This document shows, piece after piece, positions 1 through 64,000 of a stretch of 64,000 bases of DNA (position 1 is the first letter of the stretch; each line of letters starts with the position of its first letter). Origin of the DNA: an uncultured Gemmatimonadota bacterium. Its GTDB lineage: Bacteria > JAAXHH01. The position numbers and the translations under genes were made by a program. The notes below the pieces were generated by a model, which was not told the DNA's origin, did not search any database, and worked only from the letters and a program-made list of their open reading frames with translations. The stretch spans positions 160,001 through 224,000 of the forward strand of contig OX638340.1 in NCBI GenBank assembly GCA_951812955.1. Reading direction: 5' to 3'.

Positions 1-4
1 GCGC

Positions 5-1300
5 TCAGTGGATCTGTGCCAGATCCTCCCAGAAGCGCGGATAGGTCTTCCCCACCACGTCCGGATCGAGGATGTTCAGGTTACCCAACCGGGTCCCCAG
101 CACGGCGAAACTCATGGCCATGCGGTGGTCGTGGTAGGTCTCAATATCTACGGTATCTTCGGTGCGCCGTGCGGTAGTATTCCCCGGTAGTTCGCCGATC
201 TCGATGTAGTCCGGGCCGGTCTTCACTTCAATACCGATTTTTCGCAGCTCGGTCGCGGGACACTCGATCCGGTCACACTCTTTCTTCTTCAGTGTGCCAA
301 TCCCCGTAATCCTTGTTGAGCCGGGAATCAGCGGTGATATGGCTATCAGGGTCAGGGCGGCGTCCGGAATGTCTGCGCAGTCTATCGCGCCGTCCACCGG
401 CGTAACGTGACCGGCATCGGGACCGGCAATGACGGATTTTTGGTCCTCCATCTGAACGCGCGCTCCCAGGCTTTCGCAAACGGAAAGAAACCGCATATCG
501 CCCTGCCGGCTCGCCGAACCGAGGTTCTCGAAGACCACGCTTCCTCCGTGTATGAGGGCGAGCGCTGCGAAGTACGAACCAGCGGAAGCATCTCCTTCCA
601 CCGACCGGGAACCGGCGCGGTACTGTTGTGGAGCGACATCGAACCCGCGGTAATCGCGGTTCGCCACTTCGACGCCGAACTTACGCATCTCATCGAGGGT
701 GATGTCGACGTACGGCCGGCTGACAAGATGGCCTTCGACCTGTATATCAAGTCCGTCGGGAAGCAAAGGCGCAATCTGCAGCAGGGCGGAGAAGAACTGG
801 CTGGAAACATCGCCTTTCATCCGGACCGAACGGCGGAACGTACCGGGTCCTCTAATGGATACAGGTAAGCATCCGCCATTAGCAGCTTCTGTCGCTCCCC
901 CTAATTGTTCCACCGCATCGAGCAGCGGCAGGTTCGGTCTTTCGTTCAGGCTGCCCCGTCCAACCAGTCTGGTTTCCTCGGTTCGCAGGGCGGAGAGCGC
1001 GATCAGGAATCGGGCCGATGTGCCGCTGAGTCCAAGACCAAGCGTTACAGGACCATTCGAAAAACGGCCGCCTTTCCCTTCTACGGTCAACGTTCGATAG
1101 TCTTCACTCGTTTCGATGGAAATCCCTAGGTCGCCCAGGCACTCCACCATTTCTCGCGTGTCGTCACAGTCGCAAGGCGAGGCGATCTCGGTCGTCCCTT
1201 CGGCCAGCGCGGCGAGCACCAGGTTTCTCAGCGTTATGGATTTGCTTCCTGGCAAATCGATAAACGCATTAATGGAATTACGAAACGTATTAACTAACAT
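5..1300 (-). CDS. aroA: 3-phosphoshikimate 1-carboxyvinyltransferase (EPSP synthase)
   Basis: 431 aa; N-terminal LPGSKSITLR motif and C-terminal DHRMAMSFAVLG motif typical of AroA; ATG at 1300 preceded by AT-rich region. Confidence 0.85.
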   Translation of the reverse strand: MLVNTFRNSINAFIDLPGSKSITLRNLVLAALAEGTTEIASPCDCDDTREMVECLGDLGISIETSEDYRTLTVEGKGGRFSNGPVTLGLGLSGTSARFLIALSALRTEETRLVGRGSLNERPNLPLLDAVEQLGGATEAANGGCLPVSIRGPGTFRRSVRMKGDVSSQFFSALLQIAPLLPDGLDIQVEGHLVSRPYVDITLDEMRKFGVEVANRDYRGFDVAPQQYRAGSRSVEGDASAGSYFAALALIHGGSVVFENLGSASRQGDMRFLSVCESLGARVQMEDQKSVIAGPDAGHVTPVDGAIDCADIPDAALTLIAISPLIPGSTRITGIGTLKKKECDRIECPATELRKIGIEVKTGPDYIEIGELPGNTTARRTEDTVDIETYHDHRMAMSFAVLGTRLGNLNILDPDVVGKTYPRFWEDLAQIH

Positions 1301-1408
1301 AGTATTAATATCATATCAATTATTATTTTAAATAATATTACGTATCGTATTCAAAGACTGTTTCACTCAACTCTGTTTCACACTCGATTTTCATCTTGCC
1401 TGGCCTGC

Positions 1409-2173
1409 CTACACGCATCCACCATAAGCTCGACCCGATACCAGGTCGTACTCGGGCATGGCGCCGCTTCCGATATACTTTGACCGGGCATCCATGTACG
1501 CGACGGTTAGGCCGATACGCCGTTCGTCGCTGGTATTGGCGTCGGTCCGGTGCAGGGCAAGGCTGTGGTGGAACGAACAGCCCCCGGCCTTGAGCGGAAC
1601 GGCTACTTCCCGTTCATAGCTGACGTGGGCGTCTTCGACACGAAAGTCCTCGAGATGTTTGTGCTCGATCACACCGTCTTTGTGTGAACCGGATATGAAT
1701 CGCATGCACCCGTTCTGCTCGGTGGCGTCGTCCAGGGCGATCCAGCAGATCACGAGGTTGGGCGGATCGATGTTCGTCCAGTAGGCGGAGTCCTGGTGGG
1801 GCGGTTTCGCCGAACCGACCCTCGGTGGTTTGCAGAGTGTCTGGTCCACGTAGATCTTGAGATCGGGGCCAATCAGGTTTCGAACCACGCCCAGGATCTT
1901 CGGATGCCGGGCCAGCTCTTTGAATACCGGGTCGTGCTTCGTCAGATTCCAGATTTTACGGACGTTGTTGAACCGCACGGGATCAGCCTGCGCTTCACCC
2001 TTCACGACCCTGGGTTCGATTTGAACGTACTCGGCCGGATAATCGACCACTTCGTTGCCGATATCTTCGAGACGCTGGTGGAGCGCTTTGGTCTCCAGCG
2101 GCGTCAGCAGGCTCTCGTAAGGTAGAAATCCCCGTTCGTTGAACTGGTCGACCTGTGCCTGGGTCAACGACAC
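1409..2173 (-). CDS. phytanoyl-CoA dioxygenase (PhyH) family Fe(II)/2-oxoglutarate oxygenase
   Basis: 254 aa; PhyH-like H-x-D...H arrangement (PHQDSAYW ... SFHHSLALH); GTG start with AAGGAGG RBS upstream. Confidence 0.65.
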   Translation of the reverse strand: MSLTQAQVDQFNERGFLPYESLLTPLETKALHQRLEDIGNEVVDYPAEYVQIEPRVVKGEAQADPVRFNNVRKIWNLTKHDPVFKELARHPKILGVVRNLIGPDLKIYVDQTLCKPPRVGSAKPPHQDSAYWTNIDPPNLVICWIALDDATEQNGCMRFISGSHKDGVIEHKHLEDFRVEDAHVSYEREVAVPLKAGGCSFHHSLALHRTDANTSDERRIGLTVAYMDARSKYIGSGAMPEYDLVSGRAYGGCV

Positions 2174-2203
2174 GACTTGCCTCCTTTAAGAAGCATTCAT
2201 CAT

Positions 2204-2800
2204 CTAAGCAGCATTAAACCACCACTCCGGCCACCCGAGCACCAGTTCCGCCAGCGCGGAGTATCCGCCAGCGCCCGGATGAACCCGGTCACCGAGTGCG
2301 GCTTCGCTCCGCCAGACCTCACCGGTATTCAGATCATGGATCACCTCGAGGTAGGGCACGCCGAGTCTTCCGGCGATTTCGCCGATGAGCGAAGAAACCT
2401 CCATCCTGCGGCCGTGTTCCTCCTCGTCGATCCCGGGCGGCGGTCCGATCATCAACGTGGGTAAAAGCGATCGCGCGCGTGACAGAATCTCTTCGGTGTT
2501 GCGCACGGTATCGGCCCGTTCCACGCGCGGCTTCCCATCTATGAACCAGCAGTCGTTTGCGCCGAAGCCGAAGACCACCCGGCCGTCATGAGGTATAAGG
2601 CGCCTGGCCTCGACTTCCCGTTCCCATCGCCGGAGCACGTCCGCGCTCGTGTCACCGCGAATGCCGAGATTGTAGCTCGTGATGGAGGTTTCGTCGGACC
2701 TCGATGCGGCACACGCGCGCCCCGGCCATCCAAGATAGGCGGGATCACCGGTACCGTTCACGTAGGAATCACCTATAAAGTATACACGAATGTCTTCCAT
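2204..2800 (-). CDS. SGNH/GDSL-family hydrolase (lipase/esterase-like)
   Basis: 198 aa; N-terminal FIGDSY(V)NG block = GDS(L) serine motif; GxND and DxxH blocks later (FGANDC, DRVHP). Confidence 0.65.
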   Translation of the reverse strand: MEDIRVYFIGDSYVNGTGDPAYLGWPGRACAASRSDETSITSYNLGIRGDTSADVLRRWEREVEARRLIPHDGRVVFGFGANDCWFIDGKPRVERADTVRNTEEILSRARSLLPTLMIGPPPGIDEEEHGRRMEVSSLIGEIAGRLGVPYLEVIHDLNTGEVWRSEAALGDRVHPGAGGYSALAELVLGWPEWWFNAA

Positions 2801-2810
2801 AAATCCTTCG

Positions 2811-2870
2811 GTTCTCTAAATCCGCTCGTTCTCTCCGCTCTGTTCTCTCCGTTTTGTTCTCTCCGCTTTG
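2811..2870. repeat. four tandem copies of a ~14-bp unit GTTCTCTCCG(C/T)T(C/T)T immediately upstream of the SGNH hydrolase start codon
   Basis: copies at 2811-2827 (diverged), 2828-2841, 2842-2855, 2856-2870; on the gene's sense strand reads (A/G)A(A/G)ACGGAGAGAAC x3-4. Confidence 0.8.
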
Positions 2871-2907
2871 CCATCCTGCCATGCTGTATATCCTCACGTC
2901 TTCGGTT

Positions 2908-2936
2908 CCGTGACGTGATTCAGGATCCGGTCACGG
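2908..2936. promoter_or_regulatory. perfect 7-bp inverted repeat CCGTGAC-N15-GTCACGG in divergent hydrolase/ADH promoter region
   Basis: arms 2908-2914 and 2930-2936. Confidence 0.35.
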
Positions 2937-3096
2937 AAGCCGAAAACGCCTTTAGCATACGAATTCCGAGTGTATTTATCAATTGCCAATTTCGTCGCAG
3001 CGTGGAAAATTGGTAATGAGTATGGTAATGGGAATCATGTATTGAAACACGTCGCATGACCGACGCATTATCCAGGCTTTCCGGGAGAACGCCACC

Positions 3097-4104
3097 GTGC
3101 ACGGTTACATCATCGATAACAACCTGATTCGTCATGCTGAGCTTCCCGATCCGGTAGAGCCCGGTCCCGGCGAGGCGCTCGTCAAGGTCCGTTCCATTTC
3201 ATTGAACTACCGGGATCTCATGGTCGCCAGGGGCAGGTACGGAAGGCCGTATGAGGGTACGTTCGTCGCCGGTTCCGACATGGCGGGCGATGTGTTGGAC
3301 ACGGGGCCGGGGGTCGAGCACCTTCGGCCGGGCGACCGGGTGGTGAACGCGCCGTTCCTCGACTGGCCTGCCGGAAAACTCACAACCGACGGTATGATGA
3401 CCCTCGTAGGCGCAGGCGGCGTGGACGGCGTCCTGTGCGAACAGGTGCGCTATCCCGCGGCAGCCCTGGTCCACATGCCGTCCCATTTCTCCTATCACGA
3501 AGGCGCGACGCTGCCCATAGCCGGGCTGACCGCCTGGGCCTCGGTCGTGTCACAGGGTCATGTACTGGCCGGGGAGTGGGTCCTGCTTCACGGAACAGGC
3601 GGGGTTTCCGTGTTTGCCGCCCAACTGGCCAGGATCGCGGGCGCGCGGGCTTTGCTGACCACGTCTTCCAAAGAGAAAGCCGGCAGGATGAAGGCAGCAT
3701 TCGGCGTGGTGGAGACTTTCGATTACCGCGACGAAGACTGGCCCGAACGGGTCCGGTCTTTCACCGGGGGCACGGGGGTCGACCTGGTCGTGGACGTGGC
3801 CGGCGGCCAGACCTTCGCCAATTCCCTCAAGGCCTGTGCGCTGCATGCCCGGGTATCGCTCGTGGGCATCCTGGACGGCTTCGAAACCCGCCTCAACCCT
3901 TTCGATATTATCGGCCGGCAGATCCAGGTGCGCGGAATATACACTTCTTCGGCCGAAGACCTGCGCGACCTCGCAAGGGCGTGCGAGGCGTCGAAGCTCA
4001 GGCCCTGTATCGACCGCGTGTTTCCCTTCGACGAAGTTCCCGCAGCCTACGATTACCTTGAATCCCAGCGGCACATTGGAAAGATCGTGTGTGCGATGCC
4101 CTGA
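3097..4104 (+). CDS. zinc-type alcohol dehydrogenase / NADPH:quinone oxidoreductase (MDR superfamily)
   Basis: 335 aa; GroES-like N-term then Rossmann LHGTGGVSVFAAQLA; GTG start at 3097 with GGGAGA RBS. Confidence 0.7.
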   Translation: MHGYIIDNNLIRHAELPDPVEPGPGEALVKVRSISLNYRDLMVARGRYGRPYEGTFVAGSDMAGDVLDTGPGVEHLRPGDRVVNAPFLDWPAGKLTTDGMMTLVGAGGVDGVLCEQVRYPAAALVHMPSHFSYHEGATLPIAGLTAWASVVSQGHVLAGEWVLLHGTGGVSVFAAQLARIAGARALLTTSSKEKAGRMKAAFGVVETFDYRDEDWPERVRSFTGGTGVDLVVDVAGGQTFANSLKACALHARVSLVGILDGFETRLNPFDIIGRQIQVRGIYTSSAEDLRDLARACEASKLRPCIDRVFPFDEVPAAYDYLESQRHIGKIVCAMP

Positions 4105-4334
4105 CGATTCCGCCGGGTGTCACCGGTAATACCGAAGACCCGCGTAATGATCGCTGGCAAAAACTTGTCACGTATAAGCACGTCGCGAAATGATCGTTTG
4201 ACAAAAAGCACGTCGCGGCATCGCTCGCTACGTGATATCCCCCTGGAAATCGCTCACGCAACACTGCGCTTTACGGGATTTCTCGTGGTAATTCGCCCGC
4301 GGAACACTAACTGCTGAAGTCGCCCGCTTGAAAA

Positions 4335-6563
4335 TCAGAGGAAACTCAGGTGGCGTTTCCTGTCGTTGACCCGTCCGATGCAGGCCGCCTGTTCGTATCC
4401 GGCGTCCCGGAGTTTCGCGATCACCTCTTCTTCCCGTGATGAAGGTACGCCGGCCAGAAGGCCTCCCGATGTCTGGGGATCGTAGAGGATGGCGTCTGCT
4501 ACGCCGGTTTCGGCCTCGACTTTCCACCTCTTCTGTAGATGTTCGCGGTTGGACGGCGCCAGCGTGCTTTCCACACCGGCCGCAATACACTCCTCGGTGC
4601 CCGCGTAACGGGGTATCCGATCTATTTCGAGCTCCGCGCTGGTGCCGCTGGCTTCGAGCATTTCGGCCAGGTGGCCCGCCAGGCCGAAGCCGGTCACGTC
4701 GGTGACTGCCGGAATCCCGACTTGCTTGAGGATGCTCGCCGCTTCACCGTTGGATTTCAGCATGCCCTCGAAGACCTCGTCGATCCAGGTGCCCTTCGCC
4801 TTCAGGTGCATGTCGGCTGCGAGTATGACTCCCGTGCCGACGGGCTTGGCCAAGATGATCCCGTCACCGGGACGCAGTCCGCCCTTTCTGAAAACCGAAT
4901 CGCTTCCGGCCAGACCGTTCATGGTCACGCTGACGGCCGTTTCCGAACCTTCGCTGGTATGGCCGCCCAGAAGCGTGATACGCAAGCGCCGCGCCTCTTC
5001 CGCGATCCCGCCCATGAGCTGTCTCAGATCGTTCGCCACGAGGTGTTTCTCCGCGTAGGGCAGGGTGACCGTAACGAGCGCCGAATGAGGTTCGGCCCCC
5101 ATGGCATATAGGTCGGACGCGGCGTGGACCAGGGCGATGCGGCCGAAGAGATGCAGGTCGCCTGTGAATGCGCGGAATCCGTCCACGGTCTGCACCAGCG
5201 ACCGGCCCGGAGGTATCTCCAGGAGCGCGGCGTCGTCGGCGTCATGCAGGCCGATCCGCACGTCCTCCCGGTCGAATACCTCCAGTTCATCGAGTACGCC
5301 GGTCAACACGGTCGAACCGACCTTGGCGCCGCACCCTGCACAGCGCATGGCGGCCTCGTCCGCGTCTCTGCCAGTTTCCTTACCGGAGGGCAGCGAATCG
5401 CCGGCCGGTTCCATGGGCGGCAGCAGCGAGGGATCGAACTTTCGCATCCACCGCTGGTCAATCCAGTTCTTCAGTCGCCATACCCACGCCCCATGGAATG
5501 AAATGTGGCGCCGGCTCGCGACGGCGTTCCGCGTACCGGTCATGAGCAGTGCGAGCGCCGAGGCCTGGGGCCTGAACGGAACCAGGGGGCGCTGCTCCAG
5601 CCATGCGTGGATATTCCGTGCGAGAATTGGCCCTTCCCGGACGGCGTATACCCCCGATTTAGGAAGGGGGCGTGACTCGAACTCGATGCAATCCCCCGCC
5701 GCGAAGACATTGTCGTAATCCATGGCCTGCAGCGTGGGGCGTACCCGGATGAAGCCGTTCCCGCTGGTTTCCAGGTTCGTCCGTTTCAGCAGGTCCGGCG
5801 ACGCTCCACCCGTGGCCCAGAGCAGGAAATCGCAGGGCAAGGATGAATGGTCCTCGAAATGGACGCCGTCCTCGTCCACCGCAGACACCCGAAGGCCCGT
5901 CAGGCACGTGATCCCCTTCTCTTCGAGATACCGCATGATCGTCCTGGCTACCCTGGGATTATGGCCGGTCAGCAAAGTGGACTGCGATTCCACAAGCGTG
6001 ATCTCTACCGGCGCGAAACGTACGCCCCACCTGGAGTGCATGGCGAAGGCCAGTTCCGCGCCGGCCGCACCGCCGCCCGCGATGACGATCCGCAGGGGTT
6101 GTCCGTCTGCGCGATAGTTTTTTTCGAACTGGTGAACCCTTCGCAGCAGCCTGCCGAGCGGTCTCGTGGGTACGGCGTTCTCACGCACGCCCGGGGTATC
6201 CAGGCCCCTGGGAATCGAACCGATATTGACCGATAGGGCATCGTAGGCCAGGGGCGGCCTGCCATCCTCGAAAAAAACCTGCTGGATTACGGGATCGATG
6301 GCGTCTACCCTTGCCCTAATGAACCGGATTCCCGCCCACGCGCACAGGGGCCTTAGTTCCATTTCCATTTCATCGGGTCGGTACAACCCGGCCAGGCAGC
6401 CGGGGAGCATTCCTGAATAGCAGACGCTGGATTCGTCTGAAATGAGCGTAACGCGGACGTCTCGAAGGGCTTTTTTCATGGTCAACATGCGGATTACCTG
6501 CACATGGGCGTGTCCGCCGCCGACCAGTACGAGGTCTTTCTTATAGGGTGATGCCTGGTTCAT
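4335..6563 (-). CDS. selD: fusion protein: FAD-dependent pyridine nucleotide-disulfide oxidoreductase (NDH-2-like) N-terminal domain + selenide, water dikinase (SelD) C-terminal domain
   Basis: 742 aa; N-term VLVGGGHAHV dinucleotide-binding motif and second IAGGGAAGAEL; C-term RCAGCGAKVGS (SelD active-site Cys, not Sec/TGA) followed by AIR-synthase-like PurM fold blocks. Confidence 0.75.
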   Translation of the reverse strand: MNQASPYKKDLVLVGGGHAHVQVIRMLTMKKALRDVRVTLISDESSVCYSGMLPGCLAGLYRPDEMEMELRPLCAWAGIRFIRARVDAIDPVIQQVFFEDGRPPLAYDALSVNIGSIPRGLDTPGVRENAVPTRPLGRLLRRVHQFEKNYRADGQPLRIVIAGGGAAGAELAFAMHSRWGVRFAPVEITLVESQSTLLTGHNPRVARTIMRYLEEKGITCLTGLRVSAVDEDGVHFEDHSSLPCDFLLWATGGASPDLLKRTNLETSGNGFIRVRPTLQAMDYDNVFAAGDCIEFESRPLPKSGVYAVREGPILARNIHAWLEQRPLVPFRPQASALALLMTGTRNAVASRRHISFHGAWVWRLKNWIDQRWMRKFDPSLLPPMEPAGDSLPSGKETGRDADEAAMRCAGCGAKVGSTVLTGVLDELEVFDREDVRIGLHDADDAALLEIPPGRSLVQTVDGFRAFTGDLHLFGRIALVHAASDLYAMGAEPHSALVTVTLPYAEKHLVANDLRQLMGGIAEEARRLRITLLGGHTSEGSETAVSVTMNGLAGSDSVFRKGGLRPGDGIILAKPVGTGVILAADMHLKAKGTWIDEVFEGMLKSNGEAASILKQVGIPAVTDVTGFGLAGHLAEMLEASGTSAELEIDRIPRYAGTEECIAAGVESTLAPSNREHLQKRWKVEAETGVADAILYDPQTSGGLLAGVPSSREEEVIAKLRDAGYEQAACIGRVNDRKRHLSFL

Positions 6564-6919
6564 GAATATCTCGAGTTAGAATCTTCATCGCGACGATCCA
6601 GCGAATATCGGGACGATTCCGGGAATTCGGCAATCTTTGGATGAGAACCCGCTTTGTACATCCCGATTGACCTGGTGATCACGTAACCACGCTAAAACGG
6701 ACGATATCGGGCGAATGCGAGCGAGTACGAAATATACAATGTAACATCAGGCGGTCAAAAGGCCATATTGAACCGAATGGTATGGGCCGTACGGGGACGA
6801 TTCCGTTGCCCGCTCAACCTTGACAGGCCCTGTAGATTAACCATGCGTGATCACCGTGTAAAAAGCGCGCATTCAAGCATGAATCGAAGTCGGAACAACA
6901 CCACTATAGAGGAGTTTAG

Positions 6920-7444
6920 ATGGCTTTCAATATCAAAAAACGCGGCAAACTGACCTACTATTACCACGGGGACAGCCCGGTGCTGTCGGCCCTGGTGACC
7001 GAAGAGCAGTCCGACGGCGACCTGAGGATCTATTTCGCCGGGCTGACGGGCGGCTATTCGGCCAAGGGCGTGCTGGAACGGGACGAGTTGGTCTCGATGG
7101 AACCGGAGCAGGAGATCCCCCTCGTGTTTCAGAGCTGGGAGAGGTGGCTGATCGACGCCGGACTGTGCAGTTCGCTCAGGGAAATCGATTTTATTGAGGT
7201 GCACGCCTTCGGATGCCAGCCCAAGTCTCCGAATCCCCTCGTGGACCCAATTGGGTACGCCGCGGAGCAGGACCGGCTAAAAGAAGCCTACGCCCGCGCG
7301 TACAGCGGGTTCTTCCGGGATTACCTGCCGGATAACGGGGTTCCATGCCGCTTCACGGTCCACCTCGTAGACGTGCCCGACAAGGCCGCGTCTTACGAAT
7401 TCTATTCCACGGCGCTCTGGCAACGGTCGCTGCAATCCGATTAG
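6920..7444 (+). CDS. hypothetical protein
   Basis: 174 aa ORF with GAGGAG RBS 8 nt upstream of ATG; no recognisable motif. Confidence 0.4.
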   Translation: MAFNIKKRGKLTYYYHGDSPVLSALVTEEQSDGDLRIYFAGLTGGYSAKGVLERDELVSMEPEQEIPLVFQSWERWLIDAGLCSSLREIDFIEVHAFGCQPKSPNPLVDPIGYAAEQDRLKEAYARAYSGFFRDYLPDNGVPCRFTVHLVDVPDKAASYEFYSTALWQRSLQSD

Positions 7445-7606
7445 TCCCAAACAGGCGCGTTCGTCTGATCGACGGGTGAACAACCTGTACAGCATGGCCG
7501 ACTGTGTTTCGGCAGAAATCTCTGCAGTCCGGTTCCTCCGGATGACCGGATGGTTCTGTCGCTTCGGGACGGTCGAACACCCGTAGCTGGCCGCACCCAT
7601 AACCGG

Positions 7607-7635
7607 CTTGACACCCATCCGGTTCAGGATCATAT
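7607..7635 (+). promoter_or_regulatory. candidate sigma70-like promoter (TTGACA-17-CATATT) upstream of the RraA-like/sulfatase gene string
   Basis: TTGACA at 7607-7612, 17-nt spacer, CATATT at 7630-7635; about 75 nt upstream of ATG 7711 with GGAAGGAG RBS. Confidence 0.25.
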
Positions 7636-7710
7636 TCACCGGGTTGCATCCACCGTTCAGCCTGTTTTATTCCCGATCCGCTGCCGTAAGCACCCTGGAA
7701 GGAGCAACGC

Positions 7711-8448
7711 ATGTCCGCGCGGTCCTCGCAGGAGGCGCTGGAAGCGCTGAAACAGTTCGATACGCCCTCGATTACGAACGTGGTGGCGACCTACCCGACC
7801 CACCCCCTCTGCCTGGGCCTGTACAATCCCTGGTCGGAGAACTGGTATACCGATCAGACCATCAAGTGCATCTATCCCGATCTCGGGCGCACCGTGGGCT
7901 ATGCCGTCACGTGCGTATTCGGTCTTCCCGAGCCGGGCTTCAAGAACCTTTCCTTCCTGGACGTGATCGATGCCCTGGACGCATCCCCGCAACCGACGAT
8001 TCTGGCAATCCAGCAGAAATTTCCCCCGGAGATCGCCGGCAAGGTGGGGCTCGCCGGCGGTAATATGACCGCTTCTGCCAAGGCGGTGGGATGTGTGGGG
8101 GTCGTCTCGAACGGACCCTCCCGCGATATCGACGAGATCCGCCCCATGAAGGTACAGTATCTGCTCAGCGGAATTACGCCGGGACATGGCGACATGGCCG
8201 TGCACGCGGTGAACGTGCCCGTATCCGTTGGCGGAATGGACGTGGCCCCGGGCGAGATCATCCACATGGACGAGAACGGCGCCTGCAAGTTCCCGGCCAA
8301 CAAACTGGACGCGGTGCTCGAAAACGCCACGGCGCTTGCGGTCGAGGAAGAGTCCCGCATCGCCGCCTTCCAAAGCGCGCGCAATGCCGACGATGTCCGG
8401 GCTATCCTGGGCGGACACAGCTACGGCAAGAAAGAAGAGGCTGAATGA
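7711..8448 (+). CDS. RraA-family protein (RNase E inhibitor RraA / 4-hydroxy-4-methyl-2-oxoglutarate aldolase-like)
   Basis: 245 aa; RraA/MenG-like fold signature (GDxxxxxGxxGxxxA-like region AIQQKFPPEIAGKVGLAGGNMTASAKAVGCVGVVSNG); stop overlaps next start (ATGA). Confidence 0.6.
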   Translation: MSARSSQEALEALKQFDTPSITNVVATYPTHPLCLGLYNPWSENWYTDQTIKCIYPDLGRTVGYAVTCVFGLPEPGFKNLSFLDVIDALDASPQPTILAIQQKFPPEIAGKVGLAGGNMTASAKAVGCVGVVSNGPSRDIDEIRPMKVQYLLSGITPGHGDMAVHAVNVPVSVGGMDVAPGEIIHMDENGACKFPANKLDAVLENATALAVEEESRIAAFQSARNADDVRAILGGHSYGKKEEAE

Positions 8449-9926
8449 AATGCGTCTTTGTCGTACTTGATACCGTCCGCCGGGACTTCCTGTCCTCATA
8501 CGGCAACGACTGGGTCCATACGCCGGCCCTCGACCGTCTGGCCGAGCGAGGCGTCGTTTTCGACAACCACTGGGTAGGTTCGCTTCCGTGCATGCCCGCG
8601 CGCCGGGAGTTCATGACCGGCAGGTACAACTTCATCTACCGGGGCTGGGGACCCATCGAGCCCTACGACGACACCCTGCCCGGCGAGTTGCGTAAGAACG
8701 AAGTATTCACCCACTTGCTGACCGATCATTACCACTATTTCGAACTCGGCGGCGAGAACTACCACACGGCCTTCAACACCTGGGACTTCTTCCGAGGCCA
8801 GGAAAACGACTGGTGGGCGTCCCACGTGGACCGGATGGCCCTGCCGGATCACCTGGGGCAGCTCACGCAGCAGAACTATGGCAACCGCAAGCTGCAGCAG
8901 CGGGAGGAAGACTTCTCCGGTCCCAAGACCGCGCAGGCGGCCATCGAGTGGCTGAAGTCGAACCAGGCGGCGGAGGACTGGTTCCTTCAGGTCGAGATCT
9001 TCGATCCCCACGAACCCTTCTATTGCACGGAGAAGTATAGGTCCATGTACGGGGACGATTACAAAGGCCCCTTTTACGACTGGCCGAGTTACGACGAAGT
9101 GCACGAGTCGCCGGAAGCCATAGACCACGTCCGGAAGTGCTATGCCGGGCTGCTTACGATGACGGACCACTGGGTCGGCAAGATCTTCGACACCCTCGAC
9201 GAACTTGGGTTGTGGGAAGATACCCTGGTCGTGTTCACCACGGATCACGGCACCATGCTGGCCGAGCATGATTTCTGGATGAAGAACATTATGCCGCTGT
9301 ACAACGAGATCGTCCGCATTCCCCTGATCGCCAGTCTGCCCGGCAACGAGAGAGCCGGAACGCGGACCGGCGCGCTCACGCAGACCATCGACCTGATGCC
9401 GACCTTTCTCGACTACTTCGATACACCGCCGCCGCCCCACGTGCAGGGTACGTCGTTGCGCGGGATGCTGGACGGCGAAGGCGTGCGATCGGACGGCATT
9501 TTCGGATATTTCGGCATGGCGATGAACATCACCGACGGCCGGTACGTGTACATGCGCAACCCGGTGAACGAGGATGCCGGCCCCCTCTACGCCTATACGG
9601 CCATGCCCACCGGCGGCCTGAACCGCTGGTATCCGCGGGAGGTGTACGACCGGGTGGAAACGGGCCGCTACTTCGGCCACACCTACAACCTGCCGCTGTA
9701 CAAGATCCCGACGGAGGGCAAGGTCCCGAGGCACCATCCAGACGAGGCGTCCTACGCGGGGCGCAACCAGCTGTTTGACGTGGTCGCCGATCCCGCTCAA
9801 CAGCACCCGATCGTCGATCCGGAACTGGAAAGGCATTTCACCGACGGGATTGCCCGGCACCTTGAAACCTGCGAGGCCATGCCGGAGCAGTTCGCCCGGC
9901 TCGGTATCGACCCGCCCGGCGCATAG
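8445..9926 (+). CDS. sulfatase (Cys-type formylglycine, arylsulfatase family)
   Basis: 493 aa; sulfatase signature CMPARREFMTGR (C-x-P-x-R-x4-TG) near N-terminus; ATG overlaps upstream stop. Confidence 0.85.
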   Translation: MKCVFVVLDTVRRDFLSSYGNDWVHTPALDRLAERGVVFDNHWVGSLPCMPARREFMTGRYNFIYRGWGPIEPYDDTLPGELRKNEVFTHLLTDHYHYFELGGENYHTAFNTWDFFRGQENDWWASHVDRMALPDHLGQLTQQNYGNRKLQQREEDFSGPKTAQAAIEWLKSNQAAEDWFLQVEIFDPHEPFYCTEKYRSMYGDDYKGPFYDWPSYDEVHESPEAIDHVRKCYAGLLTMTDHWVGKIFDTLDELGLWEDTLVVFTTDHGTMLAEHDFWMKNIMPLYNEIVRIPLIASLPGNERAGTRTGALTQTIDLMPTFLDYFDTPPPPHVQGTSLRGMLDGEGVRSDGIFGYFGMAMNITDGRYVYMRNPVNEDAGPLYAYTAMPTGGLNRWYPREVYDRVETGRYFGHTYNLPLYKIPTEGKVPRHHPDEASYAGRNQLFDVVADPAQQHPIVDPELERHFTDGIARHLETCEAMPEQFARLGIDPPGA

Positions 9927-9957
9927 CGTATTGCACGATGGAGGGATCCGTTGGGCG

Positions 9958-10024
9958 GTACGCGGAACGAGCAGGCCGGAAAAACCCAATACGCGGAACA
10001 AGCAGTACGCGGACCAAGCAGGCC
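9958..10024. repeat. three imperfect direct repeats TACGCGGA(A/C)C(G/A)AGCAG(GCC) in the intergenic region upstream of the solute-binding protein gene
   Basis: copies at 9958-9977, 9989-10005, 10006-10024; further GTACG(C/A)-cores at about 10037 and 10071. Confidence 0.5.
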
Positions 10025-10094
10025 AGAGCCTGCAAGGTACGAGCTGCGATAAATGGTTCGCTGTAACGAGTACGCAGATACAAGGGGTAAGCTG

Positions 10095-11891
10095 ATGATT
10101 CACCGCCTTCGTCGCCAGGCGCCGGTTTTCGTCGCGGCCGTACTTGCGCTGTCATTTCTGCAATGCGGCGCGCAGCCCGATCCTGATGAGACCGAAGAAG
10201 GCAGCGGCCCCCAGCTGTTGTTCGGTCAGACCGCGGAGATGAAAGAGGCTGCCCACGCCGCGTTGATGGAACGTCTTCCTGAAGATGCCGCGCCCCTGGA
10301 GTACCAGGTGTTCCGGTACATGGCCGCCGAACCCAAGAGCATGGACCAGGGCGTCTCGATTTACGTGGCCGGCGGCAGCGAATTCCACTTCGAAAGGCTC
10401 GCCATGTTCGGTGTGAATGGGGAGCTCATCCCGGGTGCGGCGGATTCCTGGGAGACCACGGAAGACGGGAAGACTTGGACCTTTCACCTGCGCCGGGACG
10501 CACGGTGGAGCGACGGACGGCCCGTCACCGCGCACGATTTCGAATACACCTTCAAGCGGTTCCTCCATCCGAACGCGGGCAACGTTTACGCCTTTCTCTA
10601 CTACGATATCAAGGGCGCCCGGGCATACAACCAGCGGGAAACGGACGATGTCGACACCGTGGGGGTCTGGGCCGTGGACGACTATACCCTGGTCATAGAG
10701 ACGGAACAATCCTGCGCCTTCCTGCCCCATATCACCGCCTACCTGACCTCCGCACCCGTTCCCCCGTGGCAGGTCGAGAAGTATGGGGACCAGTGGGCGC
10801 TCGCCGGCACCTGCCTGACCAATGGGCCCTTTCAACTCGAGACCTGGAAAACGGGCCAGTACATGACCTTCGGCCTGAATCCCCATTACTCCGGCCCCAA
10901 TCCCGGCCATCTCCGCCAGATCGTCCGCATATTCAACGCCATGGTTGGCTCGGTCAGCGCGTCGAACGACATGGGGCTGCTGCCCTACGAAAATGACGAG
11001 ATCGACGTAATCGATATCAGCCCCATGGTCTACGGCGGCCTGCGCGGCGACCCGGAGTGGAACGAACCCGCGTGGACTTACGACCAGTTCACGACGATCT
11101 ACCTTTTCTTCCGGACGCGTCAGCCCCCCTTCGACAACCTCAAGGTCCGCCAGGCCTTCGCCCATGCCATCGACAAAGTGTCGCTGAACGAGACGATTCT
11201 CCAGGACATGATGATTCCCGCCTATACCATGCTTCCGCTCCATTTCCCAGGTTACGTCGGGGATAAATACCAGGACCACCAGCGGTTCGACGTGGAACTC
11301 GCCCGGCAACTGCTCGCGGAGGCGGGTTATCCGGACGGCAGGGGTTTTCCGCGGATGGATATCTGGCTCGCCGACGCGACGCCCGCTTCTTCCATCAGCC
11401 AGGCTGCCCAGGCGTTACAGGAGATGCTCAAGGAGAATCTGAATATCCAGATCGGCATCCGGAACACGGAAGGGGCCGCGTACCGGTCGGCCATGTACAA
11501 CTGGGACATGCCCATGAGCATCGTCGGTTTCAACTACGACTTCCCCGATCCCCATAGCATGCTCGGCATCATCTGGCGATCACAGCCCAGGGGCTATACC
11601 CGCCACGACTGGCTGAATCCGGCCTTCGACCGGCTGATCGACATGGCTGCCGGGGAGCTGCATCACGAGGCCCGCATGGCCATGTACGACGAGGCCGAAG
11701 GGATTCTCGCCTCCGAGGCCGCCGCGGTCTTCCTGTGGCATGTCAATACCTACCAGTTGCGCAAGCCGTGGTTGAAGGGGTTCAAGGAAGACCGGTGGGG
11801 CAATTTTCCCAATTACCGGAACGCGGGCACGTATTACGACCTCTACATTGGGAAAGAGGCCGTGGAAAGCGATCGCCGCATTGATTACTGA
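10095..11891 (+). CDS. ABC transporter substrate-binding protein, family 5 (peptide/nickel/opine type), apparently orphan (no adjacent permease/ATPase)
   Basis: about 598 aa from ATG 10095 (ORF track begins 10053); N-terminal signal peptide MIHRLRRQAPVFVAAVLALSFLQCGA; size and composition typical of SBP_bac_5. Confidence 0.65.
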   Translation: MIHRLRRQAPVFVAAVLALSFLQCGAQPDPDETEEGSGPQLLFGQTAEMKEAAHAALMERLPEDAAPLEYQVFRYMAAEPKSMDQGVSIYVAGGSEFHFERLAMFGVNGELIPGAADSWETTEDGKTWTFHLRRDARWSDGRPVTAHDFEYTFKRFLHPNAGNVYAFLYYDIKGARAYNQRETDDVDTVGVWAVDDYTLVIETEQSCAFLPHITAYLTSAPVPPWQVEKYGDQWALAGTCLTNGPFQLETWKTGQYMTFGLNPHYSGPNPGHLRQIVRIFNAMVGSVSASNDMGLLPYENDEIDVIDISPMVYGGLRGDPEWNEPAWTYDQFTTIYLFFRTRQPPFDNLKVRQAFAHAIDKVSLNETILQDMMIPAYTMLPLHFPGYVGDKYQDHQRFDVELARQLLAEAGYPDGRGFPRMDIWLADATPASSISQAAQALQEMLKENLNIQIGIRNTEGAAYRSAMYNWDMPMSIVGFNYDFPDPHSMLGIIWRSQPRGYTRHDWLNPAFDRLIDMAAGELHHEARMAMYDEAEGILASEAAAVFLWHVNTYQLRKPWLKGFKEDRWGNFPNYRNAGTYYDLYIGKEAVESDRRIDY

Positions 11892-12050
11892 GGCACCCGG
11901 CGATGATCGCGCCCGGCCTTCGGATCGCGTCCTGCGACTATCACGCTCGGCCTCCGGATTGACTGCGTGTTTCGCATAGAAGCATCGGTTTTTCCTGAGG
12001 CTTGCAGATTGACCACAGAACGTCGATAAAGAAAACGGACAGGCTCACCC

Positions 12051-12875
12051 ATGGAAAACGAACACCAGTACGCCAAGATGACCGACGCGCAGCGTGAGCA
12101 TCTGGACCAGTACGGCTATCTGGTTATCGAAGACGCGTTGCCCCCAGCCGTTGTAGGCGAGTTGAACGCAGGCATCGACGAAGTGTACGACAGAGCCTGG
12201 AACGAAGGCAAGCTGGGGGATAAAGACGATCTGAACTTGCGGAACTGCATTGTGGCACACGACGCCTTTCTTCAGTTGCTCGACTGGCCGGCGACGATCC
12301 CGCTGGCCTGGGGCGCGCTCAGCTGGAACATCCAGATGATCACCTCCCACCTGATCGTGCTTCCGTCCGGACCGGAACCCTCCGAGGAGGCCAAGCGCGG
12401 GCATGGCATGCACCGCGACGGCGGCCGTTCCTTCGTCGAAATGCAAGAGCCCCATCCCCGCATCCTGCTGAAGATCGCCTACGTACTCAGCGACCAGACG
12501 GACCCGGCATCGGGCGCCACGGCCCTGGTGCCCGGCAGCAACCGGATCACGGGAGAACCGCCGCGGGATCCGGCCACTGGATGGCCATATGGCGCTATCC
12601 AGATGAACCTGCCCGCCGGAAGCGCCTTCCTGTTCGAACAGCGCACCTTTCACAGCATCGGGAAGAACTGGTGCGGCCAGGACCGCCGGACCATCTTCAT
12701 GGGGTATGCCTACCGCTGGGTAAAGCCCATGGACTATATCCAGATGCCGAAGTCGCTCGTGGACCGCTGCACTCCCCTGCAGAAGCAGTTGATCGGCGAA
12801 GTGGGCGACGCACTGAGCTACTATCTGCCGGAGGAAGAGGACGTTCCCCTCAAGGCGTATCTGGAAGGGAAATGA
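12051..12875 (+). CDS. phytanoyl-CoA dioxygenase (PhyH) family Fe(II)/2-oxoglutarate oxygenase
   Basis: 274 aa; PhyH-like N-terminus (DQYGYLVIEDALP), metal-binding HGMHRDGG and a distal conserved His. Confidence 0.6.
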   Translation: MENEHQYAKMTDAQREHLDQYGYLVIEDALPPAVVGELNAGIDEVYDRAWNEGKLGDKDDLNLRNCIVAHDAFLQLLDWPATIPLAWGALSWNIQMITSHLIVLPSGPEPSEEAKRGHGMHRDGGRSFVEMQEPHPRILLKIAYVLSDQTDPASGATALVPGSNRITGEPPRDPATGWPYGAIQMNLPAGSAFLFEQRTFHSIGKNWCGQDRRTIFMGYAYRWVKPMDYIQMPKSLVDRCTPLQKQLIGEVGDALSYYLPEEEDVPLKAYLEGK

Positions 12876-12884
12876 GGTCCGCAC

Positions 12885-14240
12885 ATGGCCAATGTCCTCC
12901 TGCTCATGTCCGACGAGCACAATCCGTTCTACGCTTCAGTCTACGGCCATTCCTTCGTGCATACCCCGGCCATGGACCGGCTCGCGGAGAACGGGGTCGT
13001 CTACGAGAGCGCCTACTGTCCCTCGCCCCTGTGCACGCCCAGCAGGTCCGCCTTCATGTCGGGACGCCGGGTCCACCAGATACAGGCCTATTCCAACTGC
13101 ACAATCGGCGTGGAGCCGGATATACCGACCTATGGACGCGCCCTGGCCGAACAGGGGGTTCATTCCGTGCACGTGGGCAAGACCCACGTTTACGCTCCGA
13201 GCAGTGGACTGGGATTCCGTGAGACGCGGAACGCCGTGGAGAATATGGGCGCCGGCGATCTGGAAATCGGCCGCCGTCCTTTCCGTATCAGGCGAGCGGC
13301 CGCGGAACGGGCCACCCAGTTCGGCGTGAAAGCATCGCATCTCCGGGTCGACCTGGACCGCGTCGACGCCGCCATAGACTGGATATCAAATACCGCGCCG
13401 ACCCTGGATACGCCGTGGACGCTCTCGGTAAACATCATCCATCCCCACTTCCCCCACTATACGTCGCAGGAACTCTGGGATCTCTATCCGCAAGGCGGCG
13501 ATCTGCCGGAGTACGGGACGGATCGGGAGACTGCGAACCACCCCAGGGCACGGGAAGTCAGGGAGCACTTCCAGACGGACGCGTTCACCGAGGAACAGGT
13601 ACGGGGACAGCGGCGGGGATACCTGGCGTGCGTGACGTTCGTGGACCGGCAGCTGGCGCGGCTTATCGAAGCGCTGAAGGCATCGGGACAATACGACGAT
13701 ACGAATGTCATTTACACGTCGGACCACGGCGAAATGCTTGGAAAGTTCGGCATGTGGTGGAAGTGTTCTCTCTACGAAGACGCGAGCCGGATCCCATGCA
13801 TCGCGGCGGGACCCGATTTTCCTGCGGATCTGCGCGTGTCGACGCCGGTGGACCTCCACGATGTACAGGCGAGCCTCTTCGAATCGACCGGCGCCGACCG
13901 TCCAATCGACTGGGTGGGGCGGCCTCTGCAGAACATGCCCGAACAGGATGACCAGCGCGTCGTTTTCTCCGAATACCATGGCCACGGCGTTCGCCAAAGT
14001 GCCTTCATGATCCGAAAAGGCAGATGGAAGTACATTCACCACCTTAACGCGCCGCACCAACTGTTCGACCTGGACCGGGATCCCGATGAACTGCAGAACG
14101 TGCATGGCGCGTGCGCCGAGGTGGCCGCAGACCTGGAGCGGGAGCTCCGCGCGATCTGCGATCCGGAAGTGGAGAACGACCGCGCGGATCGATTCATTGA
14201 AACGCAACTTGCGTCCATGTCGTCGAGTGGCCCATCGTAG
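12885..14240 (+). CDS. sulfatase (Cys-type)
   Basis: 451 aa; CTPSRSAFMSGR signature; begins 9 nt after upstream stop. Confidence 0.85.
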   Translation: MANVLLLMSDEHNPFYASVYGHSFVHTPAMDRLAENGVVYESAYCPSPLCTPSRSAFMSGRRVHQIQAYSNCTIGVEPDIPTYGRALAEQGVHSVHVGKTHVYAPSSGLGFRETRNAVENMGAGDLEIGRRPFRIRRAAAERATQFGVKASHLRVDLDRVDAAIDWISNTAPTLDTPWTLSVNIIHPHFPHYTSQELWDLYPQGGDLPEYGTDRETANHPRAREVREHFQTDAFTEEQVRGQRRGYLACVTFVDRQLARLIEALKASGQYDDTNVIYTSDHGEMLGKFGMWWKCSLYEDASRIPCIAAGPDFPADLRVSTPVDLHDVQASLFESTGADRPIDWVGRPLQNMPEQDDQRVVFSEYHGHGVRQSAFMIRKGRWKYIHHLNAPHQLFDLDRDPDELQNVHGACAEVAADLERELRAICDPEVENDRADRFIETQLASMSSSGPS

Positions 14241-14285
14241 CGAGCCCATCGTAACAAGCCCATCTGAATAAGCAAACGGAGCGAA

Positions 14286-15695
14286 ATGAGCGGGAAACGA
14301 TTGCTAGGAATCACCGTTCTGGCCGACTTCATCCTGAACGAGGGGGTGGAGTCCGTGCTGGACAATCTCGTCGAACGGGCCGGCGCCACAGCCGTGGCGC
14401 TGAACCCCACGGTGACCGCGCCGTCGGAGGAGGGGGCCGGTTCCTTCCAGCCACCCACCGACGCCGGAAGCAGTCCAAGGCTCTTCGATCGTCCCCTGTG
14501 GGGCCGGCGCTCGCTCTGGGTCCGTAGCGCGCCCAGTTATCACCCCCGAACCTCGTACTATGCCGATACTCCGTACAAGCCCCGCGCGCCGAACGAGTTG
14601 ACCGACGAGCATGGCGATCTGGTCGGACGATTCATCGACGCGGCCCTGGACCGGGGACTCAAGGTCTACCTGCAGTTGAGCGGCGCGACGCCACCCGGAC
14701 TCCTGGACGACGACCGGCCGCGACGGCCGGACGGACAACTGCCGGACCGCATGGCCGACACGGGATGTCTCGCCAGCGAGGCGATCCGGGCTTACATCGC
14801 GGCCTACGTGCGCGACCTGTTGGAGCAGTACCCTCGGATTACAGGATTCCGGCCGGACTGGCCCGAGTATCCCTGTTACAAGCTGGACGAAGCCTTTCAG
14901 GATTTCAATCCACAGGTGGCGCACTGGGCGGCGGCCCATGGATTCGACTACGCGTCCATACACCGGGAGGTCCTGGCGGCGTTCGAATATCTGCACGGAC
15001 GGCTCGAGAACGGTGATCTGCTGGACTTCAGCGGTCCCGGCCGGGGCACGGCGACGCTGGCTGAACTGCTCCGTTCCTCACCGGGTATCGTGGAGTGGAT
15101 GCGCCTTAAGTCCGCCCTGTCCAACGACCTGCTGCGCCACTGGAGGACCGTCGTCACGGACCATGGCGGACCCGAAATGGAGCTGTCTGCCAACGCCTTC
15201 ATGCTTCCGCTCACCCTGTGGACGGGCTTCGATTTCCGTGAAGCGGCGAAACTCTGCGACGCCCTGTCTCCCAAGCTGTATACCATGCACTGGTCGGTCA
15301 TGGTGGAATTCTGGGGGCGGGTACTCCTGAAGCACAATCCCGGCCTGGACGAGCGGCTTCTGGTGCGTTCGCTCGCCCATCTCTTCGACCTGGGCGATGA
15401 AATCACGGCCACACGCATCGATCAATACAGGTATCCCGATCCCGACGAGCCCCATCCCATTCCCGACAACGTCCAGAGTCGGCGGATCGAGCAGGTCTGC
15501 GCCGAAGTGAACGGCCGCGCGTTGGTCACCCCGCTGATGCACGGTTACGGCCCGCACCACGACTTCGTCCGGCGTTTCAGGGTGGTGGCGGAAAGCCCGG
15601 CCGATGGCGTATGGATCAATCGTTACGGGTACCTCAGCGACGAAAAGCTGGATGCGGTGGGGCGCATATGGCGGCGAGCAGACCGAGCAACTTGA
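14286..15695 (+). CDS. hypothetical protein (possibly a TIM-barrel glycoside-hydrolase-like fold), embedded between sulfatases
   Basis: 469 aa; no signal peptide obvious; no family recognisable by eye. Confidence 0.45.
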   Translation: MSGKRLLGITVLADFILNEGVESVLDNLVERAGATAVALNPTVTAPSEEGAGSFQPPTDAGSSPRLFDRPLWGRRSLWVRSAPSYHPRTSYYADTPYKPRAPNELTDEHGDLVGRFIDAALDRGLKVYLQLSGATPPGLLDDDRPRRPDGQLPDRMADTGCLASEAIRAYIAAYVRDLLEQYPRITGFRPDWPEYPCYKLDEAFQDFNPQVAHWAAAHGFDYASIHREVLAAFEYLHGRLENGDLLDFSGPGRGTATLAELLRSSPGIVEWMRLKSALSNDLLRHWRTVVTDHGGPEMELSANAFMLPLTLWTGFDFREAAKLCDALSPKLYTMHWSVMVEFWGRVLLKHNPGLDERLLVRSLAHLFDLGDEITATRIDQYRYPDPDEPHPIPDNVQSRRIEQVCAEVNGRALVTPLMHGYGPHHDFVRRFRVVAESPADGVWINRYGYLSDEKLDAVGRIWRRADRAT

Positions 15696-15750
15696 CGGCG
15701 CCTGCTGGACGAGGTGGGCCGCATCTGGCGGCGCACTCGAAAGGAAACCA

Positions 15751-17277
15751 ATGACCCGGCCCAACATCCTGTTCATCATGACGGACCAGCAGCGCTTCGA
15801 TACCATCGCCGCGCTGGGGAACGACGTCATCCACACGCCTAACATGGATCGCCTGGTGCGCCGGGGCGTTTCCTTTACCCGGGGCTACTCGACCTGCCCC
15901 GTCTGTGTGGCGGCGCGGACGACCATCCGCACCGGTTGTGATCCGCCCACTACCCGCGTATTCAGTAACAGCCGGTCCGCTCCTGTGCCAGGCCAGGCCG
16001 GTACGCTTGAAGGCCGGTGCGGGGACTATCTTGCACGTACCCTGTCGGCGATGGGCTACCGAACCTTCGGCGTGGGAAAGTTCCACACGGCCCCATGGGA
16101 TGAAGACATCGGATATGAATCCCAGCTGCATAGCGAGGAGCTTTACGCCAGCCCGCGTCAGCGTCGGGAGGAAGCCTACGCGGGATGGATTGCGCGGGAA
16201 CATCCGGAATTCGACTATATCGAAGCGCTCATGGGGGAACGGACTGAGATGTACTACATGCCCCAGGCGAGTCCGCTGCCCGCCCACCTGACCTTGGAAT
16301 CCTGGGCGGCCGACCGCTCGATCGAGGCATTGCAGCAACCCGGCGATCGGCCGTTCTTCGGCTTCGTGTCCTTCATCGGTCCTCATCCGCCCTTTGCGCC
16401 GCCTGTACCCTTCAATCGGATCTACGATCCCGACCGTATGCCCGGTCCGGTTCGGGGCGAAAAGGCGGTGGACCACATGGACGAGCAGATACCCTACATG
16501 AACCGGATCATCTGGGCGGACGAGATCAACGATGCCTTGACACGGACTCTAAAGGCCCGTTATTACGGAGAGATCACCTACATCGACGATTGCCTGGGAC
16601 GGATACTGGATGCCGTCGAGGCCAGGGCGGACGCCAATGATACGCTCATCTGCTTTTTCTCGGACCACGGCGACCATCTCGGCGACCATACGGCTTGGCA
16701 AAAGGAGAGTTTCTTCGACGTTTCGGCACGGGTGCCTTTCCTGGTAAGCTGGCCCGCCCGGCTTCCGCGGGATGTCCGCCGAGACGACCTGGTCTGCCTG
16801 ACCGATCTGTTTGCCATCGCCACCCATGCCGCCGGACAGACCCAGGTCCGCGACGGTGTCGACGTACTCGGCGCAATCGAAGGCAGCGTCTCGCCGAGGG
16901 AGCACCTCTTCGGATATTACGGCGAGCCGGGAACGGACCGGTTCAAAATCATGGTCCGAAGCGAAGACTGGAAATACATTTACCTGGCCAACGGAGGTGG
17001 GGAGCAACTCTTCAATACGGCCGAAGACCCCGCCGAGATCGCGAACAGGATCGAGACCGATCGGGACGTGGCGGACGGTCTGTATCGCTGTGCAGTGGAA
17101 GCATGTGGCCATCCAGGCGCTTCCGGTGCCCTGGTTGGCAAGAACCTGAGGTCCTTTCCCTACACCAGGTGGAAGGCCTCGCGGATATACCAGTTCGACC
17201 GCTCGCGGGATGTGCGGGGGTTTCCCGGTCATCCCAGCGAAGTGTTGGGTCCCTGGATCCGTCGCGGCCGCAGATAA
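15751..17277 (+). CDS. sulfatase (Cys-type, variant C-x-A-x-R motif)
   Basis: about 508 aa from ATG 15751 (ORF track 15604 overlaps previous gene); MTRPNILFIMTDQQRFD N-terminus and STCPVCVAARTTIRTG = C-V-A-A-R-x4-TG; AAAGGAAA RBS. Confidence 0.8.
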   Translation: MTRPNILFIMTDQQRFDTIAALGNDVIHTPNMDRLVRRGVSFTRGYSTCPVCVAARTTIRTGCDPPTTRVFSNSRSAPVPGQAGTLEGRCGDYLARTLSAMGYRTFGVGKFHTAPWDEDIGYESQLHSEELYASPRQRREEAYAGWIAREHPEFDYIEALMGERTEMYYMPQASPLPAHLTLESWAADRSIEALQQPGDRPFFGFVSFIGPHPPFAPPVPFNRIYDPDRMPGPVRGEKAVDHMDEQIPYMNRIIWADEINDALTRTLKARYYGEITYIDDCLGRILDAVEARADANDTLICFFSDHGDHLGDHTAWQKESFFDVSARVPFLVSWPARLPRDVRRDDLVCLTDLFAIATHAAGQTQVRDGVDVLGAIEGSVSPREHLFGYYGEPGTDRFKIMVRSEDWKYIYLANGGGEQLFNTAEDPAEIANRIETDRDVADGLYRCAVEACGHPGASGALVGKNLRSFPYTRWKASRIYQFDRSRDVRGFPGHPSEVLGPWIRRGRR

Positions 17278-17391
17278 GAGGCGACACGGCCGCAGATAAG
17301 AATCAGGGTGACCGGAGTTTGTCTCGGTTTTCCCCGCAATATCATTCTTGGGAATCCGCGCTCGAATCGACGAAGAGGAAGAGTTCATATC

Positions 17392-18738
17392 GTGAACCCC
17401 GTTGATACATCCACCGCAGTCCCGGCATCGGCCATGCCTTCCGCCGGAGGCGACCCGGTCCCCGTCCCGGCGTTCCACGTGATGATGAAACCCCGGGGGG
17501 CCATCTGCAATCTCGATTGCAAGTACTGCTACTTCCTCGCGAAGGAGGACCTGTACCCGGGCAGCGGATTCCGCATGTCCGAAGACCTGCTCGAAGAATA
17601 CATCCGGCAGTACATCGAGGCCCAGCAGGTACCGGAAGTCACCTTTGCCTGGCAGGGCGGCGAGCCCACGCTCATGGGACTGGACTTCTTCCGCAAAGCC
17701 GTTGAATTCCAGAAAAAACACCAGAAACCGGGAACGCGGCTATTCAACTCGCTGCAGACCAACGGTACGCTCCTCGACCGGGACTGGTGCCAGTTCTTTC
17801 ATGAAAACGACTTCCTGATCGGTCTTAGCCTGGACGGCCCCCGGGCGCTGCACGACGCCTACCGGGTCGACAAGGGCGGCAAACCGACCTTCGACACCGT
17901 AATGCGCGCCGCCGAGATGATGCAGTCCCACGAGGTCGAATTCAACATACTGACCACGGTGCACGCGGCGAACGCGGGGCACCCCGTCGAAGTCTATCGC
18001 TTCATGCGGGACGTGGTGAAGACCCGCTTTATCCAGTTCATTCCTATCGTGGAGCGGGACAACGAGACAGGGTACCAGGAAGGCAACGAAGTGACGAACC
18101 GGTCGGTGACGGGGAAGCAGTACGGCCGGTTCCTGATCGGGATTTTCGACGAATGGGTACGCCGGGACGTGGGGAATATGTACGTGCAGATATTCGACGT
18201 GTCGCTCGCTGCCTGGTCGGGCCAGAGCCCGGGTCTCTGCATATTCATGGAGACCTGCGGCGATGCCCTCGCCCTGGAGCACAACGGGGATCTATATTCC
18301 TGTGATCACTATGTCGAACCGGATTACAAGCTGGGGAATATCGCCGAAATACCCATGATGGATATGGTCCTGTCCGATCAGCAGCGGGCCTTTGGACAGG
18401 CCAAACTGGACACGCTTCCGCAATACTGCCTGTCATGCGACGTGCGGTTCATCTGCAACGGGGGTTGTCCGAAGAATCGTATCATAAACACGCCCGACGG
18501 CGAACCGGGCCTGAACTACCTGTGCGAGGGGTACAAGGCCTTCTTCCACCACATCGACGGTCCCATGCAATTTATGGCCAATGAACTGCGCAACCGGCGG
18601 GCTCCCGCCAACGTGATGTCGTACATCCGCCAGCGCGAATCCGAACTTCGGAAACAGCAGCAGTTTCAATCGGTGGGGCGAAACGATCCCTGTCCTTGCG
18701 GAAGCGGCCTGAAGTACAAGCGGTGCCACGGAAGGTAG
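17392..18738 (+). CDS. anaerobic sulfatase-maturating enzyme (radical SAM, SPASM domain), with C-terminal SEC-C-like Zn motif
   Basis: radical SAM CNLDCKYCY (CxxxCxxC); SPASM Cys clusters (CDHY..., CLSCDVRFICNGGCPKNR); C-terminal DPCPCGSGLKYKRCHG; likely start GTG 17392 with GAGGAAGAG RBS (ORF track GTG 17308 also in frame). Confidence 0.8.
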   Translation: MNPVDTSTAVPASAMPSAGGDPVPVPAFHVMMKPRGAICNLDCKYCYFLAKEDLYPGSGFRMSEDLLEEYIRQYIEAQQVPEVTFAWQGGEPTLMGLDFFRKAVEFQKKHQKPGTRLFNSLQTNGTLLDRDWCQFFHENDFLIGLSLDGPRALHDAYRVDKGGKPTFDTVMRAAEMMQSHEVEFNILTTVHAANAGHPVEVYRFMRDVVKTRFIQFIPIVERDNETGYQEGNEVTNRSVTGKQYGRFLIGIFDEWVRRDVGNMYVQIFDVSLAAWSGQSPGLCIFMETCGDALALEHNGDLYSCDHYVEPDYKLGNIAEIPMMDMVLSDQQRAFGQAKLDTLPQYCLSCDVRFICNGGCPKNRIINTPDGEPGLNYLCEGYKAFFHHIDGPMQFMANELRNRRAPANVMSYIRQRESELRKQQQFQSVGRNDPCPCGSGLKYKRCHGR

Positions 18739-18806
18739 GACGGCACGCTTGCGTACCGCCCGGTTCCCGCCGGGACTGGGCCTGGACGACCGATCCTCAC
18801 ATCAAA

Positions 18807-19460
18807 TCACATATAGTAGCCGCGTTCCACCGCGAGGGTCAGGGAAAGCTCGATATCCGAGATCGCCCTTGACATGGCCTGGCCGATGAGGTCCAGCTTG
18901 CGCACCTGGTCGATGCGTTCGGTGGCCTGCGCGAGTTCCCGCGAGGACAGGATCTCCTTGAAGAGATTGCACGCGTGGGCGAGGTTGATGATCACGACGT
19001 CGCGCGGACCGGGGATCTTTTCGCTGAACAGCACTTCCATGATCCGGAGCTTGACTTCACGCTCGGCCGTTCCGTCGATGGTGGGATAGCGCCGCGACCG
19101 GAACACCCACAGGAAGTTTCCTTCTTCCCTGCTCAGGATTCCCCGTTCCACGAGCCGGTCGATAGCCGTCTCACGGATGTCGTCGGCACGGTCTACCGCG
19201 TGCTCGATCCAGTACCGTGCCCCATGTGTTTCTGGTGACGCCGCGATGTCCGCCAAAAGGGGGTCGAGGAGACTGTCACCCAAAGGGTTGGAGTCCACGA
19301 GGACCAGCTTGTCGACATCGGTATCGATACGGTTCTCGAGGGCCAGGTCCATCAACACGCCTCCGGCAAGGCCATACCGCAAGAGGCGGTCGGGCACACC
19401 CAGGAACTTCCCGTCGTCGTCGAGCGTCAGCAACATGATCTCTTCCGCGAATCTTAACAT
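18807..19460 (-). CDS. GPP34/GOLPH3-family protein
   Basis: about 218 aa from ATG at 19460 (AGGAGA RBS); ORF track start 19520 is further upstream in frame; GPP34-like helical repeat sequence. Confidence 0.5.
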   Translation of the reverse strand: MLRFAEEIMLLTLDDDGKFLGVPDRLLRYGLAGGVLMDLALENRIDTDVDKLVLVDSNPLGDSLLDPLLADIAASPETHGARYWIEHAVDRADDIRETAIDRLVERGILSREEGNFLWVFRSRRYPTIDGTAEREVKLRIMEVLFSEKIPGPRDVVIINLAHACNLFKEILSSRELAQATERIDQVRKLDLIGQAMSRAISDIELSLTLAVERGYYM

Positions 19461-19653
19461 CTTCTCTCCTGGTTTGTAATTCGTTTTAGTGCATGCCGCA
19501 GGCGACCCTGGCATCTCCAAAGTTTCTTATGTATCAATAGCCATTCCGAATAGCCATCCTGAATTCACTTATCAAATTGAAGCTTTTTATACGTGTCCAT
19601 TTTCGCGTTTGCTGTCAAGGGAATAAAGCCCTGTCGAAGGCCGTCGGACCGCT

Positions 19654-22013
19654 TCAGAAATGACGTGCCAGTTCCACGCCCCAGTAGGGCGGTTCGTTTA
19701 CGAATCCGGTCAGGTTGTTGAAATCGATACCGCCGGTGAGAGATACGTCGTCGAAGATGTTTCTGCCGACCAGGGAGATCTCCAGTCCGGACCCCCGCGC
19801 CAGGTAGGAGAGGCGGACCCCGCATTCCAAAAGCCGATCGTCCTGAAACTCCACGGATTCGTATAGAAAGAACCGGACCGCGCTGCGGTAGGCCAGATCG
19901 GCCGTGGCCACCAGGTAGGAGCCGTCCGGCAGGATCATGGGGTAGCGCAGGATGGCGTCCGCGATCCACCTGGGTGCCTGGGGCAGGCCGTTGCCGTCTA
20001 TCCTTACCGTGCCGGGCTCCCGCCCCGAGGGATCCAGCACGGTACAAGGAGCGCCACAGCCCTGTACGGCGAGTTCGTCATCTTCTATACGGGTATGATT
20101 ATAGCTCAGTCCGGTCGTAAGGCGCAGCCGGCCCGCCGGTGCGAGGGTTACTTCCGCTTCGAAACCCCTCCCCAGGGTCCGCTCCGCGTTGACCAGCCGG
20201 TTGAAATTGGCTTCGCCGCCTACCGCGGTGAGTTGCTGGTTGTGAAGACGGTAGTGAAATGCGGCCAGGTCGAGGCGAAGCCGGCCGTCCCAAAGGCGCA
20301 TTTTCGTTCCGCCTTCGATGGAATATATGGTCTCATTCCCTGCCACGGAGACCATATCGCCGAACAGCAGGCGTCCTTGTATGCTCGGTGCGCGGAACCC
20401 TCTGGCGGCGCGTATGTAAGTCTGCACGCCGGATGAGACCGTATAACGCATGCTCAGGTCGCCGCTCCACGCGCTGTCGGTGGGACTGCGGTGTATCGGT
20501 CCGATCCCACCGGCCCCGGAGACCGCTGGCGCTTCGACCCTTCTGGCGGTGTAGTCCTTCGCGTCACGGGAAAACCGCAACCCCCCGCCGATCTCCACGA
20601 TATCGCCCAGGTGCAGGGTGGAAGCCAGAAACGCGGCCCAGGCCTCGGCCTCCTGGTGTTGTCGGGTGTATCCGTCCTGCGTTCCACCGGCCAGGGTATC
20701 GTAATTGAAGTCGTCTATGTCGACCGACTCATTCAGGTAGTACAGGCCGAAAAGGTAATCGAGACGCCGGTGTTCCTGGCTGACCAGCCGGATTTCCTGG
20801 CTGACCTGGCGCAGGAAGGGGATGCCCCCCGCCGTTTCGGAAGGAAATGGTATCACGCCCGGACCGCTGGGTGGACTGAATACCGCACCGTAGCCGCCGT
20901 CTATGTCTCCGCGTGAAAAACTCTCGAGCCGTTCCATGCCTGTCAGCGAAACCAGTTCGTGGGTACCCGTCCGGTAGCGTACCTCTACCGTCATGCCATG
21001 GGAATTCAACTCCCGCGTATTTCGTCCATCTATCGCGATGCGGTCGCGGGAGAAACCTTCCGTCAGTCCGCCCCGGTCCGGTGCGATTACGTTGGCGCGG
21101 AACAATCGGGCGGAGCCGTCGAGATCCCGGCCATGGATATTGACCAGCGCTTCAAGATCCGTCACGGGTTTCCAGCGCAACTGAAATCGGCCGGCCAGTT
21201 CCAGGTACCCCCCGAGCGCTGCATTCGGACCATTGTGCTCGTTATCCACCCAGTCGCCCCTCCGCTGCGCCAGCACCGAAAGACGGGCGGTGAGTGCTGG
21301 GGATCCGAGCGGTCCGGATACCGCCCCTTCGAAAGTGGCGCTGTTGAATCGCCCGTAACCCAGGCGGCCGAAACCTTCCGGTTCCTCGGTCGGCCGGGCA
21401 GATTCCAGCTTGACGATACCGGCCGGCGTGTTCCGGCCGAAAAGCGAGCCCTGGGGACCGCGGAGCACCTCGATCCGGGCGAGGTCGAATGCGGGATAGC
21501 CCTTCAACAACGCGTTTTCGAGTACGATGCCGTCGTAGACCACGGAAACAGGCTGCGAAGCGTTCAGGTCGAAGTCCGTGTTGCCCAGGCCCCGGATGTA
21601 AAAGCGGGGGAAAATCCGGCCGTAGGAGGACTCCATATGCAAACTGGGCACCCGGTTCGAAAGGAATCGAAGGTCCATGCCCGATGAACGGAGCACTTCG
21701 GACTTCCCTTGCTGAATCGTGGAAAGGGACAGTGGGACTTCGAATGCGGGTTGTTCGCGTTTCCGCGCGGTGACCACGACCTCTTCCATCAGGATCGGTG
21801 CGCCGGCCGTGCCGCGTGTTTCCGCGTCGTCCGTGGCCTGCCGAGTGTCTGCCGAGGTGCGCGGGTCCGTGTCCTGCGCGGCCGCGTTGTTCGTTGTAAA
21901 TACAAAGATCACAGTCAGGACGGTCAGAACCGCCATTAGAAGAACGGTTTCCGCCTTGCGTCTCCGCGAAGCCTGAACGGAATCGAATATACAGTTCGCA
22001 GTCGGTGTAATCA
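19654..22013 (-). CDS. TonB-dependent outer-membrane receptor
   Basis: about 786 aa from ATG 22013; signal peptide with RRRK n-region ending AAAQD; plug-domain block LRGPQGSLFGRNTPAGIV; C-terminal aromatic terminus ...LARHF. Confidence 0.8.
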
Positions 22014-22123
22014 TATCGGCTCGAATGAAAATGTGAGTATGCGGAAAGTTCAGATCGAGTATTTTTCGAGCAATTATGGATAGCGCGGGTACGTGCGTGA
22101 TTGGCATCGAAACGGACGGCAAT

Positions 22124-22149
22124 TTGACGAGTCCGGCTCGTCCTGTCAA
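22124..22149. promoter_or_regulatory. palindromic element TTGACgagtccggctcGTCcTGTCAA (inner IR GACGAG-N5-CTCGTC) in the divergent TBDR/OMP intergenic region
   Basis: perfect 6-bp arms at 22126-22131 / 22137-22142 flanked by TTGAC / GTCAA (opposed -35-like hexamers). Confidence 0.3.
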
Positions 22150-22287
22150 GCGCAACATCTCGAACGCGGAAAGCCCATTCATTCCTTCAGCCAGGTGCGA
22201 TTCGGTCCACTGAATTCGCTTGTAAGCAGACCTTTGTGAAGGTATTTTTCGCCACAAACCTCCCTGCTCATGAATAGGAGACTAAAC

Positions 22288-23238
22288 ATGATATCGAAGT
22301 CAGCCATCCTCGCATCGGTTCTGTGCATGCTGGCATACCTTTCCTTCCCGACGGATTCTTCCGCAATGGCCGGGGAAAACCGCAGCCGCCAGGGGTTCTA
22401 CTTCGTGTTGCAGGCCGGCGTATCCGTTCCCGGCGATTTCGAGTCCACGCGAACGAACACCGACAGTGTTCCCACGAATTGCGATCAGTGGCTTCCCGGT
22501 GAGACACTGAACGATGGAACCAGGGTTCCCCTTCCGCTTTCCGAGTGCTCGACCCGAACGTTTCTTGCAAGCCCCAACCAGTTCGACCTGGGATCCGGTG
22601 TTATGGCTGGAGTCCAGATTGGTTATGCCCTTAGGGCCCTGCGCGTCGAAGGCGAGTATTTTCGCAGAGGACAGAGCGGAGCGCTCCTGCCATTGGTTAT
22701 ACCGGGGGATGAGAAACAGGCGGAATTCGTCGAGCGCAGCGAGAAGATCAGCGATTTCCGGTCAGATCACCTTTTTGCCAATCTCTATTACGACTTTAAC
22801 GGCATGCTGTCGCCAGATGCTCTGCCCTACCTGGGTGTGGGGATCGGGATGGCCAGGCAGCAGTTCTTCTATTCGGCCGTGTCCGTTCGGACGAACGACC
22901 GGGACAGAATGCGGCAACTCGGACGGAACTCTCACGCGGCCGGCCTGGCATCACTCGCCGATGCCACGCTCTCCGACAGGATATTAACGTTCCAGTTCCT
23001 CGCCGGCGTCGACTACGCCATGGGCGAGTGGTTTTCGGCCGATCTGAAACTGAGGTACGGCAGGACCGGTGAGTTTCTGGACGGCGAGAACACCTGGAGA
23101 CTGCTGCGCGGGCACGAATCCACCGTGGGACCGACTTCCGAAACCGGCTCCGATATGCCGGTTTTATACGAAATCAAGGGAAGCCCCGCTCAATTCTGGG
23201 GTATATCCCTGGGCCTGCGGTATCAAATCGGAGGCTAG
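22288..23238 (+). CDS. outer-membrane beta-barrel protein (OmpA-like/OmpW-like beta-barrel domain)
   Basis: about 316 aa from ATG 22288 (AGGAGA RBS; ORF track ATG 22270 is 18 nt upstream); signal peptide MISKSAILASVLCMLAYLSFP...AMA; alternating hydrophobic beta-strand pattern. Confidence 0.55.
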   Translation: MISKSAILASVLCMLAYLSFPTDSSAMAGENRSRQGFYFVLQAGVSVPGDFESTRTNTDSVPTNCDQWLPGETLNDGTRVPLPLSECSTRTFLASPNQFDLGSGVMAGVQIGYALRALRVEGEYFRRGQSGALLPLVIPGDEKQAEFVERSEKISDFRSDHLFANLYYDFNGMLSPDALPYLGVGIGMARQQFFYSAVSVRTNDRDRMRQLGRNSHAAGLASLADATLSDRILTFQFLAGVDYAMGEWFSADLKLRYGRTGEFLDGENTWRLLRGHESTVGPTSETGSDMPVLYEIKGSPAQFWGISLGLRYQIGG

Positions 23239-23311
23239 CGGGGGCGGCCGACCGCGTAAATGGTTGACGCGGATCGGTGAGGCCGTGGTCGGAGGCGTCC
23301 ACGGTAAGGAT

Positions 23312-23358
23312 AAAAAAAGGCGCCGAAACAGATTGCTCCGGCGCCTTTGTCGTTTTTT
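23312..23358. terminator. bidirectional rho-independent terminator between OMP gene (+) and csp (-)
   Basis: AAAAAAA-GGCGCCG-(loop)-CGGCGCC-TTTGTCGTTTTTTT; 7-bp GC stem 23319-23325/23338-23344 flanked by A-run and T-run. Confidence 0.7.
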
Positions 23359-23376
23359 TCGGGGAACTTTGCCGCT

Positions 23377-23577
23377 TTACTGCTTCGTGACGTTTGCGGC
23401 CTGGAATCCCTTGGGCCCTTCCGTGATATCGAACTCGACCGCATCACCCTCGGCTAGGGACTTGAAACCCTCTCCCTGGATCGCGGAGTAGTGTACGAAG
23501 ACGTCATCGCCACCATCGTGCTCGATAAAACCGTAGCCCTTGTGGTCGTTGAACCACTTTACTTTACCGACTGCCAA
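23377..23577 (-). CDS. cold-shock protein (CspA family)
   Basis: 66 aa; [30 protein letters not shown] = RNP1/RNP2 cold-shock domain. Confidence 0.95.
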
Positions 23578-23739
23578 TATTGCTCACCACCTTTCAGGCA
23601 TTTGTAGATACTTCTACAGCGAAGTCTCTGTTCGACTTTCAACCCGCATATAGAAAAACGGCAGGACCGTAAGTTCTGATCCGTGCCGCATCGTTTTTTG
23701 TTTTACGATCATGCAGGAGACAGAGACAAATCCTGAAAC

Positions 23740-23769
23740 CTAATAAATCAAAACCGCCTTGAATGTCAA
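23740..23769 (-). promoter_or_regulatory. candidate sigma70-like promoter for csp with long (about 160 nt) 5' UTR
   Basis: minus-strand TTGACA (plus 23764-23769), 18-nt spacer, TATTAG (plus 23740-23745); long leaders are typical of csp genes. Confidence 0.3.
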
Positions 23770-23822
23770 CACTTTTTTCTTTTTGCGGCGTAATCGCGGT
23801 CAATCAGGTCGCCATCACCAGC

Positions 23823-25440
23823 CTATCTTTCCACACGCTCGACCCGCGCTTCCATCAGCAGCCAGGAATCGGGGTCGAGCAGGACCTCACCGGGTGCTTC
23901 GTCGAGGTCGAAGCGAAACTCGTGGGATCTCTCAAGCAACTCGATCTGCCTCCGTTGTTCCCGGTCTCCATCCGCGAAGGCCAGGGTTACGGGTAGCCGG
24001 AAAGGCTCTTGCCGCTGGGTCTGCCGTACCTGCATGGCGACTTCCCCGGTTCTCTCGTCCCATGTCCAGGTCGCCTCGACCACGGGATGTCCCGCACGGA
24101 AGATCCACTGTTCGAAGAACCAATCAAGTGAACTCCCGTACCGGGCTTCCATAACAGCCCGGAAATCCCTGGTCAACACGGTCTGGTCGCGGAATTCGCG
24201 GTAGAAGCGCCGTATGCCGTCGAAGAAGGCTTCGTCCCCCATCAGGCCCCTCAGCATGTGGAGCACCAGCCCGCCCTTGCTGTAGTTGTAAGCGTTCAAT
24301 AGATCGAACAGGTCCGTTATCGCGGGATTGATTATGGGCGCGGGAGCGCGGCGGTTCGCCTCGATATACCGGGCCCTGCTCCGGGACAGCATCTGGTGAA
24401 ATCGTTCATCGCCTTCTGCTTCTTCGAAAAACAGTGCGCCGAAGTAGGTTGCGAACCCTTCGCTGAGCCACAGGTGGTGCCAGTCGGACTCGGTCACCGA
24501 GTCGCCAAACCATTGGTGGGCGATCTCGTGGGCAATAGTCAGCTCGCCCATTTTGGCACCCAATATAGACTTTTCCGAGAAAAAGATGGCACTGGCGTTC
24601 TCCATGCCGCCGAACCGGGTGGAAGACTGTACCAGCGCGAGTTTCGCGTAGGGATAAGGCCCAATCAGGTCGGTGTAGAAGGCCAGCATGTCCGTGGAAC
24701 GGGAAAAATCCGTTATTCCCGCGTCCCGGTCGCCGGGAAAGAGGTAGTATGAAACGGGGATCCCCTGCCAGGACCCCGGTCGGATAATAGAAAAGCGCGC
24801 TGCTCCGACGACCATGCAGTAGGTGGGGATGGGCGCGTCGGTCTTCCAGTGCGTTCGTTTCCTTGCAGGCGAGAGGGTCGTCGTTTCCAACAGACGGCCA
24901 TTGGCCACTACGTCGTAGGCCGCGGGCGCGGTGACGATGAACTCGGCCGTGGCCTTGTCATAGGGGTGGTCCACCCCGGGGAACCAGTGCCGGGCCCGGT
25001 TCGGCCAGTTGTCCGCGAACACCGACCGGTCGCCGAACTTGTTCGCCTGGATGAACAGGCCGTCCACGGGCTCGCCGTGATAGATCACTGCCACCGCAAC
25101 CGTGTCGCCCACGGCATGGCCGTCCCCCAGCGTAACGCGCAATCGGCCGTCCCGGTGCTCAAAGGCCGCGATTTCGCCGTCGACCGTCACCCGGTCCACG
25201 GTGAGCGAACCCAGGTCGAGGGGCAGGACGTCCCGTCTGCCGGCCAGCATCGCCGCCAGGATCGTGGTTTCGCCCTGGATGGCCTTGCCTGTTTCACCGA
25301 TATCCAGGCTGATCCGGTAATGGAGGATGTCCACGTCGTCCAGGCGGGCGTATCCGTCGCTGGCCTGGCCGGCAGCGGGCGAAAGGCCCGGGAGGAGCAG
25401 CACCGCCGTGATGATCCACCTAGTGATCCACTTCTTCATG
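23823..25440 (-). CDS. M1-family zinc aminopeptidase (aminopeptidase N-like), secreted
   Basis: about 539 aa from ATG 25440 (GGAGGAACACAAC-ATG RBS); signal peptide MKKWITRWIITAVLLLPGLSPAAG; HEIAHQWFGD (HExxH) followed by WLSEGFATY. Confidence 0.85.
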
Positions 25441-25516
25441 TTGTGTTCCTCCTTGACACGTTTCGCGGTCTTTCTCATATATTCTCCGCACACTTCCATC
25501 CATAACGAAAGGGCCG

Positions 25517-26302
25517 ATGGGCATGGTCCGTCTTACAGACGAGGACATCCGATTCTTCGTCCGCGAAGGCTACCTGATCAAACGCGGCGTGCTGAACCCC
25601 GACCTGATGGCCATGGGACGGGAACGCATGTGGCGGAATCTGCCGCCTCCCCTCGAACGCGGTAAACCGGCAACCTGGATCGGACCCTTTGCCGAACCGG
25701 TCGACGACGGCGCGTCCCACAGGCACAGGTTCATGTGGAAGTACCGGGAACCCGGCGGAGAGGACTGGATGTTGCGACTCCTGGCCACCGATCCTTCCGT
25801 GATGGGCATGGCGGAACAGCTCCTGGGGGAAGGAACGCTGGTCGACCCAGATCGCATCCGCGGTATTTACTGCGTCCTGCCCGAGGGCGACGCACCGCCC
25901 CGTCCCCTGGGTTGCCACGTGGACGCCCATCCCTTTCACCTCGGCGTCGTGGGATACATCGACGACGTGAGTCCGAAGGGTGGCGGATTCACCGTCTGGC
26001 CGGGCAGCCATCGGATATTCTATCCCGATTTCCCCACGCGTTACTGCTTCGAACGAACCCCCTCGTACCAGGCGCACCTGGAAGAGGTGAACCGGATGCC
26101 TTACGCAGACTGTCACGGCAATGCCGGAGACATCGTCTTCTGGCACCACCGCATGGGCCATTCAGTCGGCCACAACCGGTCCACCCGGATCCGCCAGGCG
26201 GTCCTCTACGACTACAAGCGGACGGACCTGGACGAGAACGCGCCTCCCGGCGACAACATGTGGGTGGATTGGCCCGGCGTCCGTGCCGTTTTAGCATCTT
26301 GA
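25517..26302 (+). CDS. phytanoyl-CoA dioxygenase (PhyH) family Fe(II)/2-oxoglutarate oxygenase
   Basis: 261 aa; PhyH-like N-term (DIRFFVREGYLI), metal-binding HVDAHP and distal His. Confidence 0.6.
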   Translation: MGMVRLTDEDIRFFVREGYLIKRGVLNPDLMAMGRERMWRNLPPPLERGKPATWIGPFAEPVDDGASHRHRFMWKYREPGGEDWMLRLLATDPSVMGMAEQLLGEGTLVDPDRIRGIYCVLPEGDAPPRPLGCHVDAHPFHLGVVGYIDDVSPKGGGFTVWPGSHRIFYPDFPTRYCFERTPSYQAHLEEVNRMPYADCHGNAGDIVFWHHRMGHSVGHNRSTRIRQAVLYDYKRTDLDENAPPGDNMWVDWPGVRAVLAS

Positions 26303-26396
26303 CATGTGGGTAGACTGGCCCGGCGTCCGTGCCGTTTTAGCATCTTGACATGTGGGGTAGACTGGCCAGGCGTCCGTGCCTTACTGGCGTCTTGAA
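26256..26396. repeat. three tandem ~46-bp copies of the last 14 codons + stop of the PhyH gene (third copy degenerate)
   Basis: ACATGTGGGTGGATTGGCCCGGCGTCCGTGCCGTTTTAGCATCTTG at 26256-26301, near-identical copy 26302-26347, diverged copy 26348-~26396; copy 1 contains the genuine TGA stop (26300-26302). Confidence 0.8.
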
Positions 26397-26399
26397 TCC

Positions 26400-27263
26400 C
26401 TACTCGAAGTAGCGGCCCACGATCGGCTTCAGCTTCTCCAGCGTGCCGCCGGGTACCGAATCCCGGTCGGAAACGATGGCGTTGGCCAGCGCGTTGTGAC
26501 AGCGGCACGTGCTTTCCACCGGGATGGCCGGCACCACGTGGCGGACGACCTGCCGCGCCTGTTCCACGTTGGCGTGCAGGTTCTCGATGATCATGTCGAC
26601 GGTGACGGCGTCGTGATCTTCGTGCCAGCAGTCGTAGTCGGTGGAACACGCGATCGTGGCGTAGCAGATCTCGGCCTCCCGGGCCAGCTTGGCTTCCGGC
26701 GCGGCCGTCATGCCGATGACCGAGAACCCCCAGCCCCGGTAAACGTTCGATTCCGCCCTGGTCGAGAACTGGGGTCCCTCCATGCAGAGATAGGTGCCGC
26801 CGTCATGTACCGTCAACCCCGTCGATTCAGCGCCGTCGACGAGCAGTTTGCGCAAGGGGCCGCAAAAGGGTTCGGCGAGGCCCACGTGCACGACGAGATC
26901 GTTGCCGAAGAAGCTGGTCGCGCGGTGCCGCGTATGGTCGTACAGCTGATCCGGAATGACGAAGTCCCGCGGACGTATGTGCTCCTGGAGACTGCCCACC
27001 GCGCTGACCGACAGGATCCACTGCACGCCCAGCGTCTTCAGCGCGAAGATGTTCGCCCGCACGTTAATTTCAGACGGCCCGATGCGGTGGCCGCGGCCGT
27101 GACGTGCCAGGAAAGCCACGCGCCGGCCCTCGAGGGTGCCGGTCACGATTGCGTCGCTGGGATCGCCGAAGGGGGTGGCGGGCCGGACCTCCTTGAGATC
27201 CGTCAGGCCTTCCATACCGTAGAACCCCGTGCCGCCGATAACCGCGATCTGCGCGTTCGCCAT
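26400..27263 (-). CDS. mtnP: S-methyl-5'-thioadenosine phosphorylase
   Basis: 287 aa; N-terminal IAVIGGTGFYG and MTAP-characteristic blocks (RHGRGHRIGPSEINVRANIFALK; CMEGPQFSTRAES). Confidence 0.85.
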   Translation of the reverse strand: MANAQIAVIGGTGFYGMEGLTDLKEVRPATPFGDPSDAIVTGTLEGRRVAFLARHGRGHRIGPSEINVRANIFALKTLGVQWILSVSAVGSLQEHIRPRDFVIPDQLYDHTRHRATSFFGNDLVVHVGLAEPFCGPLRKLLVDGAESTGLTVHDGGTYLCMEGPQFSTRAESNVYRGWGFSVIGMTAAPEAKLAREAEICYATIACSTDYDCWHEDHDAVTVDMIIENLHANVEQARQVVRHVVPAIPVESTCRCHNALANAIVSDRDSVPGGTLEKLKPIVGRYFE

Positions 27264-27385
27264 TTCGCAACTCCCCTGGTTGATTCGAACGGTTCGTTTA
27301 CAACGATGAAACCTGATGAAATGGTGCTGGAGTAGACATATAACCCGCCCCTCTTTTTATATCAATAAATAAAATCGATTAGTTC

Positions 27386-27413
27386 TTGACAACGCCCCCC
27401 GGCGGTTTATCTT
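27386..27413 (+). promoter_or_regulatory. candidate sigma70-like promoter of the nuo operon (TTGACA-16-TATCTT) with AT-rich upstream element
   Basis: TTGACA 27386-27391, TATCTT 27408-27413; preceded by TTTTTATATCAATAAATAAAATC. Confidence 0.3.
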
Positions 27414-27491
27414 GATCGGCGAGTTCAGGGATAGATGTACCTGGAAGCAGCCTCTGTCGACCGATCTATCTGGTTATCCCGAATCGACTAC

Positions 27492-27842
27492 ATGTCATAC
27501 CTTCCCCTTATCCTGCTCGTCCTGCTTGTCCTGATCGTCGCGGCCGTAATCATTACCCTTTCTACTTTCATAGGCAGAAAAAAAACGAGCGCCTCCAAGC
27601 TTGCGTCCTACGAATGCGGTGTTCCGCTTCAGGACTCCGCCCGGAAGAGCTTCTCCGTCAAGTTCTACCTGATCGCAATCCTTTTCATTCTTTTTGACGT
27701 GGAGATCATTTACCTCTACCCATGGGCCGTCGTTTATGGCGATCTTCAGGTATTCGGCGCATTAGCCATGGGGGTGTTCTTTCTGATGCTTGTCATCGGA
27801 TTCCTGTACGAATGGAAACGGGGAGCCCTGGAATGGGATTAG
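27492..27842 (+). CDS. nuoA: NADH-quinone oxidoreductase subunit A
   Basis: about 116 aa from ATG 27492; 3 TM helices; YECGVP and [11 protein letters not shown] NuoA motifs. Confidence 0.85.
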
Positions 27843-28303
27843 AAGACCAGCTTCAGGAAAACGTCATGACCACCAAGGTCGACGCGATGGTCGGCTGGGC
27901 CCGGAAAAATTCGCTCTGGCCGATGCCTTTCGGCACCGCCTGTTGCGCCATCGAACTCATGGCGACGCTGGCCTCCCGGTTCGACCTGGCCCGTTTCGGA
28001 GCCGAAGCCATACGGTTTTCCCCCCGGCAGTCCGATCTGCTGATCGTTTCCGGGAGGGTTTCCATCAAGATGATGCCCGTACTGAAGACGATCTACGACC
28101 AGATGCCGGAACCCAAGTGGGTCGTCTCCATGGGAGCCTGTGCCTCCTCTGGCGGCGTATTCAATACCTATACGCTAGTGCAGGGCGTTGACCAGTATAT
28201 CCCGGTGGATGTGTATATCCCGGGTTGTCCCCCCAGGCCCGAAAACGTGATCCAGGCGTTGATGAAGATCCAGGAGAAAGTGGCCCAGGCCAAAGCGAAC
28301 TGA
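27833..28303 (+). CDS. nuoB: NADH-quinone oxidoreductase subunit B
   Basis: [13 protein letters not shown] ... [10 protein letters not shown] ... GCPPRPE (N2 cluster Cys motifs); ATG 27833 overlaps nuoA end (alternative ATG 27866). Confidence 0.9.
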
Positions 28304-28944
28304 TGAACAGAAAATCCATCGCAGAGCTTCTGCTCGACATCAAAGCAGTCACCATCAACGTCGAAGCCCCCTACCATTACAGTTCCGGTATAATATCTCC
28401 TATATATTGCGATAACCGCCTGATCATATCCTGTCTGGAAGAGCGCAAGGTGATCGTCGACGCATTTATCGAGATCATCGACGCCCTCGAAGTTTCGCCG
28501 GATGTCATCGCGGGAACGGCGACCGCCGCCATCCCATTCGCGGCGTGGGTATCGAACCGCCTGGACCTGCCCATGGTCTATGCGCGTTCGGGACAGAAAG
28601 GCTACGGCAAGGAACACCGGGTCGAGGGCACCCTGGTCCCCGGTCAGAAGGTGCTTTTCACCGAAGACCTGGTCACCACGGGTGGGGGCGTGCTGAAAGC
28701 GGTCGAAGACGTGGTCAGGTTCGACGTGGAGGTGATCGGCGTGGCCACCATTTTCGAGTACGGCCTGCCCGCCGCCACGGAGGGATTCCAGAAGGCCGGT
28801 CTGCCGAAATGGAGCATGGCGGACTTCGTGGCCATTCTGGACGTCATGAGTGAGCGGGGCGAGCTTTCGGACGACAGTAGAGACATCGCAATGGACTGGC
28901 AATCGGATCCCAGGGGCTGGGGCAGCAAGATGGGTTTCGAATAA
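28303..28944 (+). CDS. pyrE: orotate phosphoribosyltransferase
   Basis: 213 aa from ATG overlapping nuoB stop (TGATG); PRPP-binding loop VLFTEDLVTTGGGV; type I PRTase fold. Confidence 0.8.
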   Translation: MNRKSIAELLLDIKAVTINVEAPYHYSSGIISPIYCDNRLIISCLEERKVIVDAFIEIIDALEVSPDVIAGTATAAIPFAAWVSNRLDLPMVYARSGQKGYGKEHRVEGTLVPGQKVLFTEDLVTTGGGVLKAVEDVVRFDVEVIGVATIFEYGLPAATEGFQKAGLPKWSMADFVAILDVMSERGELSDDSRDIAMDWQSDPRGWGSKMGFE

Positions 28945-28955
28945 AGGGGATTGAA

Positions 28956-29492
28956 GTGGAGAACCAGGAGGAACGCCAGACCGAGGGCGTTGATCCGCAG
29001 GAGCCGGACCAGGGCGAGGTAACGGCGCGAATCCGGGCCCGGTTCGTCGACGCGTCGGTCCGGCGCGGCAACGCGGTGGGGTGCGAGAGTGTCATCGCCG
29101 AGCTGGATTCGCTTCACCCGTTCATGACCTTTCTGAGAGACGATCCGGAATTGGCTTTCGATTATCTCGTCGACGTGACCGCCGTGGACCGGTTGAAGCT
29201 CGACGAGGCCATCCGTTACGCCGTAGTCTACCAGCTGTATTCCTACAAATTCAACCGCCGTTTCAGCGTAAGCGTTCCCGTTCCGGAAGCAGACCCCCGG
29301 ATCGAGTCGGTGGTGTCTGTCTGGCCTGGCGCGAACTGGCTGGAACGGGAAGTGTACGACATGTACGGGATCGTCTTCGACGGCCATCCCGACCTGCGCC
29401 GCATCCTGATGCCGGACGACTTCGGCTCGCATCCCCTGAGGAAGGACTATCCCCTTCACGGCAAAGGGGAAAGGGACAACTTCGTTTTCTAG
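28956..29492 (+). CDS. nuoC: NADH-quinone oxidoreductase subunit C
   Basis: 178 aa; 30-kDa subunit blocks (PGANWLEREVYDMYGIVFDGHPDLRRIL). Confidence 0.9.
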   Translation: MENQEERQTEGVDPQEPDQGEVTARIRARFVDASVRRGNAVGCESVIAELDSLHPFMTFLRDDPELAFDYLVDVTAVDRLKLDEAIRYAVVYQLYSYKFNRRFSVSVPVPEADPRIESVVSVWPGANWLEREVYDMYGIVFDGHPDLRRILMPDDFGSHPLRKDYPLHGKGERDNFVF

Positions 29493-29525
29493 CCGGCCGT
29501 TCGCGATGGACACGGCCAGGCCCCT

Positions 29526-30803
29526 GTGAAAGCACGCACCGTGAATACCACGCAAATCGATAAGCTCGCCGAGACGGACCTCGAGGAAATCCGGAACGAA
29601 CGGGTAACTTTCGAGCGCACGCCCGACATGCCCAGCGAGCACATGATCCTCAATTTCGGTCCCCAGCATCCGGCGACCCACGGGACGCTGCACATCGTGC
29701 TGGAACTGGACGGAGAAAAGGTCGTGGGCGCCACGCCGCACCTCGGCTACCTGCACACCGGCTTCGAGAAACTGGGAGAGTACCGGAGTTACAACCAGTT
29801 CGTCACGCTGACCGACCGGATGAATTACCTGTCCCCCTTAAGCAACAACATTGGCTATTCTCACGCGGTCGAGAAACTGATGGATATCGAAATCACGCCG
29901 CGCTGCCGGAATATACGGGTCGCCCTGGCCGAACTTTCCCGCCTCGCCGACCACCTGTTGTGCGTCGGCACGGCCGCCCTCGATATCGGTGCGTTCACCG
30001 CCTTTCTGTACGGGTTCAGGGCCCGGGAAGTGCTGTACGACCTGTTCGAAGCGGTATGCGGCACGCGGCTGACCACGAGTTATACGCGCGTGGGCGGTCT
30101 CCTGCGCGACGTGCCGGACAATTTCGCGGAGATGGCCCGTGAATCGGTGGAGGAGACACTGACGGCCGCGTCGGAAATCGACCGGCTCCTGACGCATAAC
30201 CGCATCTGGCGCGACCGGACCGAGGGCGTGGGCGTACTCTCCGCGGAAGACGCCGTGGCCTGGGGCGCCACGGGACCGGTGCTCAGGGCGTCGGGTGTCG
30301 ACTGGGACATCCGCAAGAACGAGCCTTACCTCGGGTACGAGGGCTACGATTTCGACATCCCCATCGGCCGGAACGGGGACGCGTACGACCGCTATCTCGT
30401 GCGGATGGAAGAGATCAGGCAGAGTGCGGAGATTGTTCGGCAGGCCGTGGAAAACATGCCGTCGGGGCCCGTGAACGCCGAGGAAGAACACGCCGTACTG
30501 CCCGAGAAATCGGAAGTTTACGAGTCCATGGAATCGTTGATCTACCATTTCAAGATGACCATGGAGGGGCATGGGCCGACACCGCCGGTGGGCGAGGTGT
30601 ATGCCGCGACGGAAGCGCCGAACGGAGAACTGGGTTTTTTCATCGTCAGCGACGGCAGCCGGGAACCTTACCGTATACGGGTGCGTCCCCCGTCTTTCAT
30701 CAACTTTTCGTTATTCCCCATGCTGATAAAGGGGCATATGCTTTCCGACGTCGTTGCGATACTGGGCAGCCTGAATGTCATCGCCGGAGAACTGGACCGA
30801 TAG
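29526..30803 (+). CDS. nuoD: NADH-quinone oxidoreductase subunit D
   Basis: 425 aa; GTG start; MILNFGPQHPATHG and 49-kDa subunit conserved blocks. Confidence 0.9.
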   Translation: MKARTVNTTQIDKLAETDLEEIRNERVTFERTPDMPSEHMILNFGPQHPATHGTLHIVLELDGEKVVGATPHLGYLHTGFEKLGEYRSYNQFVTLTDRMNYLSPLSNNIGYSHAVEKLMDIEITPRCRNIRVALAELSRLADHLLCVGTAALDIGAFTAFLYGFRAREVLYDLFEAVCGTRLTTSYTRVGGLLRDVPDNFAEMARESVEETLTAASEIDRLLTHNRIWRDRTEGVGVLSAEDAVAWGATGPVLRASGVDWDIRKNEPYLGYEGYDFDIPIGRNGDAYDRYLVRMEEIRQSAEIVRQAVENMPSGPVNAEEEHAVLPEKSEVYESMESLIYHFKMTMEGHGPTPPVGEVYAATEAPNGELGFFIVSDGSREPYRIRVRPPSFINFSLFPMLIKGHMLSDVVAILGSLNVIAGELDR

Positions 30804-31296
30804 CTTGGCCACACCGTTGGAATTCACAGAAGAGGCGCGGAAGCGCGCGGCGGAGATCCTGAGCCGGTATCCTGATGAATACAGGAAGTCGGCCGTGGTT
30901 CCGCTCCTGCATCTCGCGCAGGAAGAGTGGGGTTTCGTCTCGCCGGAAGCCATGGCCTGCGTGGCCAGGCTGATCGGCTGCTCGCCGGTCAAGGTCGCCG
31001 AAATCGCGACGTTCTATCCCATGTTCAACAAGGAGCCCGTGGGCGATCATGTACTGGCGGTATGCCATACGCTGCCCTGCGCGCTGACCGGATGCGGGGA
31101 CATTTTCGATCACCTGTCGGATAAACTCGGCATCCGACTCGGCGAGACCACGGAAGACGGCCGTTTCACGCTGCGTAAGTCGGAATGCCTTGCTGCCTGC
31201 GACCGCGGCCCCGTGCTCTTGGTAAACCGGAAACTGCACACCCATCTCACCACGGCTAGGGTCGACGAAATTCTCGATGGCCTGGAAGAAGGATAG
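30775..31296 (+). CDS. nuoE: NADH-quinone oxidoreductase subunit E
   Basis: 173 aa; 2Fe-2S Cys motifs (VCHTLPC ... CLAAC); overlaps nuoD end. Confidence 0.85.
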   Translation: MSSPENWTDSLATPLEFTEEARKRAAEILSRYPDEYRKSAVVPLLHLAQEEWGFVSPEAMACVARLIGCSPVKVAEIATFYPMFNKEPVGDHVLAVCHTLPCALTGCGDIFDHLSDKLGIRLGETTEDGRFTLRKSECLAACDRGPVLLVNRKLHTHLTTARVDEILDGLEEG

Positions 31297-31299
31297 CGC

Positions 31300-32676
31300 A
31301 TGGCCGCACCGCTAGCGATACTGACGGCGCACCCGCCGGCGGGAACCGATCCCGGTGATATCGAAGCGTACATGGCCGGCGGCGGTTACGGCGCGGTACG
31401 GAAGGCGCTCACGACCATAAGCAAGGACGGACTGATCGAAGAGATCAACGCCTCGGGGATCAAGGGCCGGGGCGGTGCCGGATTCTCGACGGGCATGAAG
31501 TGGAACCTGTGCGCCGACCTGTATCCGCGGTACCTGTGCGCAAACGCGGACGAAAGCGAACCCGGCAGCTTCAAGGACCGGCTCCTGCTGGAATCGAAAC
31601 CCCATCAGATCATCGAAGGCATGATCATCACCAGCTACGCCCTGGGGATCAACCTGGGCTATATCTATATCCGCGGTGAGTTCTTCCAGATCATCGACCA
31701 GATGGAAGCCGCCCTGGCGGACGCCGAAAAACACGGCTTCCTCGGCAAGAATATCCTGGATTCGGGCTTCGATCTGGAACTGTACGTCCATCCCGGCGCC
31801 GGGGCCTACATTTGCGGAGAAGAGACGGGCCTGATCGAATCCCTCGAGGGCAACCGGCCCTACCCCCGGCTGAAACCGCCGTTCTTCCCCGCCGCCATCG
31901 GTCTCTGGGGACAGCCCACGATCGTGAACAACGTGGAAACCATGGCCCAGATCACCACGATCGTCGACATGGGGGCGGAAGCCTACAAGCAGATCGGAAC
32001 GGAGGAAGACACGACGGGACCACGTCTGTTCGGCCTGTGCGGCCACGTGAAGAAACCCGGCATCTACGAGTACGACTCCGACGTCACGCTGCGGGAGTTG
32101 ATCTACGACGCAGGCGGCGGCATACGGGACGGCAATCGGCTCAAGGGAGTCATCCCCGGCGGGATCTCGGCGCCGATCCTGACGCCGGAGGAGATCGATA
32201 CCACCATGGGCTTCGGCGCCCTGGGCAAGCTGGGTTCCATGGGCGGAACCGGCGGGATCATCGTGATGGACGAGACCACCAGCATGGTGGACGCCCTGCT
32301 GAACGCCTCCTCTTTCGCCGCCCACGAGTCATGCGGCCAGTGCACGCCCTGCCGCGAAGGCGTGCCATGGATGAACGACATCCTCCGCCGGATCCACAAC
32401 GGCCGGGGTCGCGACGAGGACCTTGACCTGCTGCTGGATATCTGCAAGCAGATCCATGGCCATACGGTGTGCGTTTTTGGCCAGGCGCCGGGGGTCTGGC
32501 CCGTACGGACCATTCTCGTCAAGTACTGGCCGGAATTCAGAGCCTGCATCGAACGGAAAGAACGGGTCGTCCTGCCCGTGGAGGAATCGTACCTGCAGCC
32601 CGACCAGTATGAACACATACCCCCCGTACCCGGCAATTTCCGTATGAAAACCAACGAAGCCGACGCGGCTGGATGA
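31300..32676 (+). CDS. nuoF: NADH-quinone oxidoreductase subunit F
   Basis: 458 aa; GRGGAGFSTGMKW (FMN site), GEETGLIESLEG, ESCGQCTPCREG (4Fe-4S). Confidence 0.95.
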   Translation: MAAPLAILTAHPPAGTDPGDIEAYMAGGGYGAVRKALTTISKDGLIEEINASGIKGRGGAGFSTGMKWNLCADLYPRYLCANADESEPGSFKDRLLLESKPHQIIEGMIITSYALGINLGYIYIRGEFFQIIDQMEAALADAEKHGFLGKNILDSGFDLELYVHPGAGAYICGEETGLIESLEGNRPYPRLKPPFFPAAIGLWGQPTIVNNVETMAQITTIVDMGAEAYKQIGTEEDTTGPRLFGLCGHVKKPGIYEYDSDVTLRELIYDAGGGIRDGNRLKGVIPGGISAPILTPEEIDTTMGFGALGKLGSMGGTGGIIVMDETTSMVDALLNASSFAAHESCGQCTPCREGVPWMNDILRRIHNGRGRDEDLDLLLDICKQIHGHTVCVFGQAPGVWPVRTILVKYWPEFRACIERKERVVLPVEESYLQPDQYEHIPPVPGNFRMKTNEADAAG

Positions 32677-32683
32677 GTATCCC

Positions 32684-34294
32684 ATGGCAACCATTACCAT
32701 AGATGATCGGCAGTATACCGTCGAAGAAGGCCGCAACCTGATCGACGCGGCGGCGGACCTGGACATCGACATCCCCCATTTCTGCTATCACCCGGGGCTG
32801 GCGCCGGACGGCAACTGCCGCATGTGCCTCACCGAAATGGAGATACGGCCCGGACAGTTCGGCATCGTCACGTCGTGCACGATCCGGATCAAGGACGGGA
32901 TGAACTTCCGGTTCAATTCGCCGGCAGTGCTGGACAACCGCAAGGGGATCATGGAGTTCCTGCTCATCAACCACCCCCTGGACTGTCCCTGGTGCGACCA
33001 GGCCGGGGAGTGCAAACTGCAGGACCATTCCTTCGACCACGGCCGGGGTCACAGCCGGTTCGTCGAGACCAAGCGCGTACCGCCGAAGAAGGACCTCGGA
33101 CCGCACATCACGCTTTACACGACGCGCTGCATACTGTGCCAGCGCTGCACCCGTTTCTGCGACGAGATCACGGGGACGTCCGAACTCGGCGTCGTACAAA
33201 TGGGGAGCAAGTCCGAGATCGCGACCTTCGAGGGCGTCCCCCTGGACAATAAGATGTCGGGGAACGTGGCGGACATCTGTCCCGTCGGCGCCCTGGTCAC
33301 CAAGGATTTCCTCTACAAGCCCCGTATATGGCATTACGACAAGGTAGACACCCTCTGCCCGGGATGCGCCACCGGGTGCAACACCACCCTGGAAGTCATG
33401 CACCAGAAGATCTACCGCACCCGTCCCCGGCACAACGAGGCCGTCAACGGGCACTGGATGTGCGACGAGGGCCGGTTCTGCTACCATGACTGGCAGGACG
33501 TGGACCGGCTGAAAGCGCCGCTGAAGCGGGTGGACGGCGAATTGCGACAGGTTACGTGGCCCGAGGCCCTGGACGCCGCCGTTAGCGGCATACAGGCCCT
33601 CCTGGCGGACGAAGGGGATTCCGCCATGGGCGTGATCGGGTCGTCCATGGCGACCAACGAGGAGAACTACCTGCTCGGATTACTGGGCGCCGGAGCCTTC
33701 GGGTCTTCGCGGACCGGCCTCATCCGCAAGCCCGGTGGGGAAGCGTGGACGTCGAAGAGCGGATTTCACATCGACGCGGACAAGACGCCAAACAGCCGGG
33801 GCGCCGGCGACATGCTGGGTGTCGACTCGCTGGACGTCATCCTGCAGGGAATCGAAGACGGAACGATACGGGGGCTATACGTACTGGGCGGCGATATCGG
33901 ACAGACGCTGTCGCAGGAGGTCGCGGAGGCCTTCCGCAGGCTCGAATTCCTGGTGGTGCACGACGTGCGCCGGTCCGACCTTGCCGAGCTGGCCGACGTG
34001 GTCTTCCCGGGGGCGGTTCCCTTCGAGAAGACTGGTACCATGACCAATGCGCAGGGGCGCGTGCAACGCCTGAACGCCGCCTTTCCCCAGCCCGGCGGAG
34101 CACGGGAGGACGGTGCGATCCTCCGGTATGTTGGACTGCGCATGGGCGTTGAAATGGGCGAAGCCGACCCTGCCCGGATCCTGGAGGAAATCGCCCGAAG
34201 CGTGGGTGGATACGCGGGTCTCACCTATGACCTGATCGGCGATCAGGGCGCCATGACGGGCGGCGAAGAGCCGTCCGAGGCCGCGGGAGGTTAG
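32684..34294 (+). CDS. nuoG: NADH-quinone oxidoreductase subunit G (short form, 536 aa)
   Basis: 2Fe-2S CYHPGLAPDGNCRMC, HPLDCPWCDQAGEC (His-ligated 4Fe-4S), CILCQRCTRFC; molybdopterin-like C-terminal region. Confidence 0.85.
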   Translation: MATITIDDRQYTVEEGRNLIDAAADLDIDIPHFCYHPGLAPDGNCRMCLTEMEIRPGQFGIVTSCTIRIKDGMNFRFNSPAVLDNRKGIMEFLLINHPLDCPWCDQAGECKLQDHSFDHGRGHSRFVETKRVPPKKDLGPHITLYTTRCILCQRCTRFCDEITGTSELGVVQMGSKSEIATFEGVPLDNKMSGNVADICPVGALVTKDFLYKPRIWHYDKVDTLCPGCATGCNTTLEVMHQKIYRTRPRHNEAVNGHWMCDEGRFCYHDWQDVDRLKAPLKRVDGELRQVTWPEALDAAVSGIQALLADEGDSAMGVIGSSMATNEENYLLGLLGAGAFGSSRTGLIRKPGGEAWTSKSGFHIDADKTPNSRGAGDMLGVDSLDVILQGIEDGTIRGLYVLGGDIGQTLSQEVAEAFRRLEFLVVHDVRRSDLAELADVVFPGAVPFEKTGTMTNAQGRVQRLNAAFPQPGGAREDGAILRYVGLRMGVEMGEADPARILEEIARSVGGYAGLTYDLIGDQGAMTGGEEPSEAAGG

Positions 34295-34298
34295 TGGA

Positions 34299-35357
34299 TT
34301 GATCGTCGACCCCATGATCCTGGAAGGCGCAATCGCCCTGGTCAAAATCGGCATCCTGCTGGGGGTGGTGTTCACCACCGTCGCCTACCTCACCTTCATG
34401 GAACGCCGGGTAAGCGCAATGATCCAGGACCGGCTCGGTCCCAATCGAGTCGGACCTTTGGGGCTGCTGCAGCCGCTGGCCGACGGCATCAAGTTCATGT
34501 GGAAGGAAGAGTTCATCCCGGCGAGCGCTGATCGCACCCTCTTCGCCATCGCGCCGGCCCTGATCCTGGTACCGGCCCTGTTGATCTTTGCCGTCATTCC
34601 CGTGGGCGGCGAAGTGACCATACCGGCCTTCACCCTCTTCGGCCTGCAGATCCAGGAAATCACGACCTCGCTGCAGATCATCGATCTGAACGTAGGGATC
34701 CTGTACATCCTGGGCATGACCTCCATCGCCGTATACGGGATCGCCCTGGGCGGATGGAGCGCAAACAACAAGTTCACCCTGCTGGGCGGGATCCGGTCGT
34801 CGGCGCAGATGATCAGCTACGAACTTTCGCTGGGCCTCTCCATCGTCGGCATCCTGATGCTCACGGGGTCTCTCCAGATGAGCCGGATCGTCGACGCGCA
34901 GGGCACCTTTCTCGACTGGTTCATTTTCCGGCAGCCGCTGGCATTCCTGATCTTCGTCATCGCGGCATTTGCAGAGAACAACCGGTTGCCCTTCGACCTG
35001 GTCGAGTGCGAACAGGAACTCGTCGGGGGCTTCCATACGGAATACAGCAGCATGCGGTTCTCCATGTTCATGATCGCGGAGTACGCCAGCATGATCGCGG
35101 CTTCCGCCTTGATGGCGACCCTCTTCTTCGGGGGATGGCACATGCCCTTCGAAGATCTGGTCGGACCGGGCCTGGTGACCCTTTACCAGGTGGCCGGGTT
35201 CCTGGTCAAGACGGGATTCTTCCTCTTCCTCTATATCTGGGTGAGGTGGTCGCTGCCGCGATTCCGGTATGATCAGCTCATGGCGATCGGATGGAAGGTG
35301 CTGCTGCCGCTGGCCCTGTTGAACGTGGTATTTACCGGTATTTGGATGCTGGTCTGA
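34299..35357 (+). CDS. nuoH: NADH-quinone oxidoreductase subunit H
   Basis: 352 aa (TTG 34299; alternative ATG 34314); MERRVSAMIQDRLGPNRVGP; 8 TM helices. Confidence 0.9.
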   Translation: MIVDPMILEGAIALVKIGILLGVVFTTVAYLTFMERRVSAMIQDRLGPNRVGPLGLLQPLADGIKFMWKEEFIPASADRTLFAIAPALILVPALLIFAVIPVGGEVTIPAFTLFGLQIQEITTSLQIIDLNVGILYILGMTSIAVYGIALGGWSANNKFTLLGGIRSSAQMISYELSLGLSIVGILMLTGSLQMSRIVDAQGTFLDWFIFRQPLAFLIFVIAAFAENNRLPFDLVECEQELVGGFHTEYSSMRFSMFMIAEYASMIAASALMATLFFGGWHMPFEDLVGPGLVTLYQVAGFLVKTGFFLFLYIWVRWSLPRFRYDQLMAIGWKVLLPLALLNVVFTGIWMLV

Positions 35358-35366
35358 CTCGGGAGA

Positions 35367-35951
35367 GTGCAACCCATGGCAATCGTCGTTGAAGCACGCA
35401 AGATGACCCTGGCGGAACGGCTGTACCTGCCGGCGGTGATCAAGGGCATGCTCCTTACCCTGACCCACCTGTTCAAGAAAAAGGTCACGATGCAGTACCC
35501 TGAGGTGCAGAAGGTCCTGCCGCCCGGATACCGCGGCGCCCACCGGCTCAACAAGGATGAGCAGGACCGGATCAAGTGCGTGGCCTGTGAAATGTGCGCC
35601 GTGGCCTGCCCCGCCGATTGCATCACCATCGAAGGCACGGAAACCGAGTGGGACGACCGGGAAAAGATCCCGCGCACCTTCCAGATCGACATGCTCCGGT
35701 GCATTTTCTGCGGCATGTGCGTGGAGGCCTGCCCGGAGGACGCCATCGATATGACGGACAACATCGATCTCGTGGCCACGACACGGGAAGAAATGATCTG
35801 GGACCGGGATCGGCTGCTGAAGAACTACGACGACACCCGGAACCAGGAGGGCACGCTAGGCCAGGTCCTTCGAAAGAGCCGGAAGGCTTTTACGCGACCC
35901 AGGGGAGACCAGCTTCCAGCTCCGGGCGGTCCGGGCGGTCATACGCATTGA
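35367..35951 (+). CDS. nuoI: NADH-quinone oxidoreductase subunit I
   Basis: 2x CxxCxxCxxxCP ferredoxin motifs (CVACEMCAVACP, CIFCGMCVEACP); GTG 35367 or ATG 35376. Confidence 0.9.
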   Translation: MQPMAIVVEARKMTLAERLYLPAVIKGMLLTLTHLFKKKVTMQYPEVQKVLPPGYRGAHRLNKDEQDRIKCVACEMCAVACPADCITIEGTETEWDDREKIPRTFQIDMLRCIFCGMCVEACPEDAIDMTDNIDLVATTREEMIWDRDRLLKNYDDTRNQEGTLGQVLRKSRKAFTRPRGDQLPAPGGPGGHTH

Positions 35952-35997
35952 CGCATTGACGGGCTGCGGATAGCCCCCTACGGTATTTACGGTATCT

Positions 35998-36513
35998 ATG
36001 GAACTCTACTTCTTCCTGTTTTTCGCCTTCGTGGCCGTCGCGAGCAGCGTGGCGATGATCCTGCAGCGCAACCCGATTTACTGCGTGCTCCTGCTGATCA
36101 TGGTCATGATCTCCATCGCCGGCCTGTACCTGATGCTGGATGCCCAGTTCGTCGCGATCATCCAGATCGTCGTTTATGCCGGGGCCATCATGGTGCTGTT
36201 CCTTTTCGTCATCATGCTGCTCAACCTGAGCCGCGAGGAGGGCGGAATGTTCCGGATTCAGAAACCGACGGCCGTCATCCTGGCCGTGCTCCTGTTCCTG
36301 CCTGTGGCGGCCATGGTGATGTCGTACCCGGGCGGAGGGACGGCTCCGCCGGTGGAAGGGAGCCAGGCGGGATTCGGCGAGGTGGAACAGATCGGAACGT
36401 TGCTGTTCACGAAATACCTGCTGCCCGTGGAGATCGCGGCCGTGCTCCTGTTGATCGCTATCGTGGGGGCCGTGGTGCTGACGCGCAAGGGCACCGTTGC
36501 CACCGGCGAATGA
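35998..36513 (+). CDS. nuoJ: NADH-quinone oxidoreductase subunit J
   Basis: 171 aa, NuoJ-like TM protein. Confidence 0.85.
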   Translation: MELYFFLFFAFVAVASSVAMILQRNPIYCVLLLIMVMISIAGLYLMLDAQFVAIIQIVVYAGAIMVLFLFVIMLLNLSREEGGMFRIQKPTAVILAVLLFLPVAAMVMSYPGGGTAPPVEGSQAGFGEVEQIGTLLFTKYLLPVEIAAVLLLIAIVGAVVLTRKGTVATGE

Positions 36514-36542
36514 GAACCCGACATGCTGGAATCAAATAACCC

Positions 36543-36845
36543 ATGATCCCTGTCACTTATTACCTGATTCTCAGCGCGGTGCTTTTCCTGATCGGCACCA
36601 CCGGCGTGCTGATCCGTCGGAACGCGATCATCGTGCTGATGGGCATCGAGTTGATGCTCAACGGGGCCAACCTGTCGTTCGTGGCCTTCGCCCGGGAGTT
36701 TGGCATGGCCGACGGCCACATCTACGTTTTCCTCGTGATCACCGTGGCGGCCGCCGAGGTGGCGATCGGTCTTGCCCTGGTCATCCTGCTGTTCCGAAAC
36801 CGTGGAACGGTCAACATCGACGAGGTCCGATCCCTGCGCTGGTAA
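36543..36845 (+). CDS. nuoK: NADH-quinone oxidoreductase subunit K
   Basis: 100 aa, 3 TM; [16 protein letters not shown] block. Confidence 0.9.
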
Positions 36846-36866
36846 CGGGAGCCTTCGAGTACAAAC

Positions 36867-38792
36867 ATGACCGAATCCTTCAGCTACGTCTGGCTGATCC
36901 CCTTCCTGCCCCTGCTGGGCGCATTCATCAACGTATTCTGCAACCGGAATCCCCGGGTGTCCGGAATGATCGCCTGCGCCGCGGTGGCCACGTCCTTCCT
37001 GCTCGTGCTGGCCGTCTTCTTCCAGCTCATCGGGCTGCCGGCCGGGGAACGCAGCGTCGACGTGGTCGTCTATTCGTGGATAACGACCGGTACCTTCGCG
37101 GTGGACGTGGCCTTCCTGATCGATCCGCTTTCGACGGTCATGATGCTGGTGGTGACCGGCGTCGGACTGCTGATCCACGTCTATTCCATCGGATACATGG
37201 GCAAGGACACGTGCTGCGTCCGGTATTTCTCCTACCTGAACCTGTTCATGTTCGCCATGCTCATCCTCGTGATGGGCAACAACTTCCTCCTGATGTTCGT
37301 AGGCTGGGAGGGCGTCGGCCTCTGTTCCTACCTGCTGATCGGCTTCTGGTGCGAAAGGCAGTCCGCGGCCAACGCGGGCATGAAGGCCTTCGTGGTGAAC
37401 CGCGTCGGTGATTTCGCCTTCATCCTCGGCCTGCTCCTGATTTTCCTCTATGCCGGTTCGCTGACCTACGCCGACGTGTTCGCGGTAGACCCGAACGTAC
37501 TCGCCCCGGTCATCACTGCGATCACCCTGCTGCTCTTCATCGGGGCCATGGGCAAGTCCGCCCAGGTCCCCCTCCACGTCTGGCTTCCGGACGCCATGGA
37601 AGGCCCCACGCCGGTCAGCGCGCTGATTCACGCGGCCACCATGGTAACCGCTGGGGTGTACATGGTGGCCCGTTGCCACGCGCTCTTCGCGCAGTCAGCC
37701 ACGGCCATGACCGCCGTGGCCGTAGTCGGCGCGTTCACGGCCATTTTCGCCGCGTATATCGCCATGACCCAGTACGACATCAAACGCGTCCTCGCCTATT
37801 CCACCGTGAGCCAGCTGGGATACATGTTCCTGGCATGCGGTGTCGGTTATTTCACCGCGGGCATCTTCCACCTGGTCACCCACGCGTTTTTCAAGGCCCT
37901 GCTGTTCATGGGCGCGGGCAGCGTCATTCACGCCCTGGAACACGCCCTGGAAAAGGGCAAGGATCCACAGGACCTCCGCAACATGGGCGGGCTCAGCAGT
38001 CTGATGCCGGTAACCTATAAGTCCATGCTGCTGGCCACCCTGGCCATCGCGGGGATCGCGCCTTTCGCCGGATTCTTCAGCAAGGACCTGATCCTGCTGG
38101 GCGCCTTCGTCAACGCCCCCGTGCTGTGGGTAGTGGCCCTGGCCACCGCGGTAATGACCGCATTCTACATGTTCAGGCTGCTGTTCATGACCTTCGGCGG
38201 CAAGACCCGGATGAACCCGCCGGAGACGGAGAAGGTACACGAATCGTCCCGGGTCATTACCATACCTCTGGTCCTGCTGGCCATTCTTTCCACCGTGGGT
38301 GGTTTCATCGGTATTCCCCATGTTTTCGCGAAGGGCATGGACCGGTTCGGCGGATTCCTGGCTCCGGTGTTCTCCGGACTTCCGGAAGCGCCGGTTCCTT
38401 CTTCGAGCGTTGAACTGGCCCTGATGGTCCTGACTCTGCTGCTGGCCGCGGCCGGCATCTGGGGCGCCTACACGGTCTACATCCGGGGCAATACGGTTTT
38501 CGACCGCCTGGTTCCCCGCGCGCTGTATACGCTCTCGCTGAGGAAGTTCTACGTGGACGAGGTCTACGACGCCCTGATCGTCGGGCCGATCAGGAAGATT
38601 GCCTGGGGATTCTCACGCATCGTGGACGCCCTGATCATCGACGGCGGCCTGACCCTGGCCGCGCTCACGGTGCGCAGCGTGGGGAACGTGATCCGGTACT
38701 CGCAAACGGGTGTCGTTCAGCATTACGCGCTGATCATGGTCATCGGCGCACTGGTGGTAATCGTCTACGTCACCGGTTACCTGGGACCCTAA
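36867..38792 (+). CDS. nuoL: NADH-quinone oxidoreductase subunit L
   Basis: 641 aa antiporter-like subunit; WLPDAMEGPTPVSALIHAATMVTAG. Confidence 0.9.
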   Translation: MTESFSYVWLIPFLPLLGAFINVFCNRNPRVSGMIACAAVATSFLLVLAVFFQLIGLPAGERSVDVVVYSWITTGTFAVDVAFLIDPLSTVMMLVVTGVGLLIHVYSIGYMGKDTCCVRYFSYLNLFMFAMLILVMGNNFLLMFVGWEGVGLCSYLLIGFWCERQSAANAGMKAFVVNRVGDFAFILGLLLIFLYAGSLTYADVFAVDPNVLAPVITAITLLLFIGAMGKSAQVPLHVWLPDAMEGPTPVSALIHAATMVTAGVYMVARCHALFAQSATAMTAVAVVGAFTAIFAAYIAMTQYDIKRVLAYSTVSQLGYMFLACGVGYFTAGIFHLVTHAFFKALLFMGAGSVIHALEHALEKGKDPQDLRNMGGLSSLMPVTYKSMLLATLAIAGIAPFAGFFSKDLILLGAFVNAPVLWVVALATAVMTAFYMFRLLFMTFGGKTRMNPPETEKVHESSRVITIPLVLLAILSTVGGFIGIPHVFAKGMDRFGGFLAPVFSGLPEAPVPSSSVELALMVLTLLLAAAGIWGAYTVYIRGNTVFDRLVPRALYTLSLRKFYVDEVYDALIVGPIRKIAWGFSRIVDALIIDGGLTLAALTVRSVGNVIRYSQTGVVQHYALIMVIGALVVIVYVTGYLGP

Positions 38793-38807
38793 CCGAAGGA
38801 CTCGAAG

Positions 38808-40370
38808 GTGCCGTTCATGACCGATCTGCCCCTGCTTTCCCTCATCATCTGGCTGCCTGTACTCGGCGCGATTCTCCTCCTCTTCGTCAAGGGGGACGTG
38901 GCTGCCCGGTGGGTGGGATTCGGCGTCACGGCGCTGGTGTTCATCCTCTTCGCGGTCTGTTTCGGGGCTTTCAAGTCACACATCGGCGATCCGCAGTTCG
39001 TGGAACGGATACCCTGGATCGAGACCCTGGGCGTGTCCTATTACGTCGGTGCGGACGGCATAAGCATTCTCCTCGCCGGGATCACCGCGCTCATGTGGCC
39101 CCTGGCGCTGCTCGGCACCTGGACGATCGTCACCGTGCGCGTCCGGGCCTACCAGGTATTCATGCTGCTGATGCAAACCACGCTGATGGGCGTGTTCTTC
39201 TCCCTCGACCTGTTCCAGTTCTTCCTCTTCTGGGAAGGCATGCTGATCCCCATGTATTTCCTGATCGGAATCTGGGGTTACGAACGGAGCAGCATGGCGG
39301 CGCTGAAGTTCTTCCTGTTCGCCATATTCGGCAGTCTGCTCATGCTGGCCGCCGTCATCACGCTGGCCTTTCTCTATCACCAGGCCCACGGCGTCCTCAC
39401 CTTCGAGATGGCGGCGCTGTATCAGCTTGCCATCCCGCCGGAAGTACAGTTCTGGCTCGCTCTCGCCTTTATCGCCGCTTTCGCCGTGAAGGTGCCCATG
39501 GTCCCGTTCCATACGTGGCTGCCCGATGCCATCGTCCTCGCCGTCGTACTCGTCAAGATGGCGGCCTACGGGTTCATTCGCCTGACCCTTCCCATGTTTC
39601 CCGATGCCCTGGCCGAACTGGCGCCCCTGATGTGCGGGGCGGCGGCGGCCGGAATCGTCTACGGCGCACTGATCGCCCTGGCGCAGTCCGATATTCGAAG
39701 GATGATCGCCTATTCCACCATCAGTCACGCGGGGTTCGTCGTACTCGGCGTATTCGCCCTGAATCAGCACGGTATCCAGGGCGCGGTCGTCCACATCGTC
39801 AGCCTGGCGCTGTCTACCGGTGGACTGTTCCTCGCCGCGATGATGCTCGTGCAGCGTCGGAATACCTGGGACATGGAGGCATACGGCGGACTCTGGCACA
39901 CGATCCCCGTATTTTCCGCTTTTCTCCTCATATTCTCCCTGGCCTCCGTCGGCCTGCCGGGCCTGAGCAATTTCGTCGGGGAATTCCTCATCCTGGTCGG
40001 GGTTTTTCAACAGCATGCGGCGATCGCGGTGGTTGCCGCCACCGGAGTCATCCTGGCGGCCGTCTACATGCTCCGGATGTACAGGAAGGTCATCTTCGGT
40101 CCTTTGACCAGGGACGAGAACAGGGGGATCAAGGATCTCTCGTTCAGGGAGACGGCCGTCCTCGCCTGCATGACGCTTTTCATCATCGGGATCGGGGTGT
40201 ATCCCAATCCGGTTCTGCGGACCATGGAGGCCTCGGTACAGAAACTCCTGGTCCAGACCCACCGACTCGCGGAGACGGCTCCGGCGGGAACGTCCGGGAC
40301 ATCCACCGAAGCGGCGTCGCGGCCGGTCGGCCTGGACGCGACCCGGGGAATCAGCCAGGATAATCGATGA
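38808..40370 (+). CDS. nuoM: NADH-quinone oxidoreductase subunit M
   Basis: 520 aa antiporter-like; HTWLPDA block; GTG 38808 or ATG 38817. Confidence 0.9.
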   Translation: MPFMTDLPLLSLIIWLPVLGAILLLFVKGDVAARWVGFGVTALVFILFAVCFGAFKSHIGDPQFVERIPWIETLGVSYYVGADGISILLAGITALMWPLALLGTWTIVTVRVRAYQVFMLLMQTTLMGVFFSLDLFQFFLFWEGMLIPMYFLIGIWGYERSSMAALKFFLFAIFGSLLMLAAVITLAFLYHQAHGVLTFEMAALYQLAIPPEVQFWLALAFIAAFAVKVPMVPFHTWLPDAIVLAVVLVKMAAYGFIRLTLPMFPDALAELAPLMCGAAAAGIVYGALIALAQSDIRRMIAYSTISHAGFVVLGVFALNQHGIQGAVVHIVSLALSTGGLFLAAMMLVQRRNTWDMEAYGGLWHTIPVFSAFLLIFSLASVGLPGLSNFVGEFLILVGVFQQHAAIAVVAATGVILAAVYMLRMYRKVIFGPLTRDENRGIKDLSFRETAVLACMTLFIIGIGVYPNPVLRTMEASVQKLLVQTHRLAETAPAGTSGTSTEAASRPVGLDATRGISQDNR

Positions 40371-41833
40371 ATATGGTACTGCCCGAAATAAACCTCTATG
40401 CCGTGATGCCGCAGATCTTCCTCGTGTCCTCCGCGACCGTGGTCTTGATCGTCGGTCTATTCGAGAGATTTCGCAGGGCCATACCATACCTCAGCCTGGT
40501 GCTCCTGGCGATTTCGGGCGTGGTTGCGGTAAACCAGCTGGGACAGGATCCCATCGCCTTTTCGGATACATCGCCGATGATGGTGTCGGACGATTTCAGC
40601 CTGGTGGCCACCCTGATATTCATCGCCGGCGCCATGCTGACCGTGCTGATTTCCGTCTCCTACGCCGAAGCCAGGTCGATTGGCCGCGGCGAGTATTACG
40701 CGCTGCTGATCTACGCCGTATCGGGCATGAGCATGATGGCGGCGGGCACCGACCTGTTCTCCTTCTTCCTGGGTCTTGAAGTGCTCTCCATTTCGCTCTA
40801 CGTGCTGATCGGCTTCGAACAGCGTGAAGCCGGTTCGAACGAAGGCGCGTTGAAGTATTTCCTGCTGGGGGCCTTCGCCAGCGGCTTCATCCTCTACGGA
40901 ATGGCCCTGCTCTACGGCGCCAGCGGCAGCACGGAGTACGAAGTCATAGCGCACACCCTGGCCGGGGAACGGAGCGACGCGGTGAATCTCCTGCTGCTCG
41001 GCGGCCTGGGTCTGTTGCTGGTCGGCATCGGATTCAAGATTTCCATGGTCCCGTTCCACGCCTGGACGCCGGACGTGTACCAGGGCGCGCCCACGCCCGT
41101 CGCTGCCTTTCTGTCCACCGGATCCAAGGCGGCCGGCTTCGTGGTGTTAATCAGGTTGCTTGATTCGGTTTTTTCCGGCCTCCAGGTGGATTGGATTCCG
41201 CTGATCTCGGTGCTGGCGGTCCTTACGATTGCCGTCGGAAACGTAGTAGCACTGGTTCAGTCCAACCTCAAAAGACTGCTGGCCTACTCCAGCATCGCCC
41301 ACGCCGGGTACATGCTCCTGCCCTTCATGTCAAACAGCCAGGACGGCAGCGCGAGCATCATATTCTACCTGATCGTGTACACGGCGATGAACCTGGGCGC
41401 TTTCGGCGTGCTGGCCGTGCTCACAGCCCGCGGATCGACATGCGCGACCCTGGACGACCTGGCCGGCCTTGGGAGCCGCCATCCCCTCCTTGCCGCGATC
41501 ATGGCAGTGGTCATGTTCTCTCTGGCCGGCATACCGCCCACAGCCGGATTCATGGCGAAGTTCTACCTCTTCAGCGCGGTGGTGACCGGGGGATACATCG
41601 AACTGGCCGTGATCGGCCTGCTTTTCAGCGGGGTGTCTCTGTATTACTACCTCCGAATCGTGATCTGGATGTACATGCGCCCCGCGGCCCGGGAATCAGC
41701 CGACGCGACCGGCCGCCTGTCCTACAGCGGCATGACGGCGCTATGCGTCTCCGCCCTGGCCATCCTGGCAGTGGGCGTTTTCCCCTCCGGGTTGCTGCAG
41801 CTGGCCCAGCGGGCCGTAATGACGCTGCCGTAA
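40367..41833 (+). CDS. nuoN: NADH-quinone oxidoreductase subunit N
   Basis: 488 aa; ATGA overlap with nuoM; NuoN-like TM protein. Confidence 0.9.
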   Translation: MNMVLPEINLYAVMPQIFLVSSATVVLIVGLFERFRRAIPYLSLVLLAISGVVAVNQLGQDPIAFSDTSPMMVSDDFSLVATLIFIAGAMLTVLISVSYAEARSIGRGEYYALLIYAVSGMSMMAAGTDLFSFFLGLEVLSISLYVLIGFEQREAGSNEGALKYFLLGAFASGFILYGMALLYGASGSTEYEVIAHTLAGERSDAVNLLLLGGLGLLLVGIGFKISMVPFHAWTPDVYQGAPTPVAAFLSTGSKAAGFVVLIRLLDSVFSGLQVDWIPLISVLAVLTIAVGNVVALVQSNLKRLLAYSSIAHAGYMLLPFMSNSQDGSASIIFYLIVYTAMNLGAFGVLAVLTARGSTCATLDDLAGLGSRHPLLAAIMAVVMFSLAGIPPTAGFMAKFYLFSAVVTGGYIELAVIGLLFSGVSLYYYLRIVIWMYMRPAARESADATGRLSYSGMTALCVSALAILAVGVFPSGLLQLAQRAVMTLP

Positions 41834-42043
41834 CCACGGACCTGCCGCCAACTCCAACTACGCGCCCACACCGGCGAATTGGGTTGACTTCCGGTCGAAT
41901 TCACACCATATTTGCATGTATTTCAGCGTGCGTAACCGCACAGCAAATCGGGGGCATTCATAGACTTCAGGACAATCAGCGCGCCGGTTCAGGGGCATCT
42001 CGATCGATTTGAAAGCAAGATCAGGGAGATCTCCAGATCCGAC

Positions 42044-42931
42044 GTGGAAGTCATCAACCAGATCTGGTCTCACCTGGTTCGCACCAAGGGCAAGCGGCTC
42101 AGGCCCGCGCTGGTTTTCCTTTCCGCCTCGGCATATGGCTCGCCGTGCAGAGAGACCATGCTGGCGGCATTTATCATCGAGCTCTGCCATACCGCGACGC
42201 TGATCCACGACGACGTGGTCGACCGGGCGACGACCCGGCGCGGACTGCCCACGCTGAATTCAGTCTGGGACAACCATGTCTCGGTGCTCATGGGCGACAA
42301 CGTGATCGCAAGGGTGTTGACGCTGATCGCGAAACTGGATTGTTCGAGGATCACGACGAAAATAGCGGAATGCGTCGAACGGCTGACCGAGGGCGAGTTG
42401 CACCAGGCCATACGCCGGTTCAACATCAGTACGACCGAGGCGGAGTATTACCGCATCATCAGCAACAAGACGTCTTCGCTCATTGCATGCGGCTGTGATT
42501 CCGGAGTTTACCTTTCGAGTCAGTCGGTCGAGACCGCCCGCCGGTTCGGCGAGTTCGGCGAGAAGCTCGGGATGGCGTTTCAGATTACCGACGACATCCT
42601 GAATTTCACGGGAGACGAGGACGTCATCGGCAAACCGAGAGGTAACGATTTCCGGGAAGGCACGGTTACCCTGCCCCTGATCCATGCCCTCCGCAACGCC
42701 TCCAGCGACGGAAACCGGCGCGTGGAGCAATTGCTTGAAACGGAGTGGAGCGACCGCGTCTGCGACGAGATCGTCGAATTCGTCCACGTCCACGACGGCA
42801 TCCGTTACGCGAAAGGCAAGGCGCTGGCATACGCGGAAGAGGCCAAGAAGATCCTGGCCGAAGAACCGGAGACCCCTGCGAAGCAAGCCCTGTTGAACAT
42901 GGTGGATTACGCCATTGAACGGGATCGATGA
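42044..42931 (+). CDS. trans-polyprenyl diphosphate synthase (IspB-like)
   Basis: GKRLRPAL, first Asp-rich motif LIHDDVVD, second region FQITDDILN (DDxxN rather than DDxxD), GKPRGNDFREG; GTG at 42044 is the only standard start after upstream in-frame stop at 41933. Confidence 0.7.
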   Translation: MEVINQIWSHLVRTKGKRLRPALVFLSASAYGSPCRETMLAAFIIELCHTATLIHDDVVDRATTRRGLPTLNSVWDNHVSVLMGDNVIARVLTLIAKLDCSRITTKIAECVERLTEGELHQAIRRFNISTTEAEYYRIISNKTSSLIACGCDSGVYLSSQSVETARRFGEFGEKLGMAFQITDDILNFTGDEDVIGKPRGNDFREGTVTLPLIHALRNASSDGNRRVEQLLETEWSDRVCDEIVEFVHVHDGIRYAKGKALAYAEEAKKILAEEPETPAKQALLNMVDYAIERDR

Positions 42932-42938
42932 TGCATGT

Positions 42939-43814
42939 ATGGATTCTATATCCGTAATCGTCATTACCTATAACGAAGAACCGCATATCGATTCCTGTCT
43001 GCGGAGCGTTTCATGGGTCGACGAAATCGTGGTGGTGGATTGCGGCAGCAGCGATCGCACGGTTGAGATCTGCAACGGCCACGAGAAAGTCCGGCTGTTT
43101 CATGTAGACCGGCACGGCAGTGGACAGCAGAAACAACAGGCCCTGGACCGGGCGGTTTCCGAATGGGTGCTGAACCTGGACGCGGACGAACGGCTCAGCG
43201 AATCCCTGCAGTCGGACATACGGCGCCTCCTCGAGACACCGGCGCCCTGCGACGGTTACCATATACCAAGGGAGAACTACTTCCTCGCCAGGCATATCCG
43301 GCACGCGGCGGGATGGGGAGACGACCGGCCGCTCCGGCTGCTCCGACGGACGAAGGCGGCCGTCACCCGGACCCAGGTGCACGAGACCTTCGTGGTGGAC
43401 GGACCGACCGGCAGGCTCGAATCTCCCCTGATACACGATGCCTACACCAGCCTGTACCAGTATATCGAGAAGCTGAACGAATACACGTCGATCGAGGTGA
43501 GAAACCGGCTCAAGGCGCGGCCGGACCGAAAGATTACCTGGGTGCACATTGCCCTCGCTCCCCTGGGCACGTTCTGGAAGTTGTACGTGATGAAACGAGG
43601 GTATCTCGATGGGATGCAAGGGCTTTTGCTTTGTGTCCTTTCATCTGTATCGGTCATGTCCGGGTACGCGAAGACATGGGAATACGGGATGTACAGGAAG
43701 CGGGGCGGCCGGATGTTCCCGCCCATTCGGACCGAGGAAGTAAGGACCCGGCAACCGGGCTACAACCGGCTGATCCGGGATGGCGACGAAGAATTCAACT
43801 GGAAGGATGATTGA
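42939..43814 (+). CDS. family-2 glycosyltransferase, WaaE/KdtX-like (LPS-core-type)
   Basis: ISVIVITYNEE, DCGSSD, LDADE (DxD) and C-terminal KRGYLDG ... YAKTWEY tail; ATG 42939 (TTG 42915 also in frame). Confidence 0.75.
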   Translation: MDSISVIVITYNEEPHIDSCLRSVSWVDEIVVVDCGSSDRTVEICNGHEKVRLFHVDRHGSGQQKQQALDRAVSEWVLNLDADERLSESLQSDIRRLLETPAPCDGYHIPRENYFLARHIRHAAGWGDDRPLRLLRRTKAAVTRTQVHETFVVDGPTGRLESPLIHDAYTSLYQYIEKLNEYTSIEVRNRLKARPDRKITWVHIALAPLGTFWKLYVMKRGYLDGMQGLLLCVLSSVSVMSGYAKTWEYGMYRKRGGRMFPPIRTEEVRTRQPGYNRLIRDGDEEFNWKDD

Positions 43815-43820
43815 GACCCG

Positions 43821-44807
43821 ATGGGCCTGAAAGACACCTTTTACAAGACCGCGTCCCGGTACGAACCGCTTCAGCGGGTCCTGCGCAATGCCGTCGTCGC
43901 GCGTAAACTGCGATTTCCCGAAGTGATCAGCATCGAGTCTTCGAGTTTCTGCAATGCCGACTGCATCATGTGCCCGAGGGAGCTGCTCAGCCGCAAGAAG
44001 GGCAACATGTCCATGGAGCTGTACCGCAAGATCATCGACGAGTGCGCCGAGAACGCCCGGTACATCAAGCTCGTACAGCCCTTCATGTTCGGTGAGTCCT
44101 TCATCAACAAGCAACTCGTCGACATGATCGCGTATACGAAAAACCGGCTGCCCCGCGTGCCGGTCAGTGTGAGCACCAACGGTTCCCTCATCGATCCCCG
44201 GAAGGCCCAGGAGCTCATCGACTGCAAGCTGGACAAGATCAACATCGATATCGACGGGGCGACGGCGGACACCTTCGAAGCGGTGCGCGTGGGTCTCGAT
44301 TACAAACAGGTGGTGGAAAACGCGCGGTACTTGATGGAGCTGAAACGGTCCACCGCCAGCCGGACGCCCGAAATCACGGTGACGATCATCAATATGGAAG
44401 AAACCCAGCACGAAGTCGAGGCGTTCCGGGAGCTGTGGGCGCCCATCGCCGACAACGTGGTCGTGCAAAGCTACACCACGTGGACCGGAAGCGTGGATGA
44501 CAAGAACGTGGGTGATCAGGCCGCGGCTTCGGCGGTGGGCGGTTTCACCTTTCCCTGCAAGCATCCCTGGGAGGAGTTCGTCATCGCCAACGACGGCCGC
44601 GTGTCCATCTGCTGCCTCGATTTCGACTTCAAGGTGGAGGTGGGCGACGTATCGAAGCAATCGATCAGGGAGGTCTGGAACGGCGCTCCGATCGAGGAGA
44701 TCCGGCAGAAGATGATCGAGAACAGGTACGACGAACTCGAGATCTGCAGCCAGTGCAACAACTACATCTTTCAGACCGAATGCGCCTGGCACCAGGTGTG
44801 GAAGTGA
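43821..44807 (+). CDS. radical SAM protein with C-terminal SPASM-like Cys-rich domain
   Basis: 328 aa; SSSFCNADCIMCP (CxxxCxxC); C-terminal CKHPW...CCLD...CSQCNNY cysteine clusters. Confidence 0.75.
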   Translation: MGLKDTFYKTASRYEPLQRVLRNAVVARKLRFPEVISIESSSFCNADCIMCPRELLSRKKGNMSMELYRKIIDECAENARYIKLVQPFMFGESFINKQLVDMIAYTKNRLPRVPVSVSTNGSLIDPRKAQELIDCKLDKINIDIDGATADTFEAVRVGLDYKQVVENARYLMELKRSTASRTPEITVTIINMEETQHEVEAFRELWAPIADNVVVQSYTTWTGSVDDKNVGDQAAASAVGGFTFPCKHPWEEFVIANDGRVSICCLDFDFKVEVGDVSKQSIREVWNGAPIEEIRQKMIENRYDELEICSQCNNYIFQTECAWHQVWK

Positions 44808-44899
44808 TGCCGGTCCACTCGTATCCCGCCTGAATGGGCAGGCCGCCCGGATACCCGTAAGCGTCCCCTTTTTAAATCTCCTTCGACATGAGGAATACC

Positions 44900-46045
44900 A
44901 TGGACCGCATGGCGCCCGCGCGCATCCTGCAGGTGTGTTCCTCCCTGGCCTGGGGTGGTACGGAGATGCACGTGCCGATCCTGTCGGGTAAACTCAGGGC
45001 CCGCGGCCACGACGTGCGTCTGGTGCTTCATCCGAAGGGATCGATCGCCGGCGAGTCACGGGAATTGGGTTTCCCGACCGAGACCATCCCCATCGGCGGA
45101 TACGTGAATCCGGTTACTACCTGTGCGCTGGGGCGGTGCATACGGCGCTTCAGGCCTCGTGTCATCCACCTCCACCTTTCCCGCGACCTCTGGCAGACCG
45201 TGCCCGCTGCGCGGTTGGCGGGATACGACGGGCCGGTCGTCCTCACCAAGCACGTGGGTTCCTACGTGACGAAAACGGACCCTCTGCACCGCTGGCTGTA
45301 CCGCCGCGTGTCCCGCGTCATTACGGTATCGGAGACGTTGAACCGGAACGTGCGCGAGACCTGTCCCATCGACCCGGAACGCGTAGTAACCGTGCATCCG
45401 GCTCTGGACCTGGAACGGTTCGATCCCACCGGTTACGATCGGATGGAAACGAGAAAGTCGCTTGGATTCCCGTCCGGCGCCGTCGTGGTGGGGACCGTGG
45501 GGCGCGTTTCTCCGGGAAAGGGGTACGAAGAGTTCCTGCAGGCCGCCCGGTTGCTCCGGGACCGCCATCCCGATGTGCCCCTGCGTTTCCTCGTGGCGGG
45601 CGAGGCCAGCTACGGAGAGGAAGCCTACCACGACGGAATCGTTCATTACGCCCGGGAACTCGACCTCGCTGAGACCGTTCTTTTCGCGGGTTTCAGGCGG
45701 GATATTCCCGCCTTGCTGAACGCCATGGACGTTTTTATATTTCCCTCCAGAGCGGAGGGATTCGGCGCGACCGTCATCGAGGCGATGGCCATGGGCGTTG
45801 CCTGCGTATCGACCCGGTCCGACGGGACGCTGGACACCGTGGAGGACGGGGTAACGGGCCTGGTCTTCCAGGGAGGCGACGCGGAAGGGCTTGCGCGGTC
45901 GGTCGAATCGCTGCTTACGGACGAGCAGTTGCGCACGCGCATCGCGGAGAACGGCTGCAGACAGGCCAGGGAACGCTTTAATCTCGATGCCATGACCGAC
46001 CGCGTGGAAGCGCTCTACGCCGAATCAAAAGCCCATCCCGCCTGA
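44900..46045 (+). CDS. family-4 glycosyltransferase (GT-B, retaining type)
   Basis: EGFGATVIEAMAMGVACVSTRSDG near C-terminus (E-x7-E-like GT4 motif); ATG 44900 has GAGGAA RBS (ATG 44888 also possible). Confidence 0.75.
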   Translation: MDRMAPARILQVCSSLAWGGTEMHVPILSGKLRARGHDVRLVLHPKGSIAGESRELGFPTETIPIGGYVNPVTTCALGRCIRRFRPRVIHLHLSRDLWQTVPAARLAGYDGPVVLTKHVGSYVTKTDPLHRWLYRRVSRVITVSETLNRNVRETCPIDPERVVTVHPALDLERFDPTGYDRMETRKSLGFPSGAVVVGTVGRVSPGKGYEEFLQAARLLRDRHPDVPLRFLVAGEASYGEEAYHDGIVHYARELDLAETVLFAGFRRDIPALLNAMDVFIFPSRAEGFGATVIEAMAMGVACVSTRSDGTLDTVEDGVTGLVFQGGDAEGLARSVESLLTDEQLRTRIAENGCRQARERFNLDAMTDRVEALYAESKAHPA

Positions 46046-46063
46046 TCACGGTCCCGGCCCTTC

Positions 46064-47998
46064 ATGAACCTGTATCTCCGAATACTGTCCTATGTAAAGC
46101 CCTACTGGTACTTCATGGCCGGCGCCATGGTGTGCATGGCCTTCTTTGCGCTGACCAGCAGCGCAACGGTCTGGGTGGCCCTGCCCTTTCTGCAGACCCT
46201 GTTCGGCCATCAAACCGTACAGACGGACCAGTCCGGGCAGACCGGGCAAACCGTACAGACGGACCAGACCGGGCAGTCCGGGCAGACCGGGCAGTTCGAC
46301 TTGGCGCGGGATTCGGCGAACCGGTTGGAGCAACGGGCCGGGATGGCGGGCCTGCGCGAGTCGTTGAAGGATCGCACCAACGCCCTGATCACCCGGCCGA
46401 CCAGGCAGGCTACGCTGGAACGCCTCTGCCTGATCATCCTGTTCATCCTCCTGATCAAGAACATCAGCAGTTACCTGCAGGCCTACCTGATGGCCTACGC
46501 CGAGAACGGGGTCATCAAGGACCTACGGAACCATCTCTATATCCACCTTCACCGCCTTTCCCTGTCCTACTTCCACCGTGAACGCACGGGAGAGCTCATC
46601 TCCCGCGTGTCCTACGACGTCATGAAGATCAACGGGACGGTTTCCGCCGCCTTCGGGACGTTGATCAAGGAACCTATGCTGGTGGTGGTCTACCTCGCGA
46701 TCCTCTTGATCCTGAGCTGGCAATTGACGCTGGTCTCCCTGGTGCTTCTTCCCTTCAGCGTCCTCGTCATCACCACGGTGGGCAGGCGGCTGCGCCGGAG
46801 CAGCACCGCCTCACAGGAAGCCATGGCCGATCTGACCTCGACGCTCCAGGAGACCGTGGCCGGCGTACGGGTGGTCAAGGCCTTCAACATGGAATCCTTC
46901 GAGATCGGCAAGTTCAAGCGGCAGACCCAGCATTACTTCGCCACGCTGCTTCGACTGACCCACATGCACAACCTGGCCAGCCCCATCACGGAGATCCTGG
47001 GCAGCTTCGTCGGCCTGGCGATCCTCTGGTACGGCGGCCGGCAGGTCCTCGAAGGCGGCCTGCTTGCTCCGGAGGATTTCCTGACATTCTTTCTCGCCCT
47101 CTTTTCCATGATGAAACCGGTCAAGGAACTCGGACAGGTGCACAACCGAATCCAGGAGGGAATCGCGGCCGCCGACCGCGTGTTTTCGATCCTGGACACG
47201 GCGCCCGAAATCACGGACGCGCCCGAAGCGGAGCGGCTTCCCGACCTGCGGCGGGAAATCCGGTTCCACCGTGTTGCCTTCCGGTACGACAGGTCCGCCG
47301 AACCCGCCCTTGAGGATATCGATCTCGTGGTCCGATCGGGAGAGACCGTGGCCCTCGTGGGACCGAGCGGTGGTGGCAAGTCCACCCTGGTTGACCTCGT
47401 CGCACGGTTTTACGACCCGACCTGCGGGCGTATCGAGATAGATGGGAAAGACCTGCGTTCGGTCACCGTGGCGTCCCTCCGGGACAAGATGGGCATCGTG
47501 ACACAGGACGTGATCCTGTTCAACGACACGGTCCGCAACAATATCGCTTACGGCGTGCAGGACATGCCCGTGGACCGGATACAATCCGCCGCGGCTGCTG
47601 CCAACGCGGATGCCTTCATCGACCAGTTGCCCGATGGATACGAAACATATCTCGGGGAACGCGGCGTGCGTCTCTCCGGGGGCCAGCGCCAGCGTATCGC
47701 GATCGCAAGGGCCATCCTGAAGGATCCCCAGATCCTCATATTCGACGAGGCCACCTCCAGTCTGGATACCGAGTCCGAACTGCTGGTCCAGGAGGCCATC
47801 GACCGGTTGATGGCGGGGAGGACGGCCCTGGTCATCGCCCATCGCCTGTCGACCGTGCAGAAGGCGGACCGGGTGGTCGTGGTCGACCGTGGCCGTATCG
47901 TGCAGACCGGCGATCACGGATCGCTGATCCGGGAAGACGGCCTGTACCGGAAGCTCTACAATCTGCAGTTCCGGGACCAGGAACCCGTCGCGGAATAA
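46064..47998 (+). CDS. ABC transporter, fused permease/ATPase, MsbA-like (lipid A/LPS export type)
   Basis: 644 aa; 6 TM then Walker A GPSGGGKST, signature LSGGQRQRIAIARA, Walker B ILIFDEATSSLD; Q/T/G-rich insert in first external loop. Confidence 0.8.
   Translation: MNLYLRILSYVKPYWYFMAGAMVCMAFFALTSSATVWVALPFLQTLFGHQTVQTDQSGQTGQTVQTDQTGQSGQTGQFDLARDSANRLEQRAGMAGLRESLKDRTNALITRPTRQATLERLCLIILFILLIKNISSYLQAYLMAYAENGVIKDLRNHLYIHLHRLSLSYFHRERTGELISRVSYDVMKINGTVSAAFGTLIKEPMLVVVYLAILLILSWQLTLVSLVLLPFSVLVITTVGRRLRRSSTASQEAMADLTSTLQETVAGVRVVKAFNMESFEIGKFKRQTQHYFATLLRLTHMHNLASPITEILGSFVGLAILWYGGRQVLEGGLLAPEDFLTFFLALFSMMKPVKELGQVHNRIQEGIAAADRVFSILDTAPEITDAPEAERLPDLRREIRFHRVAFRYDRSAEPALEDIDLVVRSGETVALVGPSGGGKSTLVDLVARFYDPTCGRIEIDGKDLRSVTVASLRDKMGIVTQDVILFNDTVRNNIAYGVQDMPVDRIQSAAAAANADAFIDQLPDGYETYLGERGVRLSGGQRQRIAIARAILKDPQILIFDEATSSLDTESELLVQEAIDRLMAGRTALVIAHRLSTVQKADRVVVVDRGRIVQTGDHGSLIREDGLYRKLYNLQFRDQEPVAE
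46211..46294 (+). repeat. in-frame 36-bp tandem repeat (2 copies + 12-bp partial) inside the MsbA-like gene
   Basis: CAAACCGTACAGACGGACCAG(T/A)CCGGGCAG(A/T)CCGGG x2 then CAGACCGGGCAG; encodes QTVQTDQSGQTG-QTVQTDQTGQSG-QTGQ. Confidence 0.8.
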
Positions 47999-48008
47999 CG
48001 GACGGTGG

Positions 48009-49154
48009 ATGATGTGGTATCCTATCGAGAAGCGTTTCAAGACCCGCGTGCTCAAATGGCTGGCAAGCCATCCCCTGGGACAGCGCCACGCGCCGCCCGG
48101 CACGGTCGATCCGGATGGCATCAACCGGATCCTGATCATCCGGCAGCATGATCAGTTCGGCGATTTCCTGCTGACCACCCCCGCGATCCGTGCGCTGCGT
48201 GCGCGGTTTCCCGATGCGCACCTGTCGCTGGTCGTCCGCGCCTACTTGTATCCCGTGGCCCAGGGCAATCCGGACGTGGACCAGGTCCTGGTTTTCCACG
48301 AATCCGGTTTTCGCTGGCGACCCCGAGACATCCGTTCTTTCGTCGACCTGATGCGCGGGTCCATCGACCTCGCCGTCGTGTTCAATACGGTATCCCATTC
48401 CTTCTCCAGCGACCTGATCGCCTGGCTCTCCGGCGCCCCCGTAGTCATGGGACCCGCGACACCCACTTTCGACCACCTCGATCATAATCCGTTCTACACG
48501 GTAAACGTACCCGTCAATCCCGAACCCAGGCACCAGATCCAGCGAAACCTGGACGTGGTCCGGTATGTAGGCGCGGATACGGAAGACCTTTCCTACGGTT
48601 ATGCCATGTCCGAGGATGAACGGGCCGGAGGACGTGAAGTAGTCGAAGGACAGGCAGGAGGTCCGACCGCGCCCGGAGGCCCCGTGGTCGCCGTCCACTT
48701 CGGAACCGGGGACGTGAGGAAACGATATCCGGTCGGACAACTGGCCCGCGTTTGCGACGAGTTGGCCACCCGACTCTCCGCCCGGATCCTGGTCATACCC
48801 GCACCGGGGGACGAGGCACTGCTGCGCGCCCTGTGCGACGCGGCATCCACGCCCCTGCGCGGGGTGCCGCCCATGTCGCTGCGGAGGGTAGCCGGAGTGC
48901 TCCACGCCGCGGATCTGCTCGTGTGCAATGATACCGGGGTACTTCACCTGGCCGCCGCGGTAGGAACGCCGACTCTTTCCTTCCACGCCACGAGTGATCC
49001 GGCCTACTGGAAACCGCCCGGCGCCGGGCACCGCGCCTTCTATGCCGTCAGCCGGCGGATCGATGAGATCCCGCCGGACCGGGTTTGCCGCGAAATTTCC
49101 GCCATGCTCGATGGTCCCCCCGGGGCCGGAACAGGCGAGATAATCCGCGTCTGA
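48009..49154 (+). CDS. family-9 glycosyltransferase (ADP-heptose:LPS heptosyltransferase-like)
   Basis: 381 aa; RILIIRQHDQFGDFLLTTPAIRALR N-term and C-terminal LVCNDTGVLHLAAAVGTPTLSF (GT9 hallmark). Confidence 0.75.
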   Translation: MMWYPIEKRFKTRVLKWLASHPLGQRHAPPGTVDPDGINRILIIRQHDQFGDFLLTTPAIRALRARFPDAHLSLVVRAYLYPVAQGNPDVDQVLVFHESGFRWRPRDIRSFVDLMRGSIDLAVVFNTVSHSFSSDLIAWLSGAPVVMGPATPTFDHLDHNPFYTVNVPVNPEPRHQIQRNLDVVRYVGADTEDLSYGYAMSEDERAGGREVVEGQAGGPTAPGGPVVAVHFGTGDVRKRYPVGQLARVCDELATRLSARILVIPAPGDEALLRALCDAASTPLRGVPPMSLRRVAGVLHAADLLVCNDTGVLHLAAAVGTPTLSFHATSDPAYWKPPGAGHRAFYAVSRRIDEIPPDRVCREISAMLDGPPGAGTGEIIRV

Positions 49155-49181
49155 ACCCGAATCGATTACGGGCTAATTATC

Positions 49182-49210
49182 TTGACAGGCACCCGGGCTT
49201 CCGGTACCAT
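49182..49210 (+). promoter_or_regulatory. candidate sigma70-like promoter (TTGACA-17-TACCAT) upstream of methyltransferase/DUF4212/symporter module
   Basis: TTGACA 49182-49187; TACCAT 49205-49210. Confidence 0.25.
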
Positions 49211-49257
49211 GTAGCCCGCTCGCGCGCAGGCCGCAACAGGCATGGAAACTGGTAAAC

Positions 49258-49758
49258 ATGGCGACCAAACTCGATATGGGCTGCGGTCCCTTCGGGAAAC
49301 TGGAAGGCGCCGTCGGCCTGGATATCAATGACGCGGCGCACGTGGACGTCGTGCACGATCTGGACGAGTACCCCTATCCCTTCGTCGACGGCCAGTTCGA
49401 TCATATCGAGATGTCCCACATTCTGGAACATATCCGCCAGCCGGCCAGGGCCATGGACGAAGTTTTCCGCATCGCGCGATCCGGGGCGTCGATCCGTATC
49501 GTCACGCCCCATTACTCTTCCCAGTTGTCCTATGGCGACCTGACCCACTATCATCACTTCGGCTACGTGACGATCACCCAGATGTGCCGGGACGGGCGGT
49601 TCCGAATGGACGGCTGCAGGCTGATTTTCAGCGACATCTACCGGGTACTGGGCATCAGCCTGTTCGCCAACTGGTTTCCCCGGCGTTGGGAGAAATACCT
49701 CGCGTTCATCTTCCCGGGCATGTACGTAGAGGCGAATCTGAGCGTTGTCAAAGCTTGA
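49258..49758 (+). CDS. class I SAM-dependent methyltransferase
   Basis: 166 aa; motif I LDMGCG, motif post-I DINDAAHVD. Confidence 0.55.
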   Translation: MATKLDMGCGPFGKLEGAVGLDINDAAHVDVVHDLDEYPYPFVDGQFDHIEMSHILEHIRQPARAMDEVFRIARSGASIRIVTPHYSSQLSYGDLTHYHHFGYVTITQMCRDGRFRMDGCRLIFSDIYRVLGISLFANWFPRRWEKYLAFIFPGMYVEANLSVVKA

Positions 49759-49786
49759 ACGGAACGGGATGAACCGGAGGGCCGAC

Positions 49787-50098
49787 ATGGCCGCATCGAC
49801 AGATACCACCGGAAACAAGGCCGCACGGGCCCTGCGCCGGTACTGGCGGGCCAATATTCGGTTCATGGCCGTGTTGCTCGGGCTGTGGGCCCTGGCCGGA
49901 CTGGGCGCCGGCATCCTGTTCGCGGACGCGCTCAACGCTTACCGGATATCCGGCACCGGCTTTCCCCTGGGTTTCTGGTTCGCCCACCAGGGCAGCATCA
50001 TCGTGTTCGTGCTGCTCATCCTGGCCTACTGCCTCTACATGAACCGCCTGGATAAACGGCACCGTCGCGAACTCGAAAGTACGGAACAGGAAGGTTAG
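49787..50098 (+). CDS. DUF4212-type small membrane protein (putative small subunit of Na+/solute symporter)
   Basis: about 104 aa from ATG 49787 (GGAGGG RBS); 2 TM helices; position immediately upstream of an SSS-family permease is characteristic. Confidence 0.55.
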   Translation: MAASTDTTGNKAARALRRYWRANIRFMAVLLGLWALAGLGAGILFADALNAYRISGTGFPLGFWFAHQGSIIVFVLLILAYCLYMNRLDKRHRRELESTEQEG

Positions 50099-50107
50099 AA
50101 TCGGCCT

Positions 50108-51961
<1,854 letters not shown>

Positions 51962-51979
51962 TCGACGGGAGCCGGCGCC

Positions 51980-52768
51980 ATGTCCATTTCCGTCATAGTC
52001 ATAGCCCGGGACGAAGCCCTCCGGATCGAAACCTGCCTGCAGAGCGCGCGCTTCGCCGACGAGATCGTGCTCGTGGACTCCGGGAGCACGGACGACACCG
52101 TCGCCATCGCGCGGAAGTACGCCGACCAGGTCATCGAATCGGAGTGGCGTGGCTACGGCGCGACCAAGCAACTGGCCCTGGAGCACGCCAGCGGGGACTG
52201 GGTACTCTGGCTGGACGCGGACGAACGCGTCCCGCCGGACCTGCGGGATGAGATCCTCGCCACAGTGGATGCCGGCGAGCATGCCGGATACCGCATCGCT
52301 CGGAAGACGTTTTTCCTGGGACGCTGGATTCGCCACTGCGGCTGGTATCCCGACTACGTACTCCGCCTGTTCCGGCGTGCGGCCGAACCCCGGTTTACCG
52401 ACGACGAGGTCCACGAGTCGCTGCGCATCCAGGGCACGACCGGCGATCTGAAACACCCGATGATTCACGATACCGATCCCACACTCCACCACTACCTCCG
52501 CAAGTTCAACAGTTTTACCAGTCTCGGCGCCCGCCAGCTATACCTGTCTGGCCGGCGTTTCCGTTTGACAGATCTGGTGTTCCGTCCGATTTTTACCCTG
52601 GTGAAAATGTACGTGCTGAAGCGGGGTTTCCTGGATGGCCTGCCCGGCTTCATCTTGTGCGGCCTTTCCGCCTGTTACGTTTTCGCCAAGTACGCCAAGT
52701 TATGGCACCTGCACGCCCGCGGCTCCGCCGACTTCGAATCGGGCGCGGCGGGCGGCCAGTCCTCCTGA
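51980..52768 (+). CDS. family-2 glycosyltransferase, WaaE/KdtX-like
   Basis: ISVIVIARDE, DSGSTDDT, LDADE, KRGFLDG...YAKLWH tail; paralog of 42939 and 52794 genes. Confidence 0.75.
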   Translation: MSISVIVIARDEALRIETCLQSARFADEIVLVDSGSTDDTVAIARKYADQVIESEWRGYGATKQLALEHASGDWVLWLDADERVPPDLRDEILATVDAGEHAGYRIARKTFFLGRWIRHCGWYPDYVLRLFRRAAEPRFTDDEVHESLRIQGTTGDLKHPMIHDTDPTLHHYLRKFNSFTSLGARQLYLSGRRFRLTDLVFRPIFTLVKMYVLKRGFLDGLPGFILCGLSACYVFAKYAKLWHLHARGSADFESGAAGGQSS

Positions 52769-52793
52769 AACCGCACCTTCACCGGCGACTCCC

Positions 52794-53606
52794 ATGCAAA
52801 CGCTGTCCGTCGTGGTAATCACCCGCAATGAGGAACGGAAACTCCGCTGCTGCCTGGATCCCGTCTCCTGGGCCGACGACATCGTCGTAGTAGACAGTTA
52901 CAGCACCGACGCCACGGTGGAAATCGCGGAAACCTACACCGGCCGCGTGTTTCGTCGGGCCTGGTCCGGCTTTGCCGACCAGCGGAATTTCGGCATGGAG
53001 CAGGCCCGCGGGGAATGGATACTCTTTCTCGACGCGGATGAATACGTCACCGGCGGGCTCGAGCAGCGTATTCGCGAATTGTTGCGGGACGGCGGGGACT
53101 ACGACGCCTACAAGATCCATCGCCTGGAACACTTCCTTCGGTTTCCGATCAGACACGGGACCCTCAATCCGAGTTACCAGCCCCGGCTGCTGAGAAAAGG
53201 GAAGGGGTACTGGACGGGCGGCGCGCACGCCCATATCGAGGTAGACGGCCACGGCGAACTGGGCCTGATCCACGAGGACCTCTACCATGATTCGCACAAC
53301 TCGCTCTCCGATTTCATCGAACGGATCAACCAGTACACCACGGTGGACGCGGAAGAGCGTATTCTGGCGGGGCAGCGTGTGGGACGACTGCGCCTGGTGC
53401 TTTCACCTGTCGGGATGGCCTGGAAGTGCTATATCGTTAAAAAGGGGTACCGGGACGGGTTCCCCGGCCTGCTGTTCAGCCTTTGTATGGGGATCTATTC
53501 GTTCCTGAGGCTGGTCAAGGTCTGGCAGCACGGATCCCGGGTAGAGGAGCGTACGGAAGGCCGGGCGAAGGATAACCCGGAAGGCCGGGCGCAGTCGCCG
53601 TCGTGA
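52794..53606 (+). CDS. family-2 glycosyltransferase, WaaE/KdtX-like
   Basis: about 270 aa from ATG 52794 (ORF track 52635 overlaps previous gene); LSVVVITRNEE, DSYSTD, LDADE, KKGYRDG...KVWQH tail. Confidence 0.75.
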   Translation: MQTLSVVVITRNEERKLRCCLDPVSWADDIVVVDSYSTDATVEIAETYTGRVFRRAWSGFADQRNFGMEQARGEWILFLDADEYVTGGLEQRIRELLRDGGDYDAYKIHRLEHFLRFPIRHGTLNPSYQPRLLRKGKGYWTGGAHAHIEVDGHGELGLIHEDLYHDSHNSLSDFIERINQYTTVDAEERILAGQRVGRLRLVLSPVGMAWKCYIVKKGYRDGFPGLLFSLCMGIYSFLRLVKVWQHGSRVEERTEGRAKDNPEGRAQSPS

Positions 53607-53626
53607 AGGACAATTCGGACTGAATC

Positions 53627-54586
53627 ATGTCACAGGACGAACGATGCAGTATCGTGATACCGACGTGGAACGCGGGTTCATTGATCGAACGGTGCCTGCG
53701 CGCACTGAAGGATCACGGGGAAGCGGACCGTACGGAGATCGTAGTGGTCGACGACGGCGGCACGGACGACTCCGTCGAAAGGATAGAGGCGGCCTGTCCG
53801 GATGCGGTCCTGGCCAGGCACGGGGAGAACAGGGGTTTTGCCGCGGCGTGCAACACGGGCGTGGCCCGGGCTTCGCACGAAGTCGTGGTCCTGCTCAACA
53901 ACGACATCGTCGCCACCGGCCCGTTCCTGGATCCGCTCCTTTCCCATTTCCGGGATGACCGGGTGTTCGCTGTCAATCCCCGGGTCTACCACGCCTCGGA
54001 TCGGCGTCCCGGCGGCGGGTTGGTGCGGGGGTACATGCACTGCGGGCTGTTACGACTCAGGTGGGCCGAAAGCGAGTCCCGGCGCGAAGCCGGAGGACTC
54101 ACGCTGTACGCCAACGGGGCCGCCATGGCGGTTTCCAGGGAAAAGTACCTGTCGCTCGGTGGATTCGACACCCTGTACGCGCCCTTTTACTCGGAAGACC
54201 TGGACCTGTCCTACCGTGCGTACCAGCGGGGATGGACCGTGCAATATGAACCGGAAAGCCGGCTTGACCACGATCACGGCGCCACGATCGGCGCCCGACA
54301 TGATCAGACCCGCATCGACCGGGTCAGCATGAGAAACCGGATCCTCTTCGTGTGGCGCAACGTACGGGACGGGCGGTACCTGGCCGGTCATGTCCTTTGG
54401 ATGATCGCCCGCTCGTTCGGCGCGATGCTGAAGGGCGATCTGGCCTTTCTTGGGGCGCTTGTGGACGCGACGGCCCGGTGGGGCGCGGTGATGAAGCGGC
54501 GGCGGTCCGATCAGGAACCCGTGGTCTCCGACCGCGAGATCCTGCGATCCACATCCAGGTGGGCCGGTCGCGAACAGGCCGGATAG
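53627..54586 (+). CDS. family-2 glycosyltransferase (GT-A fold)
   Basis: CSIVIPTWN, VVVDDGGTDDS, LLNNDI, DxD-like FYSEDLDL. Confidence 0.7.
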   Translation: MSQDERCSIVIPTWNAGSLIERCLRALKDHGEADRTEIVVVDDGGTDDSVERIEAACPDAVLARHGENRGFAAACNTGVARASHEVVVLLNNDIVATGPFLDPLLSHFRDDRVFAVNPRVYHASDRRPGGGLVRGYMHCGLLRLRWAESESRREAGGLTLYANGAAMAVSREKYLSLGGFDTLYAPFYSEDLDLSYRAYQRGWTVQYEPESRLDHDHGATIGARHDQTRIDRVSMRNRILFVWRNVRDGRYLAGHVLWMIARSFGAMLKGDLAFLGALVDATARWGAVMKRRRSDQEPVVSDREILRSTSRWAGREQAG

Positions 54587-54633
54587 TCGGATTCTGCGCG
54601 CGCTCGGATTCTGCACTTGCTCGGATTCTGCAC
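54587..54633. repeat. three direct repeats (C)TCGGATTCTGC(AC) at 16-18 bp spacing in the 71-bp gap between GT2 and GT9 genes
   Basis: copies starting 54587, 54605, 54621. Confidence 0.7.
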
Positions 54634-54657
54634 GACAAATGGATAAGTTTGACTACC

Positions 54658-55701
54658 ATGAAAGCACCGGAACTGGATCGGATCCTCATTTCCCGTTTGC
54701 GGTTCATCGGCGATGTCGTGCTTACCACGCCGGTGATCAGGGCGCTGAAGCGTCAGTACCCGGAAGCGGGCCTCTACTTCTTGGCGGAGTCGGGACCCGC
54801 GGCGGTCCTCGCCCGGAACCCCTACCTGGAAGAAGTGATCGTGCTGCCGGATGAGCTCCTTCCAGGCCGGGCCGTCCTGACCCGGTGCGCTGCCCAGGTG
54901 CGGTTCCTTCGTTCATTGCGAAAGCGGCGGTTCGACCTGTCGATCGATCTCTTTGGCAATCCCCGAAGCGCGTTGCTGACCCTGGCCACGGGTGCGCGGT
55001 ACCGGGTCGGCTATGATGTTCGGGGAAGGGGCCGGGCGTATAATGTCAAGATCAGGCGGACCGAATCCCGCCGGGTGCTCGATGCCTACCTGGACGCCGT
55101 ACGGACGATAGGGGTTCCGGTCGAGGACGATCGCACCGAAGTGCATTTCTCCGTGGAAGACGCGAAGTGGGCGGACTCCTGGCTGAAGGCGCGGGGAATC
55201 GACGGAACCCGTCCGATTGTCGCCTTGAACCCCGGCGCCAGCTGGCCCGCCAAGACCTGGAGCGCGGGGCGGTTCGCCGAACTGGCGGCGGGGTTGACCG
55301 GAGAACTGAATGCGGCGGTCCTGCTGGTGGCGGGACCGGGTCAGCGGGATTTCATGAATGTAACAGACGCGCTGACCGCTCATGACTGTCCCGTCGTGCA
55401 TACCGATTCGCTCACCCGTCTGGCGGCGTTGATCCACCGCTGCCGCCTGTACGTTTCAAATGACTGTGGCCCGATGCATATCGCTGTCGCCGTGGGCACG
55501 CCTACGATCGGCCTCTTCGGACCGAGCCGGCCGGAGATCTGGTTTCCCTATTCGGCTGAGGAAGGGCACGTAGCACTGCAGGCCGAAACGGACAACTGCT
55601 GCGGCCGCGATTTCTGCATAAGGTCGACGCCCTGCATCGAATCGATCTCGCCGCGCAAAGTGCTCGACACCGCGGAATCTCTGCTAGGCCGGTCCGTTTA
55701 A
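54658..55701 (+). CDS. family-9 glycosyltransferase (heptosyltransferase-like)
   Basis: about 347 aa from ATG 54658; RILISRLRFIGDVVLTTPVIRALK; C-terminal YVSNDCGPMHIAVAVGTPTIGLFG. Confidence 0.75.
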   Translation: MKAPELDRILISRLRFIGDVVLTTPVIRALKRQYPEAGLYFLAESGPAAVLARNPYLEEVIVLPDELLPGRAVLTRCAAQVRFLRSLRKRRFDLSIDLFGNPRSALLTLATGARYRVGYDVRGRGRAYNVKIRRTESRRVLDAYLDAVRTIGVPVEDDRTEVHFSVEDAKWADSWLKARGIDGTRPIVALNPGASWPAKTWSAGRFAELAAGLTGELNAAVLLVAGPGQRDFMNVTDALTAHDCPVVHTDSLTRLAALIHRCRLYVSNDCGPMHIAVAVGTPTIGLFGPSRPEIWFPYSAEEGHVALQAETDNCCGRDFCIRSTPCIESISPRKVLDTAESLLGRSV

Positions 55702-55721
55702 TCACCCAACCGGAATAATCC

Positions 55722-56762
55722 ATGCCCGTATCACCCGAACGAATCCTGGTCATTAAACTGCGAGCCACAGGTGACGTCGTTCTATCTACTCCCGTAATCG
55801 AAAACCTGAAGCGGCGGTTTCCCGGGGCCCGTATCACATTTCTGACGGAAGAGGCCTCCGCTGACGTATTGAGATGGAATGAATTCCTGGATGACCTCAT
55901 CGTGCTGCCGGTTCGTCGGTGGAAACGCGCCGGTTTCCGGCGGTCCTGGCGCGAGCAGGCTCGTTTCTACCGTAACCTGCGCCGCAGGCGTTTCGATCTC
56001 GCGATAGACCTCTTCGGCAACCCGCGCAGCGCCGTGCTGACCTGGCTGAGCGGGGCGGCGAACCGGGTCGGCTACGCCTTCAGGGGGCGTCGCCTCGCCT
56101 ACAACACCGTGGTTGCGCCCCCGGAACGGGCGGGGCACGAGGTCCTTTTCCACCTCGAGGCCCTCGAGGCCCTGGACATCCCGGTTGTCACCAGCCGGCC
56201 AGCCGTCACCATACCCGGGACGGCCGAAGGAAAGGCGCGCCGGTGGCTGCGTGGGCATATCCAGGAAAGCCGCGCGGTCGTTGGGCTGAATCCAGGTGGC
56301 GGATGGGCAATCAAGCGGTGGCCGCCGGACAGTTTCGGCCGCCTGGCAGACGCCCTGATCGATGAATTCGGCGTGGAAGTCCTGGTCATGTGGGGTCCGG
56401 GCGAAGAGGCGCTCGTCGAAGCGGTGGCCGGCGCCATGCGTAACCGTCCCTTCGTTATCCCCGCGGTAACGCTCGCGGAACTCGGCGCCTACCTCAAACG
56501 CTGCTGCCTGCTGGTCAGTAACGACAGCGGTCCGATGCACATGGCCGCGGCGCTGGACGTTCCGACGATCGGTATTTTCGGTCCAACCGATCCCCGGGCC
56601 CAGGGGCCATGGGGCGATGGTCACGGTGTGGTGCGGAAGGAAAGTGTCGACTGTCTCGGCTGCAACCGGGTCGAATGTCCCATCGGCAACATTTGCATGA
56701 CGACGCTGGAACCCCGAGAGGTACTCGAGAAGATACAGCCATACATTCCAGTCGAAGCTTGA
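55722..56762 (+). CDS. family-9 glycosyltransferase (heptosyltransferase-like)
   Basis: 346 aa; ILVIKLRATGDVVLSTPVIENLK; LVSNDSGPMHMAAALDVPTIGIFG. Confidence 0.75.
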   Translation: MPVSPERILVIKLRATGDVVLSTPVIENLKRRFPGARITFLTEEASADVLRWNEFLDDLIVLPVRRWKRAGFRRSWREQARFYRNLRRRRFDLAIDLFGNPRSAVLTWLSGAANRVGYAFRGRRLAYNTVVAPPERAGHEVLFHLEALEALDIPVVTSRPAVTIPGTAEGKARRWLRGHIQESRAVVGLNPGGGWAIKRWPPDSFGRLADALIDEFGVEVLVMWGPGEEALVEAVAGAMRNRPFVIPAVTLAELGAYLKRCCLLVSNDSGPMHMAAALDVPTIGIFGPTDPRAQGPWGDGHGVVRKESVDCLGCNRVECPIGNICMTTLEPREVLEKIQPYIPVEA

Positions 56763-56787
56763 CATTAACCGGTCCACATGTTATATT
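56759..56787 (+). promoter_or_regulatory. candidate sigma70 promoter for rng-rplU-rpmA (TTGACA-17-TATATT)
   Basis: TTGACA 56759-56764 (overlapping GT9 stop), TATATT 56782-56787; AT-richer tract follows. Confidence 0.4.
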
Positions 56788-56847
56788 TTACTACTTTGGA
56801 ACGCTTACTTTAACCGGCTCTCCTGGAGCCAGACAGAAGGTTTTTAT

Positions 56848-58380
56848 TTGCGGAAAGATATCATAGTTGAGACGGCCACGCACGAAACGCGCATTGCCAT
56901 GCTCGAGGACAACCATCTCGTTGAGCTTCTGGTCGAACGCCCGGAACACGAACGCGTGGTCGGGAATATCTGCAAGGGCGTTGTAACGGCGGTCATACCG
57001 AGTATTCAGGCAGCCTTCGTCGATATCGGCATGGACAAGGCGGCCTTCCTGCAGGCGTCGGATGTCACCGGAGGGGCCGACTGGATCGATTTCGATGACG
57101 ACGAAAACCAGGATTCCGGATCCGGCAGGAGCAGAGACCGGGAATACCGGATACAGGAGATGGTCAAAGAAGGCCAGGAAATCGTAGTCCAGATTACGAA
57201 GGAGTCGATCGGCACCAAGGGACCTCGGGTCACCTCCCAGATATCTCTGCCGGGCAGGTTTCTCGTGCTGGTTCCCCATGCCAATTACGTCGGCGTGTCG
57301 CGACGGATCGACGACTGGAGCGAAAAGCGCAGGCTCAGGGACCTGGCCCGAAGCCTCAAGTCCGACGACTTCGGGGTCATCGTGCGGACGGCCGCACTGG
57401 GCAAATCGGATTCCGAGTTGAAGAACGATCTCAAGCAGTTGACCAAGATCTCGAAGAATATCGAGAAACAGGTCGGGAATACATCGGCCCCCGCCATGAT
57501 CCACAAGGACGTCGAAATGACGTCGGGGATGATACGCGATCTGTTCACGCCCGATATCGACAGTGTAATCATCGATTCGAAGGCGGTATACAAGGAGATC
57601 CTCGCATACCTCAAGGGGGTGGCCCCCCAGCTCCGCTCGCGCGTTCACATGTACGATGGGACGGCGCCGGTGTTCGACGCCTACGGGATCGAAAACGAGA
57701 TCGGCAAGGCGCTGCACCGGAAAGTATGGCTGAAGAATGGCGGATACATACTCATCGAGCCCACAGAAGCGCTGGTGACGATAGACGTGAATTCGGGGCG
57801 GTACGCGGGCTCCAAGGGGCACGAGGAAACGGTGTACCAGACCAACCTGGAAGCCTGCGCGGAGGTCGCCCGGCAGCTTCGGCTCAGGGACATCGGGGGC
57901 ATCATCGTTATAGATTTCATTGACATGGAAGACCGTGGAAACCGCCGCCAGGTGCACCAGGAGATGGAAAAGGTCATGGCGCACGACCGCGCGCGGACAC
58001 GCATGTCCAAGGAGATCAGCGAATTCGGACTGATAGAGATGACCCGCCAGCGGATCCGTCCCAGCCTGCTCTTCACCTTCAGCGAAGCGTGCCCGGTGTG
58101 CGACGGAACCGGACGAATCATGTCGCGCCTTACCATGGTAACCCAGATCGGCCGGTGGCTGAAGCGGGCGAAGCCGGGCTTGAGAGAACGAAGGCTCAAG
58201 CTCAAAGTCCATCCCACCGTGGCGTTGAGTCTGAACGAAAACGGCCGGGAGAAACTGGTGAACCTGCAAGACGAATACAAGATGCAACTTCAGATCGAGG
58301 AAGATCCGTTTCTTCACGTGGAGGAGTTCCGCGTGTTTTCGGGCAAACGGGACCTGGACGTGACCGACGAGTTTAAGTGA
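56848..58380 (+). CDS. rng: ribonuclease G (RNase E/G family)
   Basis: 510 aa; TTG start; N-terminal S1 domain (GNICKGVVTAVIPSIQAAFVDIG), catalytic core blocks (LVTIDVNSGRYAG; RDIGGIIVIDFIDM). Confidence 0.8.
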   Translation: MRKDIIVETATHETRIAMLEDNHLVELLVERPEHERVVGNICKGVVTAVIPSIQAAFVDIGMDKAAFLQASDVTGGADWIDFDDDENQDSGSGRSRDREYRIQEMVKEGQEIVVQITKESIGTKGPRVTSQISLPGRFLVLVPHANYVGVSRRIDDWSEKRRLRDLARSLKSDDFGVIVRTAALGKSDSELKNDLKQLTKISKNIEKQVGNTSAPAMIHKDVEMTSGMIRDLFTPDIDSVIIDSKAVYKEILAYLKGVAPQLRSRVHMYDGTAPVFDAYGIENEIGKALHRKVWLKNGGYILIEPTEALVTIDVNSGRYAGSKGHEETVYQTNLEACAEVARQLRLRDIGGIIVIDFIDMEDRGNRRQVHQEMEKVMAHDRARTRMSKEISEFGLIEMTRQRIRPSLLFTFSEACPVCDGTGRIMSRLTMVTQIGRWLKRAKPGLRERRLKLKVHPTVALSLNENGREKLVNLQDEYKMQLQIEEDPFLHVEEFRVFSGKRDLDVTDEFK

Positions 58381-58407
58381 CTGGACCAAATGAACAAGGA
58401 GTGATCG

Positions 58408-58734
58408 ATGTACGCTGTGATCAGATCGGGCGATCAGCAGTTCAGTGTCAACGAGGGGGATGAGATCCAGGTCGAGAAGATTGCCGCCGAAGTGGGCGAG
58501 GAGATCACCATCGACCAGGTACTCCTCCTGGGCGGCGGGGAGACGCTGGTCGGTACGCCGACGGTGGCCGGTGCTACCGTGACGGCCAGGGTAACGGAAC
58601 AGGGGCGTCATCCCAAAATCGTGGTGTTCAAGATGAAACGCCGTAAGAACTACCGCCGGAAGAGGGGGCACAGGCAGCATTATACCGCGCTCGAAATAAC
58701 CGGCATCAACTACGACCCAAGCGTGACCAACTGA
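58408..58734 (+). CDS. rplU: 50S ribosomal protein L21
   Basis: 108 aa; [15 protein letters not shown]-terminus; AAGGAG RBS. Confidence 0.95.
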
Positions 58735-58752
58735 TTTGAGAGGAGCCTTGAC

Positions 58753-59007
58753 ATGGCCCACAAGAAAGGCGTAGGGAGTTCTCGCAACGGTAGAGACAGC
58801 AATCCCAAGTTTCTCGGCGTGAAAACCGGAGACGGCATGCGCGTCCGGGCTGGCAACATCCTCGTTCGGCAGCGGGGAACGCGTATTCTACCTGGAACGA
58901 ACGTCGGGCGCGGCAACGACGACACACTCTTTGCCCTCGCGGATGGCGTCGTTCAGTTCCGCCGGCTCGGGAAGAGCCGTACGCAGGTCCATATCGCCAA
59001 CGGGTGA
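58753..59007 (+). CDS. rpmA: 50S ribosomal protein L27
   Basis: 84 aa; [17 protein letters not shown]-terminus. Confidence 0.95.
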
Positions 59008-59011
59008 TCCC

Positions 59012-61231
59012 ATGGCGATCGCCGATGACGCCGTCGTTCGAAAGGCGAAAGACGGGATTTTCGCCTTCCTCGAGGGACAGTTCCGGGGCGGGCTGATCGA
59101 TGAAGGACTCTACGAACAGGCCCGCCGCAACGTAGTCCCGAATCTCCGCAACTGGCTGACCGACCCTCACATCATCCGGCTGTCCCCCCGGCTCGGAGAA
59201 GGACTGAGAACCGCGGTCGAAGCGGACAGGTGGGCCGAACTGATCGAAGCCTTCGTGGACGAGATCAAGTTCGGCACAGCAGGTATACGCGGCAAGGCCG
59301 CGATGTCGGATGAAGAACTGCAGATCCTTTCCCGCGACGGCATGGATGCCCCCATCCTCAAGGGGCCGAATACACTCAACAACATCGTTCTTCTGCTGAA
59401 ATCCACGGGCGTGGCGAAATACGCTGTCGATCATGGGCTCAGGGCCATCGTCATCGGATATGACAGCCGGGTCGCGGGCCAGGACTTCGCGCGGCTGGTG
59501 TCCCGGGTTTTCCTGGCGGCGGGAATGAAGGTCTACCTGTTCGACGAAGCCTGCCCATATCCGGAAATGACCTTCGCCATTCCAACGCTGGGCGCCGACA
59601 TGGGTATCCTGATCTCAGCGAGCCACAACGACCGCAGATACAATGGCTACAAGCTTTCTGCCGGTACGGGATCGCAGTTTCCACCGGGGGAACGTGCCGT
59701 AATCTACAACGACTACATCAGGAGAACGACCCCGGCCCATATAGCCCTCGTGGACTACAATGAAGCCGGCGTCGATCCGGATCACCCCGATGATCCTGGC
59801 CGGGACGGCAACAGGCTCGTGTTTCTGGGCGGGGCGGCTCCGTTGTCCGGCTTCGACTACCTGGACCGTCCTCTCGTCGATATCCACCGGATGTACCAGG
59901 ACCAGATCCGGGGCTTCATATCCGACCCGGCCATGACGAAGTCCTGGGCACCCACCGTCGGGATCGGGTATTGCGCCTTCCACGGGGCCGGGCGTAAGGC
60001 CGTGCCGCGGTTGCTGAAGGACTTCAGTTTCACCCGCGTGAACCGGATAACCAGGCACCAGTTGAACGAGCTCAACGGCCTTTTCCCCGCCTTCCAGGAT
60101 CACCCGGAACAACAACCGGACCCCGGTGATCCCATGGCTGCGGAGATTGCCGTGAACGCTTACCGGGAACAGTACGGCGCGGAAGATCTGGAAGGCCTCG
60201 ACCTCATGATCGGTACCGACCCGGATGCCGACAGGGCGGGACTGGTGATCAAGGTCCCCCGGGAATTCCGGGCGTACCACGAGAACAGGTCCCATATCCT
60301 TTTGTCGGCCGACGATGCCTGGTCCCTGCTGCTCTGGTACCGCCTGTCCAGGGATACCGGGGATTCGCGGGCGTTTCGACCCCGGCCGGAGGAGTCCTTC
60401 GTCGTGCTTTCCCATATTACGACCGACGCACTGGTCCGGCTCGCGCGAAAGTACGGGCTTGGCGTCATCAAGACCTGGGTCGGTTTCGGCTTGATCGCCA
60501 ATGCGGTCGAACGCGTGTGGTCAGGAGACGACCTGTCGGATCCCCGTTTCAGGGACATCATCTATCAGACCGTGGATATGGATGGTAAGCCTCGAAGCTA
60601 CAATGTGGGGTGCCTTGAACAAAGTAACGGGTTCAGTATACTGGGTGGCCCGCCGGCCACGGCCGAGGCCATGGGAACGAACGGGCACGTGCGGGACAAG
60701 GACGGGGTCTTTGCCGCGATCCTGCTCGCCGAGGTGGCGGCCTATGCCGCGTCCATCGGGACGACGATCTATGACCTGATAGACGAAAAGATCTACCTGG
60801 ATCCGGACATCGGATGTTTCGTGACCGATGTCGTGCCCGTTCCGCAGTGGGGAGAATTCGCGGGACTGGAGGGGTTGACGCGGAAGATCGTTTGCCTCAG
60901 GCGATGCGCCGACCTGGGGGAACGCGTCCGGGAAGGCGAATCCATATCGCTGGACGGTCTTCCGGTGCTGTCATCGGAAACCTTCGTCGCGGGCAAGTAC
61001 GCGGATGCGCACCAGTGGCCCGGTTTTCCCGATGAGGGCATTCGGTTCTACTTCGACGAGGAAAGACTGAATTACATGACCGTGCGTCCATCGGGCACGT
61101 CCCAATGCTTCAGGTTTCACATGCAGTTGCAGGTGGAGAACCCGACACGGCACCGCCTGGCGCAACAGAAGTACGAGGCCAGGCTGCGTGCCCGGAGGAT
61201 GATCGCCGCGATGCGCGAACGGATCATGTAG
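59012..61231 (+). CDS. alpha-D-phosphohexomutase family protein (phosphoglucomutase/phosphomannomutase-like), unusually long
   Basis: about 739 aa from ATG 59012 (5 nt after rpmA stop); catalytic Ser loop ISASHNDRRYNGYK; metal-binding GTDPDADRAGL; about 100-aa N-terminal extension. Confidence 0.65.
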   Translation: MAIADDAVVRKAKDGIFAFLEGQFRGGLIDEGLYEQARRNVVPNLRNWLTDPHIIRLSPRLGEGLRTAVEADRWAELIEAFVDEIKFGTAGIRGKAAMSDEELQILSRDGMDAPILKGPNTLNNIVLLLKSTGVAKYAVDHGLRAIVIGYDSRVAGQDFARLVSRVFLAAGMKVYLFDEACPYPEMTFAIPTLGADMGILISASHNDRRYNGYKLSAGTGSQFPPGERAVIYNDYIRRTTPAHIALVDYNEAGVDPDHPDDPGRDGNRLVFLGGAAPLSGFDYLDRPLVDIHRMYQDQIRGFISDPAMTKSWAPTVGIGYCAFHGAGRKAVPRLLKDFSFTRVNRITRHQLNELNGLFPAFQDHPEQQPDPGDPMAAEIAVNAYREQYGAEDLEGLDLMIGTDPDADRAGLVIKVPREFRAYHENRSHILLSADDAWSLLLWYRLSRDTGDSRAFRPRPEESFVVLSHITTDALVRLARKYGLGVIKTWVGFGLIANAVERVWSGDDLSDPRFRDIIYQTVDMDGKPRSYNVGCLEQSNGFSILGGPPATAEAMGTNGHVRDKDGVFAAILLAEVAAYAASIGTTIYDLIDEKIYLDPDIGCFVTDVVPVPQWGEFAGLEGLTRKIVCLRRCADLGERVREGESISLDGLPVLSSETFVAGKYADAHQWPGFPDEGIRFYFDEERLNYMTVRPSGTSQCFRFHMQLQVENPTRHRLAQQKYEARLRARRMIAAMRERIM

Positions 61232-61304
61232 CGTACTACGTCCGCTGACTGCCGATGGGGTGGTATGGTGGCTTCAGCGGTTGGCCGATGGAAGCGGATA
61301 AGCC

Positions 61305-63125
61305 TTATATGGCGAAAAAGGACCTCAGATTGTTCTCGATGTCCGCGTCTTCGCGCAGCTTGGTCAGCCATTCCTCGTACAGCTGATTCTGCTTCTGAAG
61401 CAGCAGCTGCCGTTTCAGGCCATCTTTCACCATTTCGTAGGTTGTCTCGTCGACCGGCTCTCTGGTTACCAGTTGAATGAGGTAGTAACCCCTTTCCCCT
61501 TCGACCACTTCGCTGAGCGCACCGGTCTCCGCCAGCTGGAACGCGCCCTTGATGAAAGCCAGATCCTGTCCGATTCTAGGGATGAAAGCCTGTTGTCGCG
61601 AAATGGGATCCGTGGCGATGACACGGTCCGCCAGGACGCCGCTCAATGCGTCCAGGTTCCCGGCGCCGAGGCCCGCCCTGACCTCCTCGCCCCGCAGCCT
61701 GGCCCGTTCCATTTTCTGATTCCGCACGAGGATCGACCGGATGCGCAACGCCACTTCCTCCAGGGGCAGTACGCCGGCCGGCTTTTCCTCCGCGTTCGCG
61801 AGTACGTAAAAACCGTTGGCGTTTTCCAGTACTTCGCTGATGTCGCCGGGTTCCGAGTCGAAGGTGAAGGACGAAGCGCCGACCAGGTACCCGATGCCCG
61901 GGATGAACCCGTCGGGGCGGTCGGTGAAAAACCCGGTGGTTTCGATCTCCAGGGAATCCGGCATGCCGAGGACGGTTTCGGCCAGGCTGCTTTCGAGTGC
62001 CCGGGTTCGAAGCTGTCCCGCCTGCTCGAGCAGCGTGGCGAGGGTCTGCTGGCCGGTGATGGTCTTCAAGAGAATATGGCGCGCGCGGACCTGCTCAGCG
62101 CCATCCCTGTCCGTAGCCTCTTCCACCTGGATAATGTGCCATCCGTGCTGCGTTTTTACAGGTTCCGAGATGGAGCCCGGTGGCGTTGCGAAGGCGACCG
62201 CCTCAAATTCCGGGACCATGGTGTTTCTTCCGAAAAACCCCAGGTCTCCCCCTTCTGCGGCATTGGATGCGTCCTCGGAGAAGTCCCTGGCCAGTGTTGC
62301 GAAATCGGCGCCGTCGACGAGCTGCCCGTATAGCTCCTCGATCTGGCGTTCGACGCGCTGGGAATCGGCCACGCTCGGTTGCTTCGGAATCATGACGTAG
62401 GTTAACGAAACCCGGTCGTCCTCCATGAAGGCTTCGGCATGATCCGCGTAGTACGCGGCGATGTCGCCGTCGGTGATCGATTCCGGTTCCACTTCCTGGT
62501 CTTCAGGATCGAAAAAGAGGTATTTGGCCGTCAACTGCTCGTTTTGTTCCTCAAAAGCCTGCCTTACTTCCAGATCCGTGACGCGCGCGCCCGAGATCAC
62601 CCGATTGATGAGCTTCCGCCGGGGCAGCAGCGTGCGGTACTGGTCTTCGAGGAACGCCCAGCCTTCGACGGCCGGGTCGTTCAGCGCCTGGAGATACTTG
62701 GTCTGGTCGAATTCGCCGTCCGTCTGGAACATCTCCTGCTGCCGGACATATTCCGGTGGATTGTTGCGAATCGCTTCCAGTATTTCGGCGTCGGTTACGA
62801 AAATCCCCTGTCTTCCGATTTGCTGTCCGAGCAACGTGAGTTCGATGCGCCGGTCCCATACCTCGTTTATGATTTCCCGGCTCCTGAATTCGTCCAGGGT
62901 GCCGCCCTGCTGCTGGCGTTCGATTTCCTGCACCCGTTCCACTTCAAACCGCATTTCCTCATAGGACACCGATTCACCGTTTATCGATCCCACGGTGTTC
63001 TGCCCCCCCGGCCCCCTGCCCGCCATGTCGGCGCCCCATTCCAGGCCGATCAGACCGATGAAGGCTATGACCAGGATAATCATGACGACGTGGGTTCGTT
63101 CTCTCAGTAGTTTCATCAATGCCAT
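61305..63125 (-). CDS. periplasmic chaperone / peptidyl-prolyl cis-trans isomerase, PpiD/SurA-like (parvulin domain)
   Basis: about 607 aa from ATG 63125 (AAGGAG RBS); N-terminal TM anchor VVMIILVIAFIGLIGL; parvulin block HGWHIIQVEE. Confidence 0.7.
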   Translation of the reverse strand: MALMKLLRERTHVVMIILVIAFIGLIGLEWGADMAGRGPGGQNTVGSINGESVSYEEMRFEVERVQEIERQQQGGTLDEFRSREIINEVWDRRIELTLLGQQIGRQGIFVTDAEILEAIRNNPPEYVRQQEMFQTDGEFDQTKYLQALNDPAVEGWAFLEDQYRTLLPRRKLINRVISGARVTDLEVRQAFEEQNEQLTAKYLFFDPEDQEVEPESITDGDIAAYYADHAEAFMEDDRVSLTYVMIPKQPSVADSQRVERQIEELYGQLVDGADFATLARDFSEDASNAAEGGDLGFFGRNTMVPEFEAVAFATPPGSISEPVKTQHGWHIIQVEEATDRDGAEQVRARHILLKTITGQQTLATLLEQAGQLRTRALESSLAETVLGMPDSLEIETTGFFTDRPDGFIPGIGYLVGASSFTFDSEPGDISEVLENANGFYVLANAEEKPAGVLPLEEVALRIRSILVRNQKMERARLRGEEVRAGLGAGNLDALSGVLADRVIATDPISRQQAFIPRIGQDLAFIKGAFQLAETGALSEVVEGERGYYLIQLVTREPVDETTYEMVKDGLKRQLLLQKQNQLYEEWLTKLREDADIENNLRSFFAI

Positions 63126-63270
63126 ATTGCCTGCGCTCCTTGCGGACTTGTGCCGTTCGTTCCTCCAGCATGTTTCCGGACGTATGGAAAAAGACACGTA
63201 AATATAAGGGACCGGCTTTTCGTCGGCAACTCATTTGTCCCGGACGGGCGGGCCTGAAGGCAAAAGATGC

Positions 63271-63299
63271 TTGACAGTCTGCCAGACTCCACCTATTTT
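63271..63299 (+). promoter_or_regulatory. candidate sigma70-like promoter for rpmE (TTGACA-17-TATTTT)
   Basis: TTGACA 63271-63276; TATTTT 63294-63299; AAGGAG RBS before ATG 63374. Confidence 0.3.
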
Positions 63300-63373
63300 T
63301 GGCTGGGCGCTTAAACAAACAAGCAGCCCGGCGATGCTTATAACACGGCCGATGACCTCAAGGAGTCAGCCTG

Positions 63374-63577
63374 ATGAAGAGTGGAATTCACCCTGAGTAC
63401 AAGGAAATCACGGTAAGCTGCGCCTGCGGCAATACTTTTAAGACTCGCTCGACGATCGATACGATCCACGTTGAGATCTGCTCGGCTTGCCATCCCTTCT
63501 ACACCGGAAAGCAGAAAATGGTCGACAGCGCAGGCCGCGTGGAACGCTTCAACCGGAAGTACGGAATCAAAGAGTAA
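63374..63577 (+). CDS. rpmE: 50S ribosomal protein L31 (Zn-ribbon type)
   Basis: 67 aa; CxxC...CxxC(H) (CACGN ... CSACHPF); FNRKYG C-terminus. Confidence 0.95.
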
Positions 63578-63609
63578 GCCGCGATCGTAGTCGCCCGACC
63601 CTTCCAGGC

Positions 63610-63639
63610 CCGACAGTCCAGGCTGTTCCCGACTGTCGG
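63610..63639 (+). other. 9-bp perfect-stem RNA hairpin between rpmE and prfA (possible attenuator/processing element; no T-run)
   Basis: CCGACAGTC (63610-63618) - 12-nt loop - GACTGTCGG (63631-63639). Confidence 0.35.
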
Positions 63640-63669
63640 ATGCCGCCGCTCCCCTACCTTGCCATGCCT

Positions 63670-64000
63670 CCATGTTACTCCATCAACTCGAAAATATCGT
63701 TCGACGCTTCGAATCCCTCGACAGTCAGCTGGCGGATCCTTCCGTAACCACCAATCCGCAAAAGCTGCGCGAAATCGGGCGGGAATACCGCGAACTGACC
63801 CCGGTGATCGATCGGTACCGCGTGTACCGGAAAATCCTGGATGACCTCGAATCGGCCCGTTCGGTGCTGCAGGAGTCCGGTGCCGACCCCGACATGGCCG
63901 AACTTGCCCGGGACGAAGTGGAAAGCCTGGATCGGGATAAAGCGGAACTCGAGCAGGAACTTACGCGGTTGATCGTTCCCAGGGATCCCGAAGACGAGCG
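63670..64000 (+). CDS. prfA: peptide chain release factor 1 (N-terminal part; continues beyond window end)
   Basis: ATG 63670; translation MLLHQLENIVRRFESLDSQLADPSVTTNPQKLREIGREYRELTPVIDRYRVYR... matches RF1 N-terminal domain; absent from ORF track because no in-window stop. Confidence 0.8.

Follow-up and report, generated by a model that had tools for sequence, protein, structure and literature searches.

A three-copy tandem repeat of a PhyH-family gene end between convergent bacterial genes, probably the relic of an old stop-codon-spanning duplication

Several described systems resemble the repeat array reported here. Minisatellite-like arrays, which change by slippage, unequal crossover and gene conversion, share with it head-to-tail units of fixed period, variable copy number, hybrid internal copies, a distal tail at the array edge that escapes homogenization, and internal deletion between short repeats (as at locus L009, below); they differ in that the unit here is the 3′ end of a protein gene together with its stop codon, the first copy being under protein-level selection and apparently acting as a template that conserves the heads of the relic copies. 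Integrative elements duplicate the 3′ ends of tRNA, tmRNA and protein genes as attL and attR, and the likeness lies in there being more than one copy of a gene end, a functional one and then displaced ones. Here, however, the copies are contiguous, the relatives carry no element at this junction, no integrase was detected there, and viral contigs yielded no attP-bearing element. In compact animal mitochondrial genomes (for example PMC4430869, PMC5122201), intergenic spacers derive from the duplicated ends of neighboring genes, in line with the tandem duplication-random loss model. A tightly packed genome, a new spacer made when flanking gene sequence is duplicated in tandem, and a redundant copy that decays are common to that model and to the present case, although here the convergent protein genes lie on a bacterial chromosome, only 46 bp are involved, and gene order is unchanged. 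Finally, the intrinsic or bidirectional terminators of convergent genes occupy the same place, between two convergent stop codons, but their hairpin and U-tract are absent from this site. Our literature search returned no account of the PhyH-mtnP locus or of bacterial stop-spanning duplications, the mitochondrial tandem duplications being the only analogue found. The kind of feature, a short tandem duplication with concerted evolution, is well known; the present example, with its history across the lineage, is new without being surprising.

The stretch of DNA analyzed, referred to as the window, is 64,000 nucleotides of a contig (OX638340.1) from an uncultured Gemmatimonadota bacterium. The anatomy of the array can be read directly from it: positions 26257-26395 are made up of three head-to-tail units (46, 46 and 47 nt) with zero bases between them (Table 1). 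The first, c1, belongs to the open reading frame of a PhyH-family gene, runs CATGTGGGTGGATTGG...GCATCTTGA, and lies in a frame that ends AAC ATG TGG GTG GAT TGG CCC GGC GTC CGT GCC GTT TTA GCA TCT TGA. The second, c2, departs from c1 by two substitutions (GTGGAT to GTAGAC), and the third, c3, by one extra G (in the run at 26354-26357), by CCC to CCA, and by GTTTTAGCA to TTACTGGCG; the c3 tail is like the gene end of L004 and L084, the window's closest relatives, which have a single copy. Tandem Repeats Finder reports the array at 26256-26380 (period 46, 2.7 copies, 94% matches), its score of 220 being the highest of any tandem repeat in the window, and a second repeat search of the window recovers the same three copies. 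There is no further match to either the whole unit or its 17-nt head within the 64 kb when up to three mismatches are permitted, and 100 shuffled sequences gave no match to the 46-nt unit. A dispersed repeat of the REP or MITE type was accordingly rejected, no other copies being present within 64 kb at three or fewer mismatches.

Table 1. Window coordinates of the convergent genes, the three repeat units and the remaining spacer.
Feature	Coordinates	Strand	Description
PhyH-family (phytanoyl-CoA dioxygenase-like) gene	25517..26302	+	261 aa; stop TGA 26300-26302; PF05721, E 1e-9
Unit c1	26257-26302	+	46 nt, functional end of PhyH (MWVDWPGVRAVLAS, then stop); last 14 codons plus TGA
Unit c2	26303-26348	+	46 nt, non-coding relic, recombinant (c3-type head, c1-type tail)
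Unit c3	26349-26395	+	47 nt, oldest relic; tail TTACTGGCGTCTTGA
Original 4-nt spacer ATCC	26396-26399		Between the convergent stop codons; same TGA-ATCC-CTA layout in single-copy L004/L084
mtnP (S-methyl-5′-thioadenosine phosphorylase)	26400..27263	-	PF01048; TIGR01694; convergent with PhyH

A preliminary description of this DNA had reported a triplication of a gene end (last 14 codons plus stop) flanked by convergent genes, with a near-identical second copy of 46 bp and a diverged third copy that has a 1-nt insertion and stops 4 nt short of mtnP; all of this agrees with the units in Table 1, c3 being followed by ATCC. It had also set the array apart from CRISPRs, and indeed the units adjoin directly with no unique spacers between them. 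Its placing of a TTGACA hexamer in each unit is correct in part: the hexamer occurs at just the two junctions inside the array (26299-26304 and 26345-26350), and the sequence at the third position is TTGAAT. Nor is it conserved, relatives having CTGACA, ATGACA or TTGACA, the last followed by C (L008/L010) or T (L007). As a promoter it was rejected, being a by-product of the junction that has no -10 partner and is unconserved in relatives; no promoter-like site was found within the array, and a scan of the array for terminator-like sites returned zero. When 26240-26420 was folded as RNA, neither strand proved more stable than shuffled sequences (z +1.26 on the plus strand, +0.20 on the minus strand), and the matches from an Rfam scan run at permissive E-values were all at chance level and far below gathering scores, none of them inside the array. 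An intrinsic terminator or structured RNA was thus also set aside, there being no G+C-rich hairpin with a U-tract and no folding beyond shuffles on either strand.

That c1 is the genuine gene end is apparent from the homologues of PhyH, which stop at the same point (...DWPGVRAVLAS); 496 homologues of the window protein all have this end point, and the motif MWxDWPGV is conserved across them. A look-up of the exact window protein found no record. The convergent gene is identified as mtnP, scoring 319 bits against TIGR01694 (cutoff 274.85), and its stop codon appears as CTA on the plus strand at 26400-26402. Where the relatives are annotated, gene order is unchanged and runs M1 peptidase, PhyH, mtnP, nuoA, nuoB, phosphoribosyltransferase, nuoC, with CSD also among the neighboring genes. 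The phosphoribosyltransferase gene (PF00156) is an observation in its own right, lying between nuoB and nuoC in the NADH dehydrogenase cluster (about 27435-29500 in the window, 5269-6780 in L001), an arrangement kept in the relatives examined.

We compared 31 orthologous loci, drawn from the contexts of the closest homologues, a scan of species-representative genomes and a metagenome scan, the last of which contributed no more than three close loci (L084-L086). The orthologous loci derive from MAGs labeled Latescibacterota, Gemmatimonadetes/Gemmatimonadota or simply 'bacterium', many of them from sponge or coral metagenomes to judge by record name, and several sit on multi-megabase records titled 'chromosome'. 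The PhyH proteins are 74% to 98% identical in amino acids to that of the window. In all 31 loci PhyH lies directly against mtnP, and the ground-state distance between the two stop codons is -8, +3 or +4 nt. The most distant members, L139-L141 (L139 1985-1992, L140, L141 1956-1963; …ACTATTTAA…), in which PhyH is 76-77% identical, have stops that overlap by 8 nt; the gap between the stops is 3 nt in L023/L086 and 4 nt in twelve loci. Duplicated PhyH or mtnP ends make up every longer spacer, except in L007, the middle of which is N-masked, and for an extra segment of 16-17 nt in the spacers of L013 and L019 that is probably a decayed duplicate of the mtnP end.

Copy number varies among these loci. 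The 46-nt unit is present three times in the window, L005 and L014, twice in L001, L002, L006, L008, L010, L013, L015, L019 and L085, at least twice in the N-masked L007, and once in 17 loci. Locus L009 (3283-3315) has 1.6 copies, its second unit being cut by a 17-nt deletion that falls exactly between two GGCGTCC direct repeats, as in a textbook case of slippage; the full second unit is retained in L001, whose identity to L009 is 98.5%. The junction between units reads TGA/CA(T/C)GTGG in 13 of the 14 multi-copy loci and CTTGTGG in L007. As for microhomology at the founding breakpoints, the relatives share only GA (2 nt; ...GA/CATG against ...TGA/) and the window 1 nt. The same spacer also carries small duplications of the 3′ end of mtnP in L006 (3280-3346; TTACTCGATATTCA followed by TTACTCGAAATAG), L085 (1917-1981), L010 (3286-3356) and L022 (3286-3307; AAACGCTCTTCGAGCGG followed by AAACGCTAGTCGAAAT), and in L002 and L014 it contains the 11-nt sequence CTCTCTCCTGA twice in tandem. 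These last two loci (L002 3780-3840, L014 3286-3392) are 99.9-100% identical over 5.8 kb and yet have two and three copies of the unit, respectively, a difference that may be a real polymorphism or a short-read collapse.

The phylogenetic distribution of the copies was read from a neighbor-joining tree built from PhyH without its last 48 nt, plus mtnP. The outgroups (L023/L086, L022 and the clade of L003, L012, L016 and L017) are all single-copy, and multi-copy loci occur only within one inner clade, through which single-copy members (L004/L084, L011, L018, L020, L021 and L027) are scattered. The tails of these single-copy members follow a pattern. That of L004/L084 (GTACTGATGTCTTGA) is like c3 of the window and L005 (T/ATACTGGCGTCTTGA) and unlike c1 (GTTTTAGCATCTTGA); that of L011 (...TTGACCTCCTGA) matches L008 c2 and not L008 c1; and that of L020 (CGCGTTACACCTCTCCTGA) matches L015 c2. 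An unequal exchange between misaligned copies leaves the first head and the last tail, so a distal tail is what is expected of a single copy produced by collapse. The pair L021/L013 does not fit simply into this scheme, and the outgroup tails are too diverged for an ancestral tail type to be assigned by comparison with them. The proximal tail type (GCCGTTTTAGCA...) is common to distant lineages (the window, L002/L014, L013 and L015), from which it follows that the two-copy state is old and that the single copies of the inner clade are secondary. The L004 and L084 records, which are 100% identical over 3.8 kb, have the head GCAGAC; it is in none of the window's units, and their single copy is therefore an allele that has truly contracted, as opposed to an array collapsed during assembly.

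The middle copy of the window is a hybrid of the other two. At the diagnostic head positions it is like c3, and at CCC and throughout the tail (CCC...GTTTTAGCATCTTGA) it is like c1. Denoting heads and tails by h and t, the order (h1 t1)(h3 t1)(h3 t3) has the structure of an expansion product, such as unequal crossover or slippage would generate in a two-copy ancestor of the form (h1 t1)(h3 t3). Locus L005 (OY762445.1, a MAG-derived record of 3.9 Mb titled 'chromosome: 1') has the same three units with a c2 identical to that of the window, and the two are 94.5% identical in nucleotides over 5.8 kb (92.6% at four-fold sites); the expansion is thus older than the split between them and is not an artefact of the window's assembly. 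In L014, the c2 copy is identical to L014 c1.

There is a marked contrast between the two parts of the unit in the relic copies. When the most distal relic is compared with its own c1 at 12 multi-copy loci, the heads differ at 16 of 325 nucleotides (4.9%) and the tails at 76 of 240 (32%), a contrast with a Fisher p of about 1e-17. Identity at four-fold sites averages 0.725 among these genomes, and the heads are about 3-fold better kept than expected for neutral sequence on one branch (roughly 16%; binomial p about 5e-10, with lineages treated as independent, though they are not); the tails would appear to drift at about the neutral rate. The relic heads, 27 nt long and about 95% identical to the coding copy, probably remain this close to c1 because of gene conversion from that copy, which is itself constrained. 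Conversion also explains why L008 has GAG at a variable codon in both c1 and c2, a codon unique among all loci, and why L006 has GCA in both of its copies; selection on the sequence is the alternative, but the covariation in L008 fits conversion and not independent selection. Indels or substitutions in the motif are present in the relic heads of window c3 (+G, CCA), L001 (CCGTCC), L002 (a 1-nt deletion) and L007, as would be expected of decaying sequence. The pair L001 and L009 offers too few sites to serve as a check on conversion. The protein constrains c1 alone, and c1 consequently differs from the relics at synonymous sites or in the C-terminal tail, which is not conserved. The 'synonymous-type' changes remarked on in the preliminary description are thus no sign that the extra copies once coded for protein, the constraint on c1 together with the c3-type head of c2 being enough to account for them.

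We propose, with a probability of about 0.8, that the array descends from an old tandem duplication spanning the stop codon that has since been expanded, contracted and partly homogenized by slippage, unequal recombination and gene conversion. In the wider clade the convergent PhyH and mtnP stops overlap by 8 nt or stand 3-4 nt apart. On this view an ancestor of the inner clade underwent a tandem duplication of 46 bp, reaching from codon Met-248 to the end of the PhyH stop codon; with the stop inside the duplicated stretch, neither gene was broken and the additional copy was left as spacer. Misaligned copies could later have yielded three-copy arrays by unequal crossover or replication slippage, the window and L005 sharing one such triplet, and the same process may have collapsed other lineages to one copy bearing the distal tail. 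Conversion templated by the coding copy would hold the 27-nt relic heads near c1, while the tails, unconstrained both in the relics and in the protein, would drift. The molecular mechanism is inferred and could be slippage or RecA-dependent unequal exchange. A single origin is suggested because the junction is shared, although recombination between lineages could blur the tree, and the wide disparity of some proximal and distal tails (L002, L006, L015 and L085) would also fit a founding event by illegitimate exchange between two diverged alleles. Neutrality is likewise an interpretation: the array is probably an ordinary relic of tandem duplication, and the relic copies are most likely a passive spacer at most, with no function of their own.

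Other explanations were weighed against this history. The preliminary description had favored att-site scars. On such a reading, elements targeting the 3′ end of PhyH would have brought surrogate gene ends and then been lost. The proximal and distal tails do differ as if the gene end had been swapped for a variant, and many of the differences are at third-codon positions, a pattern that the coding constraint on c1 accounts for unaided. When the related genomes were searched for a prophage or island at this point, however, PhyH and mtnP were found without an insertion in all 31 orthologous loci, with no element, integrase or extra gene at the junction and with the synteny from M1 peptidase through PhyH, mtnP and nuoA to nuoB intact. 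Moreover, the copies abut exactly and keep a constant 46-nt register, an outcome not produced when an element integrates and is later excised; viral contigs (IMG/VR), searched for an attP-like copy, gave zero matches to a degenerate 30-nt core of the unit, and a tRNA scan of the window also returned zero. Scars of this kind are therefore largely refuted already, and we regard them as highly improbable. Replication slippage, which had been offered as the other possibility, fared better in that tandem duplication or slippage is supported, though not as one recent slip, the duplication being old and clade-wide and later expanded and contracted. The prospect that relatives would prove single-copy with no history of a mobile element was also borne out only in part, since none has an element and some are single-copy but many are multi-copy. 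It is very unlikely, too, that the triplet is an assembly artefact, whether an expansion or strain variants concatenated in metagenome assembly. The window is probably MAG-derived, the near-identical L002 and L014 differ in copy number, and the closest relatives, L004 and L084, are single-copy, all of which would be compatible with an artefact; against this, the independent L005 record has the same triplet with the identical c2, multi-copy arrays are present in 13 independent assemblies that include several multi-megabase 'chromosome' records, and the L004/L084 head marks a distinct allele and not a collapse. That the array is translated has a negligible chance of being correct. Frame 0 is open from 26303 to 26392, 30 codons past the PhyH stop, and c3 returns to the native frame (46+47 = 93) and can be read as VDWPGVRALLAS before a stop, such that read-through of the TGA at 26300-26302 would give a 31-codon extension ending at the TGA at 26393-26395. 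But L005 has 46+46 = 92 nt, c2 is out of frame in all two-copy relatives, the extra G and the restoration of frame at 93 nt are unique to the window, and an open stretch of 30 codons is unremarkable in DNA of 60+% G+C; the in-frame continuation is best taken as a coincidence.

A use for the duplication is harder to dismiss, although we think it unlikely. The duplication could have been kept for separating touching convergent genes and so lessening transcriptional or ribosomal interference, or the relic head could be a 3′-UTR element of mtnP that lies antisense within PhyH in single-copy genomes. The array persists over lineages with about 27% four-fold-site divergence, its relic heads differ by only 4.9%, and the tiny spacer has been enlarged repeatedly by other means, through the mtnP end in L006, L085, L010 and L022 and through the 11-nt repeat in L002/L014. 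Nonetheless, at least four to five inner-clade lineages have gone back to a 4-nt spacer, all outgroups manage with -8 to +4 nt, the distal heads of the window (c3), L001 and L002 carry indels or substitutions in the motif, the GAG shared by the two L008 copies fits conversion, and there is no hairpin, terminator or above-chance fold on either strand. A stronger version, in which spacers made of gene-end duplicates have been repeatedly recruited and maintained and the 27-nt head works through RNA or DNA, for instance as a 3′-UTR or termination-related element of mtnP that is normally antisense in PhyH, strikes us as decidedly unlikely; if true, the duplication would have uncoupled two overlapping functions.

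Taken as a relic of tandem duplication, the array is by itself of little weight, being a non-coding by-product. Its interest is as a worked example, the roughly 30 orthologous loci showing how a 46-bp array arises, grows, shrinks, loses part of a unit and evolves in concert. Stop-spanning duplications of this kind offer a route by which new intergenic DNA can arise where convergent genes abut in a compact bacterial genome. With open reading frames that touch, only a duplication that includes the stop spares both genes, which is why such duplications become visible here. The other gene-end duplications in the spacer, and a repeat at 14227-14273 described below, fit a general mutational process that shows itself only where genes are left unbroken. 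There is also a lesson for annotation, in that duplicated gene termini alone do not count as evidence of an integration site; the contiguity of the copies and the state of orthologous loci discriminate between the possibilities.

Three further tandem repeats in the window are worth recording. The repeat at 14227-14273 is a second stop-spanning one, with a period of 14 and about three copies, and is located at the end of a sulfatase gene (12885..14240 on the plus strand; PF00884) that finishes GGC CCA TCG TAG and is followed by GCCCATCGTAGCGA, GCCCATCGTAACAA and GCCCATCTGAATAA; the candidate open reading frames downstream of it, 14304..14996 on the minus strand or 14286..15695 on the plus strand, are both without a Pfam match. 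Another repeat of period 14 (TCCGCTCTGTTCTC, 3.4 copies) occupies 2821-2867, about 20 nt upstream of the start of the open reading frame 2204..2800 on the minus strand, and reads on the strand of that gene as GGAGAGAAC..., a series of motifs resembling Shine-Dalgarno sequences. Finally, a nested repeat of periods 9, 18 and 36 with CAGACCGGG-like units is present at 46211-46294, in frame inside the open reading frame 46064..47998 on the plus strand, where it presumably encodes a repetitive peptide segment.

Follow-up and report, generated by a model that had tools for sequence, protein, structure and literature searches.

A radical SAM protein with a predicted BtrN-type twitch domain in a lipopolysaccharide-core-type glycosyltransferase island

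In this work we analysed a radical SAM (rSAM) gene that is embedded in a glycosyltransferase island, within a stretch of DNA of 64,000 nucleotides that we refer to as the window. On balance we judge it probable that the encoded protein modifies a sugar or a glycolipid in a pathway of the lipopolysaccharide (LPS) core type, alongside the glycosyltransferases (GTs) that are encoded around it. We favour this role because no precursor peptide, RRE or peptidase-containing transporter was found, because the synteny of the locus is strict, because homologs are linked or even fused to GTs and because BtrN and BlsE are among its relatives. An earlier note on this DNA had suggested that the enzyme acts in a lipo-oligosaccharide core pathway and is not a RiPP or protein maturase, and it had assumed a SPASM domain. 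This interpretation is supported in part: the genomic contexts, the fusions and the BtrN and BlsE relatives all agree with the proposed pathway, and the full SPASM domain did not stand.

The gene occupies positions 43821-44807 of the plus strand. Its ORF has an ATG start and, as already described in the earlier note, encodes a protein of 328 aa with the motif CNADCIMCP, which we locate at residues 44-52. The product passes the Pfam cutoffs for both Radical_SAM (PF04055, 61.6 bits compared with a cutoff of 29.5) and SPASM (55.4 bits compared with 21.5). The codon bias (GC3 85% compared with GC2 37%), the existence of orthologs and a confident structural model clearly identify it as a genuine coding gene. 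The AlphaFold model, which was made with an alignment of 66 sequences, has a mean pLDDT of 95.3 and a pTM of 0.92. It predicts six beta strands alternating with helices, forming a (beta/alpha)6 core, together with a twitch domain and an N-terminal extension of two helices, about 30 residues, ahead of the core. The cysteine motif, the PF04055 match and the barrel strands place the protein in the radical SAM superfamily.

The upstream gene, here called GT2a, was described as WaaE-like in the earlier note and is assigned to the GT2 family by Pfam; it ends at 43814. The rSAM gene thus starts 7 nt after it, the distance read in the earlier note, with 6 nt between the two genes. The gaps around the rSAM gene in the window are 6, 80 and 18 nt. 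We searched the 80-nt gap 3' of the gene for a terminator, a promoter or a riboswitch-like element and found nothing above chance, and its RNA fold is no better than that of shuffled sequence (z-score 0.33). The same gap contains no ORF of at least 12 aa, which agrees with the earlier observation that no small precursor ORF is present nearby. With a 6-nt gap and no terminator, the arrangement is compatible with co-transcription of the rSAM gene and GT2a.

The cysteines of the protein allow a more precise description of its iron-sulfur clusters. The CX3CX2C motif of the SAM-binding [4Fe-4S] cluster (C44, C48 and C51; 43950-43973, plus strand) is kept in 90/90 aligned family members, and the three residues align with C16, C20 and C23 of BtrN (BtrN reference PMC9012708). 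The region following the core has the pattern C246-x12-G259-x4-C264(C265)...C309-x2-C312 (44556-44756, plus strand) and holds the predicted ligands of one auxiliary [4Fe-4S] cluster. C246, G259 and C264 are present in 90/90 members, C309 and C312 in 88/90 and C265 in 76/90; the column of C265 otherwise holds mostly Asp or Glu among these members, and Phe in BtrN. In an alignment of 66 members and then in one of 90, the conserved cysteines are C44, C48 and C51 plus exactly four after the core. These four, C246, C264, C309 and C312, fall in the columns of C169, C187, C232 and C235 of BtrN in the HMMER alignment, with the BtrN numbering counted from the printed alignment. From C312 to the C-terminus there are 16 residues, among which the sole cysteine, C321, is not conserved, and the sequence and the family alignment show no CX5CX3C motif after C309-x2-C312. 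Elsewhere in the protein, G91-E92 and N120 are nearly invariant in the family alignment.

A full SPASM domain has about 7-8 conserved cysteines including the motif CX2CX5CX3C, as reported by Haft and Basu in 2011 and Grell et al. in 2015. We considered such a domain for our protein and rejected it, as there are four conserved cysteines after the core where 7-8 would be needed. SPASM domains hold two auxiliary clusters (PMC9012708), and the twitch domain is a shortened SPASM domain with one auxiliary [4Fe-4S] cluster, which in BtrN has Cys4 ligation (PMC9012708, PMC10337720). By its cysteine pattern the C-terminal domain is a BtrN-type twitch, for which a single, fully ligated auxiliary cluster is predicted. 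That the Pfam SPASM family is matched nevertheless can be explained by the model, which covers twitch domains too. The SPASM-like C-terminus of the earlier note is therefore correct as far as the Pfam family is concerned, but the domain is a twitch with four conserved cysteines and not a full SPASM. The accompanying premise that SPASM enzymes usually modify peptides applies less here, because the domain is of the BtrN type.

The genes around the rSAM gene, all on the plus strand, support the description of the locus as a GT island. Directly upstream is GT2a (42915-43814; Pfam Glycos_transf_2, 65.8 bits). Downstream follow a GT4 glycosyltransferase (44888-46045; Glycos_transf_1 130.4 bits, Glyco_transf_4 81.1 bits), an MsbA-like ABC exporter of the lipid A/glycolipid type (46064-47998; ABC_membrane and ABC_tran, and TIGR02203 with 571.5 bits compared with a cutoff of 602), a GT9 protein of the heptosyltransferase family (48009-49154; Glyco_transf_9, 71.8 bits), which is kept in the orthologous loci, and a small class I SAM-methyltransferase-like protein of 166 aa (49258-49758; Methyltransf_11, 28.4 bits compared with a cutoff of 21.2), which is 69-99% conserved across them. 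The succession of GT4, MsbA-like and GT9 genes on the same strand had been noticed before from the sequence, and the families are now supported by Pfam and, near its cutoff, by TIGR02203. The second half of the island (51980-56762, plus strand) contains three more GT2 genes (51980-52768, 52635-53606 and 53627-54586) and two more GT9 genes (54352-55701 and 55722-56762), all identified with Pfam. The island as a whole has three GT9 genes, four GT2 genes and one GT4 gene in addition to the MsbA-like gene. The earlier idea of an LPS-core-like GT island has thus gained further members downstream, and by gene content an LPS inner-core/lipid A assembly-type cluster is a fair description.

The MsbA-like protein scores just below the equivalog level of TIGR02203, and Pfam and NCBIfam detect no peptidase C39 domain in it. 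At 46211-46294 its gene carries an in-frame tandem repeat with a period of 9/18/36, which is rich in GQT/DQT (QTVQTDQSGQTGQTVQTDQTGQSGQTGQ). The repeat is found near the N-terminus of the protein, past the first hydrophobic segment, and the length of the gene differs between orthologous loci. The repeat insertion probably accounts for the score just under the cutoff. The two halves of the island are split by a pair of genes for a DUF4212 small protein and a Na+/solute symporter (SSF) at 49745-51961. It seems that this pair was inserted into the island, because in one orthologous locus (L024) it is absent and the methyltransferase-like gene is found directly before GT2b. At the other end, the last 17 nt of the ORF of an IspB-type polyprenyl diphosphate synthase (42044-42931) lie within GT2a as listed. 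Close orthologs share this tight junction, which immediately follows the nuoL/M/N genes. As listed, the ORFs 52635-53606 (GT2) and 54352-55701 (GT9) each start more than 130 nt before the end of the preceding gene. Pfam first matches their products at residues 58 and 184, and both genes therefore probably begin further downstream.

Scanning the GTDB species genomes we found 29 loci, 28 with an rSAM protein of 70-99% identity (26 of these with usable flanks) and one of 39%. In tblastn searches with the window proteins, practically all orthologous loci have the order nuoM-nuoN-IspB-GT2a-rSAM-GT4-MsbA-GT9-MT-DUF4212-symporter-GT2b, and the synteny holds even where the rSAM identity is as low as 70%. 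Wherever an orthologous locus includes the flank in question, GT2a is upstream and GT4 downstream of the rSAM gene. The metagenome-assembled genomes (MAGs) with orthologs are labelled Latescibacterota, Gemmatimonadota, Zixibacteria or plainly 'bacterium'. Taken by itself, the synteny could have been inherited, since the orthologous loci belong to a single lineage. Where the loci diverge more, the rSAM gene keeps the highest tblastn identity within the glycan block, for example 81% in L020 (GT2a 72, GT4 64, MsbA 76 and GT9 62%) and 69% in L023 (GT2a 61, GT4 53, MsbA 67 and GT9 50%). This excess of identity over the glycan-block neighbours argues for a stronger constraint on the rSAM gene than on the neighbouring GTs, and for strong purifying selection.

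The wider family is large. An exhaustive search at E<=1e-30 gave 1,026 representatives of clusters at 50% identity, nearly all of them 300-345 aa long and 30-44% identical. All rSAM homologs come from uncultured organisms, and a homolog search seeded with a WaaA-linked member likewise returned only uncultured sequences and tied no organism with a known LPS structure to the family. Using a 12-sequence alignment we found 80 metagenomic loci with 27-42% identity, in addition to three earlier loci. The flanking ORFs of the metagenomic loci were called heuristically and their profile classification is heuristic as well; 143 immediate neighbours were compared with Pfam, and GT9 and WaaA (GT30) proteins were told apart by Pfam and competing profiles. 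Among these 143 neighbours are 15 radical SAM proteins (12 with a B12-binding domain), 12 class I methyltransferases, 10 GT4 proteins, 9 class II aldolases, 8 SDRs, 8 SRAP proteins, 6 GT2 proteins, 5 NDP-sugar epimerases/dehydratases and 3 Polysacc_synt_2 proteins. According to local profiles, a GT is found within three genes of the rSAM gene in 28/75 diverse loci (37%), and a GT or NDP-sugar enzyme in 33/75. GTs make up about 1-2% of bacterial genes, and their presence near the rSAM gene is therefore a strong enrichment, measured against this general-knowledge background with no matched control. GT linkage in the family is frequent, not obligatory. The question raised in the earlier note, whether homologs are always GT-linked, can be answered in the negative, as an outgroup clade and the locus L116 have unrelated neighbours.

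In the member that is sister to the query clade (L029, 39% identity) the gene order is GT9-GT9-rSAM-GT9-GT2-GT4-GT9. A gene of the WaaA family (PF04413, Kdo transferase) is directly upstream of, or overlaps, the rSAM gene in L097:4043-6689, L103:241-3500, L115:4554-7035 and the P0189 contig, which belong to one clade. After the WaaA and rSAM genes, L115 has Wzx, GT4 and ArnT-like PMT_2 genes, and the P0189 contig has a second twitch rSAM gene, methyltransferases and a B12-rSAM gene. Other rSAM genes lie between an LpxL-type lipid A acyltransferase and a GT9 (L105), adjoin a GT4 and an NDP-sugar epimerase (L030) or are found inside a DegT / formyltransferase / WbmS-like sugar-modification cluster (L033). 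In the NJ tree the LPS-linked members are scattered and not monophyletic. The rSAM domain also occurs in fusion proteins, with a GT2 domain (P0278), with two GT4 domains (P0171, 1070 aa), with a GNAT domain (P0135) and with a cytidylyltransferase-like domain of the KdsB/NeuA family (P0159), the last being barely above the Pfam cutoff. Fused forms of about 510 aa align end to end with the NCBIfam 'spiro-SPASM' model at a score below its cutoff. On the P0189 contig we also observed a WaaA-like protein fused to a methyltransferase, and tandem twitch rSAM paralogs, as in L103.

Quite different neighbours are found in the nearest outgroup, a marine clade (L035-L049, 37-42% identity) in which the rSAM gene adjoins SRAP together with an MtnP-like / MtnA-like / aldolase-SDR set. 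In L041-L048 (for example L047:3898-11025; 38-40% identity) these neighbours are SRAP, a PNP_UDP_1 phosphorylase, an IF-2B-family isomerase and a class II aldolase-SDR fusion. The set resembles methylthioadenosine/5'-deoxyadenosine salvage, a disposal route for the radical SAM by-product. The flanks of L116 contain no glycan genes around the rSAM gene. Another group of loci (L052, L060, L067, L068, L092, L102 and L106, and about 18 loci more) consists of clusters that are crowded with genes for B12-binding radical SAM proteins, as many as five of them in L102, and that also carry GT4/GT2 genes and class I methyltransferases. By their gene content these appear to be rSAM-rich glycan or glycolipid clusters.

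If the protein acts on a sugar of the LPS core, its chemistry could be as follows. Reductive cleavage of SAM would generate a 5'-deoxyadenosyl radical, which would abstract a hydrogen atom from a carbinol C-H of the sugar. The substrate may be an activated donor, although a residue that the partner GT has just transferred to the lipid-linked core acceptor is more likely, and the reaction would take place at the cytoplasmic face, before MsbA flips the glycolipid. The substrate radical might then be re-quenched from the opposite face, resulting in an epimerisation, and C265, beside the predicted auxiliary-cluster ligand C264, would be a candidate hydrogen donor for this step. Alternatively, the radical might be oxidised through the Cys4 auxiliary cluster to a keto-sugar, in a dehydrogenation of the BtrN type; an auxiliary cluster as electron acceptor has been proposed for BtrN (PMC9012708). 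We slightly favour the redox-neutral epimerisation over the oxidation, because Pfam finds no aminotransferase or reductase for a keto product in the conserved block. C-methylation by the rSAM protein seems unlikely, because it does not have a B12-binding domain. Separate B12-rSAM genes adjoin many of the distant rSAM relatives.

The evidence for a sugar-modifying enzyme of the core pathway has to be weighed against other functions. All orthologs with 70-99% identity come from one lineage labelled Latescibacterota/Gemmatimonadota, neither the sister marine clade (38-42% identity) nor L116 is found in a glycan cluster, and a GT is within three genes in only 37% of the diverse loci. These observations would fit a radical SAM enzyme of the housekeeping or cofactor type, which is unrelated to the GTs and travels in a lineage-specific syntenic block. 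Such an enzyme would hardly account for the GT association recurring in phylogenetically scattered members of the NJ tree, for the covalent rSAM fusions with GT2 and GT4 domains or for the tight or overlapping gap to the upstream GT in the query clade, L029, L097, L103 and L115, and we consider it unlikely. It also seems rather improbable that the target is a lipid, either the lipid moiety of the envelope glycolipid or a different membrane lipid, whose acyl or prenyl chains would undergo, for instance, C-C or C-H chemistry of the kind carried out by radical SAM lipid enzymes such as tetraether synthase. BtrN and BlsE rank far above the relatives that modify lipids, and the latter have full SPASM domains (PMC13459092). 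The fusion partners GT2, GT4 and the cytidylyltransferase-like domain include no lipid enzyme, and it is GTs and NDP-sugar enzymes that recur next to the rSAM gene. The polyprenyl synthase next to GT2a is an IspB-type trans enzyme beside the nuo operon and a better fit to quinone synthesis.

The usual role of SPASM proteins, as a RiPP maturase or an anSME-like protein maturase acting for example on a sulfatase-family enzyme, is in our view very improbable for this protein. It is suggested by the Pfam SPASM match, by weak partial NCBIfam matches to WgkB, ScmE/F and the mycofactocin maturase, by the appearance of SuiB, CteB, SkfB and anSME among the structural neighbours and by the nearby ABC transporter. 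That transporter is of the MsbA type and does not have a C39 peptidase domain, no short ORF is present in the three gaps of the window, and the gap between the rSAM and GT4 genes varies from -3 to 334 nt across the orthologous loci, being about zero in L013, L016 and L021. The roughly 30 N-terminal residues before the core are too short for an RRE, and one auxiliary-cluster site is predicted, with 16 residues past the CxxC. A RiPP maturase was accordingly rejected after short ORFs, an RRE and a C39 peptidase had been searched for and none found. For anSME, the corresponding model is absent from the best 25 of the 41 NCBIfam matches, none of those 25 being near its cutoff, and the conserved block contains no sulfatase gene; together with the single auxiliary site, this led us to reject anSME as well.

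In the literature that we searched, which was not exhaustive, there is no description of a radical SAM enzyme in an LPS core, O-antigen, Kdo or heptosyltransferase context, and LPS is never mentioned in a 2026 review of radical SAM enzymes that modify lipids. The enzyme class is known; the large family and its setting in primary envelope glycolipids are undescribed as far as this literature goes. We tentatively put forward the possibility that the protein is the first recognised member of a GT-coupled twitch rSAM family, with more than 1,000 representatives at 50% identity, that remodels a sugar in situ during the assembly of envelope glycolipids. Examples would be an O2-independent radical epimerisation or oxidation of Kdo, heptose or a hexose in the LPS inner core, before MsbA-dependent export. 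To our knowledge, the enzymes so far described for LPS core biosynthesis are limited to nucleotide-sugar enzymes, transferases, kinases and O2-dependent dioxygenases, and if the proposal is true, radical chemistry would be added to this pathway. The sugar-acting twitch and related relatives that we met in this study (BtrN, SpeY, BlsE, DesII and AprD4) are all from antibiotic pathways; radical chemistry would then shape primary envelope glycolipids too, in poorly studied phyla. Judged by the isolate names of the MAGs, these phyla may include sponge and coral symbionts. The pairs and fusions of GT and rSAM would moreover be a genomic handle that points to the substrate of a large uncharacterised family. 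For these bacteria the proposal predicts an unusual sugar in the LPS core, which could matter for host recognition and for reading LPS structures from uncultured lineages.

A comparison with known systems shows how far the protein can be placed. It reaches no curated NCBIfam cutoff, the best match being TIGR04317 with 104.5 bits compared with 380, and none of ten diverse rSAM homologs reaches one either. Sequence and structure-database comparisons find BtrN (best in the PDB) and BlsE as the closest solved relatives, both of them sugar enzymes. BtrN, the 2-deoxy-scyllo-inosamine dehydrogenase of butirosin biosynthesis (PDB 4M7T/4M7S), is about 20% identical to our protein, which is 78 residues longer, is predicted to have six strands in its core and an extension of two helices at its N-terminus, and belongs to a family with a conserved C265 where BtrN has Phe. 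BtrN is encoded together with a partner aminotransferase in a cluster for an aminoglycoside antibiotic (PMC9012708), in contrast to the protein described here, whose LPS-core-type GT cluster has no aminotransferase. We considered an ortholog of BtrN (DOIA dehydrogenase) and rejected it on the basis of the about 20% identity and the absence of aminoglycoside genes or an aminotransferase nearby. For BlsE (cytosylglucuronate decarboxylase, PDB 7VOB), the sequence alignment is limited to the N-terminal core, and the NCBIfam BlsE model gives 37.8 bits compared with a cutoff of 400. BlsE and DesII (PDB 8HZY) act in secondary-metabolite pathways.

The closest curated models that cover the entire protein are TIGR04321 ('spiro-SPASM') and the twitch model NF033640, both of them families without an assigned function. 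TIGR04321 aligns residues 8-315 with model positions 204-505 at 91 bits (cutoff 250), and the protein does not have the N-terminal domain of about 200 residues found in spiro-SPASM proteins; the fused relatives P0141 and P0159 align with this model end to end, at 151-157 bits compared with the same cutoff of 250. NF033640 ('twitch domain-containing radical SAM protein') matches the twitch region with 76 bits, compared with a cutoff of 170. With the SPASM maturases anSME, SuiB, CteB, SkfB and PqqE the protein shares the core fold, the Pfam family and the SPASM half-motif Cx9-15Gx4C. These maturases bind two auxiliary clusters (PMC9012708), whereas our protein has predicted ligands for one. Most of them carry an N-terminal RRE or peptide-binding extension and adjoin precursor genes, and our protein does neither. 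Judged by its sequence, it is an ortholog of none of these enzymes and falls in no curated family, yet it resembles the sugar-acting twitch enzymes.
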